Shown: positions 1 through 64,000 of the stretch, piece after piece
Position numbering within the stretch: the first letter of the stretch is position 1
Layout: the number at the start of each line of letters is the position of its first letter
Sequence record: NC_019500.1
Reading direction: 5' to 3' (one strand)
DNA from: Escherichia phage Bp7
DNA: 64,000 bases
Position numbers and translations under genes: made by a program
Notes under the pieces: model-generated
The model's input: only the letters and a program-made list of their open reading frames with translations
Databases searched by the model: none
Told to the model about the DNA's origin: nothing

Positions 1-855
1 ATGAAAAACCTTCGTTTTGATTCCCAGACTAAAGAGCGTTTGACTAGCCCTTATGGCGAAATCCGTAGTCATATTAAGTTAGATACTAAAAAGTTGGCCA
101 AAAGCATTCTGAATTCTGAAGCGGTATTGATGCCCATTATCGAAGCTGCTTTAGCACGTAAATTAGCAGCTGAAAAGGCAGCTGAAACTAAAGCCGCTAA
201 GAAAGCTTCTAAAGCCAAGGTCCATAAGCATATTAAAGCCAACTTATACGGCAAAGATGCTGATACAACCCTGTTCCTAACCGAAGGTGATTCCGCTATG
301 GGTCCTTTCATTGAAGTCCGTAATAAAGACCTTCAAGGTGGCTATCCATTACGTGGTAAGGTTATGAATACCTGGGGAATGACAGCAACAGATATCATGA
401 AGAACAAGGAACTATTTGATATCTGTGCAATCACTGGATTGATTATTGGTGAACCTGCAGAGAAAACTAACTATCGTAATATTGCTATTATGACTGATGC
501 TGATGTGGATGGTACTGGTTCGATTTATCCATCATTGCTAGCCTTCTTTAGCCAATGGCCTGAATTGTTCAAACAAGGCCGAGTACGTTTCTGTAAAACT
601 CCGGTAATTATTGCCCAGGTCGGTAAAGAACAGGAATGGTTCTATGATGTTCCTAGTTATACCAAAGCTAAGGACTCTCTACCAAAACATTCTATTCGGT
701 ATATCAAAGGACTAGGTTCTCTTGAGAAAGCTGAATACCGCCGAATGATTCAAGACCCTAAATTTGATGTTGTTCAATTACCTGAAGATTGGAAAGAACA
801 GTTCGAAATGCTCCTTGGTAATGACCCTCAACTCCGTAAGGCCTGGATGTCGTAA
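1..855 (+). CDS. 39: DNA topoisomerase II large subunit, C-terminal part (5' end outside window); gp39 and gp60 regions in one continuous frame
   Basis: Toprim motif IAIMTDADVDGTGSIYP and conserved tail HSIRYIKGLGSLEKAEYRRMIQ...LRKAWMS as in T4 gp60 C-terminus; rIIA follows as in T-even phages. Confidence 0.9.
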   Translation: MKNLRFDSQTKERLTSPYGEIRSHIKLDTKKLAKSILNSEAVLMPIIEAALARKLAAEKAAETKAAKKASKAKVHKHIKANLYGKDADTTLFLTEGDSAMGPFIEVRNKDLQGGYPLRGKVMNTWGMTATDIMKNKELFDICAITGLIIGEPAEKTNYRNIAIMTDADVDGTGSIYPSLLAFFSQWPELFKQGRVRFCKTPVIIAQVGKEQEWFYDVPSYTKAKDSLPKHSIRYIKGLGSLEKAEYRRMIQDPKFDVVQLPEDWKEQFEMLLGNDPQLRKAWMS

Positions 856-860
856 TAAAT

Positions 861-1061
861 ATGTATGGTACTAATTGGTGCCATACAAAAGGAGACTTTA
901 TGAGAAAGTACTGGGTTACGCTCGTCACAGGTGAATATGGTTATCTCTGGACAGATACACGTCCTCTTTTTGCAGAGTACGTTACTATCACAGTTGAAAC
1001 ATGGGACGGCGAAGTTTACCAAACCCGCGGACAAGTCTATAAGGTCGATTCAAGTAACTAA
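861..1061 (+). CDS. small hypothetical protein (rIIA.1 position); likely start at internal ATG 900
   Basis: ORF followed directly by a UUCG-loop terminator hairpin; no recognised motif. Confidence 0.35.
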   Translation: MYGTNWCHTKGDFMRKYWVTLVTGEYGYLWTDTRPLFAEYVTITVETWDGEVYQTRGQVYKVDSSN

Positions 1062-1064
1062 TAA

Positions 1065-1082
1065 GGGCCTTCGGGCCCTTTT
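1065..1082 (+). terminator. rho-independent terminator (GGGCC-UUCG-GGCCC stem then T-run)
   Basis: perfect GC stem with UUCG tetraloop followed by TTTT. Confidence 0.6.
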
Positions 1083-1086
1083 CGGG

Positions 1087-1116
1087 GTTTACAACTGATT
1101 AAAAGTATGATACGAT
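1087..1116 (+). promoter_or_regulatory. T4-type early promoter (-35 GTTTAC, -10 TACGAT)
   Basis: GTTTAC at 1087-1092 with TAnnAT hexamer about 18 nt downstream, upstream of ORF 1135. Confidence 0.45.
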
Positions 1117-1134
1117 TCTCTAAGAGGTGAGAAT

Positions 1135-1458
1135 ATGATTATGCAAGATAACAGTATAGTGAACACTGACAACCTGGCTCTATCCTTTATGGAAACAGCC
1201 ATTCGTAACTGTAACGACGAAGGAGTAGTGACTACAAGCGGTAAGGGACTTGAATACCTTAAGGCTGTAAAATCTATTGCCTTAAAGATTAAAGATAACC
1301 AGGCGCTCTCTCCTGTTGTCCAGGAAAAGGTTTTAGAGATAATGTATCGCCACAGAGAGCACAAAAGTACAATAGGTTCTATGAGAAGAATTCTGGCTGA
1401 ACTAGGTTCTACCAGAGAATATGTTCAACATGAGGTAGTTAAAAATGACAAACTTTAA
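1135..1458 (+). CDS. hypothetical early protein
   Basis: 107-aa ORF with SD (gaggtga) upstream; no recognised motif. Confidence 0.5.
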   Translation: MIMQDNSIVNTDNLALSFMETAIRNCNDEGVVTTSGKGLEYLKAVKSIALKIKDNQALSPVVQEKVLEIMYRHREHKSTIGSMRRILAELGSTREYVQHEVVKNDKL

Positions 1459-1648
1459 AGTGAATATTGATTTGTTCGATAAAGCCGTCCATAAAGAATT
1501 CCGGTTAATCCAGCGATTTTTTGATATCAATGCGGCTGAGGATTTTAAAGAACGCTTTAAAGAAATCAGATATAAAATACTCAACGACATCGCTACTAAG
1601 GACGAGCTCCTTGAAGTGGCAGACATTTTTAAACGTAACCTGAATTGA
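1445..1648 (+). CDS. hypothetical small protein
   Basis: 67-aa ORF overlapping preceding stop (translational coupling). Confidence 0.4.
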   Translation: MTNFKVNIDLFDKAVHKEFRLIQRFFDINAAEDFKERFKEIRYKILNDIATKDELLEVADIFKRNLN

Positions 1649-1655
1649 GAAAAAT

Positions 1656-3866
1656 ATGATTATTGAAACCGAAAAAGAACAAATCATTGGTAATGGTGCT
1701 AAGTCCACAGGCTTTACTATTCAGGCATCGCCTAAGGTCTTTAAAATTTTGTCATCAGACCTTTATAGTAATAAAGTACGTGCCGTAGTTCGTGAACTAA
1801 TTACCAACATGATTGATGCCCATATTCTAAATGGTAATAAAGAACGTTGGAAAGTACAGGTTCCTGGTAAACTGGACCCTCGCTTTGTATGCCGTGACTT
1901 CGGGCCGGGTATGAGTGATTTCCAAATTCGTGGTGATGAAAACGAAACAGGTTTGTATAACTCTTATTTCGCGTCGTCCAAAACCGCTTCTAACGATTTC
2001 ATCGGCGGCTTTGGCCTTGGTTCAAAATCTCCGTTCAGTTATACCGAAACGTTTAATATTACCTCATGGCACAATGGCGAAGTTCGCGGTTATGTAGCAT
2101 ATATGGATGGTGATGGCCCGCAGATTAAACCTACTTTCGTAGAACCTATGCAGCCAGGTGATAAAACAGGTATCGAAATCACGGTTCCTGTTGATGAAGA
2201 AGATTTCCGTAAGTTTGAAACTGAAGTTCGTTATATCATGCGGCCTTTCATTGGTCTTGGTGATGTAGACGGTGTTGAAGTTGATTATTTCCCTGAATTT
2301 GATGATTACTATCCTGTAACCACTACAAATTATGGCAGCTTCGAACGTTCAGGACTTTATGCAGTTTATGGTGGTATTGTTTATCCATTGGATTCCGCCT
2401 ATAATAAAGGCACGTGGATGCGTACTCGCCATGATGTAGTTTATATTAAATTCCCTATGGGTTCACTGGATATTGCTCCTTCTCGTGAAGTGTTGTCTCT
2501 TGATAAACGTACGATGGAAAATATTTCAACCCGTATCGAAGCACTGGATGCAGTGGTCTTTAAAAATGATACGAAGGAATGGGTTGAATCTGATAATCCA
2601 CGCCATGTTTATCGTGACCTTTCTAACCTTGGTTACAGTGCTCGTGACTATCTTACCAAAAAAGGTGGAACTAGCCTGTTTACTACAGAAAAATTGACAT
2701 ATGAGAAATTATACCAGCGTTATACCCTTCAAAACGACCTTATTAATTTAGGTGTGGTTTACGAAATCATTTCAGACCCACGTTTGAAACGAATTAAGTC
2801 AAGTGGTAATACTTCTTCGGTAGCAGGACTTAGTAATTTATTAGGCATTAATAAGAAAGAAATCCATGTTGTTTATGATGATGAAAAGGGTCGTGTGCCA
2901 CTAGTTCGAGGACTTTGGGCTCTAGCAATGGACAACAGTGCTTCGGCTAAGAAAATTGTTAAAGAGAACAATATTCCTAAATACGGAACTGACCTTATTT
3001 TTGTCGACCCAAATTCAATGTTGCAAATGCAACAACTTGAAAAGGTTAAAGAACTTTTTAAAGGTGACACAATTCATTTTTATAAAGTCTCTGAACTGAA
3101 TAAAATTGTTAAGCCATGGATTCCGGTTACTGTCCGTTCATCAGAACCGCGTCCTAAAACACCGAGTGCTTATCGTTGGTTCATTAAAGACGGGCGCTGG
3201 CAACAAGAGACCATGTATTTGACTGCTGCCGAAGCAGAAGAAATTACAGGTTATGTTCTGTTTGGCAGTCGTTCTGATATTATGGGAATGGATGAAGCTT
3301 ATGGTATCTTTGACATCAATACCACTACCATGTGTCGTATGGCTAATTTGATTGGTGCTACCGAATTCCATATCATTCGCCCTCAGATTGCCAAAAAGAT
3401 TAAAAAGTTAGGCCAATGCGAATGCTTGATGGAAGCTACATTAGAAGCTTATGCTGAAGCCTTAGACGCGGTAGATGTTGATGACTACCTTGGTAGCAAT
3501 ACTCGAGCTCGGTATTACCTTGAAATCATTGCTAAGTTCCCTCAGCTTAATTTCATGACCAAGTATTTCAGTGATAAGCCGGTAACTGAAGCATATACTC
3601 GTCTGAGTAATTTCTATGATATATTCCGTTATATGAATTTCCATGGTTATATCACTGATGATAAGCTTTCCGTTATCAAGAAAATTTGTAACAATACTTT
3701 TTTTAAGTTGACTGATAATGCTTCAAGCAACAATGATAAAATGACTGTACAGTTTGAATCTGATTACCATTTAGTTTCGGACTACATGTATCGTCGTGGA
3801 ACATCCATTACCGAGGCTTCTGTAGCTCAAATTGTTAAATTCATGAAAGCCGTGGAAGCGGCTTAA
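1656..3866 (+). CDS. rIIA: rIIA membrane-associated lysis-inhibition/exclusion protein with N-terminal GHKL-type ATPase fold
   Basis: 736 aa; N-terminal ATPase-like motifs (ELITNMIDAH, DFGPGM, GGFGLGSKS); size and position match T4 rIIA upstream of rIIB. Confidence 0.9.
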   Translation: MIIETEKEQIIGNGAKSTGFTIQASPKVFKILSSDLYSNKVRAVVRELITNMIDAHILNGNKERWKVQVPGKLDPRFVCRDFGPGMSDFQIRGDENETGLYNSYFASSKTASNDFIGGFGLGSKSPFSYTETFNITSWHNGEVRGYVAYMDGDGPQIKPTFVEPMQPGDKTGIEITVPVDEEDFRKFETEVRYIMRPFIGLGDVDGVEVDYFPEFDDYYPVTTTNYGSFERSGLYAVYGGIVYPLDSAYNKGTWMRTRHDVVYIKFPMGSLDIAPSREVLSLDKRTMENISTRIEALDAVVFKNDTKEWVESDNPRHVYRDLSNLGYSARDYLTKKGGTSLFTTEKLTYEKLYQRYTLQNDLINLGVVYEIISDPRLKRIKSSGNTSSVAGLSNLLGINKKEIHVVYDDEKGRVPLVRGLWALAMDNSASAKKIVKENNIPKYGTDLIFVDPNSMLQMQQLEKVKELFKGDTIHFYKVSELNKIVKPWIPVTVRSSEPRPKTPSAYRWFIKDGRWQQETMYLTAAEAEEITGYVLFGSRSDIMGMDEAYGIFDINTTTMCRMANLIGATEFHIIRPQIAKKIKKLGQCECLMEATLEAYAEALDAVDVDDYLGSNTRARYYLEIIAKFPQLNFMTKYFSDKPVTEAYTRLSNFYDIFRYMNFHGYITDDKLSVIKKICNNTFFKLTDNASSNNDKMTVQFESDYHLVSDYMYRRGTSITEASVAQIVKFMKAVEAA

Positions 3867-3880
3867 TCTAAGGAAATATT

Positions 3881-4849
3881 ATGTACAATATTAAGTGTTT
3901 GACCTCCGCTGAGCAAGTTGAAATCGTTAAGTTATATATTTCTGGTAATTATACTCAGAATGAGTTGGCTGACTGGTACAGTGTATCAGTTGATACAATC
4001 CGTAAAGTCCTGAAAAATGCTAAAGGAGCTGGACAGGCCCAGGTAGTTATTACCGGAAATATCAAAGTAACAGTTCCTAACGAGCCTCGTGAAGTTCCCG
4101 TTGAAGTTACTATTGGCGGCTCTCGCCCTGAAATTATCTGGAACGCGAGTTCTAAATTCGTATCCATCACTGAAGGTCGTACAGTATGGAACACCACTAA
4201 TAAGAACAAACATTTTGATGCCATCGTACAGGCTCTTAAAGAATCTCGTTTCGATGACGCGATTAAACTGATTTCCATTAAAGAAGCCGTTAAGGCCTTT
4301 GTTAAAGGCAACGTTCGTATTGAAGGTGGACGTCTGGTTTACCAAGGCATTGAATTGCGTTCAGGGTTGATTGACCGTATTATCACTTCAATGGAAAACG
4401 GTGAAGACTTCGAATTCTACCTGCCGTTCCTTGAGAACCTGTTAGAAAACCCAAGCGAAAAAGCTGTACAACGTTTGTTCGACTTCTTGGTGGCAAACGA
4501 CATCAAAATTACTGAAGATGGTCACTTTATTACGTGGAAGGTGGTTAACTCCGATTACACCGACTGCCGTACCGGTACGTTTGATAACTCACCAGGCAAA
4601 CCGGTTAAAATGCCTCGTTCTCGTGTAAATGACGATGATGAAGTAACCTGTTCAAGTGGTCTGCACGTTTGCTCTCGTAGTTATATCGGTCATTTTGGTA
4701 ACTCAAGCTGTAAAGTGGTTTCATGTAAAGTTAACCCACGTGATGTTGTTAGTATTCCGGTCGATTACGGTGATGCTAAAATGCGTGTATGTTATTATGA
4801 AGTTCTAGAAGACGTCACCGAACAGTTCGCAAACGAATACAAATACTAA
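3881..4849 (+). CDS. rIIB: rIIB protein
   Basis: 322 aa immediately downstream of rIIA; T-even rIIB size and synteny. Confidence 0.85.
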   Translation: MYNIKCLTSAEQVEIVKLYISGNYTQNELADWYSVSVDTIRKVLKNAKGAGQAQVVITGNIKVTVPNEPREVPVEVTIGGSRPEIIWNASSKFVSITEGRTVWNTTNKNKHFDAIVQALKESRFDDAIKLISIKEAVKAFVKGNVRIEGGRLVYQGIELRSGLIDRIITSMENGEDFEFYLPFLENLLENPSEKAVQRLFDFLVANDIKITEDGHFITWKVVNSDYTDCRTGTFDNSPGKPVKMPRSRVNDDDEVTCSSGLHVCSRSYIGHFGNSSCKVVSCKVNPRDVVSIPVDYGDAKMRVCYYEVLEDVTEQFANEYKY

Positions 4850-4886
4850 ATCAATAACGGAGGCTTCGGCCTCCTAATGAGGAATT

Positions 4887-5084
4887 ATGTTAGGTTACCA
4901 AGCACGTGTAGTTGAAGAATACGACCAGTTGGTTCTTAAAATTAACGCACTAGAAACCTTTATTGAAGGTGGTGTTTTTGAAACTCTTGATATCCGTCAA
5001 CAAGGGTTACTGATTGCACAACTGGATGCGATGGGCGCTTATGCTCATTGTTTAGAGGTTCGTATTTCTTATTTCGGTGAGTAA
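4887..5084 (+). CDS. hypothetical small protein
   Basis: 65-aa ORF after rIIB hairpin (ggaggcttcggcctcc). Confidence 0.35.
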   Translation: MLGYQARVVEEYDQLVLKINALETFIEGGVFETLDIRQQGLLIAQLDAMGAYAHCLEVRISYFGE

Positions 5085-5385
5085 AATGATTAATTACCTG
5101 AATGTCGGTGAACGTGATATCAAGATTTCTAATTTGCGTGGATTCCATAAAGCAGGTACTGTTTATTGTGCTAAGCTCGTTAAACACCCGGGTGATGTTC
5201 ATTACGCTTTTCTAGAATGCGATGAGGTGGTCGAAGGCGAATTTCCTTTAGCAGATTCTGATACTTTAGAACCCGACGACCGAATTTATTACGGTGAACT
5301 TCATATTCGAGGCATTTATGGTGAAGACGAACCCGGGACTACTCCGATTGGCAGCGATGCCGACATTTACCCTGAAGACATCTGA
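5077..5385 (+). CDS. hypothetical protein
   Basis: 102-aa ORF overlapping preceding stop. Confidence 0.4.
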   Translation: MSKMINYLNVGERDIKISNLRGFHKAGTVYCAKLVKHPGDVHYAFLECDEVVEGEFPLADSDTLEPDDRIYYGELHIRGIYGEDEPGTTPIGSDADIYPEDI

Positions 5386-5398
5386 TTTAACAGGTGAA

Positions 5399-5875
5399 AT
5401 GAAGGTTAAGATTAAGGATACCGTATTGTATTCCTTAAGCCAAGACCCGTCCCAAGATAAGAAAGAAGTATTGACTCGGTGTGTCATTGCAACGTATGCC
5501 GAGTACATGGTTGCTGATTGGTTGAAAGGATATGTTAACAGTGGTCTGGAAGACCATGACGACCCTTATACCTATGCATGGGATGTTTTAGCTCATCCTA
5601 TGTATTGTGGACTACGTGTAGAGGTCAAGACCCATCAGTCGGATTCTAAGTGGATTTCCTGCACTACAGGATACTCCGGTGACTTCCCTTATGGAACAGG
5701 GATTAACCTGGGGCCGCTCTTGAATCATAAAGTTGCAGATTGTATAATTATATTCGACACTTCGGTAAATGAGGCAGGCGATGTCCTGTTCACTCCTAAG
5801 TTCTCTGGTGACAGAGAAGCCATCACAAAGCTAGTCCGTAAGAGCAATTACAACGGCTGGTATCTCGCCTTATAA
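5399..5875 (+). CDS. hypothetical protein (158 aa); sits where denB lies in T4 but identity not verifiable
   Basis: ATG 5399 with SD aggtga; in-frame part of six-frame ORF 5294..5875. Confidence 0.45.
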   Translation: MKVKIKDTVLYSLSQDPSQDKKEVLTRCVIATYAEYMVADWLKGYVNSGLEDHDDPYTYAWDVLAHPMYCGLRVEVKTHQSDSKWISCTTGYSGDFPYGTGINLGPLLNHKVADCIIIFDTSVNEAGDVLFTPKFSGDREAITKLVRKSNYNGWYLAL

Positions 5876-5890
5876 TTTTTTAAAATAAGT

Positions 5891-5920
5891 GTTTACATAC
5901 GCCATGGATGGTGTTACTAT
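5891..5920 (+). promoter_or_regulatory. T4-type early promoter (-35 GTTTAC, -10 TACTAT) with conserved leader ...ctatcaactaatgaggag
   Basis: GTTTAC 5891-5896, TACTAT 5915-5920. Confidence 0.55.
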
Positions 5921-5948
5921 CTTCCTATCAACTAATGAGGAGAACAAA

Positions 5949-6215
5949 ATGGATATCAAATTATATTACGCTAAACACAAAGTTACAGGTATGGTTGTTG
6001 CCGCTATGTATGACGCGTCGGGTGAAGGTGATGATGTTACTACAGAGTTATCTCTTTCTGATTGTAAATTTCTCCGTCCCTTAATCGCATCAAAGGAAGA
6101 TTTAGAAAAGCTTATTGATGGAAAACTGGATAATGTTGACGGCATAGATATTCTTTATGACCTCCGCACGGCATTGTACAGGGGATTGATTGAGATAAAA
6201 GAGGTGGTGTTTTGA
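5949..6215 (+). CDS. hypothetical protein (88 aa)
   Basis: ATG 5949 preceded by SD gaggag in conserved leader. Confidence 0.45.
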   Translation: MDIKLYYAKHKVTGMVVAAMYDASGEGDDVTTELSLSDCKFLRPLIASKEDLEKLIDGKLDNVDGIDILYDLRTALYRGLIEIKEVVF

Positions 6216-6305
6216 GTAGCAAAACGTGGTGCCTTATTTGGATGGCCTGTATCCCAGTGATTTGCGTGTGTTTTAGTTTATTGTTGTGGAAATTGGCATA
6301 AATCA

Positions 6306-6358
6306 GTATACATCTCCATTAATCATGATATTATAGACCTATCAACTAATGGAGATGA
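6306..6358 (+). promoter_or_regulatory. PeSL-like early promoter inside an 11-bp perfect inverted repeat that includes the SD of the downstream ORF
   Basis: -35 GTATAC 6306-6311, -10 TATTAT 6329-6334; arms catctccatta (6311-6321) and taatggagatg (6348-6358). Confidence 0.5.
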
Positions 6359-6360
6359 TT

Positions 6361-6480
6361 ATGAAAAACTTACTTAAAGCAATTTGGAACATGTTTGTGT
6401 TGTTAATGGTATTGAGCATTTTCCCAATCGTTTTTATGATTGACCATGTACGTGTATTCTTTAACTTCTGAGGAAAATAT
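6361..6480 (+). CDS. small hydrophobic membrane peptide (39 aa)
   Basis: MKNLLKAIWNMFVLLMVLSIFPIVFMIDHVRVFFNF; SD ggag 3 nt upstream. Confidence 0.35.
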
Positions 6481-6481
6481 T

Positions 6482-6661
6482 ATGAAACTTTTTAAAGATG
6501 TGGTAGTCGGCGAGAGCTTTGTATTGCATAATGGCCAACAACTGATTCGCATTTCTCCTTTGCAAGTTGGGACCGAATTACAACCTGTTAATGCTACAGA
6601 CCTTTATGATTCAACTAAGCGGTTTTTGTGTAGGGCCAAGTGTACAGTGCCTTACTGTTGA
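6482..6661 (+). CDS. hypothetical small protein
   Basis: ATG 6482 in frame with six-frame ORF 6440..6661. Confidence 0.35.
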   Translation: MKLFKDVVVGESFVLHNGQQLIRISPLQVGTELQPVNATDLYDSTKRFLCRAKCTVPYC

Positions 6662-6704
6662 TGAACTGATGGAATTTCTGTTGACGCTGAATAAGGAAAA
6701 TATT

Positions 6705-7049
6705 ATGTCTAAATTATTTTTTGGTAATCGCAACATTATGTTCTTTAAACAGATTAGCATGTCAGAAACATTTGATTTAAGTTATTCGGGTGACACAAAA
6801 GCTGTTAACCTTAAAAATTTGGTGTCTGCAGAATTTGCATTCTATCAGGACCCTGAAACTGGTTTCTATAAATTTATTAAGTTCCGCATGACTATGGACC
6901 GCGATTATCGCGATGTTTATTATACAAGTTATGAGAGTGCTATCAATGCAATTCGCGAAGCTTATGGATTGGATTCGTTGTCTCTTGACCGCCTGTATAA
7001 TGCAAGCCTTTACACCAGCGGATTTATTTTAGAACAACTTCAAAAATAG
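6705..7049 (+). CDS. hypothetical protein (114 aa)
   Basis: ATG 6705 with SD aaggaaaa; in frame with ORF 6567..7049. Confidence 0.4.
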   Translation: MSKLFFGNRNIMFFKQISMSETFDLSYSGDTKAVNLKNLVSAEFAFYQDPETGFYKFIKFRMTMDRDYRDVYYTSYESAINAIREAYGLDSLSLDRLYNASLYTSGFILEQLQK

Positions 7050-7085
7050 TTTACAACCTCGAGAATCATGTTATAATGGTTCTCG
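7049..7085 (+). promoter_or_regulatory. T4-type early promoter (-35 GTTTAC, -10 TATAAT) with flanking 6-bp inverted repeat cgagaa/ttctcg
   Basis: GTTTAC 7049-7054, TATAAT 7072-7077, 17-bp spacer. Confidence 0.6.
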
Positions 7086-7126
7086 TTGACTGGATAACAA
7101 AACATTAATCTACTGAGGAAATTGAT

Positions 7127-7576
7127 ATGAATACTTATATGACTCGCCGTAACGTTCTGTCTGCTGGTGCTACTACTGTTGCTTATGTTAAGAACGGTGA
7201 ATACCAAAATGGTAAACCTTCTAAAGAAATCTCTGCTCAGCCAGGCTTCTACTTCTTTGTTAAAGGTGGAGCTGATTCTCGTGTCGTAGCGGCTCGTTTT
7301 TATGTCGGTAATCAACGTTCGGCCCAAGGGCTCGACGGTATCGTGGCTAACATTCGTAAGAAACGTTCTCAATCAGCTCGCACTATGGCAGTGAACGGTG
7401 TTGTGTATGAAGTTCTTTATGTACCGGCTTCTAAGATGAAACCCCTGACTACAGGTTTTGGTAAGGGTCAAATTGCAATGGCTTTCACACGTAATCATAG
7501 TTCCGACCTCCAGACACTGGAAGAAATGAACCGTATGTTGGCTGATAACTTTAAATTCATCCTTCAGGCTTACTAA
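7127..7576 (+). CDS. ndd: Ndd nucleoid-disruption protein
   Basis: 149 aa; conserved segments [30 protein letters not shown] and C-terminal [17 protein letters not shown] matching T4 Ndd. Confidence 0.85.
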
Positions 7577-7663
7577 TGAGTAATTTCCATAACGAACATG
7601 TGATGCAGTTCTATCGTAACAATCTTAAAACTAAAGGCGTCTTCGGACGCTAATGAGGAAAAT

Positions 7664-7825
7664 ATGATTATCGTAGTTTTTATTGAACTTATTACGGCTA
7701 TAGTCTGTTCGGTTTGCTTCTTTTTAGGTGTGTGGACCCCTGGTCCGATATTCTTAAGTTTTCTGCTTATTGGTTGGGTTCTTTCTACTTTTGTCGGTTT
7801 ACTTAAGACGATTAAAAATGATTAA
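7664..7825 (+). CDS. small hydrophobic membrane protein (53 aa; ac/stp neighbourhood)
   Basis: MIIVVFIELITAIVCSVCFFLGVWTPGPIFLSFLLIGWVLSTFVGLL...; SD gagga upstream. Confidence 0.4.
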   Translation: MIIVVFIELITAIVCSVCFFLGVWTPGPIFLSFLLIGWVLSTFVGLLKTIKND

Positions 7826-7958
7826 TAAAATCCTGGGCTACTCGTTAGCCCTTGCTGCTTTATTAGTAGCGCTGTATTACGGAGTAATGTTCGGACTTAT
7901 CCAAGTTGTGCTTTTTATTTCCGATGTTATTATGGCTATTCATTCACTAGTATGGTAA
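7818..7958 (+). CDS. small hydrophobic membrane protein (46 aa)
   Basis: MINKILGYSLALAALLVALYYGVMFGLIQVVLFISDV...; overlaps preceding stop. Confidence 0.4.
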   Translation: MINKILGYSLALAALLVALYYGVMFGLIQVVLFISDVIMAIHSLVW

Positions 7959-7962
7959 AATT

Positions 7963-9291
7963 ATGGAATTAACATCTCGTGGTTTAAAAAGTATTATCGA
8001 CAACGAAGCATTGGCTTATGCAATGTATACTGTCGAAAACCGAGCCATTCCGAATATGATTGATGGCTTTAAACCTGTACAACGGTTTGTAGTTGCTCGT
8101 TGTCTTGATATGGCTCGTGGTAATAAAGAAAAATTCCACAAACTAGCTTCTATTGCTGGCGGCGTAGCCGACCTTGGATATCACCACGGTGAAGGTTCTG
8201 CTCAGGAAGCAGGGGCTTTGATGGCTAACACATGGAACAACAACTATCCATTGTTAGACGGTCAAGGTAACTTTGGTTCCCGATTGGTTCAAAAAGCTGC
8301 AGCCTCTCGTTATATCTTTGCACGTATTGGAAGTAACTTTGCAAAAGTTTATAAGGACACAGAATATGCTCCGGTTCATGCGGATGTCGAACATAAGCCA
8401 CCGGCTTTTTATCTGCCTATTATTCCTACTGTTCTTCTTAATGGCGTTTCCGGTATTGCAACTGGCTATGCAACTAATATTCTTCCTCATAGTTTTGATT
8501 CTGTTAAGAAAGCTGTATTGCAAGTTCTTCAGGAAAAACGAGTAACCAAACCCAAAGTGGCTTATCCTGAATTCCGTGGTGAAGTTGTTGAGATTGAACC
8601 TGGTAGTTATGAGATTCGTGGAACGTATAAGTTCACATCCCGAACCCAAATGCATATCACGGAAATCCCATACAAATACGACCGTGAAACATATGTGGCT
8701 AAGGTATTAGACCCTCTGGAAGACAAAGGGTATATCACATATGATGATGACTGTGACGAGAACGGTTTTGGCTTCAAGGTTAAGATTCGTAAAGAATACG
8801 AATTGCCTACTGATGAAAACAAGAAGCATGAAAAAATCATGAAGGACTTCGGGTTAATCGAACGTCGTTCACAAAACCTGACTGTCATTAATGAAAAAGG
8901 TAAACTTAAGGTTTACGAAGATGCAGTTGAACTGATTCGTGATTTCGTTGAGGTCCGTAAGACCTTTGTACAGAAACGTATTGATGGTAAAATCATCGAA
9001 ACTGAAGAAGCTTTCAAACTGGCATTGGCTAAAGCCACATTTATCAAAGATGTTATTGATGGTGTAGTGGTTATCCAAGGTAAGACCCGTAAGGTTTTAA
9101 CCGAAGAATTGACCGGTAATAAAGTCTATGGCGAATATGCCGATAAACTAGTGGCCATGAACATTTTCCATATCACTTCTGACGAAGCCAAGAAACTGGC
9201 CCTCGAAGCCAAGGCTAAGAAAGAAGAGCATCAATATTGGAAAACCACTGATGTTGTAACTGAGTATGTTAAAGATTTGGAGGCTCTATGA
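7963..9291 (+). CDS. 52: DNA topoisomerase II medium subunit (GyrA-like)
   Basis: 442 aa, same length as T4 gp52; motifs AIPNMIDGFKPVQR and active-site region ASRYIFARI. Confidence 0.9.
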   Translation: MELTSRGLKSIIDNEALAYAMYTVENRAIPNMIDGFKPVQRFVVARCLDMARGNKEKFHKLASIAGGVADLGYHHGEGSAQEAGALMANTWNNNYPLLDGQGNFGSRLVQKAAASRYIFARIGSNFAKVYKDTEYAPVHADVEHKPPAFYLPIIPTVLLNGVSGIATGYATNILPHSFDSVKKAVLQVLQEKRVTKPKVAYPEFRGEVVEIEPGSYEIRGTYKFTSRTQMHITEIPYKYDRETYVAKVLDPLEDKGYITYDDDCDENGFGFKVKIRKEYELPTDENKKHEKIMKDFGLIERRSQNLTVINEKGKLKVYEDAVELIRDFVEVRKTFVQKRIDGKIIETEEAFKLALAKATFIKDVIDGVVVIQGKTRKVLTEELTGNKVYGEYADKLVAMNIFHITSDEAKKLALEAKAKKEEHQYWKTTDVVTEYVKDLEAL

Positions 9292-9392
9292 GCCTTGGAG
9301 TCGAGTTCTTGTTACTCTGTATCTTTGCTGTTATCCTAGGCCTGGCGACAGGCTTAGCTATAGGTTTAATAGCAGCCAACTTTAAAAAGTAA
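9288..9392 (+). CDS. small membrane peptide (34 aa) overlapping gene 52 stop
   Basis: MSLGVEFLLLCIFAVILGLATGLAIGLIAANFKK; ATGA overlap with gene 52. Confidence 0.3.
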   Translation: MSLGVEFLLLCIFAVILGLATGLAIGLIAANFKK

Positions 9393-9414
9393 GGAACCTT
9401 CGGGTTCCTTTTTT
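9393..9414 (+). terminator. rho-independent terminator (GGAACC-UUCG-GGUUCC then T6)
   Basis: perfect stem, UUCG loop, TTTTTT. Confidence 0.65.
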
Positions 9415-9432
9415 GGGTTTAGTGCAAAAAGA

Positions 9433-9461
9433 GTTTACATCTGCTTTAAACATGATACTAT
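9433..9461 (+). promoter_or_regulatory. T4-type early promoter, member of the near-identical cassette gtttacatctgctttaaacatgatactatagacctatcaa
   Basis: GTTTAC 9433-9438, TACTAT 9456-9461, 17-bp spacer. Confidence 0.6.
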
Positions 9462-9481
9462 AGACCTATCAAAACAACAGA

Positions 9482-9715
9482 GTGAAATGGAGATACAAAA
9501 TGAACAAGATGAAAAATACCCAAAACGCTACCGTCCGTTTCGGTAAAGTTAAACCTGGCATGAATGCTAAACGTAAAGAACTAGTTGAAAAACTAAATTG
9601 GTTGGAAGTAGAGATAAATTCCTTAGTAGTTCGCGGCTCTAATGGTCGTGAACTGGAAAAACTCCGTGAAGGAAAAGCTGCTTTAATCGCCGAGATTAAA
9701 GACCTATCAATCTAA
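9482..9715 (+). CDS. hypothetical small basic protein (start 9482, 9500 or 9509)
   Basis: 77-aa ORF downstream of early promoter. Confidence 0.4.
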   Translation: MKWRYKMNKMKNTQNATVRFGKVKPGMNAKRKELVEKLNWLEVEINSLVVRGSNGRELEKLREGKAALIAEIKDLSI

Positions 9716-9756
9716 GTAATTTTTACCAGAGCTCTTGAAAAAGAGCTCAAAATAAA

Positions 9757-9785
9757 GTTTACTTCTGCTTTAAACATGATACTAT
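9757..9785 (+). promoter_or_regulatory. T4-type early promoter (second copy of the cassette) preceded by hairpin gagctctt/aagagctc
   Basis: GTTTAC 9757-9762, TACTAT 9780-9785. Confidence 0.6.
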
Positions 9786-9820
9786 AGACCTATCAAATAA
9801 ATGGTTATCGGAGATACAAA

Positions 9821-10455
9821 ATGTCTAAAATTACTTATATCATCAAAGCTTCTGAAGACGCCCTGAATGAAAAAACGGCTTCGATCTTAGTACATATCAT
9901 CAAGCATAACTTCATCACTTCAGGCGAAGTCCGTGAAGCCCTGAGTGAGCAATTTAGTGCTGCGGTAGTTAACTCTAATATCGGTGTATTAATTAAGAAA
10001 GGATTCATCGAAAATCTGGTGACGGACTAGTGGCTACAGGTGAAGCAATGGACCTAGTTCAAAAAGCTGCTGACTTGTTCGCTTCTGAAAATGCTCCAGA
10101 GATGTTGGAAAAACGTAAAACGCGTAGTTCACGTGGTGTTACTCCTGAAATGGTAACACTGGCTGATGAAGTTAAAGCTTTATTAGAAGACCGTATCGAG
10201 ATTCGTGAAATTGCTGAAAACCGTAGCAACCTTGAAGTTCGATTCGCTAAACGTACCAACGGTATTCGTCAAATCGAAGTCCGTCGTGATGGAATGATGC
10301 GTATCTTCGGTTATAATATGACTGATAAAGAAAAACAAGTGTTTACTTCCTTGAATCTTGATGTTAAGATTAAGACTGGTGGTAAGAATACTTATATCGA
10401 CTTCCAAAACGTATCATCTGAAGTTATCAAAACCGTAACCAACGCAATTATCTGA
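9821..10455 (+). CDS. motA: MotA middle-transcription activator; reading frame needs a 1-nt correction at the A-run 10011-10014 (ORFs 9821..10030 and 10030..10455)
   Basis: N-terminal ORF MSKITYIIKASEDALNEKTASIL...NSNIGVLIKKGFIE and C-terminal ORF ...SENAPEMLEK...KRTNGIRQIEV...MRIFGYNM match T4 MotA domains; the +1 frame across the junction reads KSGDGLVATGEA, continuous with the T4-like sequence. Confidence 0.75.
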
Positions 10456-10469
10456 CTGAGGAAATTATT

Positions 10470-10799
10470 ATGAACAAGCTGAATATTGTTAATGAACTTC
10501 GTCGTTGTGCAGAACCTACTCAAGAAGGTTGGGACATTTGGTACCATGGCGCTTATCTTGGAACTATTGTCAAGGTTAAAGCAGGTAAATACTTAATCAT
10601 CCGTGGTGGTTCTGAAGCTTCTATGGGAATTCGCAAAAACTTTATGGCGGCAATCAGCACCTTTGTCCCAGCGGCTTATGAAGTCTATAAAGCGGACTAC
10701 AAAGAATACCAAGAATCACAACCGGTTATCCGTTCAATTGGTGTTAATAAAGCTCAACAGAAATCTTTATGGCAGCGTATTAAAGGATGGTTCAAATGA
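10470..10799 (+). CDS. hypothetical protein (109 aa)
   Basis: ORF with SD (tgaggaaatt) upstream; no recognised motif. Confidence 0.45.
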   Translation: MNKLNIVNELRRCAEPTQEGWDIWYHGAYLGTIVKVKAGKYLIIRGGSEASMGIRKNFMAAISTFVPAAYEVYKADYKEYQESQPVIRSIGVNKAQQKSLWQRIKGWFK

Positions 10800-11134
10800 T
10801 TCCGATGGAACTTAACTGGGACGGTGAAGGTCATTCCCTTAAATTGATTGAAGAACAACGTAATGATTGGGACGAGCGTGTAGCTTTGGTAAGCGGTATT
10901 AAGAAAATTTACCAACTCGATCTCCAGATTGATAACGTTTATCTTGAATTTGGTATGCAGTTATTACGATTTCTTGAGATTATTTTTATTGAAAAGGTAA
11001 ATATAACTTCGTATGGCGAGGGCCAAACAGTTAATATTAAATTATCATCCTATTATAAAGGTGATTTAATTGAAACTGCCACCAAAATTCAAGAATTTGC
11101 TAAAGATAACGGCCATAAGGTGATTTTCAAATGA
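10787..11134 (+). CDS. hypothetical protein (115 aa)
   Basis: overlaps preceding stop. Confidence 0.45.
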
Positions 11135-11619
11135 ATCTATTAAAAGGTAAAGCATTATCCTTTAAAGACCGTATGGCTTTATTAGATAAAGCTCTTTCTC
11201 GTGAGACGCCTGAAAGTCTAGCAGCTAAATTACGGGCATATGGTGATTACACCGAATATACAGAAGAGGATGTTTTAGAAGAGGTTCCTGAAATATGTTG
11301 GCAGATTGCTTATTGGAACAACAATGAAAAATATCAGCGCAGGATTGTGTGTGCAGCCAACCGCTTTAAGTTAAAAGACGGTGGGACTCTGGTTATTCCT
11401 GGTGCTCGTCATTATTCTAAAGATATGGCTGAAGTTCTCGACCAGGTAAGTGATAAACTTGTATCAGACCATGTTTGTGGTGATGACCAAGGATTTATTG
11501 ACCAATATTCAAACTATTGGACTCGCGAAGAAGCAATGATTATTGCGACTTATGCTAATCAAGTTCGTATTGAACGTGGCGGTAGTGAAAAAGAACTTTA
11601 CTCTGAGGACCTTTACTAA
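11131..11619 (+). CDS. hypothetical protein (162 aa)
   Basis: ATGA overlap with upstream ORF. Confidence 0.45.
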
Positions 11620-11900
11620 TGAATCTTAAACAACTCCAAATTGATGCAATCGAAGCCCATATTAATCATGTTAAACGACTGAATGTTATGGTGGAAGACA
11701 ACTGGGGAACTTATGTCAACCAGCCGGCTTGGGATGCCTTAGACCATGAATATATAAAGAATATTAGTTCTAAGACAATCCATGGTAATATGGAAGGGTT
11801 GAAGCCATTCCTACGTGATATGTATATTGCAACTAATAAAGAAATTATCAGCTCTCTTGAATATCAACTAAGGAAATTACGTGAACAATCTGGTAGCTAA
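11619..11900 (+). CDS. hypothetical protein (93 aa); position and size compatible with Arn, unverified
   Basis: sits between the motA-distal ORFs and asiA as arn does in T4. Confidence 0.4.
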   Translation: MNLKQLQIDAIEAHINHVKRLNVMVEDNWGTYVNQPAWDALDHEYIKNISSKTIHGNMEGLKPFLRDMYIATNKEIISSLEYQLRKLREQSGS

Positions 11901-11989
11901 GCACGATTTCAATAAGGCTTCTGTCCATAAGGATAAGAAGAAAAATCTTAAAGAGTCTAAACGTAAACAGAAACATAAGGGTAAAGGCT

Positions 11990-12148
11990 ATGAGTCATAA
12001 CTTAGAGAATACCGTAACAGGCATGCGTACACGTGAGCAGGAGTGCTTTGAGGAATTCCTGGGAGCTGATTTTAAGTTCCAGGAACCAATAGAAGAGATG
12101 TATCAGGAATATGTTAAAAAGAACGAAGAACATGTTTACAATCCCTAA
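11990..12148 (+). CDS. possible small acidic protein (52 aa)
   Basis: ATG 11990 after ggtaaagg SD-like sequence; 3' end overlaps the asiA promoter. Confidence 0.3.
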   Translation: MSHNLENTVTGMRTREQECFEEFLGADFKFQEPIEEMYQEYVKKNEEHVYNP

Positions 12149-12162
12149 GGATATGTTAGTAT
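12134..12162 (+). promoter_or_regulatory. T4-type early promoter for asiA (-35 GTTTAC, -10 TAGTAT)
   Basis: GTTTAC 12134-12139, TAGTAT 12157-12162. Confidence 0.55.
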
Positions 12163-12203
12163 AGCCCTATCAGATAATGACGTACTGAATTGAAGAGAAT
12201 ATT

Positions 12204-12479
12204 ATGACTAAAATTGAAATTGTTTCCGAAATTGCTACTATTGTTTCCATTTTGATTAAAACGGATTGTGAAGACATCATGCAACGTCGTGATGAGTTTA
12301 TTGCCTTTTTGAATGAGTTAGGTATTCGTAATGAACATGGAAAGGAACTTAATGGTTTGTCTTATAACAAATTATTTAAGTCATTAACTGAAGATGAACG
12401 TGATACTCTTATTGAGCAATTTAATGAAGGGTATGAAGATATACACCGCTATCTAATGATGTATACCTCCAATTTTTAA
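12204..12479 (+). CDS. asiA: AsiA anti-sigma-70 factor
   Basis: 91 aa; IVSILIK, FIAFLNE and C-terminal LIEQFNEGYEDIHRYLMMYT closely match remembered T4 AsiA. Confidence 0.8.
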   Translation: MTKIEIVSEIATIVSILIKTDCEDIMQRRDEFIAFLNELGIRNEHGKELNGLSYNKLFKSLTEDERDTLIEQFNEGYEDIHRYLMMYTSNF

Positions 12480-13129
12480 CGAGTTCGACCTAATGTCCTC
12501 CCGGCTTGACCACACATAGACGAAAGTCTAGGAAATCCTAAATCCGGTTTGACATCGTACCAGTACAACGATATCGAGCCGGAGTAGACGTTATCCAAAT
12601 TAAAAAACGGGCACGAAAACATATACGTGAATTGTGTTTTCTTCTTTGTAGGAAGGAACACAGTTTCGGTACTTGATTCAAAATAGTTCCCGTTAACTCC
12701 CGCCATATATTCTATTGACGTTTTGTCAATTGGAAACCCTCCCGTGTTTTTTGCGTCTACCGTTTCCGGTAATTTACCCTCATAAGCCACCATATCCACA
12801 AAATAATTCATGTTGGTCGGCCTAAAAGAATATATTGCTGTGAAGTCTGCACCTGAAGAAGAATGCACTATTCGGAGCTGCTCGATAGCCGCAATTTTAA
12901 ATCTATTGTCCTGGTCTTGTCTAATCATTTCAGTATAAGAGGCATAAGTAGTCTCTTTATAAAAGTTTAGAATATACTCGCCTTTATACCAAACCAATGC
13001 CATAAAGAACAATAATATTACGACTAGGACCCGGGAAAAAACTACTTTCCCGGAAGAAGTATCTTTAAAAATTCTATCAAGAAGTCCAAAAAGTAGGTCT
13101 GATAATGAAAATCCTACTTTTGGTTCCAT
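12476..13129 (-). CDS. t: holin T
   Basis: 217 aa; N-terminal LLFGLLDRIFKD, a single TM (VVILLFFMALVWY) and large periplasmic domain with YSFRP.N.NYFVD and SCPFFNLDN.Y.G.I..YWY as in T4 holin. Confidence 0.9.
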   Translation of the reverse strand: MEPKVGFSLSDLLFGLLDRIFKDTSSGKVVFSRVLVVILLFFMALVWYKGEYILNFYKETTYASYTEMIRQDQDNRFKIAAIEQLRIVHSSSGADFTAIYSFRPTNMNYFVDMVAYEGKLPETVDAKNTGGFPIDKTSIEYMAGVNGNYFESSTETVFLPTKKKTQFTYMFSCPFFNLDNVYSGSISLYWYDVKPDLGFPRLSSMCGQAGRTLGRTR

Positions 13130-13147
13130 ACTTTTCTCCTTTAAAGA

Positions 13148-13155
13148 TATTTATA
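13148..13155 (-). promoter_or_regulatory. T4 late promoter TATAAATA upstream of holin t
   Basis: plus-strand tatttata = minus-strand TATAAATA, about 20 nt upstream of t start. Confidence 0.5.
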
Positions 13156-13157
13156 AT

Positions 13158-13949
13158 TTAATACTTTCGTATTATAACCAAGAGCCATAGATAGCGCCTG
13201 TAGCGCCCCACGTTGGAGACTTCCGAATACCGCTCTACCAGGAGCACCACCGCCAGATCTAGATAAGTGATTATCCCATCCTCTCCGCCCCGACCTCCAG
13301 CATCACCGCCATTGCCTCCGCCGAATTGGGAAGTGTAACCGGCACCACCCGGGGCGTCATAACTAGCATTACCACCCGGCCAATTAACGCCGCCTCCACC
13401 GATGCCAAATGGTCTACCACCACCGCCACCTGCTGTAGCATTTGGCGCCCAGCTATTCTGTAATGACACTGCACCACCACCGCCGCCGCCTGATGCAATA
13501 ACGCCATAGTTCCAAATACGAAGTCTTCCGCCGATATCATTTTGGATTACATCGCCGCCATTTGTGCCAGGGTTTCCGTTTACAGTACCGTTACCACCTC
13601 GTCCCCACATATGAACTCCACCATGAATATTCAAAGTAACATATTCGTTAGGGGTATCACCGTACATAAAGAACAATGGAACATCTTTAGTATATGATAC
13701 TAAGTTGCCTGTGATATTAAACACTATAGGAGCACCACCAGCTTCAAAACAACGGTCTCTAAACCACTGCCCGTTAAAGTTATGGTCTGCTCCGAGCGTG
13801 TGAATAATCTCACGAGACCGACCTGCAAATTGAGACATCCAAGATGGGTTACCAAGACGCAATTCTCTAGAAGCGGCCGTCATCCAACGTTGACCTGTTT
13901 CAGCCACTGCTGATGTTCCAATCCAACCAGGAATTCCTACTACTGCCAT
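13158..13949 (-). CDS. 38: tail-fibre adhesin gp38 (T2-type, glycine-rich motifs)
   Basis: 263 aa directly after gene 37; several poly-Gly segments ([22 protein letters not shown]) separated by variable stretches, as in T2/Ox2-type gp38. Confidence 0.75.
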
Positions 13950-13978
13950 AAAAACCTCCAGGGCCCGAAGGCCCTTTC

Positions 13979-16900
13979 TTATAATAATGATTTAATTAAT
14001 GCTTTCAATTCAGCAATTTCAGATTTCAATTCCTTGATTTCGTCAGTATGCTCATTGATAGTAGCAGTATTTAAACCGATAATACCGTTATAGTTTAAAC
14101 GAAGTAAGCCAGTCTCTTTATCTTCGGTCACAAGTTCAGGCAATACTTCTTGAACTTCCTGAGCAATTAAACCTGCTGACGGTTTAACTTCGTCAGTAAC
14201 AGAGTTTTTAAGCAGATAAGTATAACCACCTAAGAGTTTGGATTTCTCTTGAGCGTTATCAATAAGCTTAATTTCAGACTTACAACGAATATCAGAACGA
14301 ATATAAACGTCGTTAACATCAATGTTATCACGAACATACATACCAGCGTTAACGTTAAGGGCCACGTCGCCAAATGTCTGGGCAAGTCCGGCTCGAATAC
14401 TGAATACACCTTGGCCATTAGCATACATGTTGTATATACCATCGGATTCCCAGACCAATCCAGTGTCAGCGTCACCAATTGCTATGCATGGCCCAGTCCA
14501 GGCGGGTTCAACACCTACGCCAATACCCGCCCAACCCGAAACAATTCTTCCCGGGGAAGTAAACTGCCCGTTGGCCAAAAATTGATAAATCGCCGCAGGA
14601 TGACCACTTTCCGGGGTATTTTCTGATGAACGGACAATTATACAACCAGTACCCCAGTCAGCATTACCACTGCGTAACGAGCCTAGTTCTACGCTTGTGT
14701 GATATCCATGCCCTGCTGAAGAACTTCGTCCTTTAATAATAGGATAGTACACGTTCCCGTTTAATTCGCCGTGTTCTACAAATATAGGGGCTTCAAGGCC
14801 ATACTGTGGATTAATAGCCCCAGCGTTTTGAGAGACCCATCTAGTAGCATTAACGTACATGCGGTTTTGGCTCATATTAACCAAACCAAACCCGCCCGGG
14901 CTAAATCCGATTGTCCTGTTATCTGATAAATCAATACCGGTAGTTGTTTTGTAGTTATAAAAAGATACTGAACCGCTTTCACCACCTTTACCAACAAACC
15001 AACTATTAGCACCACCAACTTCTGAACGAATATGCGAACTATTAGTGGCATTAGGTGCTCTAATTACTAAAGCATCATCGGCCGCAGCAATAGTCAGCTT
15101 ACCGGTCATCGTGTCACCTTCTTTAGAAACACGAGTAGCTATTGCATCACGAATGTTAGTTATATTACCTGCACCATTAAATCCGTTCCAAATGTCAGAG
15201 AAAATATTACCATTTCCAGCAATAATAGCTTTGCCGCCGCCGACCTCCACGTGTTCCGGGAAGTTAACTGTACCGTCAGCATTAAATCTTGAGGTATGAC
15301 CTCCGGTCCCGTCTTCTTTTAAATGATGTAAAACAAAAGTACCAGATTCTATTTCAGTACCTAAAGACCAAACTGCTTTTCCTTGTAAGAATTTCTGCTT
15401 GACAATAGGATAATATTTACTTACTGCGTCATCATCGATTTCCTGGAAAATAGGAGCTGCTTGAACATATTGAATATCATATCCACCGGCACCGGCGCCG
15501 TGACCAGTAAATTTAATATACCCGTTTGCTGCGAACGTATTGTAACTTGATTGTAAATCTGGAATAGTAACTTTACCAGTATCTAAAGCCAAACTAAATG
15601 GACGAAGTGGTCCGATATCACCAGTTTTACCTTCGCCAAAGGCGGTAGGAATAATATGAAGACTTCCTTCCGAACGGCGGAAAATGGCACCGTAGTCGTC
15701 GTTCCAAATTCTAAGGGCATTGACAGCATTACCAGCAATAGTACCGGATACGTTAACTTCTTCACCTACATTTATGCTTTCGTTTACACCTAAGGTGCCG
15801 TTTAAATGGCTTTGAATAGCACCTGAAGTCAGACGTTGATAATATTGAATCCAACTAGTGGCATCAGATATTTCCATTACGTTTTTGCGGTCACCTGCGA
15901 CATTAGTAAACGTATTACCCCATACAGAAATTGTCATATTATCAACTGAACTGCTACCAGTTGTGTTACCTCTAAACATCAGCGTAGAAGCATTATTTCG
16001 ACCATCAATATTAACCGAACCACCAACAACATCAATATTACCAGGAGTAACTAACAAACCGCCGTGAGTATTAACGTTTGTAGTACCTTTACCACGGAAA
16101 TAGTGGTGATAATTACCGCCTTGATAATAACCTAAAAGAGTTTGTCCGTCACCTACCGCGTTATTATCATGATAAGTGACAACTGTCGCCAAAGCATAGT
16201 TTTCCGACGGAGGAGTGGTTAAATCGGTACCGTTTACAGAATAACCCATAACCATTTTTCTAAGACTGGTGGTTTCTGCCGGGCCGCTCAGGAAAGTTCT
16301 TGTGCCGTTGTTTACACTAAAGAAATAACCATCTTGGTGCCATTGTAAGCCGGTATCATTATCACCAAGAGCAATTGAAGCCGTTCCTAATTCAGAATAT
16401 CCTTTAGAGCCACCTGGAAGACCTACAGAAATAGAATGACCTGCTTTCAATCCGCCCGACCATGTAAATGACCAAAGATAGGCGTCTAATCCATCTCCAG
16501 CATACCAGGTTATTCCATCATTATCTTTAACTTCATGGAAAATGCCCGAACCAACTGCATTTCGCATAACACGGAGATGGTTAATAGCTGTTTCACTTTC
16601 TGCCAATGGGGTATTATCGGCCAATGAATAGATATCATAATCTCCTGCAACTTTACCGTTGGTAATAACTTTATTGGTATAAATTACCGGAGTTGATACA
16701 GATTTCCATCCAAAAACTTCAGGAGAAGAAAACACACCATTGCCTGAAAACGCATAAGTGCTTTCGCCACTTGTCGCATAATCTTGTACGCGAATATTAA
16801 CTACCTGAGTGGTCGCTCCAGCATTATTTGGCGAAAAGATAATGCCACGTTCGCGGTTATTGCCATCGAAAAAACGAACATGTGATGTACTTGAACTTTT

Positions 16901-17239
16901 TGTAATAAGTTCTCCACCCTCAGTCATAATCTGCCCGGCGGCAATAATGTCACGAGTTACACGAGCAATACCGGTTAAATTAAAATCACCGGTTTGGGTA
17001 AAGGTACCATTTAGGGTGTAATCGCCTGTCTGGTTATAGTTACCGTTATGAATAACATTGCCGTCAATATTACCACCTTTAGCAAAGCCAAGGTCGATAA
17101 TCGCTCCGGTATCGTCTTTAGTAAAAAGTAATCGGTCCTTTAAGTTAATAGCCAGTTCGCCTTCAGCCAACTGTGCCGGTGTCGGACGTACACCGGCTAC
17201 TTTACTTCTTTTAAATTGGATTTGCTTTAAAGTAGCCAT
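13979..17239 (-). CDS. 37: long tail fibre distal subunit gp37
   Basis: 1086 aa, position after gene 36, Gly/Asn/Thr-rich beta-structure composition. Confidence 0.85.
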
Positions 17240-17247
17240 AATGCCTC

Positions 17248-17895
17248 TTAATAATAACCAAAATCTTGAATAGAATCTTTAATAACAATCTGGTCAAAAC
17301 GAGGAACGTGTCCTGCGTCAGAGGCCGGATTCAGCGAAATAAAGTTAGGAGCAGCAAGTACTCCGGTCATTGTTTGCATGTTAGTATTATTTATTTGGAC
17401 CTGTTTTGCGTTATCTACTAACGATAATCCTACTTGAGCTTTAGTAGGGGTGTTGCCTGGGCTGAATACACGACCTGATTCGTCATAAACTTGACGGAAT
17501 AATGAATCACCCATTACTGTAAGGCGTTTAGCACCTACTACTGTACTTGGGTTGAATATTATGAACGGAGTAGCGTCTTCCGTTTCATATCCAAAAGCGC
17601 CTTTAATACGGAAAGAAGCCGTGAACGGTGCTCCGCCAGTTCTTGCTCCTAATTTAATACCGTATCCATTAGTATCATTAAAGGTCAGCCCTTTTTCAAA
17701 ATACACGTTATTCTTATAATTACCACCATTTGCTTTTGAAACAAAGTCGTTATCAGTGGCTTGTGGTTTATTATATTCTGTGTAAACTTTATATGTTTTG
17801 TAAAGAAGGTCATTTGATACAGGCGTTAAGGGGAAATTACCTTGGTGCCATAATACTGAACCTCCTGCTGTAGAACCTAATTTTAAATCTGCCAT
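17248..17895 (-). CDS. 36: long tail fibre distal-half connector gp36
   Basis: 215 aa between 35 and 37. Confidence 0.8.
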   Translation of the reverse strand: MADLKLGSTAGGSVLWHQGNFPLTPVSNDLLYKTYKVYTEYNKPQATDNDFVSKANGGNYKNNVYFEKGLTFNDTNGYGIKLGARTGGAPFTASFRIKGAFGYETEDATPFIIFNPSTVVGAKRLTVMGDSLFRQVYDESGRVFSPGNTPTKAQVGLSLVDNAKQVQINNTNMQTMTGVLAAPNFISLNPASDAGHVPRFDQIVIKDSIQDFGYY

Positions 17896-17947
17896 TTGAG
17901 TTTCCTTTGGGAGTTATAGCCTTTTATATATTTATGGCTGTAAAAAC

Positions 17948-17969
17948 GAAAAAGGAACCCGAAGGTTCC
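17948..17969 (-). terminator. hairpin terminator directly after gene 35 stop (GGAACC-UUCG-GGUUCC then U-run on minus strand)
   Basis: plus-strand aaaaaggaacccgaaggttcc; on the minus strand the stem is followed by TTTTT. Confidence 0.5.
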
Positions 17970-19091
17970 TTAATATTTTTCTCTAAATTCGGCGACCCAA
18001 ACCTGACCAGGTTTAGTGCCTGTTTTATCATATAGCTGGGCTATGGTAGTACCCATATTTTTAGTTTCTGTACCAAAGTTCATACGAATACCGTTAACAC
18101 CAAATTCAGCAGGTTTTGGCTGAGGTTCTGATTCAGATATCTCACCGAACATAACATTTCGAACTCCGCCTTGGCCAGCCGAAGCTGTTTTTCTGGCATA
18201 AAGGGTAAAGTCTGTAGTACCTTCAGGAACCATTACTACCCGTTCAAATGTCATCCATGCACCAGCAGGAACATTGGAAGGAACTTCCATATTAACTGTC
18301 CCGGTTAAAGCACCTGAGGCATTAAAAAATCTAACAGACATCTGAGAGGTCCCGACGTCTTTTAAAGCTTGGTCACACATTAATTGAAACTTAAGGTAAA
18401 AGAATTCACCTGGCTTCATGTTATAATCTGTTAATGGGGTGGTAGGAGATTCGGTAGGAAATCGCTTAATTTCATCTCCCTCATTGCTTAGATAAGTGCT
18501 TTCGTCTTCAACAATTCTGACAGGATATCCTGTACCGCCAACGTCGCTGATATCATCAAATACCACTTCTAATGGAGTAGAAACATCTTCGACCAATACC
18601 CCATCATTATAAAGCACATGTTCCATTACTATAGCATTCCTTCCTGAAACATAAAATGCAGAATAAGATGGCTCAAACCGGTCTATTAACCATTTAGTCG
18701 GGAATGCGGTACTTCCTGCTGCACGGAACCAATCGATAAGTTTTTGTGAAGCATTTAATCTACCAGAAGATACTAAACAAACTATTCTATTGGCCGGTAT
18801 AGAATTTATATACATTATAAAAGCTTCAGAAATAACATCAAAATCTTTTGTAAAACTATAAGTTTTGTTAGCCACTATTTTAGGTTCAGCACTAACATCA
18901 ATTTCTATAAGGTTTAATCCATTTTGAAAATTCTGGGAACCGAAGTTCCCATCTTGAAATTTAACATATGCTTTTGTGGTAGACTTAGTACAACTACCCG
19001 CTATACTAAGTTTATACCTTACAGCATTGTTTTCAGATAATGTAGGAACCTGGACATATCCTTGTCCAAATTCTGCCATAAATCTTTCCAT
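17970..19091 (-). CDS. 35: long tail fibre hinge protein gp35
   Basis: 373 aa (T4 gp35 is 372 aa) between 34 and 36. Confidence 0.8.
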   Translation of the reverse strand: MERFMAEFGQGYVQVPTLSENNAVRYKLSIAGSCTKSTTKAYVKFQDGNFGSQNFQNGLNLIEIDVSAEPKIVANKTYSFTKDFDVISEAFIMYINSIPANRIVCLVSSGRLNASQKLIDWFRAAGSTAFPTKWLIDRFEPSYSAFYVSGRNAIVMEHVLYNDGVLVEDVSTPLEVVFDDISDVGGTGYPVRIVEDESTYLSNEGDEIKRFPTESPTTPLTDYNMKPGEFFYLKFQLMCDQALKDVGTSQMSVRFFNASGALTGTVNMEVPSNVPAGAWMTFERVVMVPEGTTDFTLYARKTASAGQGGVRNVMFGEISESEPQPKPAEFGVNGIRMNFGTETKNMGTTIAQLYDKTGTKPGQVWVAEFREKY

Positions 19092-19102
19092 AATACCTCC
19101 TC

Positions 19103-22100
19103 TTATTCAATCCACTCAAACTTAACGGATTTAGTGACCGGGTCAGGAATAATACGAACGTTACCAATACGTAACCAATCAAGGATTGTAATGTTACCCA
19201 TTGTAGCGTTATCAGCAGGCAATGCACCAACCTCTTCCGCAGAAGGAGGGTTATCTGCCGTATAGACCATAGAGAACGTAGTCCATGCGTTTTTATTTTT
19301 CTGCCAGGTACGTGTATAACGAATAGTACCACCATTCAGTCCTGTAGGATAGCACACCCAATCTTGATAACATGAATCCAATGTATTACCAAACTGAGTT
19401 AACGTACCAGGATATTTAACTTCCTTATCACGAACAGAATAATCAAACCAAGTACCACGTAATTTCTGACCCGTCGTACTGAGAACTTCGTCACCAAAAC
19501 TACCGTCTTCGTTACGATAACGAATAGCCGGAGAACTAAATGCACCCGTTTCTGTCAACCAACCAGAAGCATTCCATATCTCATCAGAAACACCGGCAGG
19601 TTTAGTTTGGACCGTATCGATATTAACCTGACGTTTAGTTTTCATCGTCCAATAACCAGGGAACAGGTTAAATGTAGCCGAATCATTGATATCGACAGAC
19701 CAGAAGCCAACGGTTTCTGCAGTAGGGGCCTGGGATGCTAATGTAGGTTTAACACCAACAGAACGGACGTATTTTTGAGCAACCAAACCATTATTTGCCG
19801 ATACCTGCCCGGTAGAAACGATAGTACCTGAAGTAGTTACGTTTTGTAATGAAGACAGAGCAGAAGCATTTAATGTAGTTGTAGAAACACCGTTAGAAGT
19901 AGTTGTACCGGTGATATTAGCGTTCTTGGAAATACTAATAGAACCACTATTAACAGCAAAATCACCGGTCGTATTAAAGGTCCAGTAGAAAGATTCTAAA
20001 GAACCCGGCGATGGAAGATAATGTATTTTAAAATCACGAGTTCCGTCGTTTACAGTGCCTAAAGAGAATGTACCTTGCCCTAAACGTTGTTTAACAATAG
20101 GATGGAACTTGGCATCCGGGGTCGAATTTATCTCGGCAAAAATCGGAGCTAAAGTATCACCTTGAGAGTTCCAAGTACCTGCACCAGATTGGGGTCCTAC
20201 AAATTTAATAGATTTACCTGAGCTAACAGATACATCATTTTTAAAAGTAGAATTTCCAGTTACTTCTAGAGAACCTAAAATAGTGTTGCCGGTAATATTA
20301 GCCGTACTAGAAGACACCAGAGGAGCGGCCAGGTTCAATTGTTTTGTCAACGTTAAAGAACCATTAACCGTTTGGTCAACGTCTCTACGAATGAACTGGA
20401 GTGAATCTAGGCCATCCAATTTCTCGGAGTTCACAGCCGTAGCATTTATAGGTAAAAAGTTCTGTAAAGTTTTATTCATCTCGTAAGATGAAACAGCATA
20501 ACCTGTTTTAGGGTAGTTAGCTGCGTTCAGAACAGTATCGTCGTTCTCATAAAGGCCTGTACCTGAGTTAAATTTAACACCAGAACCGGTAACTTTATTT
20601 CCTGAATAGGTTAAAGCACCTTCGGTTAATTTAACAAATCCACGACGAAGTGCAGTAGCTTCCCAAGTGGTTTCGGTCTGTACTACATATTTTAAACCAG
20701 AAGGGCTTACAGCCAGAACTTTAGAAGTTCCTGCGGTTGTTTCGGTATTCGTTGCAACACGAATAATACCTTCAGAACTTTCAGTAGATTTTTTAGAATG
20801 TAATTTCAAAGGAGTGACGATAGTTTTATCATCAGTACCAACGTTGACTTCGGTCTGGGTCGCCAGGCGAGCAGTACCACGTTGAGTCTCATTTGCTTCT
20901 CTAATATCTAGTGTATAATGGTTCCATAAGGTTCCTGATTCAACCAAACCACTGGCTGCTGAGACAGAAGTTCTAGCGGTATCATTAAATCTTGTTTTAA
21001 TTTTCAACGGAGTTGAAATAACATTATCTAATACACCTGCATCAAATTCTACCTGTGTTGCAATTCTAGCAATACCAGTCAATCTTTCCGTAGCTTTCCT
21101 ATCATTTAACGTCTTAGGCGTTACCGCACGAGTATAATCTGTTCCAGTATCAGTCTCTGTTTGCGTAGCAATTTCAATTAACCCTGTACGAGTATCAAGA
21201 GCCACACGAGCATGTAATGTTTCAGGAGAAACAGCACTGTTGGCAAATCCACTTGCAGTTTGACCTGCGTTAACTTCAGATTGGTTAGAAAGATATACTG
21301 TACCCTGTTGAACTTGGGTAGCTTTATACTGGTCGAGAGCTTTAGGAGAAATAACCAAATTGCCTACGTTCTTATTATAAACGTTAGTACCTACAGTGTC
21401 TCTAGCAGTCGCAGGAGTGGTTCCTACAGTAGAGGTATATGTTACAATACCTGAAAGACTTTCCGAACCCTGGCGTGCTTGTAGCTTCTTAGGAGTGATG
21501 ATTGTAGTATCATCTGTACCCGTGTTAGTTTCAACTTGCGTAGCAATTTCAGCAACACCACGGCGAGTTTCGGTTGCAGTACGTTCGTTTAATTTCTTAG
21601 GAGAAATAATCAAATCGTCCTGGAATGCGAAGGTTGTGTCCTGGTTCACCTGAGCAGTAGTAGCAATACGAGCAATACCACGACGAGATTCAGTCGCTAC
21701 ACGATTAGCTAAAGTCTGTGGAGTAATTGCAAGTTCTTTCTCAGGGTTATTTTCATGGTCAACGTTTGCCTGAGTCTGCGACGCAAGGGCAATAACACCT
21801 AAACGAGCACGAGTTAAATCATCTTTAGAATCTACACGTTCTATAGTAGGAACGTTCTGAGCAACAACCCAATATTTGCCACCTGTAGTGGTGTCTTCGA
21901 TATAACTCAGTTCAATAACCGGAGTATAACTTATATCGCCATTAAAGGTCAGTACATCATTCAACACCCATTCAGTATCCGGCGGATATTCAGAACGTTT
22001 AGGGAACTGGAGCAATTGAACTGAAGAAGCAATTTTATATCCTACAGCAGCCTTAATATTTACCGTCTGAGCTTTACGGAGATAGTTCAGAGCAATCTTA

Positions 22101-23152
22101 ACGACATCACCCTGGGCTACGCCTGTAGGTAATGTGATATTAATCGTCTGCGGCGTTGTATTATTAGGACCAAAAACAATAATACTTTCGTTAGCCAAGA
22201 GTTCAACATCATCGCGAATTACACGTAAACGGGTTTTAAGGTCACCGTCCCAAACATACCATAATTTTTCGGTAGAGTTATAAACAAAGAATCCATCACC
22301 GGAGGTACGGAATTCCATGCTATGCTGTCCGGGTTTACCTAATGCAGACGAAGCATCAAACGTTTCAACGATTAAATGGAATTTACTTCCTAAACCATCG
22401 ATATCAGCGGTTTTAATAATATCGCCTTGGTTCGCATACTTAGGAAGAGTAAACTTAATTACTGCACCTGAAGTATAACGACGGAGGATGTTATCACCAG
22501 CTTGAGCTTGGAACTGGGCGGTGTTAGGTTCTACACGGATACCACGTTCTTCGTTACCTGATTCCCAGAAATGCCATAAACGGTTGGCAAAGATAATCAT
22601 ATTATAGGAAAAAGGCTTCGTAATTAAGGTCTCAGTGAACTGGTTACCGAAACGGACAATTTTCTGGTTACCACCGCCCGGAGCAGAACTAGACTGAACC
22701 TTGATTTCATTATAACCAACACGTCCACCGATATCTTTAATTACAACGGTATCGCCATCTGTAGGGTTAGGAGGCAGGGTAAATGTAGTAAAGCTAGCAG
22801 CAGAATCCACTGCAATATATTCACCAGAAGCCAGTTGGCGTGTAGGAGATGCTACGGTAATCCATTTAGGGTCAGTACGGGTAGCAGTCCAATAACCAGG
22901 TACAAAGGTTCCTGCTGGAGCATTGATATCACGTTGAGCAACCCAGATACGTTGGTCATGGATTACGGCAAACCCTTTCTTATATCCGCGCGTCTCGTCG
23001 TACGCCTGGATGGTGTTCTCATCTATAAAGAATTCAACGTTGACGCCGTCGTCTAATACATTGTAATCGGCTTTGGCAACATTGATAACTTTCTCGCCTG
23101 CAGCATCGAGTCCGGATGTAGCACGGAAGGCAGGTTTTAAAATATCGGCCAT
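19103..23152 (-). CDS. 34: long tail fibre proximal subunit gp34
   Basis: 1349 aa with internal repeats (ATQ.E...GT....AVTP..L), adjacent and opposite to rnh as in T4. Confidence 0.85.
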   Translation of the reverse strand: MADILKPAFRATSGLDAAGEKVINVAKADYNVLDDGVNVEFFIDENTIQAYDETRGYKKGFAVIHDQRIWVAQRDINAPAGTFVPGYWTATRTDPKWITVASPTRQLASGEYIAVDSAASFTTFTLPPNPTDGDTVVIKDIGGRVGYNEIKVQSSSAPGGGNQKIVRFGNQFTETLITKPFSYNMIIFANRLWHFWESGNEERGIRVEPNTAQFQAQAGDNILRRYTSGAVIKFTLPKYANQGDIIKTADIDGLGSKFHLIVETFDASSALGKPGQHSMEFRTSGDGFFVYNSTEKLWYVWDGDLKTRLRVIRDDVELLANESIIVFGPNNTTPQTINITLPTGVAQGDVVKIALNYLRKAQTVNIKAAVGYKIASSVQLLQFPKRSEYPPDTEWVLNDVLTFNGDISYTPVIELSYIEDTTTGGKYWVVAQNVPTIERVDSKDDLTRARLGVIALASQTQANVDHENNPEKELAITPQTLANRVATESRRGIARIATTAQVNQDTTFAFQDDLIISPKKLNERTATETRRGVAEIATQVETNTGTDDTTIITPKKLQARQGSESLSGIVTYTSTVGTTPATARDTVGTNVYNKNVGNLVISPKALDQYKATQVQQGTVYLSNQSEVNAGQTASGFANSAVSPETLHARVALDTRTGLIEIATQTETDTGTDYTRAVTPKTLNDRKATERLTGIARIATQVEFDAGVLDNVISTPLKIKTRFNDTARTSVSAASGLVESGTLWNHYTLDIREANETQRGTARLATQTEVNVGTDDKTIVTPLKLHSKKSTESSEGIIRVATNTETTAGTSKVLAVSPSGLKYVVQTETTWEATALRRGFVKLTEGALTYSGNKVTGSGVKFNSGTGLYENDDTVLNAANYPKTGYAVSSYEMNKTLQNFLPINATAVNSEKLDGLDSLQFIRRDVDQTVNGSLTLTKQLNLAAPLVSSSTANITGNTILGSLEVTGNSTFKNDVSVSSGKSIKFVGPQSGAGTWNSQGDTLAPIFAEINSTPDAKFHPIVKQRLGQGTFSLGTVNDGTRDFKIHYLPSPGSLESFYWTFNTTGDFAVNSGSISISKNANITGTTTSNGVSTTTLNASALSSLQNVTTSGTIVSTGQVSANNGLVAQKYVRSVGVKPTLASQAPTAETVGFWSVDINDSATFNLFPGYWTMKTKRQVNIDTVQTKPAGVSDEIWNASGWLTETGAFSSPAIRYRNEDGSFGDEVLSTTGQKLRGTWFDYSVRDKEVKYPGTLTQFGNTLDSCYQDWVCYPTGLNGGTIRYTRTWQKNKNAWTTFSMVYTADNPPSAEEVGALPADNATMGNITILDWLRIGNVRIIPDPVTKSVKFEWIE

Positions 23153-23184
23153 TTTATTTCCTTTTCGTTTTCAGGGTATAGAAC

Positions 23185-23192
23185 TATTTATA
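23185..23192 (-). promoter_or_regulatory. T4 late promoter TATAAATA for gene 34
   Basis: plus-strand tatttata = minus-strand TATAAATA, 33 nt upstream of gene 34 start. Confidence 0.6.
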
Positions 23193-23199
23193 GCAAGAT

Positions 23200-23229
23200 G
23201 TTTACTTCCTTAAAACCCATGATATAATG
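23200..23229 (+). promoter_or_regulatory. T4-type early promoter for rnh (-35 GTTTAC, -10 TATAAT)
   Basis: GTTTAC 23200-23205, TATAAT 23224-23229. Confidence 0.55.
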
Positions 23230-23259
23230 GACCTCTCAACTACTTGAACAGAGGTTCAT

Positions 23260-24207
23260 ATGAACGATTTAGATTTTTTACTTCCTGAAGAAGACCAACA
23301 AAAAGATGGATTTTTACTCCTAGATTTCAGCCAAATCATTATGGCGGCGGCTTTCCAAGAGTTTGGTGAGAATGCTGGATTTCCTAAAGTAACTACCGCA
23401 ATGCTTCGACACCTCGTGTTGAATTCAATTAAGAAAAACATTAAAGACTTCCGTAAACAAGGTTACAACCAATTAATTATTTGTGTTGATAACTCCAAAT
23501 CAGGTTATTGGCGTCGTCGTTATTCTTCTTATTATAAGAAAAACCGTGCTAAGGCTCGTGACGAATCACCATTTGATTGGGAAGGTTTATTCACAGCAAT
23601 GCATATTATTGTTGATGAACTGGAACAAAACATGCCTTATATTGTTATGAATATCGATACAATCGAAGCTGACGACCATATTGCTGTTTTAACCCGAATC
23701 CTTACGGCTTTAGGCCACCCTGTTATGATTGGTTCTTCTGATGGTGACTTTACCCAACTTCATAAATTCCCTGGTGTAAAACAATGGTCCCCAATGCAGA
23801 AAAAATTCGTCAAAACAAAATCTGGTGATGCATTGCTTGATTGCGTGACTAAGGTTGTTAAAGGTGACCGTAAAGATAACGTCGCGAGTATTAAAGTTCG
23901 TGGTGATTATTGGTTGACCATGGTTGAAGGCGAGCGTACTCCTAGCACTCGTGCCAAGGAACTTGAAGCAATTGCTCTTAATTATTATGACCATGATATA
24001 ATTAAAACACTTCTTACTGAAGAACAATATGAACGTTTCTGTGAAAACCAAATCTTAATTGATATGGACTTTATTCCGGATGATATTGTTGCTTTAATTA
24101 CTGAAAGATATAATACGTATAACAAACCTTCGAAATCTAAAGTTTATCCTTATTTCGTTAAATCGGGTTTGTCTAAACTAACCGCTACAGTAGCTGATTT
24201 TTATTAA
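23260..24207 (+). CDS. rnh: RNase H (5'-3' exonuclease/flap endonuclease)
   Basis: 315 aa; LNSIK, CVDN.KSGYWRR..YYKKNR, EADDHIAVL, SSDGDFTQLHK, KDNVASIKVR match T4 RNase H. Confidence 0.9.
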   Translation: MNDLDFLLPEEDQQKDGFLLLDFSQIIMAAAFQEFGENAGFPKVTTAMLRHLVLNSIKKNIKDFRKQGYNQLIICVDNSKSGYWRRRYSSYYKKNRAKARDESPFDWEGLFTAMHIIVDELEQNMPYIVMNIDTIEADDHIAVLTRILTALGHPVMIGSSDGDFTQLHKFPGVKQWSPMQKKFVKTKSGDALLDCVTKVVKGDRKDNVASIKVRGDYWLTMVEGERTPSTRAKELEAIALNYYDHDIIKTLLTEEQYERFCENQILIDMDFIPDDIVALITERYNTYNKPSKSKVYPYFVKSGLSKLTATVADFY

Positions 24208-24217
24208 GGTGAATATA

Positions 24218-24487
24218 ATGGCTAAAGAAAAAGTGAAAGTTGAATTCAATCAAGAAGAACATGGTAACACATTGGCACAACTGATTAAGTCTGCTTCCGA
24301 TACTAAATTAAAAATGGAAGCTTACGGCGACGAAATTAAAGATATCAAAGACCGTGCTAAGACTGAACTTGGCGTAGACGGTAAAATGTTTAACCAACTG
24401 TTCTCTCTGTACCATAAAGGCACTCGTGAACGTTTCGAAGACGAAAAAACTGAAGTGGTAGAACTGTATGACACAATCTTTGAATGA
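24218..24487 (+). CDS. dsbA: DsbA double-stranded-DNA-binding late-transcription protein
   Basis: 89 aa from ATG 24218 (T4 DsbA is 89 aa); between rnh and 33. Confidence 0.7.
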   Translation: MAKEKVKVEFNQEEHGNTLAQLIKSASDTKLKMEAYGDEIKDIKDRAKTELGVDGKMFNQLFSLYHKGTRERFEDEKTEVVELYDTIFE

Positions 24488-24770
24488 TTTTGATGGAGCG
24501 GTTAATACCGCTTCCGAACCTGTCCATGTGCTCGTAAACAAACAACAGAACGGTCTTGATATTGAGGCCTTTGTTGAAGCTGAAGGTTGTAGCTATCTCG
24601 AAGCGGCTACCGCATGGTTGGAAGAGAACAGCATCCCTGAAGGTAACTTTGCTCGTTATTTGCCTGCAGGAATTATTGATAAAATTATGAACGAAGCCAT
24701 TGATGATAACTTGCTTCGACCTTCAATGGCTCGAACGCAAAAAACTAATACTCTGGATTTCTTGTTATGA
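24468..24770 (+). CDS. 33: gp33 late-transcription co-activator
   Basis: 100 aa between dsbA and 59; acidic with hydrophobic C-terminal tail. Confidence 0.65.
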   Translation: MTQSLNDFDGAVNTASEPVHVLVNKQQNGLDIEAFVEAEGCSYLEAATAWLEENSIPEGNFARYLPAGIIDKIMNEAIDDNLLRPSMARTQKTNTLDFLL

Positions 24771-25420
24771 TTAAGATTCGCATGCCACCAAACAATAACC
24801 GTATGGTGAACGGCAAAAGTGTATATTCCCTATATTTGATGTTAAAGCATCATTTCAACGCCAAATACGACGTTATCAAATACAACTGGGTCATGCGAAT
24901 CTCTGATACGGCTTATCAAAAACGTCGTGACAAATATTTCTTTGAGAAATTGAGTGATAAATACACTTTGAAAGAGCTTGCTCTTATATTCATGAGTAAC
25001 TTGGTAGCTAACCAAGACGCATGGATTGGCGACATCAGTGATGCTGACGCCTTAGTCTTTTACCGAGAATATATCGGTAGACTTAAAAGAATAAAACAAG
25101 TTTTTGAGGATGATATCAAAAACATTTATTATTTTAGTAAGAAAGTGGAAGTTCAAGCGCTTTCTGAAATTTTTGATTATAATAAAAAAGTTAACTCGAG
25201 CTATATTTTTAAGCTCCTTCAATCGAATGTTATTTCATTCGAAACGTTTATTTTGCTTGATTCATTTATGGATATAATTGATAAGCACGATGAAAAGACT
25301 AACGATTTAGTGTGGTCTAAGTATTCGACTAAATTAAATGCTTACAAAAAAATTCTTATAGTAGATTCTATTGAGGCTCGTAAATTGTTCATTGAAACAA
25401 TTAAGGGTTGTAAATTTTGA
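24767..25420 (+). CDS. 59: gp59 helicase-loading protein
   Basis: 217 aa (same as T4); KSVYSLYLM.K.H.N.KYDVIKYNW.MR.SD.AYQKRRDKYFF.KLS.KY.LKELALIF.SNLVANQDAWIGDISDADALVFYREYIGRLK almost identical to T4 gp59. Confidence 0.9.
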   Translation: MIKIRMPPNNNRMVNGKSVYSLYLMLKHHFNAKYDVIKYNWVMRISDTAYQKRRDKYFFEKLSDKYTLKELALIFMSNLVANQDAWIGDISDADALVFYREYIGRLKRIKQVFEDDIKNIYYFSKKVEVQALSEIFDYNKKVNSSYIFKLLQSNVISFETFILLDSFMDIIDKHDEKTNDLVWSKYSTKLNAYKKILIVDSIEARKLFIETIKGCKF

Positions 25421-26052
25421 ATATAGTTTATAAAATGACTTGGCTTAATCGTCAGGCTAATAATATTAAGCCGTTTTCGTACATAGGTTCTAAAACTAAT
25501 TGTACTTTTGAAAATGGCGTGATTATTGACTGTAAAGGTAAAGAGTATTGGACCTCTTGCGAGCAATCAAGATTTAAAGAGGCCATCGAAGAAGAAAAAC
25601 CTATTGTTGAAATTTTGGCTATAACGCCATTTGATATTGTTATTAATATTGAACGTTCAGAACAATTGGAAGTTCAAGCTAGAGATAATGATGATTATTT
25701 TAATTTGGTTTATGCCGGTGGCGGATTTGGAGTCTTTGGATGCACTCACCCAGCCAAACGTCCTGAAGTTAGAGCCCATATGAAAGCTGCTAACTATATG
25801 AATCAACCCGATTACCGTCCTTGGAAAACTTCTAGAGCAAACCCTTTAGATTGGATGCTTAGTGATATTGCTTATACTAATTATTGTATAATTAATTCTA
25901 GTGGAAGAGCTTGTGGATGGAGGCGTCTCATTAACTCTGGTATAAATGTTAGTGAAACTACATCAAAGAGTATGATTAAACAATTTAATGAGGGTTGGGT
26001 TCCTAATGATGACCCTGAATTCATTAAGTTAAAAATGCTTTATTCGAAGTGA
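25417..26052 (+). CDS. ORF at the segG position; possible degenerate GIY-YIG-type homing endonuclease (start TTG 25417 or ATG 25435)
   Basis: inserted between 59 and 32 where T4 carries segG; N-terminus IVYK...PFSYIGSKT loosely resembles GIY...YIG; overlaps gp59 stop. Confidence 0.4.
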   Translation: MNIVYKMTWLNRQANNIKPFSYIGSKTNCTFENGVIIDCKGKEYWTSCEQSRFKEAIEEEKPIVEILAITPFDIVINIERSEQLEVQARDNDDYFNLVYAGGGFGVFGCTHPAKRPEVRAHMKAANYMNQPDYRPWKTSRANPLDWMLSDIAYTNYCIINSSGRACGWRRLINSGINVSETTSKSMIKQFNEGWVPNDDPEFIKLKMLYSK

Positions 26053-26150
26053 TATATAATTACTTCATCTTCAAAACCTAGTTATCAAGGTAAACGTGAT
26101 AACAACAACTGTTAATAAATTTATTAAATATATCAAATAAGGTAAATAAT

Positions 26151-27062
26151 ATGTCTATGTTTAAACGCCGTAATCCTGCTGAACTTGCTGCTCAACTGTC
26201 TGCAATGAAAGGTGGCTCTTCTTTCTCGTCTGATGACAAATCCGAATGGAAATTGAAAGATGACAATGGCGTAGGAACCGCAGTTATTCGATTCCTTCCT
26301 TCGAAAAACGAAGCTAATCCATCCCCATTCGTTAAGCTTGTTAACCATGGTTTTAAGAAAAATGGTCAGTGGTATATCGAATCATGTACGTCTACTCATG
26401 GTGATTTCGATTCATGTCCTGTATGTAAATACATGAACCAGAATGATACCTTTAATACTAATAATGCCGAATACAAACTGATGAAACGTAAAACTTCCTT
26501 CTGGGCTAACATCCTTGTTATTAAGGATAGTGCAGTGCCTGCTAACGAAGGTAAAGTGTTTAAATTCCGTTTCGGTCAGAAAATTATGGATAAAATCAAC
26601 CAGATGGTTGAAGTTGATACTGATATTGGTGAAGTGCCGGTTGACGTAACATGTCCGTTTGATGGTGCGAACTTCGTACTGAAATCTAAGAAAGTTGGCG
26701 ACTTCAAAAACTACGACGATTCCAAATTCATGGGTCAGTCTGAAATTCCTAACATCAATGATGAAGCTTACCAAGCTAAATTGATGGAAGAAATGCACGA
26801 CCTTTCTAAACTGCTCGATTTCAAATCATTCGAAACTAACGAAGCCAAGTTTAAGAAAGTTGTTGGTACAGCTGCTCTTGGTGGTGCTGCCGCTAAAGCT
26901 TCTGCTGCCGCTGATAAGATTGGTGATGACCTGGACGCATTCAGTGCAGACCTTGATGCATATGATTCCAAACCGTCTACACCTGCTCGTTCCACCACTC
27001 CTGAGCCGTCAGTAAGTCCTTCTGATGACGATGGTCTGGACGACCTGTTAGCTGGTCTATAA
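26151..27062 (+). CDS. 32: gp32 single-stranded DNA-binding protein
   Basis: 303 aa; [65 protein letters not shown], acidic C-terminal tail. Confidence 0.9.
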
Positions 27063-27078
27063 GTTATTGATTTATAAT

Positions 27079-27103
27079 GGGAAGACTTCGGTCTTCCCTT
27101 TTT
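27079..27103 (+). terminator. rho-independent terminator after gene 32 (GGGAAGAC-UUCG-GUCUUCCC then T5)
   Basis: perfect stem-loop plus T-run. Confidence 0.65.
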
Positions 27104-27114
27104 GGCATTTAATG

Positions 27115-27143
27115 GTTTACAATGCCTTTAAACATGATACTAT
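27115..27143 (+). promoter_or_regulatory. T4-type early promoter (cassette variant ggtttacaatgcctttaaacatgatactatagacc)
   Basis: GTTTAC 27115-27120, TACTAT 27138-27143. Confidence 0.6.
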
Positions 27144-27173
27144 AGACCTTATCAACTACATGAGGAAATAAAA

Positions 27174-27536
27174 ATGGAAACTGGTAAAACTTACGCATTA
27201 GACCCTTCTTCTAAAAGAAAATTCATTGAGGGTAGTCCTGACGATAACTCACGTATGGTCAAACTGATGGAACAACACGGTGGTTCCTTTAAAGTCCTGG
27301 ATATGTGTTATATCGACGGTGATTATTTTGTTGAAAAAGTTGAAATGAAAGACGGTACTATCTTAGATAGCCTAGATAATGCTGATGAATATTTTGAACT
27401 CGCTGAATGGGAATTCAAACACTTCATAGAAGTAGATGATACCCCTGTAATAGATATCCAAACCATTCATGTACAAGTCAATCATAAAAATGCGGCAGAA
27501 GTTGTTGCCTTGATTAAAGCTACCTTTGGAATTTAA
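27174..27536 (+). CDS. hypothetical protein (120 aa; frd.3 position)
   Basis: ORF after early promoter and SD gaggaaa. Confidence 0.5.
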   Translation: METGKTYALDPSSKRKFIEGSPDDNSRMVKLMEQHGGSFKVLDMCYIDGDYFVEKVEMKDGTILDSLDNADEYFELAEWEFKHFIEVDDTPVIDIQTIHVQVNHKNAAEVVALIKATFGI

Positions 27537-27798
27537 CATGACTAAAGATGATTTCCTGGATGCAGTAGAAAAAGCCAGCGAACAATTCGAAGTTATGGGT
27601 GTACGAGTCCATAAAGACAGAAATTACGGGCTCGATATCCAAACGTATTCATTATGGCTTGTAGGTGAACATAGTCTTGTAACCACCTTAGTTATGGGTG
27701 TTGATGCACAACCTTTACTGGTTAAATTCAGAAGTATGGAAAAAGCTACCAAAGAAATGATTAAACTTGGTAAATGGCTCGATAAAATTCAAAAATAA
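27526..27798 (+). CDS. hypothetical protein (about 87-90 aa; frd.2 position)
   Basis: overlaps upstream stop; alternative ATG 27538. Confidence 0.45.
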   Translation: MEFNMTKDDFLDAVEKASEQFEVMGVRVHKDRNYGLDIQTYSLWLVGEHSLVTTLVMGVDAQPLLVKFRSMEKATKEMIKLGKWLDKIQK

Positions 27799-27800
27799 GC

Positions 27801-27829
27801 GTTTACATCTGCTTTAAACATGATACTAT
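27801..27829 (+). promoter_or_regulatory. T4-type early promoter (third near-identical cassette copy)
   Basis: GTTTAC 27801-27806, TACTAT 27824-27829; 40/40 identical to 9433-9472. Confidence 0.6.
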
Positions 27830-27861
27830 AGACCTATCAACTAATGAGTGAGGAAAATAAA

Positions 27862-28089
27862 ATGGCTAAGGTTAATATTGATATCGTTGATTTTGAATAC
27901 ACTTACGAAGTTATCCGTAATCGTTATCCTTCTTTAGTTATGACCCATATTAAAGATACTCAATTCTGTAGTATGCAAATTGAAGTCCAAGGTCCTCTTG
28001 AAGACCTTACCCGCTTTATGGCTGACGAGTATTGTGACGGTATGCACCCGGAAGACGCTAAATTTTATACGGGCTTAATTCAAAAATAA
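27862..28089 (+). CDS. hypothetical protein (75 aa)
   Basis: ATG 27862 after leader ctaatgagtgaggaaaataaa; the 27844 ATG lies in the SD region and is rejected. Confidence 0.45.
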
Positions 28090-28123
28090 GTTTACACCAG
28101 GCTATGGTAGTGATACTATAGCC
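28090..28123 (+). promoter_or_regulatory. T4-type early promoter with 7-bp inverted repeat aggctat/atagcct around the -10
   Basis: GTTTAC 28090-28095, TACTAT 28114-28119. Confidence 0.55.
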
Positions 28124-28144
28124 TTATCAACTAAGGAGAATAAA

Positions 28145-29830
<1,686 letters not shown>

Positions 29831-29891
29831 AAATTCAAATAATCTGTACTCTGTTTTTGGTTATTATGGTTGGGCTGAATTTGGTGCTATA

Positions 29892-30185
29892 ATGAGAGTT
29901 TGCAGAGTTGTTAACAAGTATAAAGAAGACTTTGATGTCAATATCCAACGTGGAACTATGTGGGGTAATCCATTTAAAGTTGGAACCCGCGAGGAAAACA
30001 TCAAGAACTTTAAAGAATACTTTATTGCTAAAATAAAATCGGGCGAAATTAAAAGAGAACATCTTGAAACCCTTAGAGGTATGCGTATAGCGTGTACCTG
30101 TAAACCTAAGGACTGTCATGGGGATGTGATAGCCCTGGTTGTTAACAAACTTTTCAAAGACACGTTCTCATTAGAAGACCTATAA
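29892..30185 (+). CDS. small conserved protein (97 aa) with WGNPF and C-x-C...C-H motifs; nrdA.1/nrdA.2 position
   Basis: MRVCRVVNKY...GTMWGNPFKVG...MRIACTCKPKDCHGDVIALVV; start 29892 chosen from in-frame ATG. Confidence 0.45.
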   Translation: MRVCRVVNKYKEDFDVNIQRGTMWGNPFKVGTREENIKNFKEYFIAKIKSGEIKREHLETLRGMRIACTCKPKDCHGDVIALVVNKLFKDTFSLEDL

Positions 30186-30194
30186 ATATCAGTC

Positions 30195-30233
30195 CATGCT
30201 TAACAGGTTCTATGATAGAATAATTATAGAACC
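30195..30233 (+). promoter_or_regulatory. candidate MotA-dependent middle promoter for nrdA inside an 8-bp inverted repeat ggttctat/atagaacc
   Basis: MotA-box-like TGCTTAA 30197-30203, -10 TAGAAT 30216-30221 at 12-bp spacing; a TATAAATA late-promoter match also lies at 30181-30188. Confidence 0.4.
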
Positions 30234-30251
30234 TAACATATTGAGGAAATT

Positions 30252-32507
30252 ATGCAAGTACAAAAAAGTAGTGGTGTATCCCAAGATTTTGACGCACAAA
30301 AAATTATTAAAGTTCTGACTTGGGGCTGTGAAGGAACCCAAATCGACCCCTATGAATTATACGAAGAAATCAAATCCCATCTTCGTGACGGTATGACTAC
30401 CAAAGATATCCAAAATCTGACTGTTAAGGTAGCAGCCAACCTTATCTCGGTTGAAGAGCCTGATTACCAATATGTTGCTGCAAAAGAATTGATGTTTGCA
30501 CTGCGTAAAGAAGTTTATGGGCAGTTCGAACCACGTAGCTTTATCGACCATATTTCCTATTGTGTTAACGAAGGTAAATATGACCCTGAATTGTTGTCTC
30601 GATATTCTGCAGAAGAAATTACTTTCTTAGAATCTCATATAAAGCATGAACGCGATTTCGAATTGACTTATGCTGGTGCGATGCAGCTTAAAGAGAAATA
30701 TCTGGTTAAAGATAAAACAACCGGTAAAATCTACGAAACCCCTCAGTTCGCTATCATGTGTATTGGTATGGCCTTACACCAAGACGAGCCAGGTAATCGT
30801 TTAGCACATATTATTCGTTTTTATGATGCTGTAAGTACCCGTCAGGTTTCATTACCAACTCCTATTATGGCTGGAGCACGTACACCAACCCGTCAATTTA
30901 GTTCTTGTGTGGTTATTGAAGCAGGCGACTCACTGAAATCTATTAACAAAACTGCTAACTCAATAATTGAATACATTTCTAAACGTGCCGGTATTGGTAT
31001 CAACGTTGGTATGATTCGTGCTGAAGGTTCTCGTATTGGCATGGGCGAAGTCAAGCATACCGGTGTTATTCCATTCTGGAAACATTTCCAGACTGCTGTT
31101 AAATCATGTTCACAAGGTGGAATCCGTGGCGGCGCTGCTACTGCTTATTATCCTATTTGGCATTTGGAAGTTGAAAATCTGCTCGTTCTGAAAAACAACA
31201 AAGGTGTCGATGAGAACCGTATTCGCCATATGGACTACGGAATCCAGATGAACGACCTTATGATGGAACGTTTCGGTAAAAATGATTACATCACGTTGTT
31301 TAGTCCTCATGAAATGGGTGGTGAGCTTTACTATTCTTATTTCGAAGACCAAGACCGTTTCCGTGAATTGTATGAAGCCGCAGAAAAAGACCCTAGTATT
31401 CGTAAGAAACGTATTAAGGCACGCGACCTTTTCGAATTGTTCATGACTGAACGTTCAGGCACTGCACGAATTTATCCTCAGTTCGTTGATAACACTAACA
31501 ACTTCACACCATTTATTCGTGAAAAAGCTCCTATTCGTCAGAGCAACTTGTGTTGTGAAATTGCTATCCCGACTACTGACGTGAATAGTCCTGACGCTGA
31601 AATTGGTTTGTGTACGTTGTCTGCATTCGTATTGGATAACTTCGATTGGCAGGACCAAGACAAAATCAACGAGCTGGCTGAAGTACAAGTACGTGCACTT
31701 GATAACCTGTTGGACTATCAAGATTATCCTGTTCCTGAAGCTCTGAAGGCTAAGAAACGTCGTAACCTGGGTGTTGGTGTTACGAACTACGCCGCTTGGT
31801 TAGCAAGCAACTTTGCTTCTTATGAAGACGCTAACGATTTAACTCATGAATTGTTTGAGAGATTACAATATGGACTTATCCGAGCATCCATCAAGCTGGC
31901 CGAAGAAAAAGGACATTGCGAGTATTATTCAGACACTAAATGGTCTCGAGGCGAATTACCTATCGACTGGTACAATAAAAAGATTGACCAAATCGCAGCC
32001 CCTAACTATGTTTGTGACTGGACGTCGTTGCGGGAAGACTTGGCTAAACATGGCATCCGTAATAGCACATTATCAGCACTTATGCCGTGTGAATCAAGCA
32101 GCCAGGTTTCCAACTCTACAAACGGTATCGAACCTCCACGTGGTCCGGTAAGTATTAAAGAATCTAAAGAAGGTAACTTCCGTCAGGTAGTTCCTAATGT
32201 AGAACATAACCAAGGACTCTACGATTACGCTTGGAGCCTCGCTAAGAAAGGTAATAAACCTTATCTTACCCAAGTGGCAATAGCGTTGAAATGGGTGTGT
32301 CAATCGGCATCAGCTAATACATATTATGACCCACAGATTTTTCCAAAAGGAAAAGTTCCGATGTCGGTAATGCTTGATGACCTGCTGTATTTCTGGTACT
32401 ACGGTGGTAAGAACCTTTACTATCATAATACCCGTGATGGCTCTGGTACTGATGACTATGAAATCGAAACTCCTAAAGCCGATGATTGTGCAGCTTGTAA
32501 GCTTTAA
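30252..32507 (+). CDS. nrdA: ribonucleotide reductase large subunit
   Basis: 751 aa; N-terminal ATP-cone, class Ia catalytic motifs (NLCCEI, C-terminal Cys pair CAACKL). Confidence 0.9.
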   Translation: MQVQKSSGVSQDFDAQKIIKVLTWGCEGTQIDPYELYEEIKSHLRDGMTTKDIQNLTVKVAANLISVEEPDYQYVAAKELMFALRKEVYGQFEPRSFIDHISYCVNEGKYDPELLSRYSAEEITFLESHIKHERDFELTYAGAMQLKEKYLVKDKTTGKIYETPQFAIMCIGMALHQDEPGNRLAHIIRFYDAVSTRQVSLPTPIMAGARTPTRQFSSCVVIEAGDSLKSINKTANSIIEYISKRAGIGINVGMIRAEGSRIGMGEVKHTGVIPFWKHFQTAVKSCSQGGIRGGAATAYYPIWHLEVENLLVLKNNKGVDENRIRHMDYGIQMNDLMMERFGKNDYITLFSPHEMGGELYYSYFEDQDRFRELYEAAEKDPSIRKKRIKARDLFELFMTERSGTARIYPQFVDNTNNFTPFIREKAPIRQSNLCCEIAIPTTDVNSPDAEIGLCTLSAFVLDNFDWQDQDKINELAEVQVRALDNLLDYQDYPVPEALKAKKRRNLGVGVTNYAAWLASNFASYEDANDLTHELFERLQYGLIRASIKLAEEKGHCEYYSDTKWSRGELPIDWYNKKIDQIAAPNYVCDWTSLREDLAKHGIRNSTLSALMPCESSSQVSNSTNGIEPPRGPVSIKESKEGNFRQVVPNVEHNQGLYDYAWSLAKKGNKPYLTQVAIALKWVCQSASANTYYDPQIFPKGKVPMSVMLDDLLYFWYYGGKNLYYHNTRDGSGTDDYEIETPKADDCAACKL

Positions 32508-32561
32508 TAAAATCCGATTATAATTGACTCACGGATGAGTCACTAACAAAATGAGAATAAT

Positions 32562-33236
32562 ATGTCTACAGTTTTTAATACTACCCCAGTTGATGTTTTA
32601 GTCGAGCCGATGTTCTTTGGTTCAGGATTAGGTATCGCCCGTTATGATATCCAACGTCATAAAGTGTTCGAAGAGCTTTGTGAAAAGCAACTATCATTTT
32701 TCTGGCGTCCAGAGGAAGTTAACTTGATGATGGACTCTGCGCAGTTAATAAGCTTCCAGAGTTCCAACAAAATATATTTACCAATAACTTGAAATATCAG
32801 TCGCTTTTGGACAGTATTCAGGGCCGGGCTCCTTCTGCTGCACTCCAAGCCTTGATTTCTGACCCTAGCCTTGATACATGGGTGGCAACATGGACCTTTA
32901 GTGAAACTATTCACTCGCGTTCGTATACCCATATCATGCGTAACCTCTATACAGACCCATCTAAGGTATTTGATGAAATTCTGTTAGATGACGCTATCAT
33001 GAAGCGCGCTGAATCCATTGGTCGTTATTATGATGACGTTATTGAGAAAACTAGATATTGGCAGAATGCTAAAGCTGATATTGAGTACCAAAAAGAAATT
33101 AACGCAGACGAAGATGATATTGAAGATGCCATAGAGCATGAGATGTATTGGAAACGTGAACTGATGCGTTCTCTTTATCTCTGTTTGCATGTTATCAATG
33201 CCTTAGAAGCTATTCGTTTTTATGTATCTTTTGCGT
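32562..33236 (+). CDS. nrdB: ribonucleotide reductase small subunit, exon 1; apparent 1-nt frameshift near 32723-32750 (ORFs 32562..32792 and 32789..33238)
   Basis: N-terminus ...FFWRPEEV in one frame; downstream NrdB motifs [35 protein letters not shown] in the -1 frame; exon ends with U at 33236. Confidence 0.8.
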
Positions 33237-33320
33237 AAAATGCGCCTTTAAACGGTAACGTTTATCGAAAACTCCTTTAATTGCTGGAAAGTCCTTTATA
33301 GGAAAACTAGCAGCCAAGGT

Positions 33321-33354
33321 TTTGCTTGCACCTTTAATTAGTATAATATAAATA
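33321..33354 (+). promoter_or_regulatory. candidate middle (MotA-box-like + TATAAT) and late (TATAAATA) promoters upstream of the intron endonuclease ORF
   Basis: tttgcttgca 33321-33330, TATAAT 33342-33347, TATAAATA 33347-33354, SD aagagga 33367-33373. Confidence 0.35.
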
Positions 33355-33381
33355 TGATTATACTTTTAAGAGGATGCACAA

Positions 33382-34188
33382 TTGAACTATAGAAAAATTT
33401 GGATAGATGCTAACGGACCTATACCTAAAGATTCTGATGGAAGAACATACGAAATCCATCATAAAGACGGTAACCGTGAAAATAATGATTTAGATAATTT
33501 GATGTGCCTTTCTATACAGGAACATTATGATATACATTTAGCTCAAAAAGATTACCAGGCTTGTCATGCTATAAAGCTTAGAATGAAATATTCTCCTGAA
33601 GAAATTTCTGAATTAGCTTCTAAAGCCGCAAAATCTAGAGAAATCCAGATTTTTAATATCCCTGAAGTACGAGCTAAAAATATTGCCTCTATTAAATCTA
33701 AGATAGAAAATGGTACATTTCATCTTTTAGACGGTGAAATACAGCGTAAATCTAATTTAAATAGAGTTGCATTAGGTATACATAATTTCTCTAGAGGAGC
33801 CCATGCAAAAGTTAAAGAACGCAATATTGCAGCTATAAAAGAAGGTACTCATGTATTTTGCGGTGGTAAAATGCAGTCAGAAACTCAATCAAAACGGGTA
33901 AATGACGGTTCACATCATTTCTTGTCAGAAGACCATAAGAAAAGAACATCAGCAAAAACATTAGAAATGGTTAAGAACGGGACCCATCCTGCACAAAAAG
34001 AAATCACATGTGATTTCTGCGGTCACATTGGTAAAGGTCCTGGATTTTATCTAAAACATAATGACAGATGTAAATTAAATCCAAATAGAATTCAATTGAA
34101 TTGTCCATATTGTGATAAGAAAGATTTATCACCATCAACATATAAACGATGGCACGGCGACAATTGCAAAGCAAGGTTCAACGACTAG
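33382..34188 (+). CDS. HNH-family homing endonuclease (I-TevIII-like), intron-encoded; apparent TTG start
   Basis: 268 aa; N-terminal HNH motif EIHHKDGNRENNDLDNLMCLS..EH and C-terminal Cys/His-rich region (CDFCGH, CPYCDK); lies in the nrdB intron as I-TevIII does. Confidence 0.8.
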   Translation: MNYRKIWIDANGPIPKDSDGRTYEIHHKDGNRENNDLDNLMCLSIQEHYDIHLAQKDYQACHAIKLRMKYSPEEISELASKAAKSREIQIFNIPEVRAKNIASIKSKIENGTFHLLDGEIQRKSNLNRVALGIHNFSRGAHAKVKERNIAAIKEGTHVFCGGKMQSETQSKRVNDGSHHFLSEDHKKRTSAKTLEMVKNGTHPAQKEITCDFCGHIGKGPGFYLKHNDRCKLNPNRIQLNCPYCDKKDLSPSTYKRWHGDNCKARFND

Positions 34189-34324
34189 TCTTCGGACGTA
34201 GGGTCAAGCGACTCGAAATGGGGAGAATCCCTCTGGGATTGTGATATAGTCTGGTCTGCATAGTAATATGTAGCAGTTCATAAGAGAACGGGTTGAGAAT
34301 TAGCGAGCTCAATCGAACATAACG

Positions 34325-34827
34325 GTACCTTTAACTTCCATAAGAACATGGAAATCATGGAAGGTAATGCTAAGATTATGAAGTTCATTGCACGTGATGA
34401 ACAGCTCCACCTTAAAGGCACCCAGTACATTATTCGTCAGCTCCAACTTGGTACTGATGGCGACGAATGGGTTAAAATTGCTCAAGAGTGCGAACAAGAA
34501 GCAGTTGATATTTTCATGGAAGTTAACCGTCAAGAAAAAGAATGGGCCGCTCACCTGTTCAAAGATGGTACTTGCCCTGGATTAAATACTCAGAACATGG
34601 GTGCTTTTGTCGATTACCTGACAGTTTCTCGTATGAAGCAATGTGGCTTACCGTGTCCTATTACTGATGCTCCTACTCGCCATCCTTATCCTTGGATTCG
34701 CGAATACCTGAACTCTGATGCTGTACAGGCTGCTCCTCAGGAAGTGGAAATCAGTTCTTACCTTGTAGCACAAATTGATAACGATGTTGATGAAAAAGTA
34801 ATGGCATCGTACAAGAAATATTTTTAA
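34325..34827 (+). CDS. nrdB: ribonucleotide reductase small subunit, exon 2
   Basis: ELMEGNAKI...ARDE.LHL.GTQ...C-terminal APQEVE.SSYLV.QID; in frame after splicing. Confidence 0.8.
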
Positions 34828-34830
34828 GGA

Positions 34831-35268
34831 ATGGGGCTTCGGCCCCTTATTGCTATGAAAGAAATCGCAGACGAATTTAGCTTTATCAAGTACGTCACCC
34901 TAGAACTCCAAGATGACGCCACCATAGCTCCACTCACAGTACCAAATAAACAAAATGTCATATATGCTATAGCGGTTGATGATATACTAGTCTACGTTGG
35001 GAAGACTAAAAATCTTCGTAAGCGCATCAACTACTACCGAACCGCTATTAATCGTAAGGACCAAACGTCGGATTCGACTAAGTCCATTCTGATTCATGAA
35101 GCATTAATGGCTGGTAAAAAGGTAGAGTTCTATGCACGGCAGTGCTTTAATCTGTCGATGACTAACGAACTTGGAACTATGTCAGTTGAGACCATGTCTC
35201 TTGAAGAGCCAATGTTCATAAAGAAATTTAATCCACCTTGGAATACCCAACACCGATTAAAAGGATAA
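34831..35268 (+). CDS. denA: endonuclease II (GIY-YIG family); start 34831 or ATG 34855
   Basis: 145-aa ORF with GIY-YIG-like core VIYAIAVDDILVYVGKT...RKRINYY; position between nrdB and rnlA. Confidence 0.7.
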   Translation: MGLRPLIAMKEIADEFSFIKYVTLELQDDATIAPLTVPNKQNVIYAIAVDDILVYVGKTKNLRKRINYYRTAINRKDQTSDSTKSILIHEALMAGKKVEFYARQCFNLSMTNELGTMSVETMSLEEPMFIKKFNPPWNTQHRLKG

Positions 35269-35272
35269 AGCA

Positions 35273-36421
35273 ATGATTGAATTATATGATAACTTGATGG
35301 CCCTGGTTAAAAACTCGACTAAATCTAAGTTCTTCTTTAAAGACTTTCAGAGTGCGCTAGGAGTCAACTATCGCATCTTTAGTTATAACTATGCCTCGTA
35401 CAGTGATTGGTTGGAAGACGGCGCGCTAGAGGGCCGAGGCATTATGTTTGAAATGGACGAGAACGGTCCAGTACGTATTGCTGCTCGTCCTATGCAAAAG
35501 TTCTTTAACCTTGACGAAAACCCTCTGACCATCGGTCTAGATTTGTCACCAGAAAATATTGACCTCGTAATGGCTAAGGAAGATGGTTCTCTGATTTCTA
35601 CATTCATGGACCGACAGTATCTTTCTGTTAAATCTAAAGGCTCTATCCATTCATCAATGGTGCATGATTCTTTACGGTTCCTTCGTCTCCCTGAGAACGA
35701 GGCTTTTGCCGCACGTCTAGAAGAAATCACCAAAGCTGGGTATACCTGCAACCTTGAATATGTAGCACCTACCAACCGTATCGTTCTGGCTTACCAAGAA
35801 ACAAACCTCATCCTGTTGAACGTTCGTAATAATGAAACAGGTGAATATATTCCGTATGCTGAATTGTTTAAAGATGGTGCCCTGCGTAAGCATTTGGTTG
35901 AAAGCTATGACCTCGCTGAAGGTGATTTCGTAGAAAACATCCGTAAACAAGAAGGTATTGAAGGTTTCATCTTTGTACTGAAAGATGGTACGTTCTTTAA
36001 ACTCAAAACCGCCTGGTACAGTGCACTGCACCATACCAAAGATTCCATTAACAATAACGAACGTTTGTTTGAAGTTGTAGTGGCTGGTGGAACTGATGAC
36101 CTTCGTGGATTGTTCAGTACAGATTCGTTTGCTATCGAGAAAATCGATGCCTTTGAACGTATCCATTTAGATTACTTAGAACAATCATTAGCCTTGTTAG
36201 AAGCAGCGTACTCCCAACTTAAGGGTCGCGACCGTAAGGACTACGCCGTTACTGGTCAACTAATCCTTAAGGACTTTCCAGGGTTGTTCTCTATTCTTAT
36301 GCAGGCGTACGTAGGCGGCATTAATTATGATACGGTCATGGACCAGATTAACTCTGTGTTCTTGAAAAACCATAAAGCCCAAATCCCTGAAAAATATTTG
36401 AAAGAAATTGTGGTAGAGTAG
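35273..36421 (+). CDS. rnlA: RNA ligase 1
   Basis: 382 aa; YRIFSYNYASYSDW, GIMFEMD, RPM.KFFNL.ENP, FVAPTNRIVLAYQE, LLNVRNNETGEYI match T4 Rnl1 (gp63). Confidence 0.9.
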   Translation: MIELYDNLMALVKNSTKSKFFFKDFQSALGVNYRIFSYNYASYSDWLEDGALEGRGIMFEMDENGPVRIAARPMQKFFNLDENPLTIGLDLSPENIDLVMAKEDGSLISTFMDRQYLSVKSKGSIHSSMVHDSLRFLRLPENEAFAARLEEITKAGYTCNLEYVAPTNRIVLAYQETNLILLNVRNNETGEYIPYAELFKDGALRKHLVESYDLAEGDFVENIRKQEGIEGFIFVLKDGTFFKLKTAWYSALHHTKDSINNNERLFEVVVAGGTDDLRGLFSTDSFAIEKIDAFERIHLDYLEQSLALLEAAYSQLKGRDRKDYAVTGQLILKDFPGLFSILMQAYVGGINYDTVMDQINSVFLKNHKAQIPEKYLKEIVVE

Positions 36422-36473
36422 TTTACATCTCCTCATGATGTGTTAGTATAGACTTACCAACTAATGAGGAGAA
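36421..36473 (+). promoter_or_regulatory. PeSL-like early promoter with 9-bp inverted repeat tctcctcat/atgaggaga that includes the alc SD
   Basis: GTTTAC 36421-36426, TAGTAT 36444-36449; arms 36428-36436 and 36465-36473. Confidence 0.55.
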
Positions 36474-36479
36474 AACAAA

Positions 36480-36980
36480 ATGAATATGCAAATGATTACT
36501 AACGAAATGGTTGTTAAGGCTTTTGGTGACTCTACCGACGGTATCCAAGTTTTTAAAGGTTCTCGTGCAGTAGGTTACCTGACCGATCTTCGTGTTACTT
36601 TAGCTAAAAATGCTAAAAAGAAAATCAAGCAAAAAGAATACTCTACCCGTTACGCTGAAGAAAAGCGTGAAGCCATGCCCGAAGCTGTTAACTCTATGGT
36701 TGAGTTTCTCCGAAACAACCTTTCCAAGTATGATGCTGAGGTGTTCATTAATATTAGCCAACCTAATGTTAAAATCTCAGGCATCACTTTCTATTTGATT
36801 TGTGACCCATTAAGCGACAAGTTTAATCGCCTTGGCATTTCAAGTCCTTACCATACCGCTGAAGAATTGTGTTTTATGTTCGAAACGTACAAAATTCAGT
36901 GCGAAAATCCTAAAACGGTTCTTATTAATTCCCTGTCACGTGATGACATCATCGAGATTATTACCAAATGTCTAAATTAA
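36480..36980 (+). CDS. alc: probable Alc (transcription-unfolding protein); assignment by synteny and size only
   Basis: 166 aa (T4 Alc 167 aa) between rnlA and the spanin pair. Confidence 0.45.
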   Translation: MNMQMITNEMVVKAFGDSTDGIQVFKGSRAVGYLTDLRVTLAKNAKKKIKQKEYSTRYAEEKREAMPEAVNSMVEFLRNNLSKYDAEVFINISQPNVKISGITFYLICDPLSDKFNRLGISSPYHTAEELCFMFETYKIQCENPKTVLINSLSRDDIIEIITKCLN

Positions 36981-37321
36981 GTATTTACCTTTTAGCTGGA
37001 GCCATTGCAGTAGGTGCTTACGGTTTTATTTCGTATCAATCAAGTCGTATTGATACCCTTACCGAAGAACTGAAAACAACCCAGCAAACAGCTAAACAGA
37101 ACGCTGAAGCTGTAGAGGACCTTCGCGGTCAATACTCTGATATCGAATTCCGTACTACTGAAATGAATGCCCGAATGGATAAAATTAAGGTAGAAAATGA
37201 AAAGCTCCGTAAAGATTCGAAGAAGGCGCACGTGGTGGCAAGTAAGCCAGGACTGGTCGAAAAACAAATCAACAAGTCCTTCGATTCCTTTACAGAAGAC
37301 TTCAGGAGCATTACAGAATGA
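36968..37321 (+). CDS. i-spanin (Rz-like; pseT.3 position)
   Basis: N-terminal TM (IYLLAGAIAVGAYGFI) followed by charged coiled-coil region. Confidence 0.6.
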   Translation: MSKLSIYLLAGAIAVGAYGFISYQSSRIDTLTEELKTTQQTAKQNAEAVEDLRGQYSDIEFRTTEMNARMDKIKVENEKLRKDSKKAHVVASKPGLVEKQINKSFDSFTEDFRSITE

Positions 37322-37608
37322 TTAAATTATCTGTGGTAGTATTATCTATTGGCTTGTTAGTTGGATGTGCCCAGGATATCCCTGTAGTGCCTAAGCAACA
37401 GCTGCATCCTTCATGGCCACAACCTATTGCCGAACATAATGTTAAATGGCAGGTTAAGGTAATCGATGGTAAAGCTTGGGTTGGAATGCCTTTCGAAGAC
37501 TCCCAAGAACATCGTATTTGGTTGAATGACGTAAAAAGATATGTACAAGACCAGAAATCTATGTTATGTTATTATCGTTCTGGACTAAAAGAGGAGAAGT
37601 GCAAATGA
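37318..37608 (+). CDS. o-spanin lipoprotein (Rz1-like; pseT.2 position)
   Basis: signal peptide with lipobox LLVGC, Pro-rich mature region; overlaps i-spanin stop. Confidence 0.6.
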   Translation: MIKLSVVVLSIGLLVGCAQDIPVVPKQQLHPSWPQPIAEHNVKWQVKVIDGKAWVGMPFEDSQEHRIWLNDVKRYVQDQKSMLCYYRSGLKEEKCK

Positions 37609-37712
37609 TTGAGTCTTGTATCGATGGGTCGGATATCATTCTATTTGGCTTTACATGCTTTTGTTTTGGAATCGTGCTTAGCATGTGTATGCATGGTCTT
37701 TTTGGAAAGTAG
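37605..37712 (+). CDS. small membrane peptide (35 aa)
   Basis: MIESCIDGSDIILFGFTCFCFGIVLSMCMHGLFGK; ATGA overlap with upstream gene. Confidence 0.3.
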   Translation: MIESCIDGSDIILFGFTCFCFGIVLSMCMHGLFGK

Positions 37713-37746
37713 TTTACAAACTCTTGGGAGCAGAGTATAATGCTCC
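37712..37746 (+). promoter_or_regulatory. T4-type early promoter with 6-bp inverted repeat ggagca/tgctcc around the -10
   Basis: GTTTAC 37712-37717, TATAAT 37736-37741. Confidence 0.55.
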
Positions 37747-37775
37747 TACGGATTATAAAAATTGAGGAAATTATT

Positions 37776-38075
37776 ATGAAAGAATTATTAGAGAATTACA
37801 TCAAGTGTTCAGACAATTACGTGGATTTATGTTATGGATTGAAAATATCTGAACATGATGAAGATGCGGCGCATCTGGCATTAGATACCGCAGGTAAAGC
37901 CTTGCGTAAAGCAGCTAAAGCCCAGGGCGTTGATATGGCTGAACTAAAGAAACATTTAATTATGTTTATCTCTGCTAACGTCTCTAGCCGGTCGGGTAAC
38001 AAAGCTGTCGCAAAATCAGGTGAAGAACGCACTGAACTACGCATTCAGCTCCTCAAAACCTCTGTTGGGAATTAA
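37776..38075 (+). CDS. hypothetical protein (99 aa; pseT.1 position)
   Basis: ATG 37776 after SD gaggaaa. Confidence 0.45.
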   Translation: MKELLENYIKCSDNYVDLCYGLKISEHDEDAAHLALDTAGKALRKAAKAQGVDMAELKKHLIMFISANVSSRSGNKAVAKSGEERTELRIQLLKTSVGN

Positions 38076-38983
<908 letters not shown>

Positions 38984-38984
<1 letters not shown>

Positions 38985-39181
38985 TGAATAATATCGAAAA
39001 GATTTTTCGTACAATCGAAGAAATTGAAAAACGTAAATGCTTTTTCTTCGGCGTATGGCCTTTAACTGATGGACGTATTGGCCTGGATGTGATGGACTAT
39101 AAAGATGAAGACAAGGTCGATGGTGGTATTTTTAAATCCGCTCCTGAACTCCTTGCCTTCTTGGAAGAACATTATGTATAA
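38984..39181 (+). CDS. hypothetical small protein
   Basis: 65-aa ORF; ATGA overlap with pseT. Confidence 0.4.
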
Positions 39182-39389
39182 CAAACACCATGAAGTTGAA
39201 GAAGAAGCTTATAAAGAGCTTCAGAAATTGGTAGGTCAGAATATGTCTCCTACCCTCATTAACTCACTAGCGGCCCTTCGTAATGACCTCAATGAACGTT
39301 ACAAAGGCGAGTACTATGTTGAGTTCGTTCCTCTGACTGAAGTCGTTGACCGGTTTATTGTTAACGTGAAGGTCCATACAGTACACTGA
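39174..39389 (+). CDS. hypothetical small protein (71 aa)
   Basis: ATG 39174 overlaps preceding stop (ATGTATAA). Confidence 0.4.
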   Translation: MYNKHHEVEEEAYKELQKLVGQNMSPTLINSLAALRNDLNERYKGEYYVEFVPLTEVVDRFIVNVKVHTVH

Positions 39390-39396
39390 GGTAATT

Positions 39397-39675
39397 ATGT
39401 TCCCTACTTATTCTGAAATTGTTAAAGTAGTTTTTAGTCAGATTGTATCTGATTATCTATACGAAACCGTCGACACGTCGACTGAACTAAAAGTGCACGG
39501 TCGTTTGTCTGCTATTCTGGAAATCATGTTCCCGGATGCAGTTGATGCAATCACTGTTCAACTCACGCCTGGTGCAGCATTTGCAATTGTTCCATTTAAA
39601 ATTGATAACCACATTTTGGCTATTTCATGCAAAATGGACTTCCAGAAACAAACGGTAGTTGTCGAAGCAATTTAA
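39397..39675 (+). CDS. hypothetical protein (92 aa)
   Basis: ORF with SD gaggtaatt upstream. Confidence 0.45.
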   Translation: MFPTYSEIVKVVFSQIVSDYLYETVDTSTELKVHGRLSAILEIMFPDAVDAITVQLTPGAAFAIVPFKIDNHILAISCKMDFQKQTVVVEAI

Positions 39676-39677
39676 GT

Positions 39678-39716
39678 GTTTACACTATGGTAGGACTGTG
39701 GTATAGTAGTCCTACC
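39678..39716 (+). promoter_or_regulatory. PeSL-like early promoter with 9-bp perfect inverted repeat ggtaggact/agtcctacc around the -10
   Basis: GTTTAC 39678-39683, TATAGT 39702-39707; arms 39689-39697 and 39708-39716. Confidence 0.55.
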
Positions 39717-39737
39717 GAAACAAATGAGGAAATCGAA

Positions 39738-40292
39738 ATGAGCCAGTTCTTTGAAGAGCGTAAGTTTTATAAGTTCGTTGGTGAATACACTAAAAACAAA
39801 TTCACTAATAACGGTGCTTATGGCCTCAATACAGCTTTTGCCAAGTATGTAGGTATGAACCCGTTTGAAGTTGAAATTGATTACCATAACGGGAAGCCAC
39901 GTGTAAGCCGAATTCGTGTATACGATGAGTTGATGTTTGTTGACCTGAGCAAAATCACAGGTAATCCCGATGATGCAACTAGTGTTCTTTTTAATTCAGT
40001 AGGCGCCTTTGCCCATGAATTCGAATACTTTATTGAAGTAGTACGTCCACTGGCTACTACGAGTATTGCTGTAAAGCCGGAACCTAAGCCAGTAAAAGCT
40101 ACAGCCGATTGGAAAGTGCTTATTGTTAAAAATGGTAAGATTGAAGTTCATTCTCGCCATAACACAAAGGAACAAGCCGATCGTCAGGCTGAAGAGCTTT
40201 TGACTAAGTCGTTCCAACAAGTGTGTTATATTGTTAAAGGCGACATTACCCAAGCTACCACTACCAAACAACTTAAGTTGGAGAGCATCTAA
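39738..40292 (+). CDS. hypothetical protein (184 aa)
   Basis: ATG 39738 after SD gagga; in frame with ORF 39627..40292. Confidence 0.5.
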   Translation: MSQFFEERKFYKFVGEYTKNKFTNNGAYGLNTAFAKYVGMNPFEVEIDYHNGKPRVSRIRVYDELMFVDLSKITGNPDDATSVLFNSVGAFAHEFEYFIEVVRPLATTSIAVKPEPKPVKATADWKVLIVKNGKIEVHSRHNTKEQADRQAEELLTKSFQQVCYIVKGDITQATTTKQLKLESI

Positions 40293-40525
40293 TGCTGAGC
40301 GAACAACCTATTACTGTAGAGCAGTTCCAAGTTAAAGTTAAAGAATTTGCTCAGGCCCTGATTAATAAGGTTTCTGTACGTTTTCCTGACGCAACTCTGC
40401 GAGTAATTCAGGAATCACCACGTGCGGTATTGGTTATCGTTAATCCTAAAAATGGCGGCCAGATTACCCAGTTGAAACTTGGTTCTGATGGTCTGGTCGA
40501 AGCGCAGCGAGTGTTCATAGAATGA
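40292..40525 (+). CDS. hypothetical small protein (77 aa)
   Basis: overlaps upstream stop and the cd start. Confidence 0.45.
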   Translation: MLSEQPITVEQFQVKVKEFAQALINKVSVRFPDATLRVIQESPRAVLVIVNPKNGGQITQLKLGSDGLVEAQRVFIE

Positions 40526-41067
40526 AAGCAAGCACATACCTTCAGATTGCATATCTGATTTCTCAGGAATCAAAATGTTGTTCATGGAAAGTGGGCGCGG
40601 TTATTGAAAAGAATGGCCGCATTATTTCTACAGGGTATAACGGTTCACCATCCGGTGGTGTTAACTGTTGTGACCACGCTGTGGAACAAGACTGGACCCG
40701 TGTTGTGTATGACCCAGCGCGGATGTCGCACAAATCCGTTCTTCTTAAAGAACACCGTATGGCTCATGCAGCATGGTCATCCAAAAATGAAATCCATGCT
40801 GAACTGAATGCCATTTTGTTTGCAGCTCGTACCGGAAGTTCTATTGACGGCGCTACGATGTACGTGACGTTATCTCCATGTGCAGATTGTGCTAAGTCTA
40901 TTGCGCAGTCTGGAATTAAAACATTGGTTTATGCTGAGCTATATGACCGAAATCCTGAAGGATGGGACGATATCCTCCGTGAATCAGGCATAGAAGTTAT
41001 CCAGTATAATCGTACAGGTCTCCGTTCTCTGAACTGGGAATCAATTCAAAACTATTGTGGTGAATAA
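40522..41067 (+). CDS. cd: dCMP deaminase
   Basis: 181 aa; zinc-binding deaminase motifs HAE...NAI and SPCADCAK; characteristic ISTGYNGSPSG. Confidence 0.85.
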   Translation: MKASTYLQIAYLISQESKCCSWKVGAVIEKNGRIISTGYNGSPSGGVNCCDHAVEQDWTRVVYDPARMSHKSVLLKEHRMAHAAWSSKNEIHAELNAILFAARTGSSIDGATMYVTLSPCADCAKSIAQSGIKTLVYAELYDRNPEGWDDILRESGIEVIQYNRTGLRSLNWESIQNYCGE

Positions 41068-41339
41068 TGAAATTTCGTCTAGTTAAATTTTCAGGTCTGA
41101 ACTCAAAAGGTGAAAGCTTAGTAGCCTATTCAGTAGAATATAAAAAGTACTTTTTCTCTCGATGGAAATCGTACTATAAATCTGATTGGGTTTATGCCAA
41201 CATGAATTACAAAACAGTACCTATTCTTGATAATTGCCATAGCCTATTAAGAGCTCTAAAAGAGCGTAACGCAACCACTATCAAAACTATCTGGAATAAT
41301 TATGATTTTAACCGAACAAGAAACAATTCGTCTCCGTGA
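41067..41339 (+). CDS. hypothetical protein (90 aa)
   Basis: ATGA overlap with cd. Confidence 0.4.
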   Translation: MKFRLVKFSGLNSKGESLVAYSVEYKKYFFSRWKSYYKSDWVYANMNYKTVPILDNCHSLLRALKERNATTIKTIWNNYDFNRTRNNSSP

Positions 41340-41601
41340 AAAAGTCAAGACTATTTTGTCTGTGGGTACTCACGAAGTCCTGTTTGAAAAGGCCGACGGT
41401 AGTGCACGTCGTATGACTTGTACACGTGACTTAGACCTGCTTCCATATAAAGAAGTCCAGGCCCCTGGGCCTGAAGCCAATAAAGAACCTGTTAATTATA
41501 TCAGAGTATTTGATACCAAGGTTAATGAATGGCGTTCATTCCGTTTCGATAAGCTGATTTCCGTTAATGGGCTTCAGACTGAAACTCTGCTTGTCATGTA
41601 A
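41302..41601 (+). CDS. hypothetical protein (99 aa)
   Basis: ORF between cd and gene 31. Confidence 0.45.
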   Translation: MILTEQETIRLREKVKTILSVGTHEVLFEKADGSARRMTCTRDLDLLPYKEVQAPGPEANKEPVNYIRVFDTKVNEWRSFRFDKLISVNGLQTETLLVM

Positions 41602-41628
41602 TATGCTTTAAGAATAGCGTGTTATTAT
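41602..41628 (+). promoter_or_regulatory. candidate MotA-dependent middle promoter for gene 31
   Basis: MotA box TGCTTTA 41604-41610, -10 TATTAT 41623-41628 at 12-bp spacing. Confidence 0.45.
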
Positions 41629-41659
41629 TAATCTATCAACAAAACAATATGGATTAAAT

Positions 41660-41983
41660 ATGGAACTTCCTATTAAAGCGGTCGGAGAATATGTTATTCT
41701 CGTTTCCGAACCAAAACAAGCTGGTGATGAAGAAACTACTGCATCTGGTATCGTTATTGGCAAACTTCATCAAGGTGAAATCCCTGAACTTTGTGAAATT
41801 TATTCTGTAGGACCTGATGTCCCTGAAGATTTTTGTGAAGTAGGCGATTTGACTCCACTTCCTGTTGGTAAGATTGCTAACGTGCCTCATCCTTTGGTTG
41901 CATTGGGTATTAAACAACCTAAAGAAATTAAACAAAAATTCGTTACCTGTCACTATAAAGCTATTCCTTGTCTTTATAAGTGA
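41660..41983 (+). CDS. 31: gp31 co-chaperonin (GroES analogue)
   Basis: 107 aa; [21 protein letters not shown]...[21 protein letters not shown]-terminal [23 protein letters not shown] as in T4 gp31. Confidence 0.9.
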
Positions 41984-42129
41984 TATAAATAATAATATGG
42001 ATTGGCTGCCGGACTAGTTAGTTAACCGGAGAATCCTAAGCGGTGGACTACAACTGAGAGACTTGCCGAAAGGAAGTGAAATTCAGAAGAACGTGTCCAC
42101 CAATCTTTATCTCGAATTGAGAAACTAAA

Positions 42130-42378
42130 ATGAACAAACAATTGAATCACGCTCTTGAACTGCAACGCAACGCTTGGAACAACGGTCACGAAAACTACGG
42201 CGCATCTATTGATGTTGAAGCCGAAGCACTGGAAATCCTGCGTTATTTCAAACATCTGAATCCTGCTCAGGCTACTCTGGCTGCTGAACTGGAAGCTAAA
42301 GATGAACTGAAATTTGCTAAGCCTTTGGCTTCAGCAGCTCGTAAAGCAGTACGTCATTTTATTATTACCCTGAAGTAA
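42130..42378 (+). CDS. rIII: rIII lysis-inhibition accessory protein
   Basis: 82 aa (same as T4 rIII), immediately downstream of gene 31. Confidence 0.8.
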   Translation: MNKQLNHALELQRNAWNNGHENYGASIDVEAEALEILRYFKHLNPAQATLAAELEAKDELKFAKPLASAARKAVRHFIITLK

Positions 42379-42642
42379 ATTAAATCGAGGAGCCGTCGAA
42401 CTGTTTGATTAATGATTTGCGAATCATTATAGTTTTAAGACCCCAACAGTTTTACGGTGTACCTCTTGAATGTATTTTGTACTATCACGCGTCAGAAAAA
42501 GGTTATCTGTCTAAGCCGTGGTCGGTATGATGACGAGGTTTATGGTTATCCTGTCGTTAAATATCCGAAACCTATGTTCCCCTTGAGGGCTTGCGCAGGC
42601 AACGCCAATAAGTCCTGCATCCTAATTTAAGAGATTTAAAAA

Positions 42643-42804
42643 TGGCTAAGAAAGAAGTTAAAGTAGTTGACGGTACCTCTAAACGCGCTGGTTACAAGCG
42701 TGCGTCCAACAAGCGTATCAATCAGGTAGTTGATAAGCTTCAAGCTCGTGCTCGTGCAGTATTGCGTGCAGATGCTGCTTGCTTTGGTAAGCCTCAGGCA
42801 TAAG
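42643..42804 (+). CDS. small basic protein (53 aa)
   Basis: ATG 42643 after aagagatttaaaa; followed directly by a strong terminator. Confidence 0.35.
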
Positions 42805-42808
42805 TTAT

Positions 42809-42833
42809 GGGACTCTTCGGAGTCCCATTTTTG
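42809..42833 (+). terminator. rho-independent terminator (GGGACUC-UUCG-GAGUCCC then T-run)
   Basis: perfect 7-bp stem, UUCG loop, TTTTTG. Confidence 0.65.
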
Positions 42834-42854
42834 TTTCTAAATCTTTAAAAAAGG

Positions 42855-42883
42855 GTGTACATCTCCGGTAGGCATGATACTAT
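42855..42883 (+). promoter_or_regulatory. T4-type early promoter (-35 GTGTAC, -10 TACTAT) followed by duplicated 45-nt leader
   Basis: GTGTAC 42855-42860, TACTAT 42878-42883. Confidence 0.5.
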
Positions 42884-42924
42884 AGACATGTACCAAATAA
42901 TACGAAAACAAACTGGAGAATAAA

Positions 42925-43257
42925 ATGAAAACTGTAAATCTGAATGCATCTGTTAAAGCTAAATGTTTCAACGGTGAATATCAAGAAACCATGTGGGTCC
43001 TGACTGCAGTTGAAGGTGATATCATCGAAGTTGAAACAACTGAAGGTATGGGTACTGATTTTACATTCACCATCGAGCTTCACAACTTCTTTACAGGTTG
43101 GATTTATGAACTGAAAACTGTAATTACTGGTCGTATTGAAGAAAACAAAAATGGTGAATTCTATTATGTTAATGCCCGTACACGTGCTGAACGTCTGATT
43201 GCTCAGATGAAAAAAGTTGGTAAACTTGATATGAAAAATTGGAATGTTGTGAAATAA
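42925..43257 (+). CDS. hypothetical protein (110 aa)
   Basis: ATG after SD ggagaa in duplicated leader. Confidence 0.5.
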   Translation: MKTVNLNASVKAKCFNGEYQETMWVLTAVEGDIIEVETTEGMGTDFTFTIELHNFFTGWIYELKTVITGRIEENKNGEFYYVNARTRAERLIAQMKKVGKLDMKNWNVVK

Positions 43258-43260
43258 ATG

Positions 43261-43300
43261 TTTTACTTTGGTACAGGTTGTGTTATTATAGACCTGTACC
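43261..43300 (+). promoter_or_regulatory. PeSL-like early promoter with 8-bp perfect inverted repeat ggtacagg/cctgtacc around the -10
   Basis: -35 TTTTAC 43261-43266, -10 TATTAT 43284-43289; arms 43270-43277 and 43293-43300. Confidence 0.5.
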
Positions 43301-43330
43301 AAATAATACGAAAACAAACTGGAGAATAAA

Positions 43331-43696
43331 ATGAACTACATCAACTTCGAACGTAAATATGTTTCTAACGGTATCGCTGGTTCTTCTGAAGTTATTTGCC
43401 TGTGGAAACACAACAACGGCGCGGTGTGCGAAATCGAACAGTGCATGACTCCTAACTACGTTTATATGCGCTTTGAAAATGGTATTACGGTTTCAATCAC
43501 AATGGAAGGTTCTACTTTTAAAATCGCTTTAGATGATGATTTCCGTCAACGTGATTTAGGTACCCATCCTTGCTGGAACGGTTCTAATCGTAAGCTTCTG
43601 GTTAAAACCTGGATTCGTCACATCCTGAGCAACCGAGCTAAACCTGAACACCTGGAAGCAATCTTTGATGTAGTTCTGAATGAATTCGATATCTAA
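43331..43696 (+). CDS. hypothetical protein (121 aa)
   Basis: ATG after second copy of the duplicated leader. Confidence 0.5.
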   Translation: MNYINFERKYVSNGIAGSSEVICLWKHNNGAVCEIEQCMTPNYVYMRFENGITVSITMEGSTFKIALDDDFRQRDLGTHPCWNGSNRKLLVKTWIRHILSNRAKPEHLEAIFDVVLNEFDI

Positions 43697-43737
43697 TCTT
43701 AAAAATGGAGGCTTCGGCCTCCTTTGAGGAAAATATT

Positions 43738-44025
43738 ATGTTTATGACCACTTATTTTGATACTCGTAAAAATTTCTGTGAAGTTGTTTTCTCTAAAGCA
43801 GGTAAAGATGTTCCTGCCGACAAACAACCTACTCGTGAATCTATTAAGGCTTATGCCGATGTTGTATGCCCGGTAGAATTCCGTACTGTTAATGGTCGTG
43901 ATACCCTAGCAATCACTAAGCTAAACCATGATATCAATATCGACCCAAGTGTCGCCCGTGAAGTCAATACCTCTGACATCTATGGTGGTAATGTTAAATC
44001 ACATGGCTTTCAGATGAGGTTCTAA
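43738..44025 (+). CDS. hypothetical protein (95 aa)
   Basis: ATG 43738 after SD gagga; the 43705 ATG lies in the upstream hairpin and is rejected. Confidence 0.45.
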   Translation: MFMTTYFDTRKNFCEVVFSKAGKDVPADKQPTRESIKAYADVVCPVEFRTVNGRDTLAITKLNHDINIDPSVAREVNTSDIYGGNVKSHGFQMRF

Positions 44026-44219
44026 TGCAACTATTCTTATCACAAACTGTTCAGCTAAAAGGTGTAGGTATTCCTGGAATGATTTCAAAGGTTCTACCTG
44101 CTTTTAAATTAGGTAATGTTACTATTAAAGAAGCCTACACCGTCCTATGGGTCGATGGAACTGAAGATGTTCGCATGGGTGGTGAACTGTCTGTAATCAA
44201 ATGTTTAAAGCGAGGATAA
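44025..44219 (+). CDS. hypothetical small protein (64 aa)
   Basis: ATGA overlap with upstream ORF. Confidence 0.4.
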   Translation: MQLFLSQTVQLKGVGIPGMISKVLPAFKLGNVTIKEAYTVLWVDGTEDVRMGGELSVIKCLKRG

Positions 44220-44220
44220 T

Positions 44221-44436
44221 ATGGTTAAGAAATTGATTCAGAAATTATTAGGTACGGAAATGGTCGAAGTGACTTATCGTGTGACTGATGTTTCTCCTCA
44301 TACGGCAGACCATTTAGAACCTTATATCATGACAATTAAAATGGCCAAATATGACGGTGGTTTATCCATTGAAGACCGTCTGCCAGGTTACGGGCATTGG
44401 GCTGATGTCGAAATTATAAGTGTCAAAGATGTCTGA
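44221..44436 (+). CDS. hypothetical small protein (71 aa)
   Basis: tightly packed between neighbours. Confidence 0.4.
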   Translation: MVKKLIQKLLGTEMVEVTYRVTDVSPHTADHLEPYIMTIKMAKYDGGLSIEDRLPGYGHWADVEIISVKDV

Positions 44437-44887
44437 GTTAGAAATCAGAAGTAATTTTCCGTGGCCATCGTGTGCATTAAGTAACTTTGCTAAATGGCCT
44501 TTCGTTATGGATGGTATCCAATTTGGAGGGCTCGAAGGATTCCTCCAAGGGTGTAAGGTGAGAAATCATGAACAACAAAAACGTATATTTGGGATGTCCG
44601 GTCTGGCCGCACAACAAACTGGAAGAGCTTATGCAAGAGCTGCGGACCGTGGGACGCTTTTCTGGCTTGGAATTCCCTTTTCAAGATACTCTACATCATG
44701 GAAAGAGTTGTATACAAATGCATATTTTGAAGCAGCGCTCCAAAACAAAGGATTCCGCGACGCATTACAAGCTACAAAGGGCAAAGTTTTAAAGCATTCG
44801 ATGGCGAGCCACCTTACAGAATGTGATACAATACTAACTGAAAAAGAGTTTATCGACATCCTAAACAAATTGAGAGATTTATTATGA
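44420..44887 (+). CDS. YbiA/NADAR-like (DUF1768-type) protein, putative N-glycosidase / ADP-ribose-processing enzyme
   Basis: N-terminal core SNFAKWPFVMDGIQFGGLEGFLQGCK resembles the YbiA/NADAR signature (SNF..WP...DG......EHYFQ..K); call is from memory of the family. Confidence 0.5.
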   Translation: MSKMSELEIRSNFPWPSCALSNFAKWPFVMDGIQFGGLEGFLQGCKVRNHEQQKRIFGMSGLAAQQTGRAYARAADRGTLFWLGIPFSRYSTSWKELYTNAYFEAALQNKGFRDALQATKGKVLKHSMASHLTECDTILTEKEFIDILNKLRDLL

Positions 44888-45522
44888 AACCAGTTATCTT
44901 AACAGATATCGATGGAGTATGTTTAAGTTGGCAGTCCGGCTTGCCTTATTTCGCACAGAAATATAATTTGCCTTTAGAACATATTTTGAATATGATTCAG
45001 GACGAACGTTTCTTATCTCCTGGTGAGCTGTTTAATTGTGATAATGAATTAGGCGCTCGTTTAATCGAGAAGTACAATCAGTCAGATTTTATTCGTTATC
45101 TGTCTCCTTACATGGACGCATTAAAACATATCAACAAGCTCAAAAAAGACTTCGATTTTGTAGCCGTGACTGCGCTAGGCGACTCAATTGATGCACTGCT
45201 GAATAGACAATTCAATTTGAATGCTTTGTTCCCTGGCGCATTCAAGGAGATTCTGATGTGTGGTCATTCAGAATCAAAAGAAGACCTCTTCATAAGAGCT
45301 AAAAATACGTACGGTAAACGTATTAAGTTTTATGTTGATGATTTGGCTCACCACTGTGATGCTGCATCTAATGTTCTCATGGATATCCAAGTTTATTGGT
45401 TAGCTCGTGGTGAACGTGACTTTAAACCTAATTTAGCCGTAAAGGTTAATTCATGGGACGATATCGCAGCAATCGAATCCCTTCGTAATAATGCCGCAGT
45501 TGAATGGATTGCTCGAGGTTAA
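44884..45522 (+). CDS. HAD-superfamily hydrolase (putative nucleotidase/phosphatase)
   Basis: N-terminal HAD motif I ILTDIDGV; later FYVDDLAHH consistent with HAD motif III/IV; ATGA overlap with the NADAR-like ORF. Confidence 0.55.
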   Translation: MKPVILTDIDGVCLSWQSGLPYFAQKYNLPLEHILNMIQDERFLSPGELFNCDNELGARLIEKYNQSDFIRYLSPYMDALKHINKLKKDFDFVAVTALGDSIDALLNRQFNLNALFPGAFKEILMCGHSESKEDLFIRAKNTYGKRIKFYVDDLAHHCDAASNVLMDIQVYWLARGERDFKPNLAVKVNSWDDIAAIESLRNNAAVEWIARG

Positions 45523-45523
45523 T

Positions 45524-45802
45524 ATGTTTGTAGTTCATACAATTTCAGACTATGGTCCTACCACTACAATGGATTATGGTCATGTAAACCAGTTTATTCG
45601 TCATGTGAATCATGATTACTCATTTGATGTAAATCCGGCTAAAGACCATCCTGTTTGGCGCGAATGCGTCGAACAGGGATTCATTTATGTCCACTTTATG
45701 TCCAAGTTCAAATCTGATGGGCGAATGAGATTTGTGTTCTCTTATCATAAGCGATTAGACTTGCTTTTGGCTGATGTGGCTTATAATAGAATCCATGACT
45801 AA
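45524..45802 (+). CDS. hypothetical protein (92 aa)
   Basis: ATG 45524 in frame with ORF 45491..45802. Confidence 0.4.
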   Translation: MFVVHTISDYGPTTTMDYGHVNQFIRHVNHDYSFDVNPAKDHPVWRECVEQGFIYVHFMSKFKSDGRMRFVFSYHKRLDLLLADVAYNRIHD

Positions 45803-45812
45803 TGAGGTGATT

Positions 45813-47336
45813 ATGATTTTAGATATTTTAAACGAAATTGCTGCTATTGATTCTACTAAAGCTAAAGAAGCCATTATTGCTCGTGAAAAGGACAATGAGC
45901 TTCTGAAACGTGTTTATCGTATGGCTTATACCCGTCGTCTGAACTACGGTATTAAAAAGTGGCCAGAACCTGGATTTACATCTCAATCCTTTGGTATGAT
46001 TACTCTTGAAGACCTTCTTGATTTCGCTGAATTCACATTAGCCACACGTAAGATTACGGGTAATGCGGCTATTGAAGAACTGGCTCAAATCATTGCTGAT
46101 GCTAAGGCCCCGGATGCCGAGGTATTACGTCGTGTAATGATGCGCGACCTTGAATGTGGTGCATCGATTTCTATTGCTAACAAGGTTTGGAAAGGTTTAA
46201 TCCCTGAACAACCGCAGATGTTGGCGAGTTCTTATGATGAAGCTTTGATTAAGAAAAATATTAAATGGCCAGCGTTTGCTCAATTAAAAGCTGATGGCGC
46301 TCGTTGTTTTGCTGAAGTTCGTAACGATGGTGTGACATTCCTTACTCGTGGTGGTAATGAATATCAAGGGCTTAATCTTTTGGCGGCTGAATTAATGGCC
46401 ATGACCGAAGAAGCTCGCCAGCGCCATCCTAATGGTGTTATGATTGACGGTGAATTAGTTTACCATACTCCTAAGGTAGAACCTAAAGCATCTAATGATT
46501 TGTTTAGTATGTTTGATGAGGAACTTCCTGAATTAAGTAAGGCTAAGGAATTCCAAACTGTCGCCGATCGTTCTACGTCAAATGGATTGGCTAATAAGGC
46601 TCTTCAAGGAACTATTACTCCAGCCGAAGCAGCCGGTATGGTATTACAGGCGTGGGATTATGTCCCATTGGATGTCGTATATTCCGAAGGTAAAATTAAA
46701 GGCGATAAGTATGATGTACGCTTTACAGCCTTAGAACTTATGGTTGCTCATAATGTCGTATTGCATGGTGCAACGCGTGTTGAAGCTATCGAAAACCAGT
46801 GGGTTAATAATCTTGAAGAAGCTAAAGTTGTTTATAAGAAATATGTCGACCAGGGCCTGGAAGGCATTATCCTTAAGAACATGGACTCCTACTGGGAAAA
46901 CCGCCGTTCTAAGAATCTTATCAAGTTCAAAGAAGTAATCGATATTGCTTTAGAAGTGGTAGGTTATTATGAACACTCGAAGGACCCTAACAAACTTGGT
47001 GGTGTCGAGTTGGTATCGCGTTGTCGTCGAATTACAAGTGACTGCGGTTCAGGCTTTAAAGATACCACCCATAAGAAAGATAAATCAGGTAAAAAGGTAT
47101 TAATTCCATTGGAAGACCGTCCTGATTTAGACCGTGAACTTCTTATGAAACAAGCTCGTGAAGGTAAGTTGATTGGACGTATTGCTGACTGTGAATGTAA
47201 TGGTTGGGTTCATTCTAAAGGACGTACTGATACTGTAGGTATTTTCCTTCCAATCATTAAAGGTTGGCGTTTCGATAAAACAGAAGCTGATACATTTGAA
47301 GATGTATTCGGTGATTGGTCTCAAACTGGTCTATAA
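45813..47336 (+). CDS. 30: ATP-dependent DNA ligase
   Basis: about 507 aa from ATG 45813 (SD gaggtga); adenylation motif KADGARC, EGIILKN, KFKEVIDI, C-terminal FEDVFGDW; close to T4 gp30. Confidence 0.9.
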   Translation: MILDILNEIAAIDSTKAKEAIIAREKDNELLKRVYRMAYTRRLNYGIKKWPEPGFTSQSFGMITLEDLLDFAEFTLATRKITGNAAIEELAQIIADAKAPDAEVLRRVMMRDLECGASISIANKVWKGLIPEQPQMLASSYDEALIKKNIKWPAFAQLKADGARCFAEVRNDGVTFLTRGGNEYQGLNLLAAELMAMTEEARQRHPNGVMIDGELVYHTPKVEPKASNDLFSMFDEELPELSKAKEFQTVADRSTSNGLANKALQGTITPAEAAGMVLQAWDYVPLDVVYSEGKIKGDKYDVRFTALELMVAHNVVLHGATRVEAIENQWVNNLEEAKVVYKKYVDQGLEGIILKNMDSYWENRRSKNLIKFKEVIDIALEVVGYYEHSKDPNKLGGVELVSRCRRITSDCGSGFKDTTHKKDKSGKKVLIPLEDRPDLDRELLMKQAREGKLIGRIADCECNGWVHSKGRTDTVGIFLPIIKGWRFDKTEADTFEDVFGDWSQTGL

Positions 47337-47337
47337 T

Positions 47338-47520
47338 ATGAAAGCTTATTTAGAAACCGTGGTTATTGGATATAAAGAAGGTGGGGATGTCTCCACTGCA
47401 GTGTCCCAAATTGTCCTTGAATTTGAAAATGAAATCGCGTTCGCTGATTTTAAAGATAATTTCGACCGCTATGAAAAGGGTCCTAAATTTGAAGTGTACC
47501 GTACGCTGTTAGTACTTTAA
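47338..47520 (+). CDS. hypothetical small protein (60 aa)
   Basis: ATG 47338 overlapping ligase stop; followed by terminator. Confidence 0.35.
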   Translation: MKAYLETVVIGYKEGGDVSTAVSQIVLEFENEIAFADFKDNFDRYEKGPKFEVYRTLLVL

Positions 47521-47523
47521 TAA

Positions 47524-47540
47524 AGGCCTTCGGGCCTTTT
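47524..47540 (+). terminator. rho-independent terminator (AGGCC-UUCG-GGCCU then TTTT)
   Basis: UUCG-loop hairpin plus T-run. Confidence 0.6.
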
Positions 47541-47574
47541 CTGGCATAAATAAGGTTATTAAAGAGGAATTATT

Positions 47575-49659
47575 ATGACCGAACAATTAAATGAAGTGTT
47601 TGAGTCCGAAGGCACACTGCCTACAGTAAACTTGAACCCAAAACTTAAAGTACCCCAGATTTGGAAGATTGGTGACGCAGAATCCCAATTAGTGGCGCGT
47701 ATGGTATCCTACGCTTCTGAAGGTGATGCTATTAAACAGGTTAAGATGGGTGATAAATATGCCCACGTTATCCTTATGAGCCTTTCAGCTAAAGGTTCGC
47801 CTGCCGAACTTAAAGGTGGCCTAGGCCCTACTCCCGTAGATGCGATTAATACTATTTTTGATGTGGTTTATGACCAAGTTAAAAAGCTTCGTATGGATGC
47901 CGTGATGTTCCGTTTCCCTACTAAGAAAATGAAAGGTCAAGGCCCTATCGTTCAACGGATTATCCAACGTTTGGTAGCACAGAAAACAGGTGGACGTTTT
48001 AAAGTAGTTCCGGCTATGTACCAATTTACCGGTAAACATACTTATATCCTAGTAGTTCGTAAACAGGCTGATATCGAAGATATCAAAGGTATGCCAGGAA
48101 TTAATGCCGAATTATACACTAAGGTAGATTCTGATGTCGGTGAAGTTTATATTTCTAAAAAAGAAGGCGTGCAGGTTACTAAAGAAACTGCTATTGCCGG
48201 CAGTATTGCTAAAGTTGAAGAACGTCGCACTGATAAAATGGTTATAACCAAGACTAAGATTTCTCGTCGTGCCATTGCAGCAAGTCAATCGTTAGAATCT
48301 TATCGTAATGAAAGTGAACTGTTTAAGAAATATGAAGCAAATGCCGTAGATTTTAATAAACCTGCAACAGCTCCATTAATCCCTGAGGCCCAGGAAATGG
48401 TTACTAATAACAATTCTCCCGCGGCTAAAAATAAGGTTGCTAATATAGTAGCTGAAGGTACTGCTGAAGAATTGCATTATGATTATAAAATGTTTCCTCT
48501 TCACGGTATAGGTGAAATCCAAGAGAAAATTAAAGATAAAATTCTTGCGGCCATCAAAAACGAACCTTTGACATCTGTTAAAGCTCTAGAAAAATATGCC
48601 TCTGCTATTAATACCGTTTTCGAAGAATACAAAGGTGAATGGCTGGCCCGGCATAACAAAACTCGTAAAGGCCAACCTGACGACCTCTGGAATGAATTGA
48701 CCGATGCGAAGTGGAAAGCCGCCAAGACCAAGTTCATTAAAAAACGTGTATATAGTTTTGCCGGTGTAGGTGGCGGTATTATGGTCGATATTACTATTGC
48801 TCGTGAGGGCTCTAAATATACCCCATCACAAAAGCGCGGCATCAGAGAATATTGTGGCTCAGGATATACAGACATAAATAATCTTCTTTTAGGACGCTAT
48901 AACCCTCAGAACTATGAGGTTATGGGCGAAAAAGATATCGAATCTGCAGTTAATAATTTGGATTCTGCTTTTGAAAATGGCGACCGTATACCAGAAGGCA
49001 TCACAGTTTATCGTGCACAGAGTATGACTGCTCCTATATACGAAGCACTAGTTAAAAATAAAGTGTTCTATTTCAGAAATTTTGTATCCACTTCATTGAC
49101 TCCTATCATTTTTGGACGTTTTGGTGTTACACACGCCGGTATCGGTCTTTTAGAACCGGAAGTTCGCGATGAATTGACAGTCGATAAAAATGAAGAAGGA
49201 ATAACTATTAATCCTAATGAAATAAGAGCATATAAAGAAAATCCTGATTATGTTAAAGTTCAAATAGGATGGGCTATTGATGGGGCTCATAAAGTTAATG
49301 TCGTATATCCAGGAAATCTCGGAATAGAAACTGAAGCCGAAGTTATTCTACCGCGTGGATTAATGGTCAAAGTTAATAAAATAACAGATGCTTCTAATAA
49401 TGATGGAACAACATCTAGTAATACAAAACTCATCCAAGCTGAAGTTATGACAACAGATGAGCTTCAAGAATCTGTGGTATATGATGGTGACGTACTAATG
49501 GAAACCGGCGAGTTGGTCGTATATAAAGATGACTTCGATACTTCCGAAAGCCCTGTATCTTTTGATTCATTTGTTAAATCTACACGGTTTGATGTATTGC
49601 CTCTTTTGGCTTCATGCATAGACCTCTATGACATCCCAGAAAAATTCATCCAAGGGTAA
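47575..49659 (+). CDS. alt: Alt-like ADP-ribosyltransferase, paralog 1
   Basis: 694 aa (T4 Alt 682 aa); C-terminal R-S-E ART motifs (KRGIREY, FVSTSL, ETEAEVILPRG); N-terminal region shared with paralog 2. Confidence 0.8.
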   Translation: MTEQLNEVFESEGTLPTVNLNPKLKVPQIWKIGDAESQLVARMVSYASEGDAIKQVKMGDKYAHVILMSLSAKGSPAELKGGLGPTPVDAINTIFDVVYDQVKKLRMDAVMFRFPTKKMKGQGPIVQRIIQRLVAQKTGGRFKVVPAMYQFTGKHTYILVVRKQADIEDIKGMPGINAELYTKVDSDVGEVYISKKEGVQVTKETAIAGSIAKVEERRTDKMVITKTKISRRAIAASQSLESYRNESELFKKYEANAVDFNKPATAPLIPEAQEMVTNNNSPAAKNKVANIVAEGTAEELHYDYKMFPLHGIGEIQEKIKDKILAAIKNEPLTSVKALEKYASAINTVFEEYKGEWLARHNKTRKGQPDDLWNELTDAKWKAAKTKFIKKRVYSFAGVGGGIMVDITIAREGSKYTPSQKRGIREYCGSGYTDINNLLLGRYNPQNYEVMGEKDIESAVNNLDSAFENGDRIPEGITVYRAQSMTAPIYEALVKNKVFYFRNFVSTSLTPIIFGRFGVTHAGIGLLEPEVRDELTVDKNEEGITINPNEIRAYKENPDYVKVQIGWAIDGAHKVNVVYPGNLGIETEAEVILPRGLMVKVNKITDASNNDGTTSSNTKLIQAEVMTTDELQESVVYDGDVLMETGELVVYKDDFDTSESPVSFDSFVKSTRFDVLPLLASCIDLYDIPEKFIQG

Positions 49660-51714
49660 ATGATGGAAAATTTAAACGAAGTTTTTGATAGCGATTCCGC
49701 TAAAAACTATCCAGTAATAAATCTTAAACCAGGTTCCGGTATCCCACAGATTTTCTCTATTAAAGCACCGGGTAATGATAACCTGGTTGCTCGTATGGTA
49801 TCTTATGCGTCTCAAGGAGACGCTATTAAAATGGTTAAGCCGGGCGACAAATATGTCCACGTTATTCTAATGAGTTTGTCAAGCAAGGGTGCTCCGGCTG
49901 AACTCAAAGGTGGTCTTGGTTCTGACCCACTCGGTACGCTGAATACCATTTTTGATACTGTATACGAACAAGTAAACAAACTTAAAATGGATGCGGTTTT
50001 ATTCCGTTTCCCTACCAAGAAAATGAAAGGTAAGGGCCCTACTGTTCAGCGTGTATTAGCTCGTTTGGCTATGGCTCGTACTGGTGGTAAGTTTAAAGTT
50101 GTTGATGCCATGTACCAATTCACTGGAAAACATACCTATGTTCTTTTAGTACGTCGTGGCACTAATATTGAAGATATCAAGGGTATGCCTGAAATTGATG
50201 CCGAACTTTATACTAAGGTTGAGTCCAAAGTTGGCGAAGTTTATGTTTCTAAGGAAACCGGCCAGTCCGTAAGTAAGGCCGAAGCTGTCTCGGCAAGTAT
50301 AGCTAAGGTTGAAGAGAAACGTACTGATAAGGCCGTCATTACCAAGACTAAGATTTCTCGTCGTGCTATTGCTATGTCGCAATCCTTAGAATCGTCACGA
50401 TTTGAAACTCCTATGTTTAAGAAATTTGATTCTAATGCTGCTGAATTGAATAAACCGGCTACGGCTCCTTTAATGTCAGAAGCAAATGAAATAAAGGTTA
50501 TTTCTAATTCTTTCTTGGCTTTAGAAAATACCATTAGTGCTAATACTGGTGGTATGTCGTTTAAAGACAACCTTCTTATTCCAGAAGATAAAATGGAAGA
50601 AATTAATACCGACATAAAAATGAGAGCTTTTGAGAAATTACATGGATTAAATGTGACTTCAGTAAAAGCCCTAGAAAATTATGCTTCAGTGGTTGATGAC
50701 GTCATCGAAGAATATAAAGGTCCTTGGCTTCAAAAGCTAATGGCTCAACATTCACACCTAGGTTATCACGAAGCAGTCGAGTTGGCTGAAAATTCTTGGA
50801 ATGCTATAAAGACCAAAATTATTCAACGTGAGCTGCGTGTTTACGCTCTTACCGCCGGTTGGCAATTGCATTCTATTATAGAAAATAAAGACGCGTCTCG
50901 TTATACTCCTGCCCAGAAACGTGGTATTCGTGAATATGTTGGCTCCGGTTACGAAGATATGAATAATGTTCTTTTAGGTCTCCATGACCCGAATGTAAGA
51001 AGCAGTATTCTGACTAATGAAGACATAGAAAAAGCTATCAATAACTTAGATTCTGCTTTTGAAAATGGCGAACGTCTACCACCAGGTATTACTCTTTATC
51101 GTTCCCAACGAATGATTCCTGATATTTACTTGGCTATGATTAGCAATAAAGTATTCTATTTCAGAAACTTTGTTTCAACTGCGATATATCCGAATATTTT
51201 TGGTACATGGATGACTGATTCTGGTGTTGGTCTTTTGCCTGACGAAAAACGTCGTGATGTTGCATTAGACAAATCGGATGAAGGTTTAGTATATTCGAAT
51301 AAAGATACTTTAGTAGGTATTGGTTGGGCCTTTACCGGTACAGATAAGGTAAATGTCGTTTTACCTGGTGGAGACTTGGCTCCTTCTAACGAAATGGAAG
51401 TAATTCTTCCTAGGGGTTTGATGGTCAAAATCAATAAAATTACAGATGCTTCATACAATAACGGAACTACTCGTTCTAACAATAAGTTCGTTCAAGCCGA
51501 AGTAATGACTGCAGACGAACTTAATGAAGCCGTGGTGTACGATGGTGATGCTCTGATGGAAACAGGCGAACTAGTTGTCTATAAAGAGGGTAATGAGCTT
51601 TCTTTTGATTCTTTTGTTTCTAATGAGAAGAAAAAGAAATCAGACAGAGGTCTTGGCTTGTTAGCTTCTTGTATAGATATCGACGCTCTCCAGTATAAAT
51701 TTGTACAAGGGTAG
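49660..51714 (+). CDS. Alt-like ADP-ribosyltransferase, paralog 2
   Basis: 684 aa; N-terminal region closely similar to paralog 1 (ARMVSYAS.GDAIK.VK.GDKY.HVILMSLS.KG.PAELKGGLG); ART motifs KRGIREY, FVSTAI, NEMEVILPRG; starts 1 nt after paralog 1 stop. Confidence 0.8.
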   Translation: MMENLNEVFDSDSAKNYPVINLKPGSGIPQIFSIKAPGNDNLVARMVSYASQGDAIKMVKPGDKYVHVILMSLSSKGAPAELKGGLGSDPLGTLNTIFDTVYEQVNKLKMDAVLFRFPTKKMKGKGPTVQRVLARLAMARTGGKFKVVDAMYQFTGKHTYVLLVRRGTNIEDIKGMPEIDAELYTKVESKVGEVYVSKETGQSVSKAEAVSASIAKVEEKRTDKAVITKTKISRRAIAMSQSLESSRFETPMFKKFDSNAAELNKPATAPLMSEANEIKVISNSFLALENTISANTGGMSFKDNLLIPEDKMEEINTDIKMRAFEKLHGLNVTSVKALENYASVVDDVIEEYKGPWLQKLMAQHSHLGYHEAVELAENSWNAIKTKIIQRELRVYALTAGWQLHSIIENKDASRYTPAQKRGIREYVGSGYEDMNNVLLGLHDPNVRSSILTNEDIEKAINNLDSAFENGERLPPGITLYRSQRMIPDIYLAMISNKVFYFRNFVSTAIYPNIFGTWMTDSGVGLLPDEKRRDVALDKSDEGLVYSNKDTLVGIGWAFTGTDKVNVVLPGGDLAPSNEMEVILPRGLMVKINKITDASYNNGTTRSNNKFVQAEVMTADELNEAVVYDGDALMETGELVVYKEGNELSFDSFVSNEKKKKSDRGLGLLASCIDIDALQYKFVQG

Positions 51715-51743
51715 TTTACAAACGCCAAGGATGGTGGTACTAT
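51714..51743 (+). promoter_or_regulatory. T4-type early promoter (-35 GTTTAC, -10 TACTAT)
   Basis: GTTTAC 51714-51719, TACTAT 51738-51743; leader with SD gaggag. Confidence 0.55.
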
Positions 51744-51771
51744 TACCTTACACAAACATGAGGAGAACATT

Positions 51772-52062
51772 ATGAAATCTGCATTCCGCTTTAACGGTCA
51801 AGAACTGGTAGTTGAAAACGTTATCCCTGCTTCCGAAGAGTTTGACAGTGCAGTTGGTAATGAATTGCGTCGAGTTTTCGGTGAAGATAAGCAATTTGAT
51901 ATCCGTCCTGTTGAGAACTTTTCTCATCCGGAACAAACCGAAAACATTTTTAATGGTGTAGTGACTGGTCAGCTTGAATCTGAAGCTCCTATTTCAGTTA
52001 CGGTGTTTGTTAAAAAGCAACCACTAATGACTGCAGCAGGTTTCATTTCGTTCCGTAAATAA
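51772..52062 (+). CDS. hypothetical protein (96 aa)
   Basis: ORF between own early promoter and strong terminator. Confidence 0.5.
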   Translation: MKSAFRFNGQELVVENVIPASEEFDSAVGNELRRVFGEDKQFDIRPVENFSHPEQTENIFNGVVTGQLESEAPISVTVFVKKQPLMTAAGFISFRK

Positions 52063-52070
52063 ACCCCTAA

Positions 52071-52095
52071 AGGAGAGCGTACGCTCTCCTTTTTT
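52071..52095 (+). terminator. rho-independent terminator (AGGAGAGCGU/ACGCUCUCCU then T5) between convergent genes
   Basis: 10-bp perfect palindromic stem followed by TTTTT. Confidence 0.65.
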
Positions 52096-52108
52096 GTTAT
52101 AGCAACCT

Positions 52109-53050
52109 CTATATTCCATTATTAATAGCACGCCCGCCGAATGTATTAACTAATCCTGTTAATCCACTAGAAGCTCCTGAAAGTCTACTTAATTTGGCCA
52201 CTGAAGAACTCAGGGAATTGCTCTCACTTATACCCGCCACGCCTTTAAGGACTTTATCTTCCAGCCATTCGTAAGCAGCCTGTTTACCGACTGCGCCTGT
52301 CTGTACACTTCTATAAGCAAATGTAACATCAAACGAAGCAATTTGGTTATCGCCGTCGTAAGATAATTCCGGGGAAGATACGCTCACAGGAACGCAACCA
52401 TTAAGCATTACTACCGTATGTGGTAATCCATTACGGGAATGAAGGTTGACTTGAATGTCAGCTTCAACATCCTCCGGTAATGCTCTTAATTGTGTAATAG
52501 GGTCTTGAACACTATTGACCCAATCATTAAAAGCACGGTAGTTAGCAGCTTCAGAATCCATACGGAAGCTTAATACTAATGGAGAATATTCTCTTCCGGT
52601 AATTTTGATGTTAGGTGAGTTGTGGTTCAAATCCATTTCATAGTTCAAAGTATTATCCGGGATTTTAACGGCGTGGACTAAAAGACCTGCCGTAGGATAG
52701 GCCATATTGAAAAAATCCATCAGATATGTACCTACTTCAAACTCCCCTAGTAAGCTCTGCACAACCCTGGATGACATAGCTCCAATCAAATATTTACTTA
52801 TGCCTGACTTACGAATCAACTTCTGAGTGCCCGCTGTCACTAATGTCGTAACACCTTGGGTCAACTCTCCTTGTGTAATACCAAACAAATCGCTATTCAA
52901 TGGGATATTGTTAAATAAAGCTCCACCGAACTGGTCGAGGAGCGTCTGAGATTTAGAAGAAGGAACTGTGGCAAATACCACACTAAACAGGTTATTCCTT
53001 TGTAGGTCAATATTAATTGCCTGATTCTGAAATTCTTGTAAAGTATACAT
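52109..53050 (-). CDS. 54: baseplate tail-tube initiator gp54
   Basis: 313 aa (T4 gp54 320 aa), follows gp48 on the same strand. Confidence 0.8.
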   Translation of the reverse strand: MYTLQEFQNQAINIDLQRNNLFSVVFATVPSSKSQTLLDQFGGALFNNIPLNSDLFGITQGELTQGVTTLVTAGTQKLIRKSGISKYLIGAMSSRVVQSLLGEFEVGTYLMDFFNMAYPTAGLLVHAVKIPDNTLNYEMDLNHNSPNIKITGREYSPLVLSFRMDSEAANYRAFNDWVNSVQDPITQLRALPEDVEADIQVNLHSRNGLPHTVVMLNGCVPVSVSSPELSYDGDNQIASFDVTFAYRSVQTGAVGKQAAYEWLEDKVLKGVAGISESNSLSSSVAKLSRLSGASSGLTGLVNTFGGRAINNGI

Positions 53051-54138
53051 TAGAATCCTTCCGTATAAAGTGAGCCACGGTTCAGAGTAATAATTTCACG
53101 GAAAGTAACTTCTAAACTAAACGTAGATGGTAAGTTAGGAGCAATAGCCAATCCGTTAAAATGGCCGTCCGGAGTTTTATCAAAACGGATACTCTGGATT
53201 TGGCATGGGCCAAAAATATCTTCACGACCATCATATGAACTGCTATCACCAAAGTTTCGGATATACCAAATGGTTGGGTTACTTACCACAATAACATTAG
53301 AAAGGAAGCTTGTAATACTTTCCCCTAATAGCTTACCATCAAACTTGTCAATAGCTTCTTTTTTAAATGTAGAACGATACCAAGTATCAATCTTCTCTTT
53401 TAATTCACCTGCGAAAGCCGAATTACCCGTTTCGCCGTAAGAATAATAGTTGAAGATTTCGTATATTTTAATAATCTGGATAAGGTCTTGGGCATTTCGT
53501 GGAGTCATTTCCCAAGTGAATACCTTAGTACGGTTATCCGGACCGGCGTACATACTACGAGCTGTAGTGTATATCTGTTCGCCTGAATCAGCCATTACGC
53601 CGTTAGTCACAGATTCTAATGCACCAAATACCGCGGTACTAGCAACGTTACTTAAAATACCTGTAGCAGTACCACCGCCTTTAGTAATTAAGGACTCACC
53701 AACATCATTAAATTTGTGTGATACGGAATCCACATCAGATTTAGAACGAGGTAAAAGGATATTAGCTAAGGCTTGGGTATCAAATTTAACGCCCTTAGTA
53801 TTTCCACCAAATAAGTTTTTAACAGCACTATATGTTCCACTATTGCCTGTTAATTTGCTGGCTGCACTTGAGAACTTTTTAGTCATTTGACTCGAACGGT
53901 CGTTACGCAAATCCGGAGATACACGAGAACTAAAATTATATGCGGTAAAAAGCAATCCATTTTTATAGAGGTCGTTTAATACCATATCGGTTGAGGTATC
54001 ATTACCTGAAGCACGCTCAGCTGGATACTGAGCGGTTACCGTGGTTTTTATTGCTGGTGTTTTAGATTGACCTGCGGAGGTCTTTGAACCTCCTTTAAAC
54101 AAGGAGGCTACATCAAAGTCAAGTTCTTTTACTTTCAT
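53050..54138 (-). CDS. 48: baseplate tail-tube cap gp48
   Basis: 362 aa (T4 gp48 364 aa), between 29 and 54. Confidence 0.8.
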   Translation of the reverse strand: MKVKELDFDVASLFKGGSKTSAGQSKTPAIKTTVTAQYPAERASGNDTSTDMVLNDLYKNGLLFTAYNFSSRVSPDLRNDRSSQMTKKFSSAASKLTGNSGTYSAVKNLFGGNTKGVKFDTQALANILLPRSKSDVDSVSHKFNDVGESLITKGGGTATGILSNVASTAVFGALESVTNGVMADSGEQIYTTARSMYAGPDNRTKVFTWEMTPRNAQDLIQIIKIYEIFNYYSYGETGNSAFAGELKEKIDTWYRSTFKKEAIDKFDGKLLGESITSFLSNVIVVSNPTIWYIRNFGDSSSYDGREDIFGPCQIQSIRFDKTPDGHFNGLAIAPNLPSTFSLEVTFREIITLNRGSLYTEGF

Positions 54139-54146
54139 TATTAATC

Positions 54147-55883
54147 CTAATTAACTTTAGTAGCTTGACGCATACCAGGGGCCGGAGTAGAGGACTGTGG
54201 AGGTAAATTATAGCTTGTCTTACTCGTTTTCTTGATATTCGTTTGCTGATTTATTTGAGTTGGAGCTTGCTGACTATATTTAGCATTTTCCTTTGCTCTC
54301 ATTTGCTCATCAACCTTTTTAACCTGGGTATTTTCAGGAGATTCCGCTACAGAAGCAGGTTTAGGCTTTTCAGCTTCATTAAATTTCTCTAAAGATTTAT
54401 TCATCTTATCAAGTAATTGCTGGATATTAAGGTCCTTCGGTGCTCCGCCTTTAGCCATAATAGGGTCGGCCAATTGTTTCTCGATATCAGCTTTAAATGC
54501 TTTGGCATTTTCGATATCTTTAGAATCAGGCTTCATTATATTATCGGCAGTTTGAGTCAAACGAATAATATCAGCCTGGGCTTTATCACGTTTCTTGAAA
54601 TACTCTAAACGTTCTTCTTCAGGGAGGTCACGGAAGCTTGTGTCAATTCCACCTGCGCGTAATTGGTCAGCTTGTTCTTTAGTAAGATTACCGTATTTCT
54701 CTGCCTGGTTTATAAGCTCAGGTTTATCCTTATACTTCTTATTCATTTTCTCGGCTGTTTCTAAAGCCTCAGCAGAACGTCTATCATGGTACTTGGCTAC
54801 TTTAGTTTGGTCTTCGACATCCAAAGTGGCTCCGGTATTTTGTTGATACGACATTAAAGCAGAAGCCTCTACGTTTTCAGCCAACTCACCCATACCAGGT
54901 ATTTTGCTTAAAATAGCAGAAATCAACTTAGAAATACCGAGCATTAAAAGCTGGGCCATATTTTTAGTAAGATTAACCATACCACGAATAATGGCTTCAG
55001 CCAGACCTAACCAGTTCCCTTCACTAAACATAGCTTCGGCATTCTTGGCCCATGTCATTAATCCTTCAAGTAACGGGCCCCACTCTTTAAACTTATCATT
55101 AAATTCTTTCCACCCTGACTCAAATTGGTCCATGAAATATTGGAAGTACACACGAATGGCATCTATACCAAATATTAAAAGGACTAAACCTGCGGCGAGT
55201 TTAGCAGCTTCAGCGGCAGCGGTAATGGTATACTTAAAAAGCATGCCTGAAATTCTATCAGCGACGCCTATAGAAGCTTTAAATCCCTTTTCAGTTATTT
55301 TAGTAAGGGCTTCAATTTTATCAGAAAGAGAAGTCTTATCACCTTCTTTACCTTCATCTGAATTTTTAGGAGGCTCGGGCATAAATTCAGCGTCAGGTTT
55401 ATTATCTTCAGGCGGAAGAATATCTTCAACAACAGCAGGAACTTTAGGAGTTTCGGCCTTAGGTTCTTCTGGAATAGAGTCTTCAATAACCTTTAATGAA
55501 CTCCCTTCCGGTGGAATAGAAATACCAGAAAATTTAGCCTCTAACATATTAGAAAGCTTATTAATCTTTTCGTTTAGTGCATCCGAAAGAGCTTTAGATT
55601 GTTGAGTTTGTTCTGATATAGCTTCAGCCGTTAATTCTGTCCCAGCAACAACATCTTGGACGCTTTTATCTACTCGGTCTACAGAACTAATAATCTGATT
55701 GGACTTTGTCTCAACCACTTCAGAGAGCAATTCAGACGCCGCCTGGGAATCGGATAAAACATCTGATATATTTCCTAATTCGTCGTTCTGAGTTTGGGCT
55801 AGCGCCTCAGCACGACGCTGAGGAGCCATTTCTTCAATCAGTTTATTGCGACGAAAACTATTCTGATTAGATTCGTTCTTCAT
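54147..55883 (-). CDS. 29: baseplate hub / tail-length determinator gp29
   Basis: 578 aa (T4 gp29 590 aa); extended coiled-coil composition typical of tape-measure-like proteins. Confidence 0.8.
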   Translation of the reverse strand: MKNESNQNSFRRNKLIEEMAPQRRAEALAQTQNDELGNISDVLSDSQAASELLSEVVETKSNQIISSVDRVDKSVQDVVAGTELTAEAISEQTQQSKALSDALNEKINKLSNMLEAKFSGISIPPEGSSLKVIEDSIPEEPKAETPKVPAVVEDILPPEDNKPDAEFMPEPPKNSDEGKEGDKTSLSDKIEALTKITEKGFKASIGVADRISGMLFKYTITAAAEAAKLAAGLVLLIFGIDAIRVYFQYFMDQFESGWKEFNDKFKEWGPLLEGLMTWAKNAEAMFSEGNWLGLAEAIIRGMVNLTKNMAQLLMLGISKLISAILSKIPGMGELAENVEASALMSYQQNTGATLDVEDQTKVAKYHDRRSAEALETAEKMNKKYKDKPELINQAEKYGNLTKEQADQLRAGGIDTSFRDLPEEERLEYFKKRDKAQADIIRLTQTADNIMKPDSKDIENAKAFKADIEKQLADPIMAKGGAPKDLNIQQLLDKMNKSLEKFNEAEKPKPASVAESPENTQVKKVDEQMRAKENAKYSQQAPTQINQQTNIKKTSKTSYNLPPQSSTPAPGMRQATKVN

Positions 55884-56394
55884 TTAAGATATCCATGATT
55901 TTAAGCAATCCTTTGATAGGACCATTAGGACCAGGGATAGCTATAGTAGAAGTTATATCGTCGGCCCATGTAGCAACAAAGGCAGGCATATCCAGAAAAT
56001 CTGGTACATCATCACCAAGGTAAAGGGACTGTAATACACTATCAACAGGTCCAAATGTTTGAAATGGTTCATGTGATTTAAATTTAAATGTTTTACCTTG
56101 GAATTGGAATTCAAGTCGTTGGCAGATATAAAGGTCATTTAAGTTATAAGTAAACCCGTCTTTGGTTACTTTACTTTTTAATCTTCCGTTGAATTCTAAA
56201 AGGTGAAGAGCGGCAAAATCGGTCTCTGCCGCGGATAAATCTTTATAAATGGAATTCATTAATATGTGAAGAGCCTTGTAAGGGTCTTTTTCATCTTTAA
56301 CCAATTTCTGGTGTTTAAGACCCAATTTAGGAATAGAAATCTCTTTATCACCCAGCGTTATTTTCTTGATCGGGAGTATCAGTTTTAAGTTCAT
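55867..56394 (-). CDS. 28: baseplate hub distal subunit gp28 (start uncertain; six-frame ORF extends to 56436)
   Basis: about 175 aa from internal Met (T4 gp28 177 aa), between 27 and 29. Confidence 0.65.
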
Positions 56395-57517
56395 TTTTAA
56401 CCTTCGGTGGTTCTTCAATCTTAATAGGCTTACCATTAGTAAACATATAAAGGTTTGTAATTGATGTATTGTTACTCACTTCATGAATAACTTCGTCTAC
56501 ATAAAAATCGTATTGGAATTGGTTTTTAGGGTCATAGAAATTAATCTTATCGCCTGGAGTTAGTTCAAAGTTACCGTATACCTTACAATGCGCGTAGCCG
56601 TCGTATTGGGCCATAGTAACTAATCTATCGGCTTCTTCAAATCCGTTTCGGTAGGTATAATCAGAATATCCACCAGAGCGAGAAACCAATATACTGTTTT
56701 GCCCATCGCCAAAAGTAATTCGTGTGGCGTTTTTGTCTAAGAAAGAGTGGGCGTATATAGTAGCGTTTTCATATGGCTTTCTGGAATGCTGGTTGGCTTT
56801 AGTTAACCATTCAAAATCAAATGCGATAGGAGTATCCATATCTTGAACGTATTGGCCTATTAAACGCGGCTCACCCACCACAAAATTAATTGGCTCTTGA
56901 TTAACCATAAATTCATAGTCCATAATAGAAATACCATCTATATCTTCCCAGACAAATACAAATTTATCAGATTCAACGGCCATACCTACTTCTCGTACAA
57001 ATTCCATATAACGGTCCATTGAATCGCACCAAGGGACATTAGGAACATAAACGTTTATCCCGTTCAATGGAGGTGCAAGAAGTGGACGGTCTTGGTAAAT
57101 AACACCAATCATTTCTGTTAATGTTTCTTGAACACTAGGGAAGAACATACGCCCGAATTTAAGATTTTCTAAAAAGTGGATTGGGGCGAGTTGTATTGTT
57201 ATGATATTGTCGCCCTTCGAATCCACTCCTACAGCAAAGTGTTTGCTTCCATAAATTCTTGACTGGGTACGCTCGGAGTTAGCGTTCTTAACAGAAATTT
57301 GGATAATCTGCTCACCGTCCATTTTAGTATGAAGGTTCTTTGCATCATAAAACTGGAGCAGCCCTTCATTACTACCGTAAAGCCCATCTCGCATTGTTAG
57401 AGTAGTAAATGTTGCGCCTAGTTCAACAAAACGATGCTCTAACCAGGCGTCATAATCTTCGTAAAGGCGTATACTGATATTAGGAAAGCCTTCACGTTGC
57501 ATAGTTTTTGAACTCAT
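56348..57517 (-). CDS. 27: baseplate hub subunit gp27
   Basis: 389 aa (T4 gp27 391 aa). Confidence 0.8.
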
Positions 57518-58266
57518 TTCTTAAGGTCCTTTTCAACCAAAGACAAAGCAATACCGCGTTCGATTGGAATCATCTGCATAATGCTTTCTAATGAATAATT
57601 GTTCTTTACCAATAAATGGTTTATTTGGTAAAATAAAAATATCTCATCCGGATTGACTATAAGCTTAAACACCTCTAAAATATCGGTATACGTAATTGTT
57701 CTACGATTACAGCACCCATATTTGAGTTCGAAATGAATAGGGCTAGTTTGTTTAACTATATCCTCTAAAGTGGATAAGTCAATAGCATCTATTACGGCTA
57801 ATTGGTCCTCTTCTGAAAGGTCTGACCAATTATATTTTCCGTTTTCATCTTCTACGGTTTGGAGGGTGTTCAAAATCAATTCAGATTTATCGTGATATTC
57901 TATTTCCGGAAATTTGAATGTTAGCTTCAAGCCTGCCACTTCAATTGTAGGGTTATCTAACTTGGCCTGTTTCAAATTGAATAAGACTTGTCTATCCTTT
58001 TCACACTTACTGCAAGTGTATCGGATAGGAATTTTTGTCTTGCCGAGTGATGACGTGTAAAGTTCAATGAACATATACGGGCGCCATGACATAGGATATT
58101 CACCGAAGTATTCTTCCAGTAACTCATCTAAAATTTGTTTTTGCTCTTCAGGCGATTTATTATTCATGTCATTTCGAATCAAAATAAAATCACGATAATC
58201 AGCTACTGTAAAAGGTTTAAATCGGTGGACTCCATCAGGCATTTCACAACGTACTATATTAGCCAT
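57514..58266 (-). CDS. 51: baseplate hub assembly protein gp51 (start at internal Met MANIVRCE)
   Basis: 250 aa from ATG 58266 (T4 gp51 249 aa); SD aagagga and late promoter upstream. Confidence 0.75.
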
Positions 58267-58286
58267 AGGGTGTCCTCTTATTGATG

Positions 58287-58294
58287 TATTTATA
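58287..58294 (-). promoter_or_regulatory. T4 late promoter TATAAATA for gene 51
   Basis: plus-strand tatttata = minus-strand TATAAATA, 21 nt upstream of ATG 58266. Confidence 0.6.
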
Positions 58295-58298
58295 AATA
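58291..58298 (+). promoter_or_regulatory. T4 late promoter TATAAATA for gene 26, overlapping the divergent gene-51 promoter
   Basis: TATAAATA 58291-58298, SD aaaggag 58304-58310, ATG 58317. Confidence 0.65.
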
Positions 58299-58316
58299 AG
58301 CTTAAAGGAGAAGACA

Positions 58317-58940
58317 ATGAATTATACTTTTGACGTAAAAATTAAAAACAAAACCATAAAATGCAGAGCATTTACCCTCAGAGAGTATAAGGACTTGCTC
58401 CAAGCTAAATTAGAAGGCAGAATAGAGTCCTTTATCAATGAACTCATTTCGAATTGCACAGATGCTCGTGATTTAAACAAGCAAGAATCTGAGCTCCTGG
58501 TGATAAACCTGTGGGCCCATTCATTAGCTGAAGTGAATATAGAACGTGAGTGGAGTTGTAGTTGTGGTCGCTCACAGGTTGTCCCTATGACACTAACTCG
58601 AGCAACATTGGGTAAAGAGCCGGATGTTATTAAAGACTTTGGCAACTTTAAAATTGTTTTCAGATATCCTAAACTCTTTGAAGATAAAAATAGAGCTATG
58701 ATGGTCGCCGGGTGTATCGATTATATTTTAACTTCTGCAGGCGAAAAGCTTTTTCTTTCCGATTTAAGCGATGCGGAACTTGATGACCTTTATTCTGTGA
58801 TAACAGAAAAAGATATAAAAGAAGTTTATGATGCACTAGTCGCCCCTAAGCCTATTTTGGCTATACCTATTTCTTGTGAATGTGGTGAACACACCGTCCA
58901 CGTTATTGAGGGACTTAAAGAGTTCTTTAAGGTGATGTAA
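58317..58940 (+). CDS. 26: baseplate hub subunit gp26
   Basis: 207 aa (T4 gp26 208 aa), divergent from 51. Confidence 0.8.
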   Translation: MNYTFDVKIKNKTIKCRAFTLREYKDLLQAKLEGRIESFINELISNCTDARDLNKQESELLVINLWAHSLAEVNIEREWSCSCGRSQVVPMTLTRATLGKEPDVIKDFGNFKIVFRYPKLFEDKNRAMMVAGCIDYILTSAGEKLFLSDLSDAELDDLYSVITEKDIKEVYDALVAPKPILAIPISCECGEHTVHVIEGLKEFFKVM

Positions 58941-59329
58941 TGAATATCAATAAAATGTATTCAGATTTAGACCCTGAAATGAGGACGTCTTGGAATAGAG
59001 ACGTCGCTAAAGCTACAGGTGCTCGCGCAGTAAAAAATAGTTTGTTAGGCATTATTACTACTCGCAAAGGTTCACGCCCTTTTATGCCAGAATTCGGTTG
59101 TGATATCAGTAACCAACTGTTTGAGAATATTACTCCACTAATCACGGATACCATTAAGCGTAATATAGTTTCCGCTGTGCGGAACTTCGAACCCAGAATT
59201 TCTACCCTGGCTGTAGGTGTGACACCTGTGTACGATGATAACTCGATTATAGTGACGGTTCAGTTTAGTATAGTTGATGACCCTGATACATTAGAGCAAA
59301 TTAGAATCCAACTCTCACAGAGTGGTTAA
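58940..59329 (+). CDS. 25: baseplate wedge subunit gp25 (gpW/lysozyme-like fold)
   Basis: 129 aa; LLGIITTRKGSRPF.PEFGCD...QLFEN and RNI.SAVRN.EPRI match T4 gp25. Confidence 0.9.
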   Translation: MNINKMYSDLDPEMRTSWNRDVAKATGARAVKNSLLGIITTRKGSRPFMPEFGCDISNQLFENITPLITDTIKRNIVSAVRNFEPRISTLAVGVTPVYDDNSIIVTVQFSIVDDPDTLEQIRIQLSQSG

Positions 59330-59330
59330 T

Positions 59331-59356
59331 TGCTGTTCAATTGAATAGTGTATAAT
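59331..59356 (+). promoter_or_regulatory. candidate middle promoter for uvsY (MotA-box-like TGCTGTTCA + TATAAT)
   Basis: tgctgttca 59331-59339, TATAAT 59351-59356 at 11-bp spacing. Confidence 0.4.
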
Positions 59357-59387
59357 GGTCCTATGGTTATTACACAGGAAACATGCG

Positions 59388-59822
59388 ATGAGTAAAGAGA
59401 TTGAATATAAATTAGAGTCGTTTCAAGATGCTTTGGATGAAGATTTAAAGATTGATGGGACTCGTTTACAGTACGAAGTACAGAACAACGTTTTGCTGCA
59501 CAGCAAATGGCTAAGGCTGTATACGAATTGTAAGAAAGAAATAATGAGATTAGAAATCCAGAAAAAGACCTCACTTAAGAAGCGATTAGATTTCTACACG
59601 GGCCGTGGAGAGCCTGGTGATGAGGTTTGTATGGACCAATATGAGAAGTCTGAATTAAAGACCGTTATGGCTGCGGATTCTAGTGTAATTAAAATCGACA
59701 CATCAATTCAGTATTGGGCTTTATTACAAGACTTTTGTAGTTCAGCACTTGATGCTATTAAGGCGCGTGGTTTTAACCTTAAGACCATGCATGAGATGAG
59801 ACAATTTGAGGCAGGTAAATAA
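59388..59822 (+). CDS. uvsY: UvsY recombination mediator
   Basis: 144 aa from ATG 59388; LQYE..NN..L.SKWL, RLDFYTGRG, YEKSELKTV, C-terminal IKARGF.LK..HEMRQFEAGK match T4 UvsY. Confidence 0.9.
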   Translation: MSKEIEYKLESFQDALDEDLKIDGTRLQYEVQNNVLLHSKWLRLYTNCKKEIMRLEIQKKTSLKKRLDFYTGRGEPGDEVCMDQYEKSELKTVMAADSSVIKIDTSIQYWALLQDFCSSALDAIKARGFNLKTMHEMRQFEAGK

Positions 59823-59920
59823 TGAGACGTACTAAAAATACCAAACCCATTAAAGTAGATGCCGATAAAATGAAACTTCTTCAAGAATTCATTAATGCCG
59901 CTTTATCAAGTAATAAATAG
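59822..59920 (+). CDS. small basic peptide (32 aa; uvsY.-1 position)
   Basis: ATG overlaps uvsY stop. Confidence 0.3.
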   Translation: MRRTKNTKPIKVDADKMKLLQEFINAALSSNK

Positions 59921-59948
59921 ATATGTAAGTTAAACTAAGGAGACAATC

Positions 59949-60116
59949 ATGTCAGATAAGATTTGCGTTGTCTGTAAAACTCCAATCGATGCTGCATTGG
60001 TTGTTGAAACAGAAAAAGGTCCGGTTCATCCGGGTTCATGTTATAATTACGTTCAAAGCCTGCCTGTTACGGAAAACACTGAAGAACAGCTGAACGAAAC
60101 CCAATTACTACTTTAG
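59949..60116 (+). CDS. small zinc-ribbon-like protein (55 aa; uvsY.-2 position)
   Basis: MSDKICVVCKTPID...HPGSCYNY with CxxC...C spacing; SD aaggag upstream. Confidence 0.4.
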   Translation: MSDKICVVCKTPIDAALVVETEKGPVHPGSCYNYVQSLPVTENTEEQLNETQLLL

Positions 60117-60143
60117 TCTAGTGAGTCTAGCCCTTTAGGGTTA

Positions 60144-60173
60144 CCGGCCCTTCCGAAAGGTTGGGCCTTTTTT
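60144..60173 (+). terminator. rho-independent terminator at the convergence of the uvsY operon and uvsW.1
   Basis: stem ggccc...gggcc followed by TTTTTT. Confidence 0.55.
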
Positions 60174-60175
60174 GT

Positions 60176-60403
60176 TTAGAAATCTTCCTCTTCCTCGTCG
60201 TCCATCGACTCCAATTCAGCTCTCTTACCAGCCAATGCATCACGCACGCTAATATCATCCGAATCACGAAGTTCGGCTTCCTTACTACGAGTTTTGTAAT
60301 ACTTTTCCAATTCCTTCAGACCATCCATAGTCTGACAAGAACCAATTTTAGCCATGAAGCTTTCAATAGATGCTTCCTGAATAACTTCTTTAAAGGTTTT
60401 CAT
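60176..60403 (-). CDS. UvsW.1 small acidic protein
   Basis: 75 aa (T4 UvsW.1 76 aa) with acidic C-terminal tail DDEEEEDF. Confidence 0.6.
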   Translation of the reverse strand: MKTFKEVIQEASIESFMAKIGSCQTMDGLKELEKYYKTRSKEAELRDSDDISVRDALAGKRAELESMDDEEEEDF

Positions 60404-61182
60404 AATATTTCCTCGAAAAATTTGGTAACCATTTTACCGTAATGCACATTAGGATAACCGGCTTTAATGGCTTCTTTTGTAAATTTACCAACTTTAAGCT
60501 TTCCTGTATTTATCCAAAGCTCTTTAAGCTCATCATACATTAACCAGTGTGGATATTTCTTAGCCAAAGTAGCTTGCCAATTTTTAGAATGGTCCTCAGA
60601 CCTAAACGATTTCTTTACACCTTTATTGGCTTTGCCAGCTTTTGAACACGTTTCATAATCTCCGGCTTTAATAGGTGTAAATCCTTTCATTGCTTTAGAC
60701 CTTTTGGCTATGGTCTCTTTGGATTGCTTGGAGCCTTTATTTTTGGTCCAAGCCTTTTCTAAAGCTTTTAATTTGGCTTCTGTTAATCCAACTTTAGCCA
60801 TAGCTTTTCGGTGTATTTCTCTTCGTTCATCAGTCCATTCATAAGAACCGTTTGTATTACCAATCATGGCTTCGCTTATTAATCTAGAAGCATTTTCTTT
60901 TAAAATGGAAATAGACCTAGAGCTTATCTCATTTAATCTTTTGCCACATGTCATACCAAATGCGGCACGCCATAATTTTCCACCTTGAGCTTTAGCCAAG
61001 ATTATATGGCCCAAAATATGTTCCCTAATAGTCAATGCAACTAAATTGTTAGGGTCATCGGAACCACCTATCGACTTAGGAATAATATGATGAATTTCGA
61101 TTTTACAGGGCGCAGTAGCTTTGGTCCATCCTCTGGACCTAGCATTCTCTATTAAATCATCGTAAATTTTCTGATAATTCAA
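60400..61182 (-). CDS. free-standing HNH homing endonuclease inserted between uvsW and uvsW.1
   Basis: 260 aa; N-terminal HNH motif CKIEIHHIIPKSIGGSDDPNNLVALTIREH; basic C-terminal DNA-binding-like region; start and stop overlap both neighbours. Confidence 0.75.
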   Translation of the reverse strand: MNYQKIYDDLIENARSRGWTKATAPCKIEIHHIIPKSIGGSDDPNNLVALTIREHILGHIILAKAQGGKLWRAAFGMTCGKRLNEISSRSISILKENASRLISEAMIGNTNGSYEWTDERREIHRKAMAKVGLTEAKLKALEKAWTKNKGSKQSKETIAKRSKAMKGFTPIKAGDYETCSKAGKANKGVKKSFRSEDHSKNWQATLAKKYPHWLMYDELKELWINTGKLKVGKFTKEAIKAGYPNVHYGKMVTKFFEEIL

Positions 61183-62682
61183 AGCTGCACCTCTTTCATA
61201 ACATAATTAAATTTCTCGTCGGCGTATCGTTGTATACGTTCCAATCCATGTTTCAGGCAATAATTTAAATGAACATATTTCTTTTTAGAATCTTTAGATT
61301 TAGGGCGGACTCCCATATCATCCACGAGGTCCCAGACTTGGGCCACTTGTTTGCTATCGTGCTTACGTAGAACACGCCCAATTGTTTGCAGAACAATGAT
61401 TTTAGATTTTACGCCGTGAGCAAATACAACGTGGTGAAGGTTCTTAACGGAAATACCAGTAGAGAACACACCATAACTTGCCACAACAATAATACCCTTA
61501 CCATTTTCCGCCATTACTTTCAGAGCATTACGCGTTTCGGTATTAACTTCACCTGATACGTAATAAACTTCTTTATGTTGCTCTTTAACCATTTCAAAAA
61601 GAGTTTTACCGTGTTCGATGTTTTTAAACATCAGGAATACGTTCTCTTCTTTCTTAGCGAGTTTAACAGCTAAATTAGCAACCCATTTATTACGACGAGT
61701 AGCCTTAGTAATGACCTTGATTTCTGATTGGTAATCTTTACCTTTCATCTTAACAGTGAATTCGTCTGGGTATCGAAGGAAAATACTGTTGATTTTAAGG
61801 TCGGTAACCTGTCCTTCTTCCATTAACTGGGAAGTGGATACCGGCTTAAACACATCACCAAACAAACCCATATATTGCATTAAATTAGCTTTACCATCTT
61901 TTAAAGAACCAGACAAACCGAATTTAAACATACAGTTGGTTAGGCCTTCGATGATAGTAGAAATAGATTTACCTGTAGCCAAATGGCATTCGTCGTTCAT
62001 AAACATACCGAACTGAGCAAACCATTCTTTAGGTTGCTTGATAGCAGTTTGATAAGTTGAAACGTAAATCATTGCATCAGAATCACGAGCAGTACCTGAA
62101 CGAATACCAAGCATTGCTGCTTTAGGGAACAATCGATAATCGATGAAGTCATTAATCATCTGGTCGACAAGTGCAGTAGTAGGAACCAGAATAAGGATTT
62201 TACCTTCATAGTTCTCAACGTAATATCGACTCAGGAGCGCCTGGATTAATGATTTACCTGCGGATGTAGGTAAATTCAGAATTGCACGACGTTTTGTCAG
62301 GCCGTTGTATACGGCTTCATTCTGATACCAATGAGGCTCAATCTTGGTAGACCCTGAATAAATTTCTTGAGAAGCTACCCATGAATCAAAATCTTCACGA
62401 GAAATATCTTCCTGTTCAAGAATACGCGGGTCAATCCACAGAGAATATTCAAATTGTTCAGCGAACTTTTTAATTTGAGGGACAAGTCCATAAGGGCAAG
62501 TTTACGGCAGTTACGTAATCTAGAAGAAGAAGACTTCCATCCCATTGCCCATAACGAAATTTAGGGTTGAATTTATATCCATCGGCTTCAAAGCTAAAAT
62601 AGTCTCTGAGTTCGTAGAATGTGGATTCATCACACTCAATACGAACATGACTAAAATTATCGAAATGTACTTGAATTTGCAT
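61179..62682 (-). CDS. uvsW: UvsW helicase (SF2); reading frame needs a 1-nt correction at the G-run 62494-62496 (ORFs 62470..62682 and 61179..62159)
   Basis: N-terminal ORF VHFDNFSHVRIECDESTF.ELRDYFSFEADGYKFNPKFRYG.WDG matches the T4 UvsW N-terminus; the -1 frame continues with PYGLVPQIKKF...NLPTSAGKS (Walker A), DECH, QTIGRVLR. Confidence 0.8.
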
Positions 62683-62696
62683 AAGTAATTCTCAGT

Positions 62697-62704
62697 TATA
62701 AATA
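62697..62704 (+). promoter_or_regulatory. T4 late promoter TATAAATA for inh
   Basis: TATAAATA 34 nt upstream of ATG 62738. Confidence 0.55.
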
Positions 62705-62710
62705 TAGTTA

Positions 62711-62718
62711 TATTTATA
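62711..62718 (-). promoter_or_regulatory. T4 late promoter TATAAATA for uvsW
   Basis: plus-strand tatttata = minus-strand TATAAATA, about 29 nt upstream of uvsW ATG. Confidence 0.55.
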
Positions 62719-62737
62719 CACCAACAAGAGACTAATT

Positions 62738-63409
62738 ATGGATACTCAATATATTGAAGAGCTTCGTGCACTCGAAGATAAAAAAGAAGCTAAAGCTAAG
62801 TTAATCGAATACGGCGAACAGTTCGGTTTAAAACTTAAGAAAACCCGTTCGTTTGATAATTTGATTATCGATATCTCTGAAGGCCTTAAAGCCCTGGCTG
62901 ATGAACCACTTCCAGAAACCGAAGGGTTGTCTATTTCTGATTTGATTGATGCTGATAACGAACTCACCGGTGGTAATGACTTTATCGAAGGTGTAGAACC
63001 AGCTAAAGAAGAAGCCACCCTGTTGTTCGATGCTCCTGAGGCTGTAGTCGAAGTCATTGAGGTAGCCGAACTTCCTAAGGTCGAGATTATTGAAGAAGAT
63101 GTCCCATTTGACGAAGAGAAATTCAAAGAGGCTGTAGCCAAGGTTGTTGAATTGGAAAAACCTGTATTCTCTTTACCTGAAAACTTCAGCCCTAATCTTT
63201 TGCTTATCGGTAAGAACCCTGGCTATTGCACCGTTCCTTGGTGGATTTACCAATGGATTTCTGAGACCCCGGATTGGAAAGAACGTCCAACTGCTTTCCA
63301 ACATCCTTCTGCCCACCAAACATTATTTAGTCTGATTTATTACATTAATCGTAATGGTTCAGTATTAGTACGTGAAACTCGTAACTCATCTTTTGTCACT
63401 TTAAAATAA
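62738..63409 (+). CDS. inh: probable Inh (inhibitor of prohead protease); by size and position
   Basis: 223 aa, acidic, between uvsW and hoc as in T4. Confidence 0.5.
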   Translation: MDTQYIEELRALEDKKEAKAKLIEYGEQFGLKLKKTRSFDNLIIDISEGLKALADEPLPETEGLSISDLIDADNELTGGNDFIEGVEPAKEEATLLFDAPEAVVEVIEVAELPKVEIIEEDVPFDEEKFKEAVAKVVELEKPVFSLPENFSPNLLLIGKNPGYCTVPWWIYQWISETPDWKERPTAFQHPSAHQTLFSLIYYINRNGSVLVRETRNSSFVTLK

Positions 63410-63418
63410 GGGTTTATT

Positions 63419-64000
63419 ATGGCTTATACCGTAGATATGGCTCCTTTGGCGGCTACGGCCGTTATTGGAGCAACAACCAATTTCACTGCGACCGGTTCCG
63501 GTGCTGCAGCTGAAGGTACCGAATCATTTGTCTGGACCGTTGATGGCGTTCCTCAATCTTCTGTGACTGCTGCAATGGATTATGTTGCTGTTGGCCCGGC
63601 AGGCAGCAAGACTATTAAAGTTGTTGCAACAACTACACCGGCGGACGGCGAACCAGAAACAGCTGAAGCCGAAACAACTTTAACTATCCAGAATAAAACC
63701 ATTTCCGGTGTTTCTGTGACATTAACCCCAGCTTCGATTAATGTTCCGGAAGGCACTCCAGCTTCTTTTAAAGCGGATGTGGTCGGCGCTCCTGCTGGTG
63801 CTACTTTTGCCTATTCTTGGAAGAAAGACGGTTCTCCTGTAGTTGGCACCACGGATACTCTAGCAATCGATACAAGCACTGAAGGTTCACAGGTTATTGA
63901 AGTTTCTGTTGTGGTTTCGGCGACTGATTATAACCCGGCGACTGTCACAAAAACCGGTAATGTAACAGTCACGGCTAAAGTCGCACCGGTTCCGGATGGC
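63419..64000 (+). CDS. hoc: Hoc outer capsid decoration protein, N-terminal part (3' end outside window)
   Basis: Ig-like repeats with T4 Hoc signatures: FTAT.SG, KTIKVVAT, GEPETAEA.TT.TI.NKT, FAYSWKKD.SPV.G.T, TDYNPATVTKTGNVTVTAKVAP. Confidence 0.8.
   Translation, partial: MAYTVDMAPLAATAVIGATTNFTATGSGAAAEGTESFVWTVDGVPQSSVTAAMDYVAVGPAGSKTIKVVATTTPADGEPETAEAETTLTIQNKTISGVSVTLTPASINVPEGTPASFKADVVGAPAGATFAYSWKKDGSPVVGTTDTLAIDTSTEGSQVIEVSVVVSATDYNPATVTKTGNVTVTAKVAPVPDG

Follow-up and report, generated by a model that had tools for sequence, protein, structure and literature searches.

The open reading frame at positions 25417..26052 (+ strand; 211 aa, running from a TTG to the TGA stop codon at 26050-26052) of Escherichia phage Bp7 (NC_019500.1, genus Dhakavirus, Straboviridae) very probably encodes a functional SegG-family protein, a free-standing GIY-YIG homing endonuclease that on sequence comparison is the Dhakavirus orthologue of T4 SegG (gp32.1). 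It lies in the 64,000 nucleotide stretch of this genome that we analysed (the window), between gene 59 (24767-25420, +; Pfam T4_Gp59_N and T4_Gp59_C, E 4e-47 and 4e-38, respectively) and gene 32 (26151-27062, +; Pfam gp32, E 1e-51). The orientation and neighbours of the gene (59-segG-32) are the same in T4 and RB3, where segG is likewise described between 59 and 32 (PMC2988022). The initial annotation had assigned the ORF to this slot from the position of T4 segG, and both the Pfam identities of the flanking genes and the T4/RB3 gene order bear this out; the overlap it described with the gp59 stop is also present, the TTG occupying 25417-25419 and the TGA 25418-25420. The window protein is 59% identical to T4 SegG over 211 aa (E 4e-89) and matches the 'homing endonuclease' family PHROG 7504 along the whole profile (positions 1-210 of 210; E 9e-114). 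The 59-segG-32 stretch is 98-99.4% identical to those of vB_EcoM_FB, PSD2002, IME540, LHE83, MX01 and AnYang, and a tblastn search with the window protein matched 267 phage records, many of them labelled segG, while the VR5 orthologue is labelled 'similar to bacteriophage T4 SegG'. The kind of element is already known, as a 100% identical 211-aa protein from phage PSD2002 is publicly annotated in GenBank as 'homing endonuclease'.

The protein divides into a predicted N-terminal catalytic domain with a SegG-type GIY-YIG fold (aa 1-97; 25417..25707, +), in which Y5, R12, Y22-I-G24-S-K26, Y44, S47, E79 and N96 are conserved, a linker (aa ~98-139, GGGFGVFGCTHPAKRPEVRAHMKAANYMNQPDYRPWKTSRAN; 25708..25833, +) modelled with low confidence (pLDDT 43-67), and a C-terminal helical domain that is a putative helix-turn-helix DNA-binding unit in the model (aa ~140-211; 25834..26049, +). 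The N-terminus, MNIVYKMTWLNRQANNIKPFSYIGSK, has the same motif layout as that of T4 SegG, MNIVYWFTFEDRVKNKTPPYYYIGSK, with I3-V4-Y5 and Y22-I23-G24 present as the GIY and YIG motifs. A loose fit to the GIY-(10)-YIG spacing had been remarked on from the sequence, and correctly so, since IVY (3-5) and YIG (22-24) are separated by 16 residues, counted from Y5 to Y22, instead of the canonical 10-11. This same gap is found in the active T4 SegG, however, so that the description of the signature as degenerate does not hold: by these comparisons the 16-residue spacing is the normal form of the SegG family and not a degeneration. The extra segment between the motifs contains a short predicted helix (aa 10-14) bearing the invariant R12. 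Exhaustive searching with a profile gave 233 cluster representatives that contain a SegG N-terminal domain (E <= 1e-3); in most of them the similarity is confined to the first ~100 residues and the C-terminal regions vary. Across 41 divergent N-terminal domains Y5, R12, P19, Y22, G24, K26, Y44, S47, E79 and N96 are invariant. NUMOD3 motifs occur in the linker region of 16 of 28 sampled distant relatives, two of the 28 match PF19835 SegE_GIY-YIG weakly, and a Pfam search of the window protein revealed no NUMOD motifs.

The structural model is consistent with this assignment. An AlphaFold prediction from an 11-sequence alignment (mean pLDDT 82) shows an alpha/beta domain at aa 1-97, the low-confidence linker, and the helical C-terminal domain, which in structure searches resembles helix-turn-helix DNA binders. 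The top Foldseek match in the PDB, although weak, is the I-TevI catalytic domain (1LN0), and structure matches in BFVD are to SegG, NUMOD and GIY-YIG proteins. A GIY-YIG alpha/beta fold is thus predicted for window SegG, and the structure-prediction check proposed in the initial annotation gave this fold, with homology to a homing endonuclease family and not to a non-nuclease one. Alignment by hhalign of the full-length SegG profile with I-TevI is weak (E 0.07) and places E79 on E75 and N96 on N90, the catalytic Glu and structural Asn of I-TevI; in the same weak alignment THPAKRPE of the linker falls on I-TevI THPLKEE, and the linker is matched to that of I-TevI (FGDTCSTHPLKEE...). An N-terminal-only profile gave a 12-column match to I-TevI (K-x-Y-x-G-S-S/KVYVGS) that is meaningless and was discarded.

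One canonical element of the active site, the conserved Arg (I-TevI R27) carried on helix alpha-1, has no obvious counterpart in the window SegG model. The stretch from YIGSK to residue 50 is modelled without a helix, and at the position of I-TevI helix alpha-1 there is instead a beta-hairpin (aa 30-37). Candidate substitutes for R27 are the invariant R12 and K26, and R52, which is kept only among close SegG relatives. A tentative suggestion from the model, which we consider possible and no better than that, is that the SegG clade (>200 cluster representatives) is a distinct active-site variant of the GIY-YIG enzymes, in which the beta-hairpin replaces helix alpha-1 and the essential Arg is R12, carried on a beta1-beta2 loop that is 5-6 residues longer. 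Were this true, it would explain why every GIY-YIG sequence model misses SegG.

The segG ORF is intact in all eight near-identical genomes and in VR5, ZX14, RB3 and T4. Nei-Gojobori dN/dS for the window gene is 0.11 against VR5, 0.16 against ZX14 and 0.11 against RB3, with values of 0.09-0.2 in the N- and C-terminal halves alike, and on these sequence comparisons segG is under purifying selection. This bears on the view that the gene is an inactive or decaying seg remnant, kept only for gene 32 promoters embedded in or adjoining it, which we consider very unlikely. Such a view would draw on the non-canonical appearance of the GIY-YIG motif, the missing Pfam match, a frameshifted segG in one metagenomic Tequatrovirus contig (L047), and the promoter elements themselves, namely a gene 32 middle promoter that extends over the 3' end of segG and a late-promoter-like site within the gene; that embedded promoters favour segG retention has been argued (PMC2988022). 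But promoter-driven retention would leave the protein sequence unconstrained, which is not what is seen in either half, and the putative catalytic residues are all intact and identical to those of the active T4 SegG. In addition, the middle promoter takes up just the far 3' end of the gene and would survive the loss of most of the ORF unharmed, and an imported tract and an immunity-type allele (both described below) indicate past homing. The initial proposal of a divergent or decaying seg-type endonuclease consequently stands as to the type of enzyme and not as to decay.

The promoter elements are matches to consensus sequences. The late-promoter-like TATAAATG (25941..25948, +) has 7/8 bases of the T4 late-promoter consensus and lies in codons homologous to those of T4 segG that contain TATAAATA (locus L009, position 1786), the T4 codons reading G-N-I-N-I and the window codons S-G-I-N-V; the exact T4 late promoter TATAAATA is absent from the window ORF. 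The putative MotA-type middle promoter of gene 32 (26036..26060, +) has a MotA box TGCTTTA at 26036-26042, a 12 nt spacer and a -10 element TATAAT at 26055-26060, and takes in the segG stop together with the five codons before it. Its MotA box aligns with TGCTTCA of QL01, which directly follows the gene 59 stop and is itself followed by 12 nt and TAATAT, and it marks the 3' edge of the insertion. These putative embedded elements would agree with the statement in PMC2988022 that middle and late promoters of gene 32 are within T4 segG. Beginning 29 nt after the segG stop is a hairpin, GTTATCA-N9-TGATAAC (26081..26103, +), which by folding and comparison with T4 appears to correspond to stem 1 (GCTATGA-N9-TCATAGC) of the pseudoknot that forms the translational operator of T4 gene 32, a structure that overlaps the segG 3' end in T4 according to PMC535899. 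In QL01 and NC-G the intergenic sequence differs and the hairpin is absent. Its designation as an operator derives from T4 similarity, since the RNA fold of the intergenic region is no better than shuffles (z -0.64) and an Rfam scan of 25300-26300 found nothing. A scan for sigma-70 promoters and terminators was below shuffle expectation.

The translation start is likely TTG 25417, judging from the surrounding sequence. The initial annotation saw no clean ATG with a Shine-Dalgarno sequence, and it is correct that the ORF opens with TTG and that the next in-frame ATG is at 25435; however, a Shine-Dalgarno-like AAGGG (25403..25407, +) lies 9 nt upstream of the TTG, within the last codons of gene 59. 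The TTG overlaps the gene 59 TGA as TTTGA (25417..25420, +), an arrangement which suggests translational coupling of segG to gene 59, so that initiation at TTG 25417 would use AAGGG as ribosome-binding site and be coupled to gene 59 termination. At the Shine-Dalgarno position AAGGG, AAGAG or AAAGG is found in the segG carriers (window, MX01, VR5, NC-G, 04086 and ZX14) and AAATCT in the segG-less QL01 and T4-type RB3, and the gp59 end changes with it (...KSCK vs ...KGCK). The aligned start codon is ATG in T4 and RB3 and TTG in the window, MNIVY is invariant, and the N-I-V-Y codons vary synonymously only (AAT/AAC, ATA/ATT, GTT/GTA/GTC).

Initiation at ATG 25435 would give a 205-aa protein without Tyr5 of IVY, maybe a non-nuclease DNA-binding protein. 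ATG is the commonest start codon, this one was chosen in RefSeq for the MX01 (NC_031934, 205 aa) and VR5 (NC_028881, 203 aa) orthologues, and the cluster representative P0002 begins at the same Met. Against these points, there is no purine-rich ribosome-binding element before ATG 25435 (upstream sequence TATAGTTTATAAA), the equivalent Met is absent from ZX14, NC-G, 04086 and T4, with ZX14 having no downstream ATG, and the T4 ATG sits exactly at the position of the window TTG. The upstream NIVY codons are also kept by synonymous changes, Y5 is invariant in the 41 relatives, and the GenBank PSD2002 entry uses the 211-aa form. We consider the internal start very unlikely, and on the same sequence grounds the RefSeq starts of MX01 and VR5 are probably six codons too late, removing the catalytic Tyr.

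Searches of the window protein against Pfam and NCBIfam matched no family. PF01541, the profile proposed for checking in the initial annotation, and related Pfam models, with a threshold as loose as E <= 10, gave no match to the window protein or to its counterparts in RB3, VR5 and ZX14, and sequence searches of Pfam, NCBIfam and the PDB with the single protein or with profiles of 4, 12 and 41 sequences yielded no GIY-YIG link. We reject these misses as evidence against a GIY-YIG fold: because T4 SegG fails alike, the T4-type protein of RB3 included, the PF01541 result reflects a limit of the models. The missing Pfam and NCBIfam matches could have favoured the initial suggestion of an unrelated cargo gene lying by chance in the 59/32 slot, but this is refuted, with next to no probability left to it, by the full-length identity to T4 SegG, the PHROG 7504 match and the GIY-YIG fold match.

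Within Dhakavirus segG has a patchy distribution, ten records having this allele, three a second allele, and ~34 an empty site. In the ~34 segG-less records (QL01, JS98, JS10, IME08, WG01 etc.) the ~650 bp insert is absent, leaving genes 59 and 32 ~90 nt apart with no ORF between, and alignment places the insert directly after the gene 59 stop and before the MotA box. Comparison with QL01, JS98 and IME08 reveals that segG lies in a diverged, apparently imported tract of ~1.1 kb (~25279..26399, its right edge at 26399 being the last mismatch to QL01), which extends from ~140 nt before the end of gene 59 through segG and the intergenic operator to ~250 nt into gene 32. In the flanks of segG within this tract there are 5-13 mismatches per 50 nt, mostly synonymous, vs 0-2 per 50 nt outside it (genes 33, 59 and 32). 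From this pattern the tract looks like a co-conversion tract from a more distant donor. MX01 has the segG and gene 32 side of the window with a different gene 59 end, and phage 04086 has the window intergenic region with the other endonuclease allele; these combinations indicate that the ends of the tract differ among genomes.

According to three papers (PMC2988022, with its Table 1, PMC2330249 and PMC535899, all citing Liu et al. 2003), T4 SegG has been shown by experiment to be an active GIY-YIG homing endonuclease, and it excludes the gene 32 of T2 through homing that starts from a cleavage site at a distance. As a positive control we compared T4 with T2, in which gene 32 mismatches are clustered, five of them within 22 bp at T4 gene 32 nt 222-243. 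The candidate SegG recognition and immunity region in the window is at 26375..26400 (+) of gene 32, where codon 78 (26382-26384) is TCA, encoding Ser in place of the near-invariant Asn (WYIEN) of gp32. Around this codon JS98 or QL01 (Asn) read ...TACATTGAAAACTGTACG... and the window (Ser) reads ...TATATCGAATCATGTACG..., and the codon following TAT-ATY-GAA encodes Thr in T4 and RB3 (ACA) and in ZX14 (ACG), Ser in the window and VR5 (TCA), and Asn in T2 (AAT) and in QL01, JS98, IME08 and NC-G (AAC). From the segG stop to the candidate site, downstream, is 330 bp, in keeping with the 'distant cleavage site' published for gene 32. Liu et al. in 2003 reportedly located T4 SegG cleavage ~332 bp from the insertion site, a figure that agrees inexactly with the T4 coordinates derived here.

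Additional gp32 loci were taken from IMG/VR (n=113), and all loci were classed by local tblastn. Thr or Ser is present in 8/8 distinct genomes with a T4-type or type-1 segG, from three genera (one copy, the L047 gene, is frameshifted), and Asn (WYIEN) in ~108 of the ~115 loci without such a segG, down to 32% gp32 identity, six distant loci having Lys, Asp or Glu. Thr occurs among the loci without segG only in L049, a T2-like, segG-less locus that differs from T2 in a short patch at nt 225-231, and this patch fits either repair without acquisition of segG or selection for resistance. For L049 the comparison with T2 alone was used, as the ungapped alignment with T4 lost register after nt 52. A Fisher test of segG against Ser/Thr at codon 78, uncorrected for phylogeny, gives p ~2e-11. 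We regard the association as suggestive, because codon 78 travels in the segG-linked tract, so that linkage could produce it, and because the test ignores phylogeny. Taking the sequences as they stand, Ser at codon 78 looks like a co-converted target-site immunity allele, and segG carriage may force Asn to Ser/Thr at a near-invariant residue of the essential gp32.

In the mechanism we propose for the window gene, SegG would, during co-infection with a segG-less relative, make a double-strand break in that phage's gene 32 near the WYIEN-C codons, ~330 bp downstream of segG. With the segG+ genome as template for repair, the 5' part of gene 32 and the intergenic operator would be co-converted, in many cases along with segG itself. 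Ser78 in the carrier's own gene 32 probably protects against self-cleavage, and the overlap with the gene 32 middle promoter, together with a possible internal late promoter, would disfavour segG deletion.

With its sharp-edged imported tract, two competing alleles in one slot and a single gp32 codon change, the segG locus looks like a clear natural case of intronless homing in a phage other than T4. It leaves the present picture of homing endonucleases unchanged, and its relevance is chiefly to annotation, as a bona fide SegG-type homing endonuclease gene. Neither Pfam nor NCBIfam offers a model that picks up the SegG-type nuclease domain, with the result that hundreds of such genes go unnamed. 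Mildly new are this want of a curated SegG-type model, the probable RefSeq start misannotation, the possibility that the catalytic Arg has been relocated, the presence in the slot of a second SegG-like allele and the gp32 Asn-to-Ser/Thr change that tracks segG across genera.

Among known systems, SegA-F of T4 and the NUMOD3 GIY-YIG endonucleases are likewise free-standing modular homing endonucleases located between conserved phage genes, and distant relatives of the window N-terminal domain link to them by carrying NUMOD3 or, in two cases, by weakly matching the Pfam SegE_GIY-YIG family. Unlike them, the window protein is missed by every NUMOD and GIY-YIG model in Pfam, and its N-terminal domain is of a distinct, SegG-type subfamily. 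I-TevI of T4 (catalytic domain, PDB 1LN0) differs from window SegG in several respects. Identity is ~15% with no significant sequence-profile match, I-TevI has 10 residues between its Tyr motifs and window SegG 16, and helix alpha-1 with R27 in the former is a predicted beta-hairpin (aa 30-37) in the latter. Window SegG also has no zinc finger and is free-standing, whereas I-TevI is intron-encoded, and the target proposed for window SegG is hundreds of bp from its gene.

The second SegG-like allele (NC-G QBP35582.1, 04086 and LQ5) shares with window SegG the slot, the TTG overlapping the gene 59 stop and the Shine-Dalgarno sequence. The first ~57 aa are ~58% identical and a C-terminal MIxxFxxGWxP is common to both, but overall identity is 30%. 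The view that the C-terminal half of the NC-G/04086 protein is unrelated to window SegG was rejected, as BLASTP finds weak homology over the full length at this 30% identity. Genomes with the second allele retain Asn78 in gp32 together with a gene 32 5' haplotype of QL01 type, and for this reason it probably has a different target or history from window SegG.

The closest parallel is T4 SegG itself, with which the window gene shares slot, orientation, length (211 aa vs 210 aa in T4), 59% identity and the MNIVY...YIGSK layout, as well as an overlap with gene 32 promoter elements, putative in the window, and Thr or Ser in place of Asn at the same gp32 codon. The window gene differs in belonging to the genus Dhakavirus. 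The T4 ATG lies one base after the gene 59 stop, whereas the window TTG overlaps that stop; the T4 ORF runs into the pseudoknot, whereas that of the window ends in the spacer between MotA box and -10 element, 29 nt before the operator hairpin; and the T4 middle promoter is mid-gene (L009 position 1428), whereas that of the window is at the 3' edge. Finally, at the immunity-type codon of gp32 T4 has Thr (ACA) and the window Ser (TCA).

The gap between genes 59 and 32 is filled in some other Dhakaviruses (NC-G, 04086 and LQ5) by a second SegG-like gene, only distantly related to the segG of the window (type 1), which has orthologues in MX01 and VR5. This type-2 gene lies at L006:1151-1780 in NC-G, in the same 59/32 slot in LQ5, and at about 1150-1780 of L007 in 04086; in the 04086 record the ORF is entirely without annotation. 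Its product is 30% identical overall to the window SegG, rising to about 58% across the first 57 aa, and like the window segG it starts at a TTG overlapping the gene 59 stop. In the type-2 genomes codon 78 of gp32, the candidate immunity site, stays Asn and the 5' haplotype of gene 32 is of the QL01 type. Across a single genus, then, the 59/32 slot occurs in three states, holding no endonuclease gene, the type-1 gene or the type-2 gene.

At window 25403-25408 the gene 59 codons for K-G read AAGGGT in the segG-carrying Dhakaviruses, whose gp59 ends ...IKGCKF, and the same codons read AAATCT in the segG-less QL01 and the T4-type RB3, with gp59 ending ...KSCK. The change that makes the putative segG ribosome-binding site thus alters a residue of gp59 as well. 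The start itself is variously annotated. RefSeq begins the orthologues of MX01 (NC_031934, L001:3019-3636, 205 aa) and VR5 (NC_028881, L003:2019-2630, 203 aa) at an internal ATG, which drops the conserved MNIVY segment and with it the putative catalytic Tyr5; the GenBank annotation of PSD2002 has the 211-aa form with the TTG start.

The segG-32 intergenic region (window 26053-26150), to which the T4-like operator hairpin at 26081-26103 belongs, differs in type from that of the segG-less Dhakaviruses (L005:1155-1243). Phage 04086 has this window-type region too, but NC-G does not. The endonuclease cassette therefore appears to carry the gene 32 translational operator along. A further mosaic boundary lies immediately downstream of gene 32, at window 27170-27560, which contains a frd.2-like ORF (27174-27536). 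Here divergence from QL01, IME08, 04086 and even MX01, nearly identical to the window otherwise, jumps to 16-27 mismatches per 50 nt, but against JS98, VR5 and NC-G it is only 4-16. A small patch in the 5' part of gene 59 (window 24820-24870), nearly identical on either side, has 7-10 mismatches per 50 nt against all compared Dhakaviruses, MX01 included.

Two further observations concern IMG/VR loci. The T4-type segG of UViG_3300045988_128797 (L047:1810-2470) is frameshifted past about residue 55, where the frame switches and the original frame then has several stops, the mark of either a gene in decay or a mistake in the assembly. UViG_2974787500 (L049:2380-2900) is a T2-like Tequatrovirus with no segG and a T2-type intergenic region, whose gene 32 carries the T4-type Thr codon (ACA) inside a short patch (nt 225-231). 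The patch may stem from co-conversion in which segG itself was not acquired, or the codon may be an allele that confers resistance.

Follow-up and report, generated by a model that had tools for sequence, protein, structure and literature searches.

A conserved DUF4326 gene between td and nrdA of a T4-like Dhakavirus, the ortholog of T4 nrdA.1

The CDS at 29892..30185 (+) is located between td and nrdA in a stretch of DNA from a T4-like Dhakavirus (the window, meaning the whole 64-kb stretch that was analysed). It is a genuine early/middle gene of this phage, and its 97-aa product, MRVCRVVNKYKEDFDVNIQRGTMWGNPFKVGTREENIKNFKEYFIAKIKSGEIKREHLETLRGMRIACTCKPKDCHGDVIALVVNKLFKDTFSLEDL, is a member of an uncharacterised and already catalogued protein family (DUF4326 / T4 NrdA.1). 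For the window the annotation can be regarded as settled, with a real gene, a start at 29892 and a product that is the NrdA.1/DUF4326 ortholog, and nothing new is added there. DUF4326 itself is a very large family that has no solved structure and only predictions of function, even though T4, the most thoroughly studied phage, carries a member. A literature search with DUF4326, 'nrdA.1' and PF14216 gave no functional study or assay, only predictions (PMC9503650, PMC7824862).

The gene order is frd-td-X-nrdA-nrdB, where X is the DUF4326 gene. The upstream neighbour td (thymidylate synthase, 28970..29830, +) probably shares a transcription unit with X, and nrdA (class Ia ribonucleotide reductase large subunit, 30252..32507, +) is the downstream neighbour, both being assigned from the ORF list and the annotation of relatives. 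The ORF ends with a TAA at 30183-30185. Compared with JS98 it has 12 synonymous changes and one non-synonymous (pS 0.21, pN 0.004), and it is under strong purifying selection. In IME540, which is 99.8% identical, the C75 codon (30114-30116) is changed from TGT to TGA, and the gene may therefore be dispensable in culture.

Family membership and signature residues

The Pfam search, suggested in the earlier note as a check that would speak against the proposed family if there was no hit, matched DUF4326 (PF14216) with E 6e-22 and 78.5 bits over profile positions 1-81 of 82, where the cut-off is 25 bits. There is no other Pfam match at E <= 1 in the 97-aa protein. It also matches PHROG 464 (E 1.4e-45), and relatives were found by tblastn in 2110 phage records. 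The family comprises 22,656 clusters at 50% identity (E <= 1e-3) and is spread over phages, giant viruses, bacteria and archaea.

The two motifs from which the earlier note started, WGNPF and CTCKPKDCH, are present in the translation at residues 24-28 (nt 29961-29975) and 68-76 (nt 30093-30119) and are parts of the family signature (I)GR(G), (W)GNP(F), C-x-C-(K)-P-x-x-C-H-G-D, which is found in full (R20, G25-N26-P27 and C68 to D78). The codons for R20-G-T-M-W-G-N-P-F28 (29949..29975, +) correspond to the 'GRG..WGNPF' loop, which in the AF2 model leads from strand 2 to helix 1, and among 351 domain instances R20 is conserved in 346, G25 in 324, N26 in 347 and P27 in 316. The signature loop proper, C68-T-C70-K-P72-K-D-C75-H76-G77-D78, is encoded by 30093..30125 (+) and delimited by conservation together with the AF2 secondary structure. 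Here C68 is found in 350/350, C70 in 348/348, C75 in 350/350, H76 in 348/350 and P72 in 347/350, and three cysteines and one histidine are thus essentially invariant across the 351 domain instances.

T4-type NrdA.1 occupies the same slot between td and nrdA in the same orientation, and RB14 and other Tequatrovirus NrdA.1 proteins are 66% identical to the window protein with 99% coverage; the orthologs in JS98, WG01 and PSD9 are annotated as NrdA.1-like. Judged by sequence and synteny the window protein is the T4 NrdA.1 ortholog. The T4 gene name nrdA.1 was not given in the earlier note, nor was the mini-ORF described below. The arrangement is td-nrdA.2-nrdA.1-nrdA in the Tequatrovirus RB14, with the nrdA.1 stop overlapping the nrdA start, whereas in the window it is td-miniORF-X-nrdA, without nrdA.2 and with a 66-nt spacer 3' of the gene containing a MotA-type promoter-like site. 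Compared with the family at large the window protein is a minimal stand-alone form without SLOG, Macro, NADAR, RNase H or Dam partners, and otherwise shows no essential difference. Two database labels, 'ribonucleotide reductase NrdA-like' for phrog_24867 and 'RNR alpha subunit' for ESCO32, were rejected; the protein has no RNR domain, and the labels look like name propagation from 'NrdA.1'.

Predicted structure and remote similarities

The AlphaFold (AF2) model of the 97-aa protein has a pLDDT of 95.8 and predicts a compact three-strand alpha/beta domain, with a strand at 65-68 that ends at C68, a loop at 69-75 and a helix at 76-87. The near-invariant residues R20, G25-N26-P27, R33 and C68-x-C70-K-P72-x-x-C75-H76-G-D78 are all predicted to lie on loops after strands. 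With Foldseek there were 27 matches in BFVD at E <= 1e-3, the named ones mostly DUF4326 and several nameless or otherwise labelled, and superposition on other, non-identical viral DUF4326 models in BFVD gave TM values of 0.7-0.84. Fusions with SLOG (DUF2493) and a 'NADAR domain with protein tyrosine phosphatase' are among the matches, and a DUF488 protein is found at rank 50 with a probability of 0.20. Against the PDB (350,542 chains) Foldseek gave nothing at E < 0.5, the best E being 0.58, and therefore no fold is assigned; sequence and profile searches of the PDB likewise gave nothing significant. The best PDB matches, ComFB 4wai (E 0.94) and TPR designs (E ~0.2), were dismissed as chance, and the NCBIfam ComFB model NF052654 (E 0.005, 16.8 bits versus a cut-off of 120) was rejected.

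The family has been placed in the Cys-phosphatase/rhodanese superfamily (Iyer et al. 2022, PMC9503650). In Cys phosphatases and rhodaneses (HCX5R P-loop; RapZ C-terminal domain) the invariant active-site Cys closes a beta-strand and a short loop leads on to a helix, an arrangement that the window protein may share according to its AF2 secondary structure; they use one Cys and an Arg, whereas the window protein has three invariant Cys and a His, and only three strands. The CX5R signature is absent from the window protein, where C68+6 is D74 and C70+6 is H76 and the loop has no Arg, and the invariant R20 sits in another loop than the Cys signature. In the PDB search BVP (1yn9, E 6.5) and PIR1 (4nyh, E 8.5) appeared at noise level with TM 0.17-0.22, and RapZ was not listed. 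The superfamily claim is weakened only, because a very remote Rossmannoid relationship may escape Foldseek.

Another possible relative is DUF488 (PF04343, the E. coli YeaO family), which shares a C...C...P-x-x-C-H-(G/R)-x-(V/L)-(I/V) signature ahead of a helix, although it is longer than DUF4326 and has other N-terminal motifs. The profile similarity is weak: hhalign aligned the two families over 57 columns including the Cys-His signature with E 1.4e-3 and a probability of only 17%, pairing CxCKPxxCHGDVI of DUF4326 with CSEHEPHxCHRRLV of DUF488. The 3Cys-1His 2Fe-2S motif of CDGSH (mitoNEET-type) domains is C-X-C-X2-(S/T)-X3-P-X-C-D-G-(S/A/T)-H. A CDGSH domain was rejected, since the spacing in the window protein is C-X-C-X4-C-H and the zf-CDGSH HMM did not match, and so was a thioredoxin, glutaredoxin or NrdH redoxin, for which there was no Pfam match and no PDB fold match, the motif being CxC and not CxxC.

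Genomic associations and possible functions

The search for related DUF4326 loci was based on a 10-sequence sub-alignment. The SLOG nucleotide-binding domain is fused to DUF4326 in P0125, P0126 and P0140 and in 18 of 79 cellular DUF4326 proteins; other fusion partners are RNase H, Dam methylase and RNA polymerase. At the cellular loci DUF488 is the commonest neighbour (15/79), DuOB (dual OB fold) is found at 16/79, and there is one NADAR neighbour. About 15 of the 79 loci have a DuOB-DUF488-mSLOG-DUF4326 operon, whose DuOB and DUF488 proteins match the PADLOC candidate defence proteins PDC-M45A and PDC-M45C; the window protein itself has 0 matches to the PADLOC-DB v2 HMMs. Published work predicts Macro and NADAR fusions of DUF4326, with viral fusions mainly to ADP-ribose-processing domains (PMC9503650), and homologues of the SLOG anti-Avs protein ORF83 bear a C-terminal DUF4326 (bioRxiv 10.1101/2025.06.06.658234). 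The suggestion in the earlier note of an uncharacterised small-protein family near nucleotide-metabolism or ADP-ribose-related genes is borne out by the full-length DUF4326 match, the SLOG fusions, the NADAR neighbour and the position between frd-td and nrdA-nrdB. Genes for three Alt-like ADP-ribosyltransferases, for RnlA and for PseT lie in one strand block with the ortholog in WG01, a close relative.

From the associations with SLOG, the DuOB-DUF488 operon and Macro/NADAR, the domain might be an enzyme acting on phosphorylated ribose, either of ADP-ribose- and nucleotide-derived molecules or of nucleic-acid ends. With considerable doubt we favour the former, in which the window protein would be a small phospho-transfer or phospho-hydrolase enzyme that depends on a thiol and removes or passes on the ribose-bound phosphate of a soluble ADP-ribose- or nucleotide-derived molecule. 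It would be of the rhodanese/Cys-phosphatase-like 'RapZ-C/DUF488/DUF4326' kind, its substrates could be ADP-ribose phosphates or the ribose-5-phosphate-type products of SLOG, Macro, NADAR and Nudix enzymes, and the effect would be that NAD+- or nucleotide-derived products of the infection or of host immunity are cleared or neutralised. Catalysis, nucleophile, substrate and biological role are in this way all inferred. For a thiol enzyme we count the modelled signature loop, which runs from the end of a strand (C68) to the beginning of a helix (H76) and so would have the geometry of a Cys-phosphatase/rhodanese active-site loop, the invariant Cys, His, Arg and Asn in the 351 instances, the hhalign pairing with DUF488, the SLOG fusions and DUF488/DuOB neighbours, and the Alt-like ADP-ribosyltransferases, RnlA and PseT of WG01. 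Against it we count the absent CX5R, the lack of a PDB fold match and the 17% probability for DUF488. The fusion evidence is indirect, because the window phage protein is stand-alone.

The same domain chemistry could instead be directed at a DNA or RNA end, where a terminal phosphate or sugar-phosphate would be trimmed or transferred, aiding RNA/DNA repair or undoing an end modification made by the host defence. This is rather unlikely in our estimation, but the DuOB-DUF488-mSLOG-DUF4326 operon with its PDC-M45A/PDC-M45C matches and the fusions to RNase H, Dam methylase and RNA polymerase point to it, and phage DUF4326 genes are often found near rnlA, pseT, denA or tRNA genes. Burroughs and Aravind (2023) have reportedly predicted DNA-end processing for part of the RapZ-C-DUF488-DUF4326 clade. 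However, the phage protein is not joined to a nucleic-acid-binding domain, and the portion of the WG01 annotation equivalent to about 50 kb of the 64-kb window has no gene for a DuOB, DUF488 or SLOG partner. In T4-like phages the vicinity of RNA-repair genes has been inherited as synteny and is not independent evidence. The published viral fusions, mainly to ADP-ribose-processing domains (PMC9503650), also speak against nucleic-acid ends as the substrate.

With three invariant Cys and a His in a stretch of nine residues, the cluster is as compatible with a metal site as with a catalytic loop. C-x-C-x4-C-H could thus be a Zn or Fe-S site in a non-catalytic adaptor or sensor that binds nucleotide, nucleic acid or protein, for instance the ribonucleotide reductase/dNTP-synthesis complex, which we likewise hold to be on the improbable side. 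C68, C70 and C75 (invariant in 348-350 instances) and H76 (348/350) are conserved more strictly than R20 or N26, DUF488 has the same Cys/Cys/Cys-His arrangement, a knuckle plus a helix N-terminus, as in the AF2 secondary structure, is a common Zn-site geometry, and there is no similarity to any solved enzyme, the sole sub-threshold likeness in PDB and NCBIfam being the ComFB Cys cluster, in neither case significant. The gene also adjoins RNR genes in three arrangements (td-X-nrdA, nrdB-X-denA and nrdD-X-nrdG). On the other hand adjacent Cys and His seldom ligate one metal ion, the invariant R20, N26, R33 and D78, which are not part of the cluster, hint at a ligand or an active site, DUF4326 is recurrently fused to enzymes and nucleotide-binding SLOG domains, and a metal site would not preclude catalysis. 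Among 12 sampled phage lineages outside the T4/Dhakavirus arrangement, RNR adjacency was seen only in Klebsiella phage Tauntaun, which has a T4-like gene order, and in jumbo phage 121Q. As it is absent in 11 other sampled lineages, it is mostly Tevenvirinae synteny, and the DUF4326-RNR link is treated here as synteny and not as evidence of function. Two distant DUF4326 members lie in jumbo-phage gene contexts that are uninformative.

A more specific proposal is that the stand-alone phage DUF4326 proteins (T4 NrdA.1 and the window ortholog) are counter-defence enzymes that would use their Cys3-His loop to break down a phosphorylated ribose compound, be it a signal or a by-product in NAD+/nucleotide-based immunity, or to reverse the nucleic-acid-end modification made by the cellular DuOB-DUF488-SLOG-DUF4326 (PDC-M45) candidate defence system. 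We consider it decidedly unlikely as formulated, but if true it would give the first function and a new type of catalytic loop for a family of >22,000 sequence clusters. With T4 nrdA.1 knockouts and a soluble protein of 97 aa, DUF4326 would be a cheap and tractable entry to the chemistry, on NAD+/ADP-ribose or on nucleic-acid ends, that is predicted to play a part when phage and host are in conflict.

A thiol-disulfide redox helper of the neighbouring ribonucleotide reductase, analogous to NrdH, glutaredoxin or YfaE, would be compatible with the CxC motif plus a third Cys and with the location beside nrdA/nrdB in T4-like phages and between nrdD and nrdG in 121Q, but is very improbable, as there is no thioredoxin, glutaredoxin or ferredoxin Pfam match and no matching fold, most DUF4326 genes are away from RNR and none of the top neighbour families at the 79 cellular loci is RNR-related. 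Moreover, T4-type phages already encode the glutaredoxin-like NrdC.

Start codon, mini-ORF and transcription signals

The stop-to-stop frame of the DUF4326 ORF has its first ATG at 29766 and, as remarked in the earlier note, shares the 3' end of td (the last 65 nt) in a different frame. From the td stop to 29892 no in-frame ATG, GTG or TTG is present in the sequence as read. The N-termini of homologues, M-(R/K)-x-C-(R/K)-VVNKY, agree with a start at 29892, in-frame stops are located 0-3 codons 5' of the equivalent Met in Gaprivervirus RZ and Karamvirus KMB17, and the 294-nt CDS is used by four independent annotations and by RefSeq WG01. Together with the 12:1 ratio of synonymous to non-synonymous changes this comparison confirms ATG 29892 as the translation start, which the earlier note had proposed as an inference. 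A weak Shine-Dalgarno-like GGTG (29883..29886, +), 5 nt 5' of the ATG, might serve as ribosomal binding site. That the frame is open by chance, or that the true product is a 139-aa form from 29766 inside td, as in the long annotations of IME540 and JS98, the 131-aa cluster P0001 and the 139-aa BFVD entry A0A9E7CMF5, can practically be dismissed, since the family E value and the strong purifying selection speak against chance, the Pfam match begins at residue 46 of the long form, and the extension varies freely among Dhakaviruses (nucleotide changes between the window and JS98 alter its amino acids), is closed by the stops in RZ and KMB17 and has its nucleotides conserved in another frame, that of a mini-ORF.

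This mini-ORF (29827..29892, +) is an unannotated hydrophobic frame of 21 codons in the td/DUF4326 spacer, recognised by its conservation among relatives. The td stop and the ATG of the mini-ORF overlap (ATGA), as do its TAA and the DUF4326 ATG (TAATG), a stop/start overlap retained in Gaprivervirus RZ as ATGA. The full-length frame is kept in 79 Dhakavirus/Gaprivervirus records, and the changes within it are synonymous in MN04 (3/3) and PSD9 (1/1). It is probably a translational-coupling element or a small membrane peptide, and translation from ATG 29892 would then be coupled to it, the mini-ORF bridging the td stop and the ATG.

The DUF4326 gene should be transcribed rightward together with td. 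A pattern scan gave a T4 middle-promoter-like MotA-box with a -10 region 5' of td (28909..28933, +), a candidate promoter for td, the mini-ORF and nrdA.1, and a second one (TGCTTAA-N12-TAGAAT, 30197..30221, +) in the 66-nt spacer 5' of nrdA, which might delimit the unit on its downstream side. The window has 11 occurrences of the pattern TGCTTNA-N11-13-TANNNT (10 on the + strand) where 3.35 are expected, and motA is present in WG01. The extended -10 TGcTATAAT over the start codon (29885-29893) is not claimed as a promoter, because it is not conserved in Gaprivervirus RZ and is located within the mini-ORF coding sequence. An Rfam scan of the whole window at the gathering threshold gave no matches. 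As a by-product the mini-ORF bears on the annotation of the td/DUF4326 spacer, where gene callers extend the DUF4326 gene into td because this conserved frame occupies it.

Family membership, conservation and predicted fold

The ORF at 29892–30185 on the + strand, with 97 codons and a stop, encodes a member of DUF4326 (Pfam PF14216), matched over profile positions 1–81 of 82 with E 6e-22 and 78.5 bits (cut-off 25), and also matches PHROG 464, a family of unknown function, with E 1.4e-45. An earlier note had read here a small Cys/His-motif protein of a family often encoded near nucleotide-metabolism or ADP-ribose-related genes; its two motifs are present, WGNPF at residues 24–28 and C-T-C-K-P-K-D-C-H at residues 68–76. 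What the note saw is confirmed, and its interpretation is supported. A DUF4326 profile search of 1.84 billion representatives gave 22,656 clusters at E ≤ 1e-3 and 11,119 at E ≤ 1e-10. Counted over 351 aligned domain instances, C68 and C75 are conserved in 350/350 and C70 in 348/348, followed by H76 (348/350), P72 (347/350), N26 (347/351) and R20 (346/351), and at least 90% conservation is seen for G25, P27, R33, G77 and D78.

The AlphaFold2 model, built from a 66-sequence alignment, has a pLDDT of 95.8 and a pTM of 0.87, with predicted strands at residues 5–8, about 15–16 and 65–68, and helices at 33–50, 55–59 and 76–87. The Cys/His signature would be the loop that joins strand 3, at its end (C68), to the last helix, at its first turn (H76). 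This predicted fold is confident but unmatched: no solved structure resembles it in Foldseek against PDB (best E 0.58, with the Cys-phosphatases 1yn9 and 4nyh at E 6.5–8.5 only), and phmmer and hmmsearch gave no significant PDB sequence matches. The named significant matches of the model in BFVD are mostly DUF4326 proteins, some of them fusions with SLOG (DUF2493) or with a 'NADAR domain with protein tyrosine phosphatase'. That the three cysteines never vary and that no enzyme fold is matched would favour a Cys3-His metal module (Zn or Fe-S) that serves as adaptor or sensor, a reading we consider unlikely and which is compatible with catalysis.

Fusions, cellular operon and proposed activity

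DUF4326 has an association network of fusions and neighbours. In multidomain representatives DUF4326 is joined to a SLOG (YAcAr), RNase H, Dam methylase or RNA-polymerase domain, or occurs in tandem copies, and the fusions in a sample of 79 bacterial and archaeal loci are mSLOG-DUF4326 (n=17), DUF5131 (n=2) and YpsA-SLOG (n=1). The commonest neighbours in the same 79 loci are DUF488 (12 at ±1 and 3 at ±2) and the dual OB-fold domain DuOB (4 at ±1 and 12 at ±2), followed by calcineurin-like phosphoesterase (n=5) and DUF5131 (n=4), and photolyases (n=2), UDGs (n=2) and NADAR (n=1) are rarer. From the DUF488 and DuOB pattern a conserved operon DuOB - DUF488 - mSLOG-DUF4326 was recognised in Gammaproteobacteria (loci L050, L052, L054, L055, L062, L072, L075, L078, L085, L087, L089 and L097, around 4400–6250 in most). 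In PADLOC, DuOB and DUF488 are matched by PDC-M45A and PDC-M45C of a candidate defence system, PDC-M45, with E 3.9e-39 and 7.8e-70. The cellular operon with this overlap is a by-product worth noting; PADLOC gave no match for the DUF4326 proteins themselves, including mSLOG-DUF4326, the third gene of the operon.

DUF488 has the signature C-L-L-C-S-E-H-E-P-H-x-C-H-R-R-L-V, similar to C-x-C-K-P-x-x-C-H-G-D-V-I of DUF4326, and hhalign aligns the two signatures with E 1.4e-3 and a weak probability of 17%. Burroughs and Aravind (2023) reportedly define a 'RapZ-C-DUF488-DUF4326 clade', for which they predict activities on sugar phosphates and DNA ends. Fusions of DUF4326 with SLOG, Macro and NADAR have been published, together with the prediction that the domain processes terminal ribose phosphates of ADP-ribose or its breakdown products (Iyer et al. 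2022, PMC9503650), and a jumbo-phage survey from the same group also ties it to DNA replication and R-M components (PMC7824862). Eukaryotic-virus homologues of the SLOG-like anti-Avs ORF83 have a C-terminal DUF4326 (2025 preprint, bioRxiv 10.1101/2025.06.06.658234).

The best-supported reading, which we hold tentatively, is that of a small domain with thiol-dependent phospho-transfer or hydrolase activity, whose target would be the ribose-attached phosphate of soluble ADP-ribose- or nucleotide-derived molecules; the catalytic steps are predicted. The protein would be made in the early or middle period beside enzymes of nucleotide metabolism and RNA repair, and the close relative WG01 has three Alt-like ADP-ribosyltransferases in the same strand block. 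The same phospho-chemistry might instead be directed at nucleic-acid termini, as the DuOB operon and the fusions with RNase H and Dam would suggest, and this we regard as rather improbable. The remaining interest lies in a family that is huge, structurally unmatched and encoded by T4.

Orthology to NrdA.1 and the ribonucleotide reductase genes

The phage is a T4-like Dhakavirus, and over the 801 nt surrounding the ORF it shares 99.8% identity with IME540 and 90–99.6% with WG01, QL01, JS98 and others. The gene order is gp32-frd-td-X-nrdA-nrdB-denA-rnlA, where X is the DUF4326 ORF, on a single strand throughout. Relatives of the ORF were found by tblastn in 2110 phage records; the counterpart in RB14 and similar T4-type phages is 66% identical and carries the annotation nrdA.1, with the order td-nrdA.2-nrdA.1-nrdA in RB14, and the Dhakavirus gene is labelled NrdA.1-like in JS98, WG01 and PSD9. 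The 97-aa protein is therefore orthologous to T4 NrdA.1. As the product of a named gene, known before and annotated in databases as part of an uncharacterised family, it is not novel, and full-text searches found no functional study of nrdA.1, DUF4326 or PF14216. A comparison of RB14 (L003), RZ (L022) and KMB17 (L023) shows a cassette of variable content between td and nrdA, in which only the DUF4326 gene is constant. RB14 has small nrdA.2-like ORFs 5' of nrdA.1, RZ has them 3' of it, and the window has none; RZ and KMB17 have an additional related ORF of 65–77 aa directly 3' of td.

Three gene orders place the gene beside ribonucleotide reductase (RNR) genes: T4 and Dhakavirus have td-X-nrdA, Klebsiella phage Tauntaun has nrdB-X-denA (gene at 3968–4297 of locus L013), and the jumbo phage 121Q has nrdD-X-nrdG (class III RNR; gene at 3983–4315 of locus L012), the latter two at sites other than that of T4. 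RNR adjacency is absent in ten more phages of the sample, P46FS4, ESCO32, Pseudomonas MK, Vibrio K566, Erwinia SNUABM_32, Pectobacterium DU_PP_V, phiN3, Chazly21, PaMx28 and Aeromonas AS-yj, two metagenomic jumbo-phage contexts show no RNR link, and no RNR family is among the top neighbours in the 79 cellular loci. The link is therefore regarded as largely inherited synteny, and a role as RNR redox helper is very improbable. The labels 'NrdA-like' and 'RNR alpha subunit' on some homologues are apparently name propagation.

In IME540 the codon of the invariant C75 (window 30114–30116) is changed from TGT to TGA, cutting the protein to 74 aa. This could be a sequencing error, or else a natural knockout and a sign that the gene is dispensable in culture, and it tempers the importance of the gene. 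Further downstream, nrdB exon 1 (32562–33235) has a one-base deletion at ~32745 in a T run (TTT>TT versus IME540 and JS98), so that the N-terminal 72 residues and residues 73–235 are in different frames, by sequencing error or in a pseudogene. An insertion of 1089 nt (33236–34324), missing from IME540, WG01 and JS98, interrupts nrdB between residues 235 and 237 (IME540 protein numbering) and contains an HNH endonuclease ORF of 268 aa (33382–34188, +). It is presumably similar to the group I intron, with I-TevIII, in the nrdB of T-even phages; no Rfam match was obtained at the gathering threshold.

Start of the gene, spacer mini-ORF and candidate expression signals

Read from stop to stop, the frame of the ORF opens earlier, with an ATG at 29766, and shares the final 65 nt of td (28970–29830, +), which is read in another frame; the earlier note had seen that the two overlap. 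In the resulting 139-aa form the DUF4326 match starts only from residue 46, and no in-frame ATG, GTG or TTG was read between the td stop and 29892. The N-terminus M-(R/K)-x-C-(R/K)-V-V-N-K-Y is common to homologues of many phages, Gaprivervirus RZ and Karamvirus KMB17 have an in-frame stop 0–3 codons 5' of the homologous start Met, and the 294-nt CDS is annotated by RefSeq WG01 and four independent submitters. Between the window and JS98 the ORF has 12 synonymous and 1 non-synonymous changes (pS 0.21, pN 0.004), and the 61 nt 5' of it have 9 differences, nearly all amino-acid-changing in its frame. The single non-synonymous change, D30V (codon 29979–29981, GAT>GTT), is private to the window and its sole amino-acid difference from the six other Dhakavirus orthologs compared (IME540 being also truncated at C75); residue 30 is variable across the wider family. 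By homologue N-termini, upstream stops, annotations and substitution pattern the gene is real and under selection, the start at 29892, which the note had inferred, has good support, and the extension into td is non-coding; there is hardly any chance of an artefact or a longer protein.

The spacer between td and the DUF4326 gene contains, in the third frame, a hydrophobic mini-ORF of 21 codons (29827–29892, +), conserved and unannotated, and worth noting as a by-product. At its 5' end the ATG overlaps the stop of td (ATGA) and at its 3' end the TAA overlaps the DUF4326 ATG (TAATG); a stop/start overlap is preserved in RZ as ATGA. The mini-ORF is complete in 79 Dhakavirus and Gaprivervirus records, separately annotated in none of them, and the substitutions are synonymous in its own frame in MN04 (3/3) and PSD9 (1/1), with 3 synonymous and 3 conservative changes in JS98 and dhabil. 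These overlaps and the conservation, with a weak SD-like GGTG at 29883–29886 (+) 5' of the DUF4326 ATG, suggest translational coupling from td via the mini-ORF to DUF4326.

No terminator-like site was found on the + strand between td and nrdA. A search for MotA-type patterns (TGCTTNA box, 11–13 nt, then TANNNT) gave 11 in the window versus 3.35 expected, 10 of the 11 on the + strand, and MotA is encoded by WG01. Two of these T4 middle-promoter-like sites, at 28909–28933 (+) just before td and at 30197–30221 (+) in the 66-nt spacer before nrdA, flank the td-mini-ORF-DUF4326 unit.

Follow-up and report, generated by a model that had tools for sequence, protein, structure and literature searches.

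The nrdB gene of Escherichia phage Bp7 (NC_019500.1), as it stands in the 64,000-nucleotide stretch of DNA analysed here (the window), is interrupted by a group I intron and, within its first exon, by a change of reading frame. The question that this locus raises is whether the frame change belongs to the phage, as a mutation, a recoding site or a split gene, or only to the record of its sequence. The source of the window is a T4-type myovirus of the Dhakavirus group, and the first 25 kb of the window share ~95% identity with phages LHE83, ABTNLS3 and PSD9. The nrdB exons are likewise Dhakavirus-like, with ~95% identity to KIT01 and ~80% to WFL6982; the phage collection does not contain the window as a record of its own, and its best match over nrdB exon 1 was 92%. 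The ATG of nrdB, at 32562, lies downstream of nrdA, from which it is separated by a spacer of 54 nt. The features discussed are collected in Table 1.

Read literally, the frame that begins at this ATG (frame 0) yields an ORF of 76 amino acids (32562..32792), and the part of its product past the NrdB match is unrelated to NrdB. Frame 2 is open from 32723 into the intron, and overlaps frame 0 by 70 nt (32723-32792). With the NrdB of ABTNLS3 as the tblastn query, residues 1-61 were matched in frame 0 at 32562-32744 (96.7% identity), residues 63-225 in the other frame at 32747-33235 (98.8%), and residues 227-392 at 34327-34824 (99.4%). Since only codon 62 is missing from the exon 1 matches, the two-frame pattern is not a chance overlap of ORFs. 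A sequence-only reading of this DNA had placed the N-terminus of NrdB in frame 0, with its stop at 32790-32792, and the continuation in frame 2, with an overlap from 32723 on. The ORF, its translation and the tblastn alignment of both frames to NrdB bear this out. It had also taken the frame break to be additional to the group I intron, and both are indeed present in the sequence, the intron (33237-34324) being separate from the break.

Table 1. Features of the nrdA-nrdB region and of the other frame breaks, in window coordinates
Feature	Position	Strand	Basis or remark
nrdA (RNR large subunit), intact, 751 aa	30252..32507	+	ORF
nrdB exon 1 part 1, frame 0: codons 1-61 and first two bases (TT) of codon 62	32562..32746	+	tblastn, alignments
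TAA closing frame 2 upstream	32720..32722	+	translation
Frame-break site: TT, versus TTT/TTC (Phe62) in relatives	32745..32746	+	alignments
nrdB exon 1 part 2, frame 2 (-1 relative to the start): codons 63-225 and first base of Cys226	32747..33236	+	tblastn, Pfam PF00268
TGA ending frame 0	32790..32792	+	overlaps TTG 32789, the first possible frame-2 start codon
Group I intron, T-even nrdB type, 1088 nt	33237..34324	+	98.7% identity to the WFL6982 intron
Intron ORF, 268 aa, I-TevIII-type HNH homing endonuclease	33382..34188	+	Pfam HNH_3 PF13392, 48.7 bits
nrdB exon 2: last two bases of Cys226 to residue 392, and stop codon	34325..34827	+	tblastn
70-aa conserved hypothetical ORF: +1 (G to GG) and -1	6621 (+1), 6673 (-1)		tblastn/alignment; window-specific
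motA, split into 69-aa and 141-aa ORFs	9821-10455, break ~10011-10015		A5 to A4; window-specific
Small ORFs with altered C-termini (last few codons)	38060, 41291		window-unique +1 C, -1 T; upstream of pseT; gene 31.2-like
uvsW N-terminal region: seven extra bases and clustered non-synonymous substitutions	62495-62515	-	window-specific

The DNA around codon 62 was aligned with that of Dhakavirus phages KIT01, QL01, JS98, ABTNLS3 and LHE83, the Tequatrovirus RB51 and the Mosigvirus WFL6982. Where the relatives read CA(A/G)TTTAATAAG, the window reads CAGTTAATAAG and is one T short after 32746. Every aligned relative has CA(A/G)-TT(T/C)-AAT-AAG at this place and the window CAG-TT-AAT-AAG, so that the missing base is the third position of the Phe62 codon. 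The single missing nucleotide that the sequence-only reading had suspected near ttaataag is thus this T. As written, the mature mRNA would not hold one continuous frame, the frame changing after 32746, and one base restores it: with a T added there and 33237-34324 spliced out, a continuous sequence of 1179 nt codes for an NrdB of 392 amino acids, the length of NrdB in all relatives. These alignments support, at the sequence level, the earlier description of the nrdB frame break.

In the corrected frame, nrdB differs from that of KIT01 at 59 codons synonymously and at 3 non-synonymously. This ratio points to strong purifying selection on both sides of the gap, with no further decay. With normal selection on either side, the gap must be either extremely recent or absent from the phage. 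Two readings of the local sequence were rejected. One was that the closest relatives share the gap, as the BLAST table, with 695 versus 695 bases, might suggest; the alignment rules this out, and the spans are equal because an extra A at ~32548 offsets the missing T. The other was that the break lies in a patch of low-quality sequence. The neighbouring differences are nearly all synonymous and in part match the Mosigvirus WFL6982, and on this pattern the differences flanking the break are real divergence or recombination, not bad sequence. The extra A itself, in the 5′ untranslated region of nrdB at 32548 (AAAA versus AAA in relatives), lies 14 nt before the ATG and can mask the nrdB frameshift when coordinates alone are compared.

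The corrected and spliced protein has the features of the beta subunit of a class Ia ribonucleotide reductase (RNR). It matched Pfam PF00268 at 125 bits (cut-off 33.6). The frame-2 fragment alone reached 44.5 bits, and the literal 76-aa ORF gave no Pfam match. Against E. coli R2 (1piy/1rib), the corrected NrdB aligned over its full length (residues 3-387; phmmer E 5e-126), and the motifs of the iron ligands and of Tyr122, including ARDEQLH, are present in the alignment. Here we take the diiron ligands and the radical tyrosine to be D84, E115, H118, Y122, E204, E238 and H241 in the numbering of E. coli R2. QL01 and IME281 encode NrdA proteins identical to that of the window, and in both of these phages an intact, intronless nrdB of 392 codons lies directly downstream of nrdA.

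The gap was then sought in other sequences. A 121-nt query centred on the site is covered by 892 phage records. In the best 25 of these 892, the match is one base longer than the query across the site, and the same was found in 59 of 59 records that span the site in an even sample taken down the full ranking. With a degenerate pattern, the TT form was found in none of the viral contigs and the TTT form in six; a 36-mer specific to the window just downstream was also found in none of them. A metagenome scan that allowed either form returned three contigs, all three with the extra base. The gap was not seen in any other intron-bearing nrdB record examined, and exact look-ups of the products of the 76-aa ORF, the intron ORF and the exon-2 ORF returned no record in the collections searched. 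Judged from these comparisons, the nrdB gap is unique to this record among the sequences searched.

Two ways in which a gapped gene might still be used were considered. One is that ribosomes join the two frames by programmed -1 frameshifting, or another form of recoding, at CAG-UUA-A, and so produce a full-length NrdB. The 70-nt overlap of the frames would allow this. If ribosomes slipped by -1 after UUA, the product would read Q-L-N-K-L-P, which departs from the conserved Q-F-N-K-L-P at one residue, and the trans-frame peptide would contain MMDSAQLNKLPEF. Nevertheless, between 32715 and 32795 there is no slippery heptamer of the X-XXY-YYZ type, the longest run being A4. The 103 nt downstream (32748-32850) fold with -14.6 kcal/mol, no better than shuffled sequences (z = +1.03), which speaks against a stimulatory structure. 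The two-frame arrangement, whose presence in relatives would have argued against the sequence-only reading, was found in none of the 59 phage records sampled, the 6 viral contigs or the 3 metagenome contigs; it is absent from every relative, very close ones included. An evolved signal is also not expected in a sequence that is exactly one base away from an ordinary ORF. Programmed frameshifting in E. coli dnaX and in the G/GT genes for phage tail-assembly chaperones likewise uses overlapping frames that jointly encode one protein. It differs from the case at hand in having a slippery heptamer, a stimulatory structure and conservation in relatives, and in yielding two functional products in a set ratio, whereas frame 0 of nrdB here would yield a 76-aa stump. 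We consider recoding at this site very unlikely. The broader proposal, that the phage DNA is truly gapped in nrdB, motA and uvsW and that full-length proteins are made by an unconventional -1 recoding at sites with no slippery sequence (in nrdB, say, at CAG-UUA-A), is just as improbable.

The other way is a split gene, in which a 76-aa N-terminal peptide ends at the TGA at 32790 and the C-terminal fragment re-initiates at the overlapping TTG at 32789 (TTGA). It is true that the first start-type codon of frame 2 overlaps the frame-0 stop, but no Shine-Dalgarno sequence precedes this TTG, and the second part has no usable start. The overlap exists because the intact gene reads AAC-TTG-AAA (N-L-K) there, as it also does in KIT01. 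Furthermore, the two products would lack the conserved residues 62-76, just before the Asp iron ligand, and no relative is organised in this way. A split nrdB is therefore the least probable of all the readings, close to negligible. Transcriptional slippage, which requires long runs of A or T, was rejected at a site where the longest run is A4, and bypassing of the gene-60 type does not apply, the conserved parts adjoining each other without a gap.

The window was also screened for other frame breaks, using the 101 annotated ABTNLS3 proteins as tblastn queries and searching LHE83 and JS98 with the same protein set. Five breaks were found in the window, four of them specific to it. LHE83 had one, at which ABTNLS3 is the odd one out, and JS98 had none; genome-specific breaks were thus absent from LHE83 and JS98 with this protein set. 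The fifth break of the window, near 27796 (A6 versus A5), was considered as an error of the window and discarded: LHE83 and JS98 share the window form, and ABTNLS3 is the odd genome. The most telling of the others lies in motA. Over 131 nt, QL01 is the same as the window save for one missing A (99.2%, 132 versus 131 bases), and the frameshift falls at codon 64. In T4, deletion of motA is lethal and its point mutants are leaky (PMC2988021), so a true null frameshift in a viable phage is implausible. The motA break is very probably, indeed almost certainly, an error in the sequence.

The remaining breaks vary in nature. At the uvsW site the window has 121 nt where all 12 best database matches have 114, and the frame is broken; this lesion differs in kind from the single-base gaps. 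In the 70-aa conserved hypothetical ORF, two indels 52 nt apart (6621 and 6673) shift the frame and then restore it. Several of the indels unique to the window are changes of homopolymer length. An artefact would be expected to leave further breaks in conserved or essential genes of the record that comparable genomes do not have, and such breaks were found. What goes beyond the sequence-only reading is that the nrdB break is unique to this record and lies amid other unique breaks, including that in motA.

In the same part of the window as uvsW, between uvsW and uvsW.1, an ORF of 260 amino acids on the minus strand (60400-61182) carries an HNH-type motif, IEIHHIIPKSIGGSDDPNNLVALTIREH. The ORF is absent from ABTNLS3 and JS98, and probably codes for a free-standing homing endonuclease. 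A second ORF, of 211 amino acids (25417-26052), is found between genes 59 and 32; ABTNLS3 is empty at this position, and LHE83 carries a gene annotated as a homing endonuclease there.

The other interruption of nrdB is the intron, whose boundaries were deduced by comparison with intronless homologues and with the exon annotation of WFL6982, together with the U...G rule that group I introns follow. Exon 1 is accordingly taken to end at 33236 and exon 2 to start at 34325, and the predicted junction restores ...VSFA-C-TFNF..., the insertion falling within the Cys codon at the known nrdB site. At the gathering score (50), Rfam gave no intron match. Below that score, RF00028 matched at 34033-34273 (33.9 bits, E 1.2e-6), over the 3′ half of the core only. 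The 268-aa ORF splits the catalytic core and separates its halves. Homologues of this ORF are annotated as 'Intron-associated endonuclease 3', and over 3.2 kb the region shows ~85% identity to many intron-bearing T4-type phages. The arrangement resembles the T-even nrdB intron with I-TevIII in what can be read from the sequence (the same gene, the same insertion point and an HNH ORF within the intron). It differs from the T-even hosts of that intron in that it lies in an nrdB of Dhakavirus type whose exon 1 has a one-base gap. I-TevIII is full-length in phage RB3 and truncated in T4.

No counterpart of the intron exists in the Dhakavirus relatives compared (KIT01, QL01, JS98, ABTNLS3, LHE83 and IME281), and parts of the flanking exon follow the Mosigvirus sequence. 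Over its last ~75 nt (33160-33236), exon 1 resembles WFL6982 more than Dhakavirus. Immediately before the missing base, ~25 nt (GGACTCTGCGCAGTT) agree with WFL6982 at nearly every position; they form part of a stretch of ~60 nt that diverges from Dhakavirus (coding positions ~127-185, 32688-32746). The 3′ edge of this Mosigvirus-like recombinant patch thus coincides exactly with the missing base. Intron homing between genera is a well-known process, and these tracts suggest homing with co-conversion, by which a Mosigvirus-type intron with a full-length I-TevIII-type endonuclease would have entered a Dhakavirus backbone and left short donor-like exon tracts. In LHE83, a free-standing homing endonuclease gene (33097-33738) lies between nrdA and nrdB, where the window has only the 54-nt spacer; it is another mobile element that targets the same nrdA-nrdB locus.

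Two explanations of the gap carry real weight. The one we favour, as probable, is that the gap is a single-base miscall in the assembled or deposited sequence, by which one T of the TTT of Phe62 was dropped. The phage would then most likely have an intact exon 1, TTT having been recorded as TT, and the I-TevIII-type group I intron would self-splice out to give a normal 392-aa class Ia RNR beta subunit. The other, clearly less likely but a serious possibility, is a real and very recent one-base deletion through which nrdB has become a pseudogene, be it in this isolate or in its laboratory stock, with the phage relying on the NrdAB or the beta subunit of the host for aerobic deoxynucleotide synthesis. 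Spontaneous real frameshifts also favour short homopolymers, and a TTT run is a common spot for them. Nor is the stretch of generally low quality, nearly all substitutions near the break being synonymous. The gene has newly acquired a homing intron, and the break borders on a donor-like gene-conversion patch, circumstances under which repair synthesis could err; a repair error at the recombination junction is conceivable. In addition, a list of the auxiliary metabolism genes found in T4 relatives includes both nrdA and nrdB (PMC2993671), so the loss of nrdB could be tolerated and a real knock-out would be viable.

Against a real deletion stands the lack of any other decay in nrdB (the 59 synonymous versus 3 non-synonymous codons relative to KIT01). 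The partner gene nrdA is intact, and its protein is the same as in QL01 and IME281, phages with an intact nrdB, which also supports an error. Moreover, the gap occurs in none of ~900 related sequences, and the record also contains the motA break, which is not plausibly real. Since the motA gap, also of a single base, is very probably an error, and the nrdB gap is a lesion of like kind, a fault in the sequence is the simpler cause to assume for both. Because the gap is unique and sits among other unique breaks, including that in motA, the frame break in nrdB probably belongs to the record rather than to the phage. We infer that the phage DNA has the base and that only the record lacks it, and most likely the gap is not a biological feature. 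It resembles the single-base indel errors of deposited phage genomes in that a short run is one base short, conservation of the gene is perfect on either side, the change is unique to the record and other unique breaks, in essential or conserved genes, accompany it. It differs from the classical homopolymer undercall in that the run, TTT to TT, is very short. In phage DNA, CAGTTTAATAAG or CAGTTCAATAAG at the nrdB site together with A5 in motA would mark an artefact, and CAGTTAATAAG a real mutation.

If the gap is an error, its consequence is one of annotation only: nrdB, motA and uvsW would have to be called intact or flagged as low-quality, and the record would be unfit as evidence for pseudogenes or recoding. 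The dispensability of the phage RNR small subunit is already known in T4-type phages. A real gap would be an ordinary mutation of recent date that turns a dispensable gene into a pseudogene, and the phage would be one more isolate in which the RNR small subunit is dispensable. The suggested homing of a Mosigvirus-type intron into a Dhakavirus-type nrdB, a side observation, would hold somewhat more biological content than the gap.

Follow-up and report, generated by a model that had tools for sequence, protein, structure and literature searches.

A full-length I-TevIII intron of the RB3 type in nrdB of a Dhakavirus-type phage genome

The nrdB gene of Escherichia phage Bp7 is interrupted by 1088 nt within the 64,000-nt stretch of record NC_019500.1 that was analysed here (the window), which raises the question of what this insert is and how it came to lie in a genome of this type. 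The element itself is already known, being the published RB3-type I-TevIII intron (X59078; KM606994; Eddy & Gold 1991; Robbins et al. 2007, PMC1865063), and the new part is the Dhakavirus genome that hosts it. The insert is 99.1–99.2% identical to the nrdB intron of RB3, RB5-10, G2469 and JK45, and 83 records span 80% or more of its length. We regard it as very probable that the whole of 33237-34324 is explained as an RB3-type T-even nrdB group I intron with I-TevIII that is spliced, self-regulated and recently homed. The features on which this reading is built are collected in Table 1.

Table 1. Features of the nrdB intron and its surroundings (positions in the window)
Feature	Position	Strand	Basis or remark
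td	28970..29830	+	uninterrupted, 286 aa; ORF list and thymidylate synthase profile
nrdB exon 1	32562..33236	+	674 nt present, 675 nt expected
1-nt deletion, TTT to TT	32744..32745	+	T present in 6/6 comparison phages
Donor-type tract, candidate co-conversion	33184..33235	+	spans I-TevIII cut site
P1	33233..33245	+	exon GCGU (33233-33236) with intron GCGC (33242-33245); 4/4 pairs standard
Group I intron	33237..34324	+	1088 nt
P2 hairpin	33249..33264	+	6 bp, GUAA loop
P3 5' strand; P6 5' strand	33272-33277; 33313-33315	+	all pairs standard
P4	33282-33287 with 33307-33312	+	complete; standard pairs; recovered in minimum-energy fold
P5	33292-33303	+	complete; standard pairs; recovered in minimum-energy fold
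Homing-site mimic, putative I-TevIII operator	33320..33339	+	includes MotA-box-like TGCTT
MotA-box-like TGCTT	33323-33327	+	sequence
RNA hairpin, Shine-Dalgarno (33368-33374) with 33327-33335	33327..33378	+	RNA fold
TATAAT (-10, middle promoter)	33342-33347	+	sequence
TATAAATA (late promoter)	33347-33354	+	sequence; overlaps TATAAT
Shine-Dalgarno AAGAGGA	33368-33374	+	sequence
I-TevIII gene	33382..34188	+	TTG start, 268 aa, HNH domain and two zinc fingers
In-frame replacement in I-TevIII	33789..33803	+	10 substitutions and 3-nt deletion
Catalytic core 3' half	34175..34251	+	helix pairing, minimum-energy fold, covariation
P6'; P3'; P8	34175-34177; 34220-34225; 34226-34240	+	core 3' half
P7; P7.1; P7.2	34183-34187 with 34247-34251; 34188-34197; 34201-34214	+	core 3' half
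P9 (GUAA loop); P9.1; P9.2	34256-34273; 34276-34289; 34291-34314	+	compensatory changes, ten introns
nrdB exon 2	34325..34827	+	Pfam Ribonuc_red_sm match

The splice junction and the intron RNA

Both ends of the intron can be read directly from the sequence. T33236 (..TTTGCGT) is the last base of exon 1, the intron opens with AAAATGCGCC at 33237 and closes with ..CATAACG at G34324, and exon 2 opens with GTACCTTTAAC at 34325. T33236 and the GT at 34325-34326 make up a Cys codon from which NrdB runs on as CTFNFHK, and ligation restores the frame at the junction. The interruption, the rebuilt Cys codon and the terminal G thus all stand where the original prediction had placed them. It had also described td as intron-free; the single td frame spans the whole thymidylate synthase profile (E=1.6e-98), and the Dhakavirus relatives likewise have td without an intron.

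All 12 helices checked form proper pairs (P6a in a corrected register), with a U33236-G33242 wobble in P1 at the 5' splice site, and the core helices P1-P9 are formable throughout, whereas the original prediction had named failure to fold into a group I core as the outcome that would speak for a plain gene insertion. The minimum-energy fold of the ORF-deleted RNA yields P1, P4, P5, P7, P7.2, P8 and P9. Covariation was assessed for the 3' half of the core in a set made up of the window intron and nine other phage group I introns, in which the 34 pairs of that half are 96.7% paired against 31-42% with slid partners; compensatory changes are seen in 22 of the 34 pairs, a level that none of 500 shuffles reached. 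P7, within which the I-TevIII stop TAG (34186-34188) falls, is invariant and for this reason uninformative for covariation. Outside the ORF (33237-33381 and 34189-34324) there are zero differences from RB3, and the window intron, with its non-ORF RNA 100% identical to an intron described as self-splicing (PMC2988022), would be expected to splice itself as well. The designation of the insert as a group I intron of nrdB is in this way well founded.

In the covariance-model search proposed with the original prediction, RF00028 aligned P7, P3', P8 and P9 on 34033-34273 (E=1.3e-6), but at 34 bits the hit falls below the gathering score of 50, and no Rfam match was obtained at gathering threshold over the whole window. 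In the controls the RB3 and T4 nrdB introns scored 34.0 and 35.7 bits and the td introns were missed altogether, and the miss at gathering threshold is therefore not counted as a negative. An ORF-less Staphylococcus intron reached 87 bits for the same model; it is the ORF in P6 that causes the threshold failure.

Related introns are of two degrees of distance. The td intron of T4 and RB3 (I-TevI) is of the same structural class, which we take to be IA2, and has P7, P7.1, P7.2, P8 and P9 in common with the window intron, with compensatory changes. Introns of Staphylococcus Twort-like, Bacillus, Klebsiella and Pseudomonas phages and of Lactococcus Tuc2009 share the same helices and are 70-80% identical in the 3' catalytic half, but they interrupt different host genes, carry different endonuclease genes or none, and are distant relatives only.

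The I-TevIII gene and its expression signals

An in-frame TAA at 33367-33369 lies upstream of the intron ORF and the TTG at 33382 is the first start codon past it. The next Met in frame, residue 41, comes after His26/His27, so that this TTG is the sole start that keeps the HNH motif, and the same start is annotated for RB3 in X59078 and KM606994, all of which bears out the UUG start that had been considered probable. Numbered from it, H26, H27, N39 and H48 are all present, the four residues at which Ala mutants lost cleavage (PMC1865063). Two CX2CX12-13HX3C fingers begin at C210 and C241, which are C211 and C242 of RB3 minus a one-residue deletion; the zinc fingers of I-TevIII are required for DNA binding and dimerisation (PMC1865063). 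The ORF matches Pfam HNH_3 (E=5.9e-13), and its residues 1-268 align to positions 1-269 of PHROG 12324, 'intron-like DNA endonuclease' (E=1e-189), in keeping with the full-length HNH endonuclease of the original prediction. By its sequence, the ORF at 33382-34188 is I-TevIII, and the variant encoded here may be active.

The nearest characterised copies show what is shared and what differs. RB3 has the same FYVSFA/C insertion site, promoter, Shine-Dalgarno, TTG start, and HNH and zinc-finger residues, but its host is a Tequatrovirus and its I-TevIII has 269 aa, the 268 aa in the window being due to the replacement at 33789-33803; the window genome also differs in being without mobE upstream and without a td intron. 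The T4 nrdB intron (598 nt) occupies the same site with the same RNA core, and over window positions 33237-33449 shows a single difference, the A at 33300 being missing in T4. Its I-TevIII is defective, however: T4 is without about 33455-33927 of the window, the proximal half of the ORF, and its intron is immobile by itself (PMC2988022), whereas the window copy is full-length.

The intron ORF had been credited with middle and late promoter signals of its own and a Shine-Dalgarno, and these are located as described. Since TATAAATA by itself is not above chance (9 occurrences in the window against 7.5 expected), the promoter call rests on identity to T4 and RB3: T4 does not differ from the window over 33301-33449, the stretch that holds these signals, and primer extension in T4 has mapped middle and late promoters for its intron ORFs (PMC2988022). 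The T4 scheme places a MotA box some 12 bp ahead of a -10 element and adds a late promoter, and TGCTT, TATAAT and TATAAATA follow one another in that order here. A sigma-70 scan of the + strand called no promoter for the intron ORF, which is no surprise given that the middle and late promoters of T4 are built differently from sigma-70 -35/-10 promoters. RNA of 33316-33400 folds at -17.9 kcal/mol (z=-4.07) with the Shine-Dalgarno paired, while RNA beginning at 33355 is unstructured (-1 kcal/mol, z=+0.5). This behaviour matches the published translational control of intron ORFs, in which only the longer transcripts form a hairpin that ties up the ribosome-binding site (PMC2988022). The segment 33320-33339 shares 17 of its 20 bases with the spliced exon junction, TTTTGCGT/GTACCTTTAACT, and is the sole match with at most 3 mismatches in 64 kb (0.01 expected); following the operator proposed for such homing-site-like sequences (PMC2988022), it may serve as a putative I-TevIII operator. 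The td intron follows the same expression logic, its late promoter lying within a hairpin that masks the ribosome-binding site and a homing-site-like operator being present as well, but it interrupts another gene and its I-TevI is a GIY-YIG monomer cutting 23 and 25 nt upstream, as against the HNH enzyme I-TevIII.

In the mechanism that we propose, the I-TevIII gene would be looped out of P6 of the RB3-type intron while the nrdB pre-mRNA folds to the P1-P9 core together with P7.1/P7.2 and P9.1/P9.2, and self-excision would join U33236 to G34325. On early read-through transcripts I-TevIII would be silent because the hairpin holds the Shine-Dalgarno. Transcripts from the middle and late promoters (about 33342-33354) would begin inside the hairpin, which would leave the ribosome-binding site free and make translation from UUG 33382 possible.

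Origin of the intron in a Dhakavirus backbone

The genome backbone is of the Dhakavirus type (97.4% to QL01), and the best relative covers 87% of 27800-36500, that is, all but the intron. Every well-aligning Dhakavirus record is intron-less (QL01, WG01, IME540, JS10, MX01 and the JS98 type). Away from the junction the exons are mostly about 45-90% identical to RB3 and G2469, against 95-100% to Dhakaviruses. Next to the insertion site, on the other hand, eight positions (33184, 33185, 33187, 33193, 33199, 33202, 33205 and 33235) carry the RB3/G2469 base, which is seen in none of four Dhakaviruses, with 33190 and 33196 inside the tract remaining Dhakavirus-type. The tract lies over the I-TevIII cut site, the positions of which were taken from PMC1865063, and so points to recent homing, in which repair off an intron-bearing genome would bring in the intron and a short piece of the adjoining donor exon. 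On the downstream side no strictly donor-specific site occurs before 34371. A search of database phages for the exact donor of the exon-intron junction gave a best match of only 95.7%, and the donor would therefore be unsampled. The most likely history is a recent gain of the intron in a co-infection with a Tequatrovirus or Mosigvirus.

The same result could in principle have come about without an I-TevIII cut, by ordinary homologous recombination or by homing in trans through an enzyme such as MobE, whose nick at nt 122-126 of nrdB makes the T4 nrdB intron mobile in trans. Divergence that is mostly synonymous marks a patch at about 32660-32830, which does begin near the MobE target and implies that the 5' part of nrdB was exchanged at some time. 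There is no mobE here, however, the nrdA-nrdB spacer being 54 nt, and published MobE-driven events convert the whole 5' region along with the intron. Exon sequence of about 32830-33169, which is Dhakavirus-type and IME540-like, separates the patch from the donor tract. The tract, at least 52 bp long and with the I-TevIII cut site at its centre, thus records a short event of its own, and the patch at about 32660-32830 is a second, older mosaic patch. We accordingly give transfer by recombination or MobE a low probability. Introns are patchily distributed among T-even phages and precise loss is possible in principle, so that the intron might be ancestral in this lineage and lost in the other Dhakaviruses. 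That all the well-aligning records are intron-less, that donor-type exon bases hug the insertion site, and that the intron is 99.2% identical to RB3/G2469 while the exons away from the junction side with the Dhakaviruses, makes such a history very improbable. An inactivating insertion of a plain endonuclease gene would agree with the empty Rfam search at gathering threshold, but this applies equally to the established RB3 and T4 nrdB introns (34-36 bits) and to the missed td introns, and the helices, the covariation and an RNA core 100% identical to RB3 argue for a functional ribozyme; we find this reading barely credible.

A frameshift in exon 1 and an altered segment of I-TevIII

The locus has two oddities. 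One, missed in the original prediction, is a frameshift about 490 nt upstream of the intron. Exon 1 can be aligned with nrdB of six phages (QL01, WG01, IME540, JS10, RB3 and G2469), and relative to them the deletion after 32744 leads to a stop at 32790-32792 and truncates NrdB at residue 76, the ORF list showing nrdB broken into 32562-32792 and 32789-33238. As written nrdB is frameshifted, and splicing alone would therefore not give NrdB. With one T put back the spliced product has 392 aa and equals QL01 NrdB at 389 of 393 positions, stop included. The deletion, at nt 183, does not coincide with the MobE nick site, although a single divergent patch contains or borders the two. An IMG/VR search with the frameshifted exon sequence found nothing.

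The frameshift may be an error of sequencing or a genuine lesion. If it is real, nrdB would be a true pseudogene, with a selfish intron and its endonuclease residing in a dead gene and the host ribonucleotide reductase being used. The truncation, the presence of the deletion in none of the six comparison phages and the lack of a visible recoding signal (programmed frameshifting or transcriptional slippage at 32744 was rejected, with no X_XXY_YYZ heptamer and no long A/T run) would agree with this. Yet the rest of nrdB is intact, and of the codon differences from QL01 in the patch around the deletion 20 are synonymous and just 2 non-synonymous, so that any inactivation would be very recent. What was lost is one T from a T run, and a second T-run loss at 41289 changes another small ORF; the two losses together fit a homopolymer sequencing error. 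A pseudogene is possible but in our judgement rather unlikely.

The other oddity is the replacement at 33789-33803, by which NFQQAEHIAKV has become NFSRGAHAKV (QQAEHI to SRGAH) at residues 136-141, between both domains of I-TevIII. Compared with RB3 the protein otherwise differs only by D23Y, which is common to G2469. The 15-nt replacement is unique, 0 of 83 database I-TevIII copies carrying it: it is absent from 78 phage records by DNA search and from 83 by protein search, it was found neither in IMG/VR nor in a metagenome contig scan, and the exact protein has no entry in the exact-protein index. It lies N-terminal to the region spanned by the 145C construct of I-TevIII, which is still DNA-binding. 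The denA sequence TCTCTTGAAGAGCCAATG at 35197-35214 was considered as a template and dismissed, the match at 15 of 18 positions (about 0.04 expected by chance, on our own estimate) being too imperfect for a template switch. Nor, by inspection, could the altered segment be derived from the original sequence by a simple inversion or by paired frameshifts.

That both oddities are real, with a working endonuclease in a freshly frameshifted nrdB and a natural I-TevIII variant with a rebuilt inter-domain segment, we consider unlikely. If true, the change of QQAEHI to SRGAH, one residue shorter, could alter the spacing from binding to cutting site, or could adapt I-TevIII to the Dhakavirus homing site.

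For annotation, nrdB is to be joined across the intron and I-TevIII starts at TTG, while the exon 1 frameshift needs a read check before nrdB is called a pseudogene. The nrdB intron is a textbook element, biochemically characterised from 1991 to 2007 and known from 83 or more sequenced phages. The present copy is of modest value, in that it preserves in clean form a natural case of homing between phage genera. This would be the first Dhakavirus-type genome in these collections with the I-TevIII intron, and if our reading is true it documents the homing of that intron from one phage genus to another.

An RB3-type intron in nrdB

The element that interrupts nrdB in Bp7 is an already known one, the RB3-type nrdB intron with I-TevIII, which was described, proven mobile and biochemically dissected earlier (PMC1865063), and for which PMC2988022 also cites Eddy & Gold 1991. 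The original prediction of an nrdB intron with a full-length endonuclease is supported, though it contains nothing new. The nrdB introns of RB3, RB5-RB10, vB_EcoM_G2469, JK45 and many other phages are 99.1–99.2% identical to the 1088 nt in the window, and 83 of the 127 matching records span 80% or more of the query, the internal ORF being labelled I-TevIII or 'intron-associated endonuclease 3'. The T4 nrdB intron is a deleted version that covers 56% of the query. When the boundaries were read from the sequence, the predicted coordinates proved correct: exon 1 ends at T33236 (..TTTGCGT), the intron starts with AAAATGCGCC and ends in ..CATAACG with G34324 as its last base, and exon 2 starts at 34325 with GTACCTTTAAC. 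The Cys codon of FYVSFAC is rebuilt from T+GT as had been proposed, the frame continuing as TFNFHKNMEIMEG, and td is indeed free of introns, its single 286-aa frame spanning the entire thymidylate synthase profile.

Features of the nrdB intron and neighbouring loci in the window
Feature	Coordinates	Strand	Match or sequence
Gene 59	24767-25420		
211-aa ORF, TTG start	25417-26052	+	PHROG 7504 'homing endonuclease', end to end, E=9e-114
Gene 32	26151-27062		
td	28970-29830		
139-aa ORF between td and nrdA	29766-30185	+	DUF4326, E=1.7e-21
nrdB intron	33237-34324		
MotA-box-like element	33323-33327		TGCTT
TATAAT element	33342-33347		TATAAT
Late promoter element	33347-33354		TATAAATA
Shine-Dalgarno sequence	33368-33374		AAGAGGA
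I-TevIII ORF, 268 aa	33382-34188		PHROG 12324 'intron-like DNA endonuclease', end to end, E=1e-189
denA	34831-35268		
rnlA	35273-36421		

The 211-aa ORF, flanked by genes 59 and 32, sits where T4 has its free-standing endonuclease segG and is without counterpart in the Dhakavirus QL01, to which window 25419-26103 is unaligned. The 139-aa ORF shares 65 nt with the end of td and corresponds to the Dhakavirus 'NrdA.1' ORF, not to nrdA.1 or nrdA.2 of T4. An 8-nt insertion relative to QL01 (35253-35261) lies at the junction of denA and rnlA, which are apart in the window and overlap in QL01.

The group I core

No match was found in an Rfam search of the whole window at the gathering threshold. At a permissive threshold, the group I model RF00028 aligned to 34033-34273 with 34 bits (E=1.3e-6) and P7, P3', P8 and P9 in their correct places. 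The RB3 and T4 nrdB introns, both proven, scored 34.0 and 35.7 bits and also fall below the gathering threshold; the experimentally proven td introns of these two phages were not detected even at E≤0.01, and a Staphylococcus phage intron without an ORF scored 87 bits. The nrdB score is low because the ORF, which is looped out of P6, breaks the model in two. Since RF00028 misses the td introns and scores the nrdB introns below threshold, this standard model systematically overlooks phage introns whose P6 contains an ORF.

Direct inspection of the helices showed standard pairs in all of P1 (with U33236-G33242), P2 (GUAA loop), P3, P4, P5, P6, P6a (in a corrected register), P7, P7.1 (UUCG loop), P7.2, P8 and P9 (GUAA loop). 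Unconstrained minimum-energy folding of a 285-nt ORF-deleted construct recovered P1, P4, P5, P7, P7.2, P8 and P9; a nested fold cannot hold both P3 and P7, which cross. The 3' half of the intron (34180-34324) has recognisable homologues in the RB3 td intron and in group I introns from phages of Klebsiella, Staphylococcus, Salmonella, Pseudomonas, Clostridioides and Bacillus. Across these ten aligned sequences, the 34 pairs in P7, P7.1, P7.2, P8, P9, P9.1 and P9.2 were paired in 96.7% of cases versus 31–42% with the partners slid, compensatory changes occurred in 22 of them, and none of 500 shuffles reached the observed values. Pairing and covariation therefore exclude, to the limit of computation, a plain gene insertion without a group I core.

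I-TevIII and its expression signals

The 268-aa ORF and its TTG start were correctly predicted, this codon being the first possible start after an in-frame TAA (33367-33369). The next Met is residue 41, past the first two catalytic histidines, and the identical TTG opens I-TevIII in the annotation of RB3 entries X59078 and KM606994. The biochemical numbering of H26, H27, N39, H48, C211/C214 and C242/C245 agrees with this start. All these residues are kept, in accordance with the proposed HNH motif and Cys/His-rich C-terminus, with the zinc fingers offset by one residue relative to the published numbering.

Compared with RB3, the intron has no differences outside the ORF (33237-33381 and 34189-34324), and the ORF holds one substitution and one 15-nt patch (33789-33803) with ten substitutions and a 3-nt deletion, the gene being otherwise identical. 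The patch alters NFQQAEHIAKV to NFSRGAHAKV and keeps the frame. In the protein it falls after the HNH domain and before the minimal DNA-binding domain, and it is N-terminal to construct 145C, which retains DNA binding. None of the phage-collection matches (78 by DNA, 83 by protein) had the patch, it was not found in IMG/VR or a metagenome scan, and the exact 268-aa protein is not on record. A near-match search of the window found no template. The sole other near match, denA 35197-35214 (TCTCTTGAAGAGCCAATG), equals the patch (TCTCTAGAGGAGCCCATG) at 15 of 18 positions; this is probably coincidence, the chance expectation being about 0.04 by our own estimate. The ORF is intact, and because of the unique patch we only infer that the endonuclease is active.

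The expression signals were correctly located in the original prediction. The late element occurs 9 times in the window versus 7.5 expected, which is chance frequency, and the promoter assignment must consequently depend on homology. Window 33301-33449 is identical to T4, where primer extension placed middle and late promoters of three intron ORFs and where a hairpin sequestering the ribosome-binding site was described (PMC2988022). For RNA 33316-33400 a fold of -17.9 kcal/mol (z=-4.07) is predicted, in which AAGAGGA pairs with 33327-33335; in RNA from 33355, the start expected from the intron's own promoters, the predicted hairpin is gone (-1 kcal/mol, z=+0.5). Neither the TTG start nor the promoter arrangement is new. 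The 20-mer at 33320-33339 shares 17 of its 20 positions with the spliced homing site TTTTGCGT|GTACCTTTAACT, the sole such match in 64 kb (0.01 expected). By its sequence it is a candidate operator, in line with an earlier proposal that an autorepression operator overlaps the promoter (PMC2988022).

The nrdB exons and probable acquisition of the intron

Exon 1 is short of one T after 32744 (CAGTTTAATAAG to CAGTTAATAAG), which is present in all six comparison phages, and NrdB as written stops after 76 residues. No frameshifting signal was found at the site. With the T restored and the intron spliced out, NrdB has 392 aa and equals that of QL01 at 389 of 393 positions, stop included. Relative to QL01, a T run at 41289 is likewise one T shorter (TATTCTGG to TATCTGG), by which a small 31.2-like ORF (41067-41339) grows from 77 to 90 aa and overlaps the next ORF. 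Given this second loss, a homopolymer sequencing error is no less likely than a real lesion in nrdB, and the two changes, being of the same kind, hint at homopolymer errors in the assembly.

The deletion falls within a patch of about 170 nt (32660-32830, nrdB nt ~100-270) whose best match among 940 phage records is only 82–90% identical, and its flanks are 95–100% identical to Dhakaviruses. Relative to QL01, 20 codons differ synonymously and 2 non-synonymously; three of these are fully recoded (CAA CTA TCA vs CAG TTG AGT) and lie a few nt past the MobE nick site, which was mapped to nt 122-126 of T2 nrdB. From its sequence the patch looks like an older gene conversion from an unsampled lineage.

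The window has a Dhakavirus backbone: QL01, IME540 and WG01 are 96.7–97.4% identical over 27800-36500 and cover 87% of it, all but the intron, and both nrdB and td are intron-free in these phages. The intron is 99% identical to the copies in RB3 and G2469, and away from the junction exon identity to these phages is mostly ~45–90%. Among four Dhakaviruses and two intron-bearing phages, eight window bases within 33184-33235 were found only in the intron-bearing phages, in a donor-type tract broken by two Dhakavirus-type bases (33190 and 33196). Upstream of 33169, exon 1 is Dhakavirus-type and closest to IME540; downstream of the intron the first Dhakavirus-specific base is 34371. An exact match to the exon-intron junction was absent from the database phages (best 95.7%). 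What is new is limited to the host genus, the co-conversion scar and two unexplained sequence oddities. Co-conversion of flanking exon sequence is a hallmark of homing (PMC2988022), and the intron is best read as a recent gain by homing from a Tequatrovirus or Mosigvirus donor.
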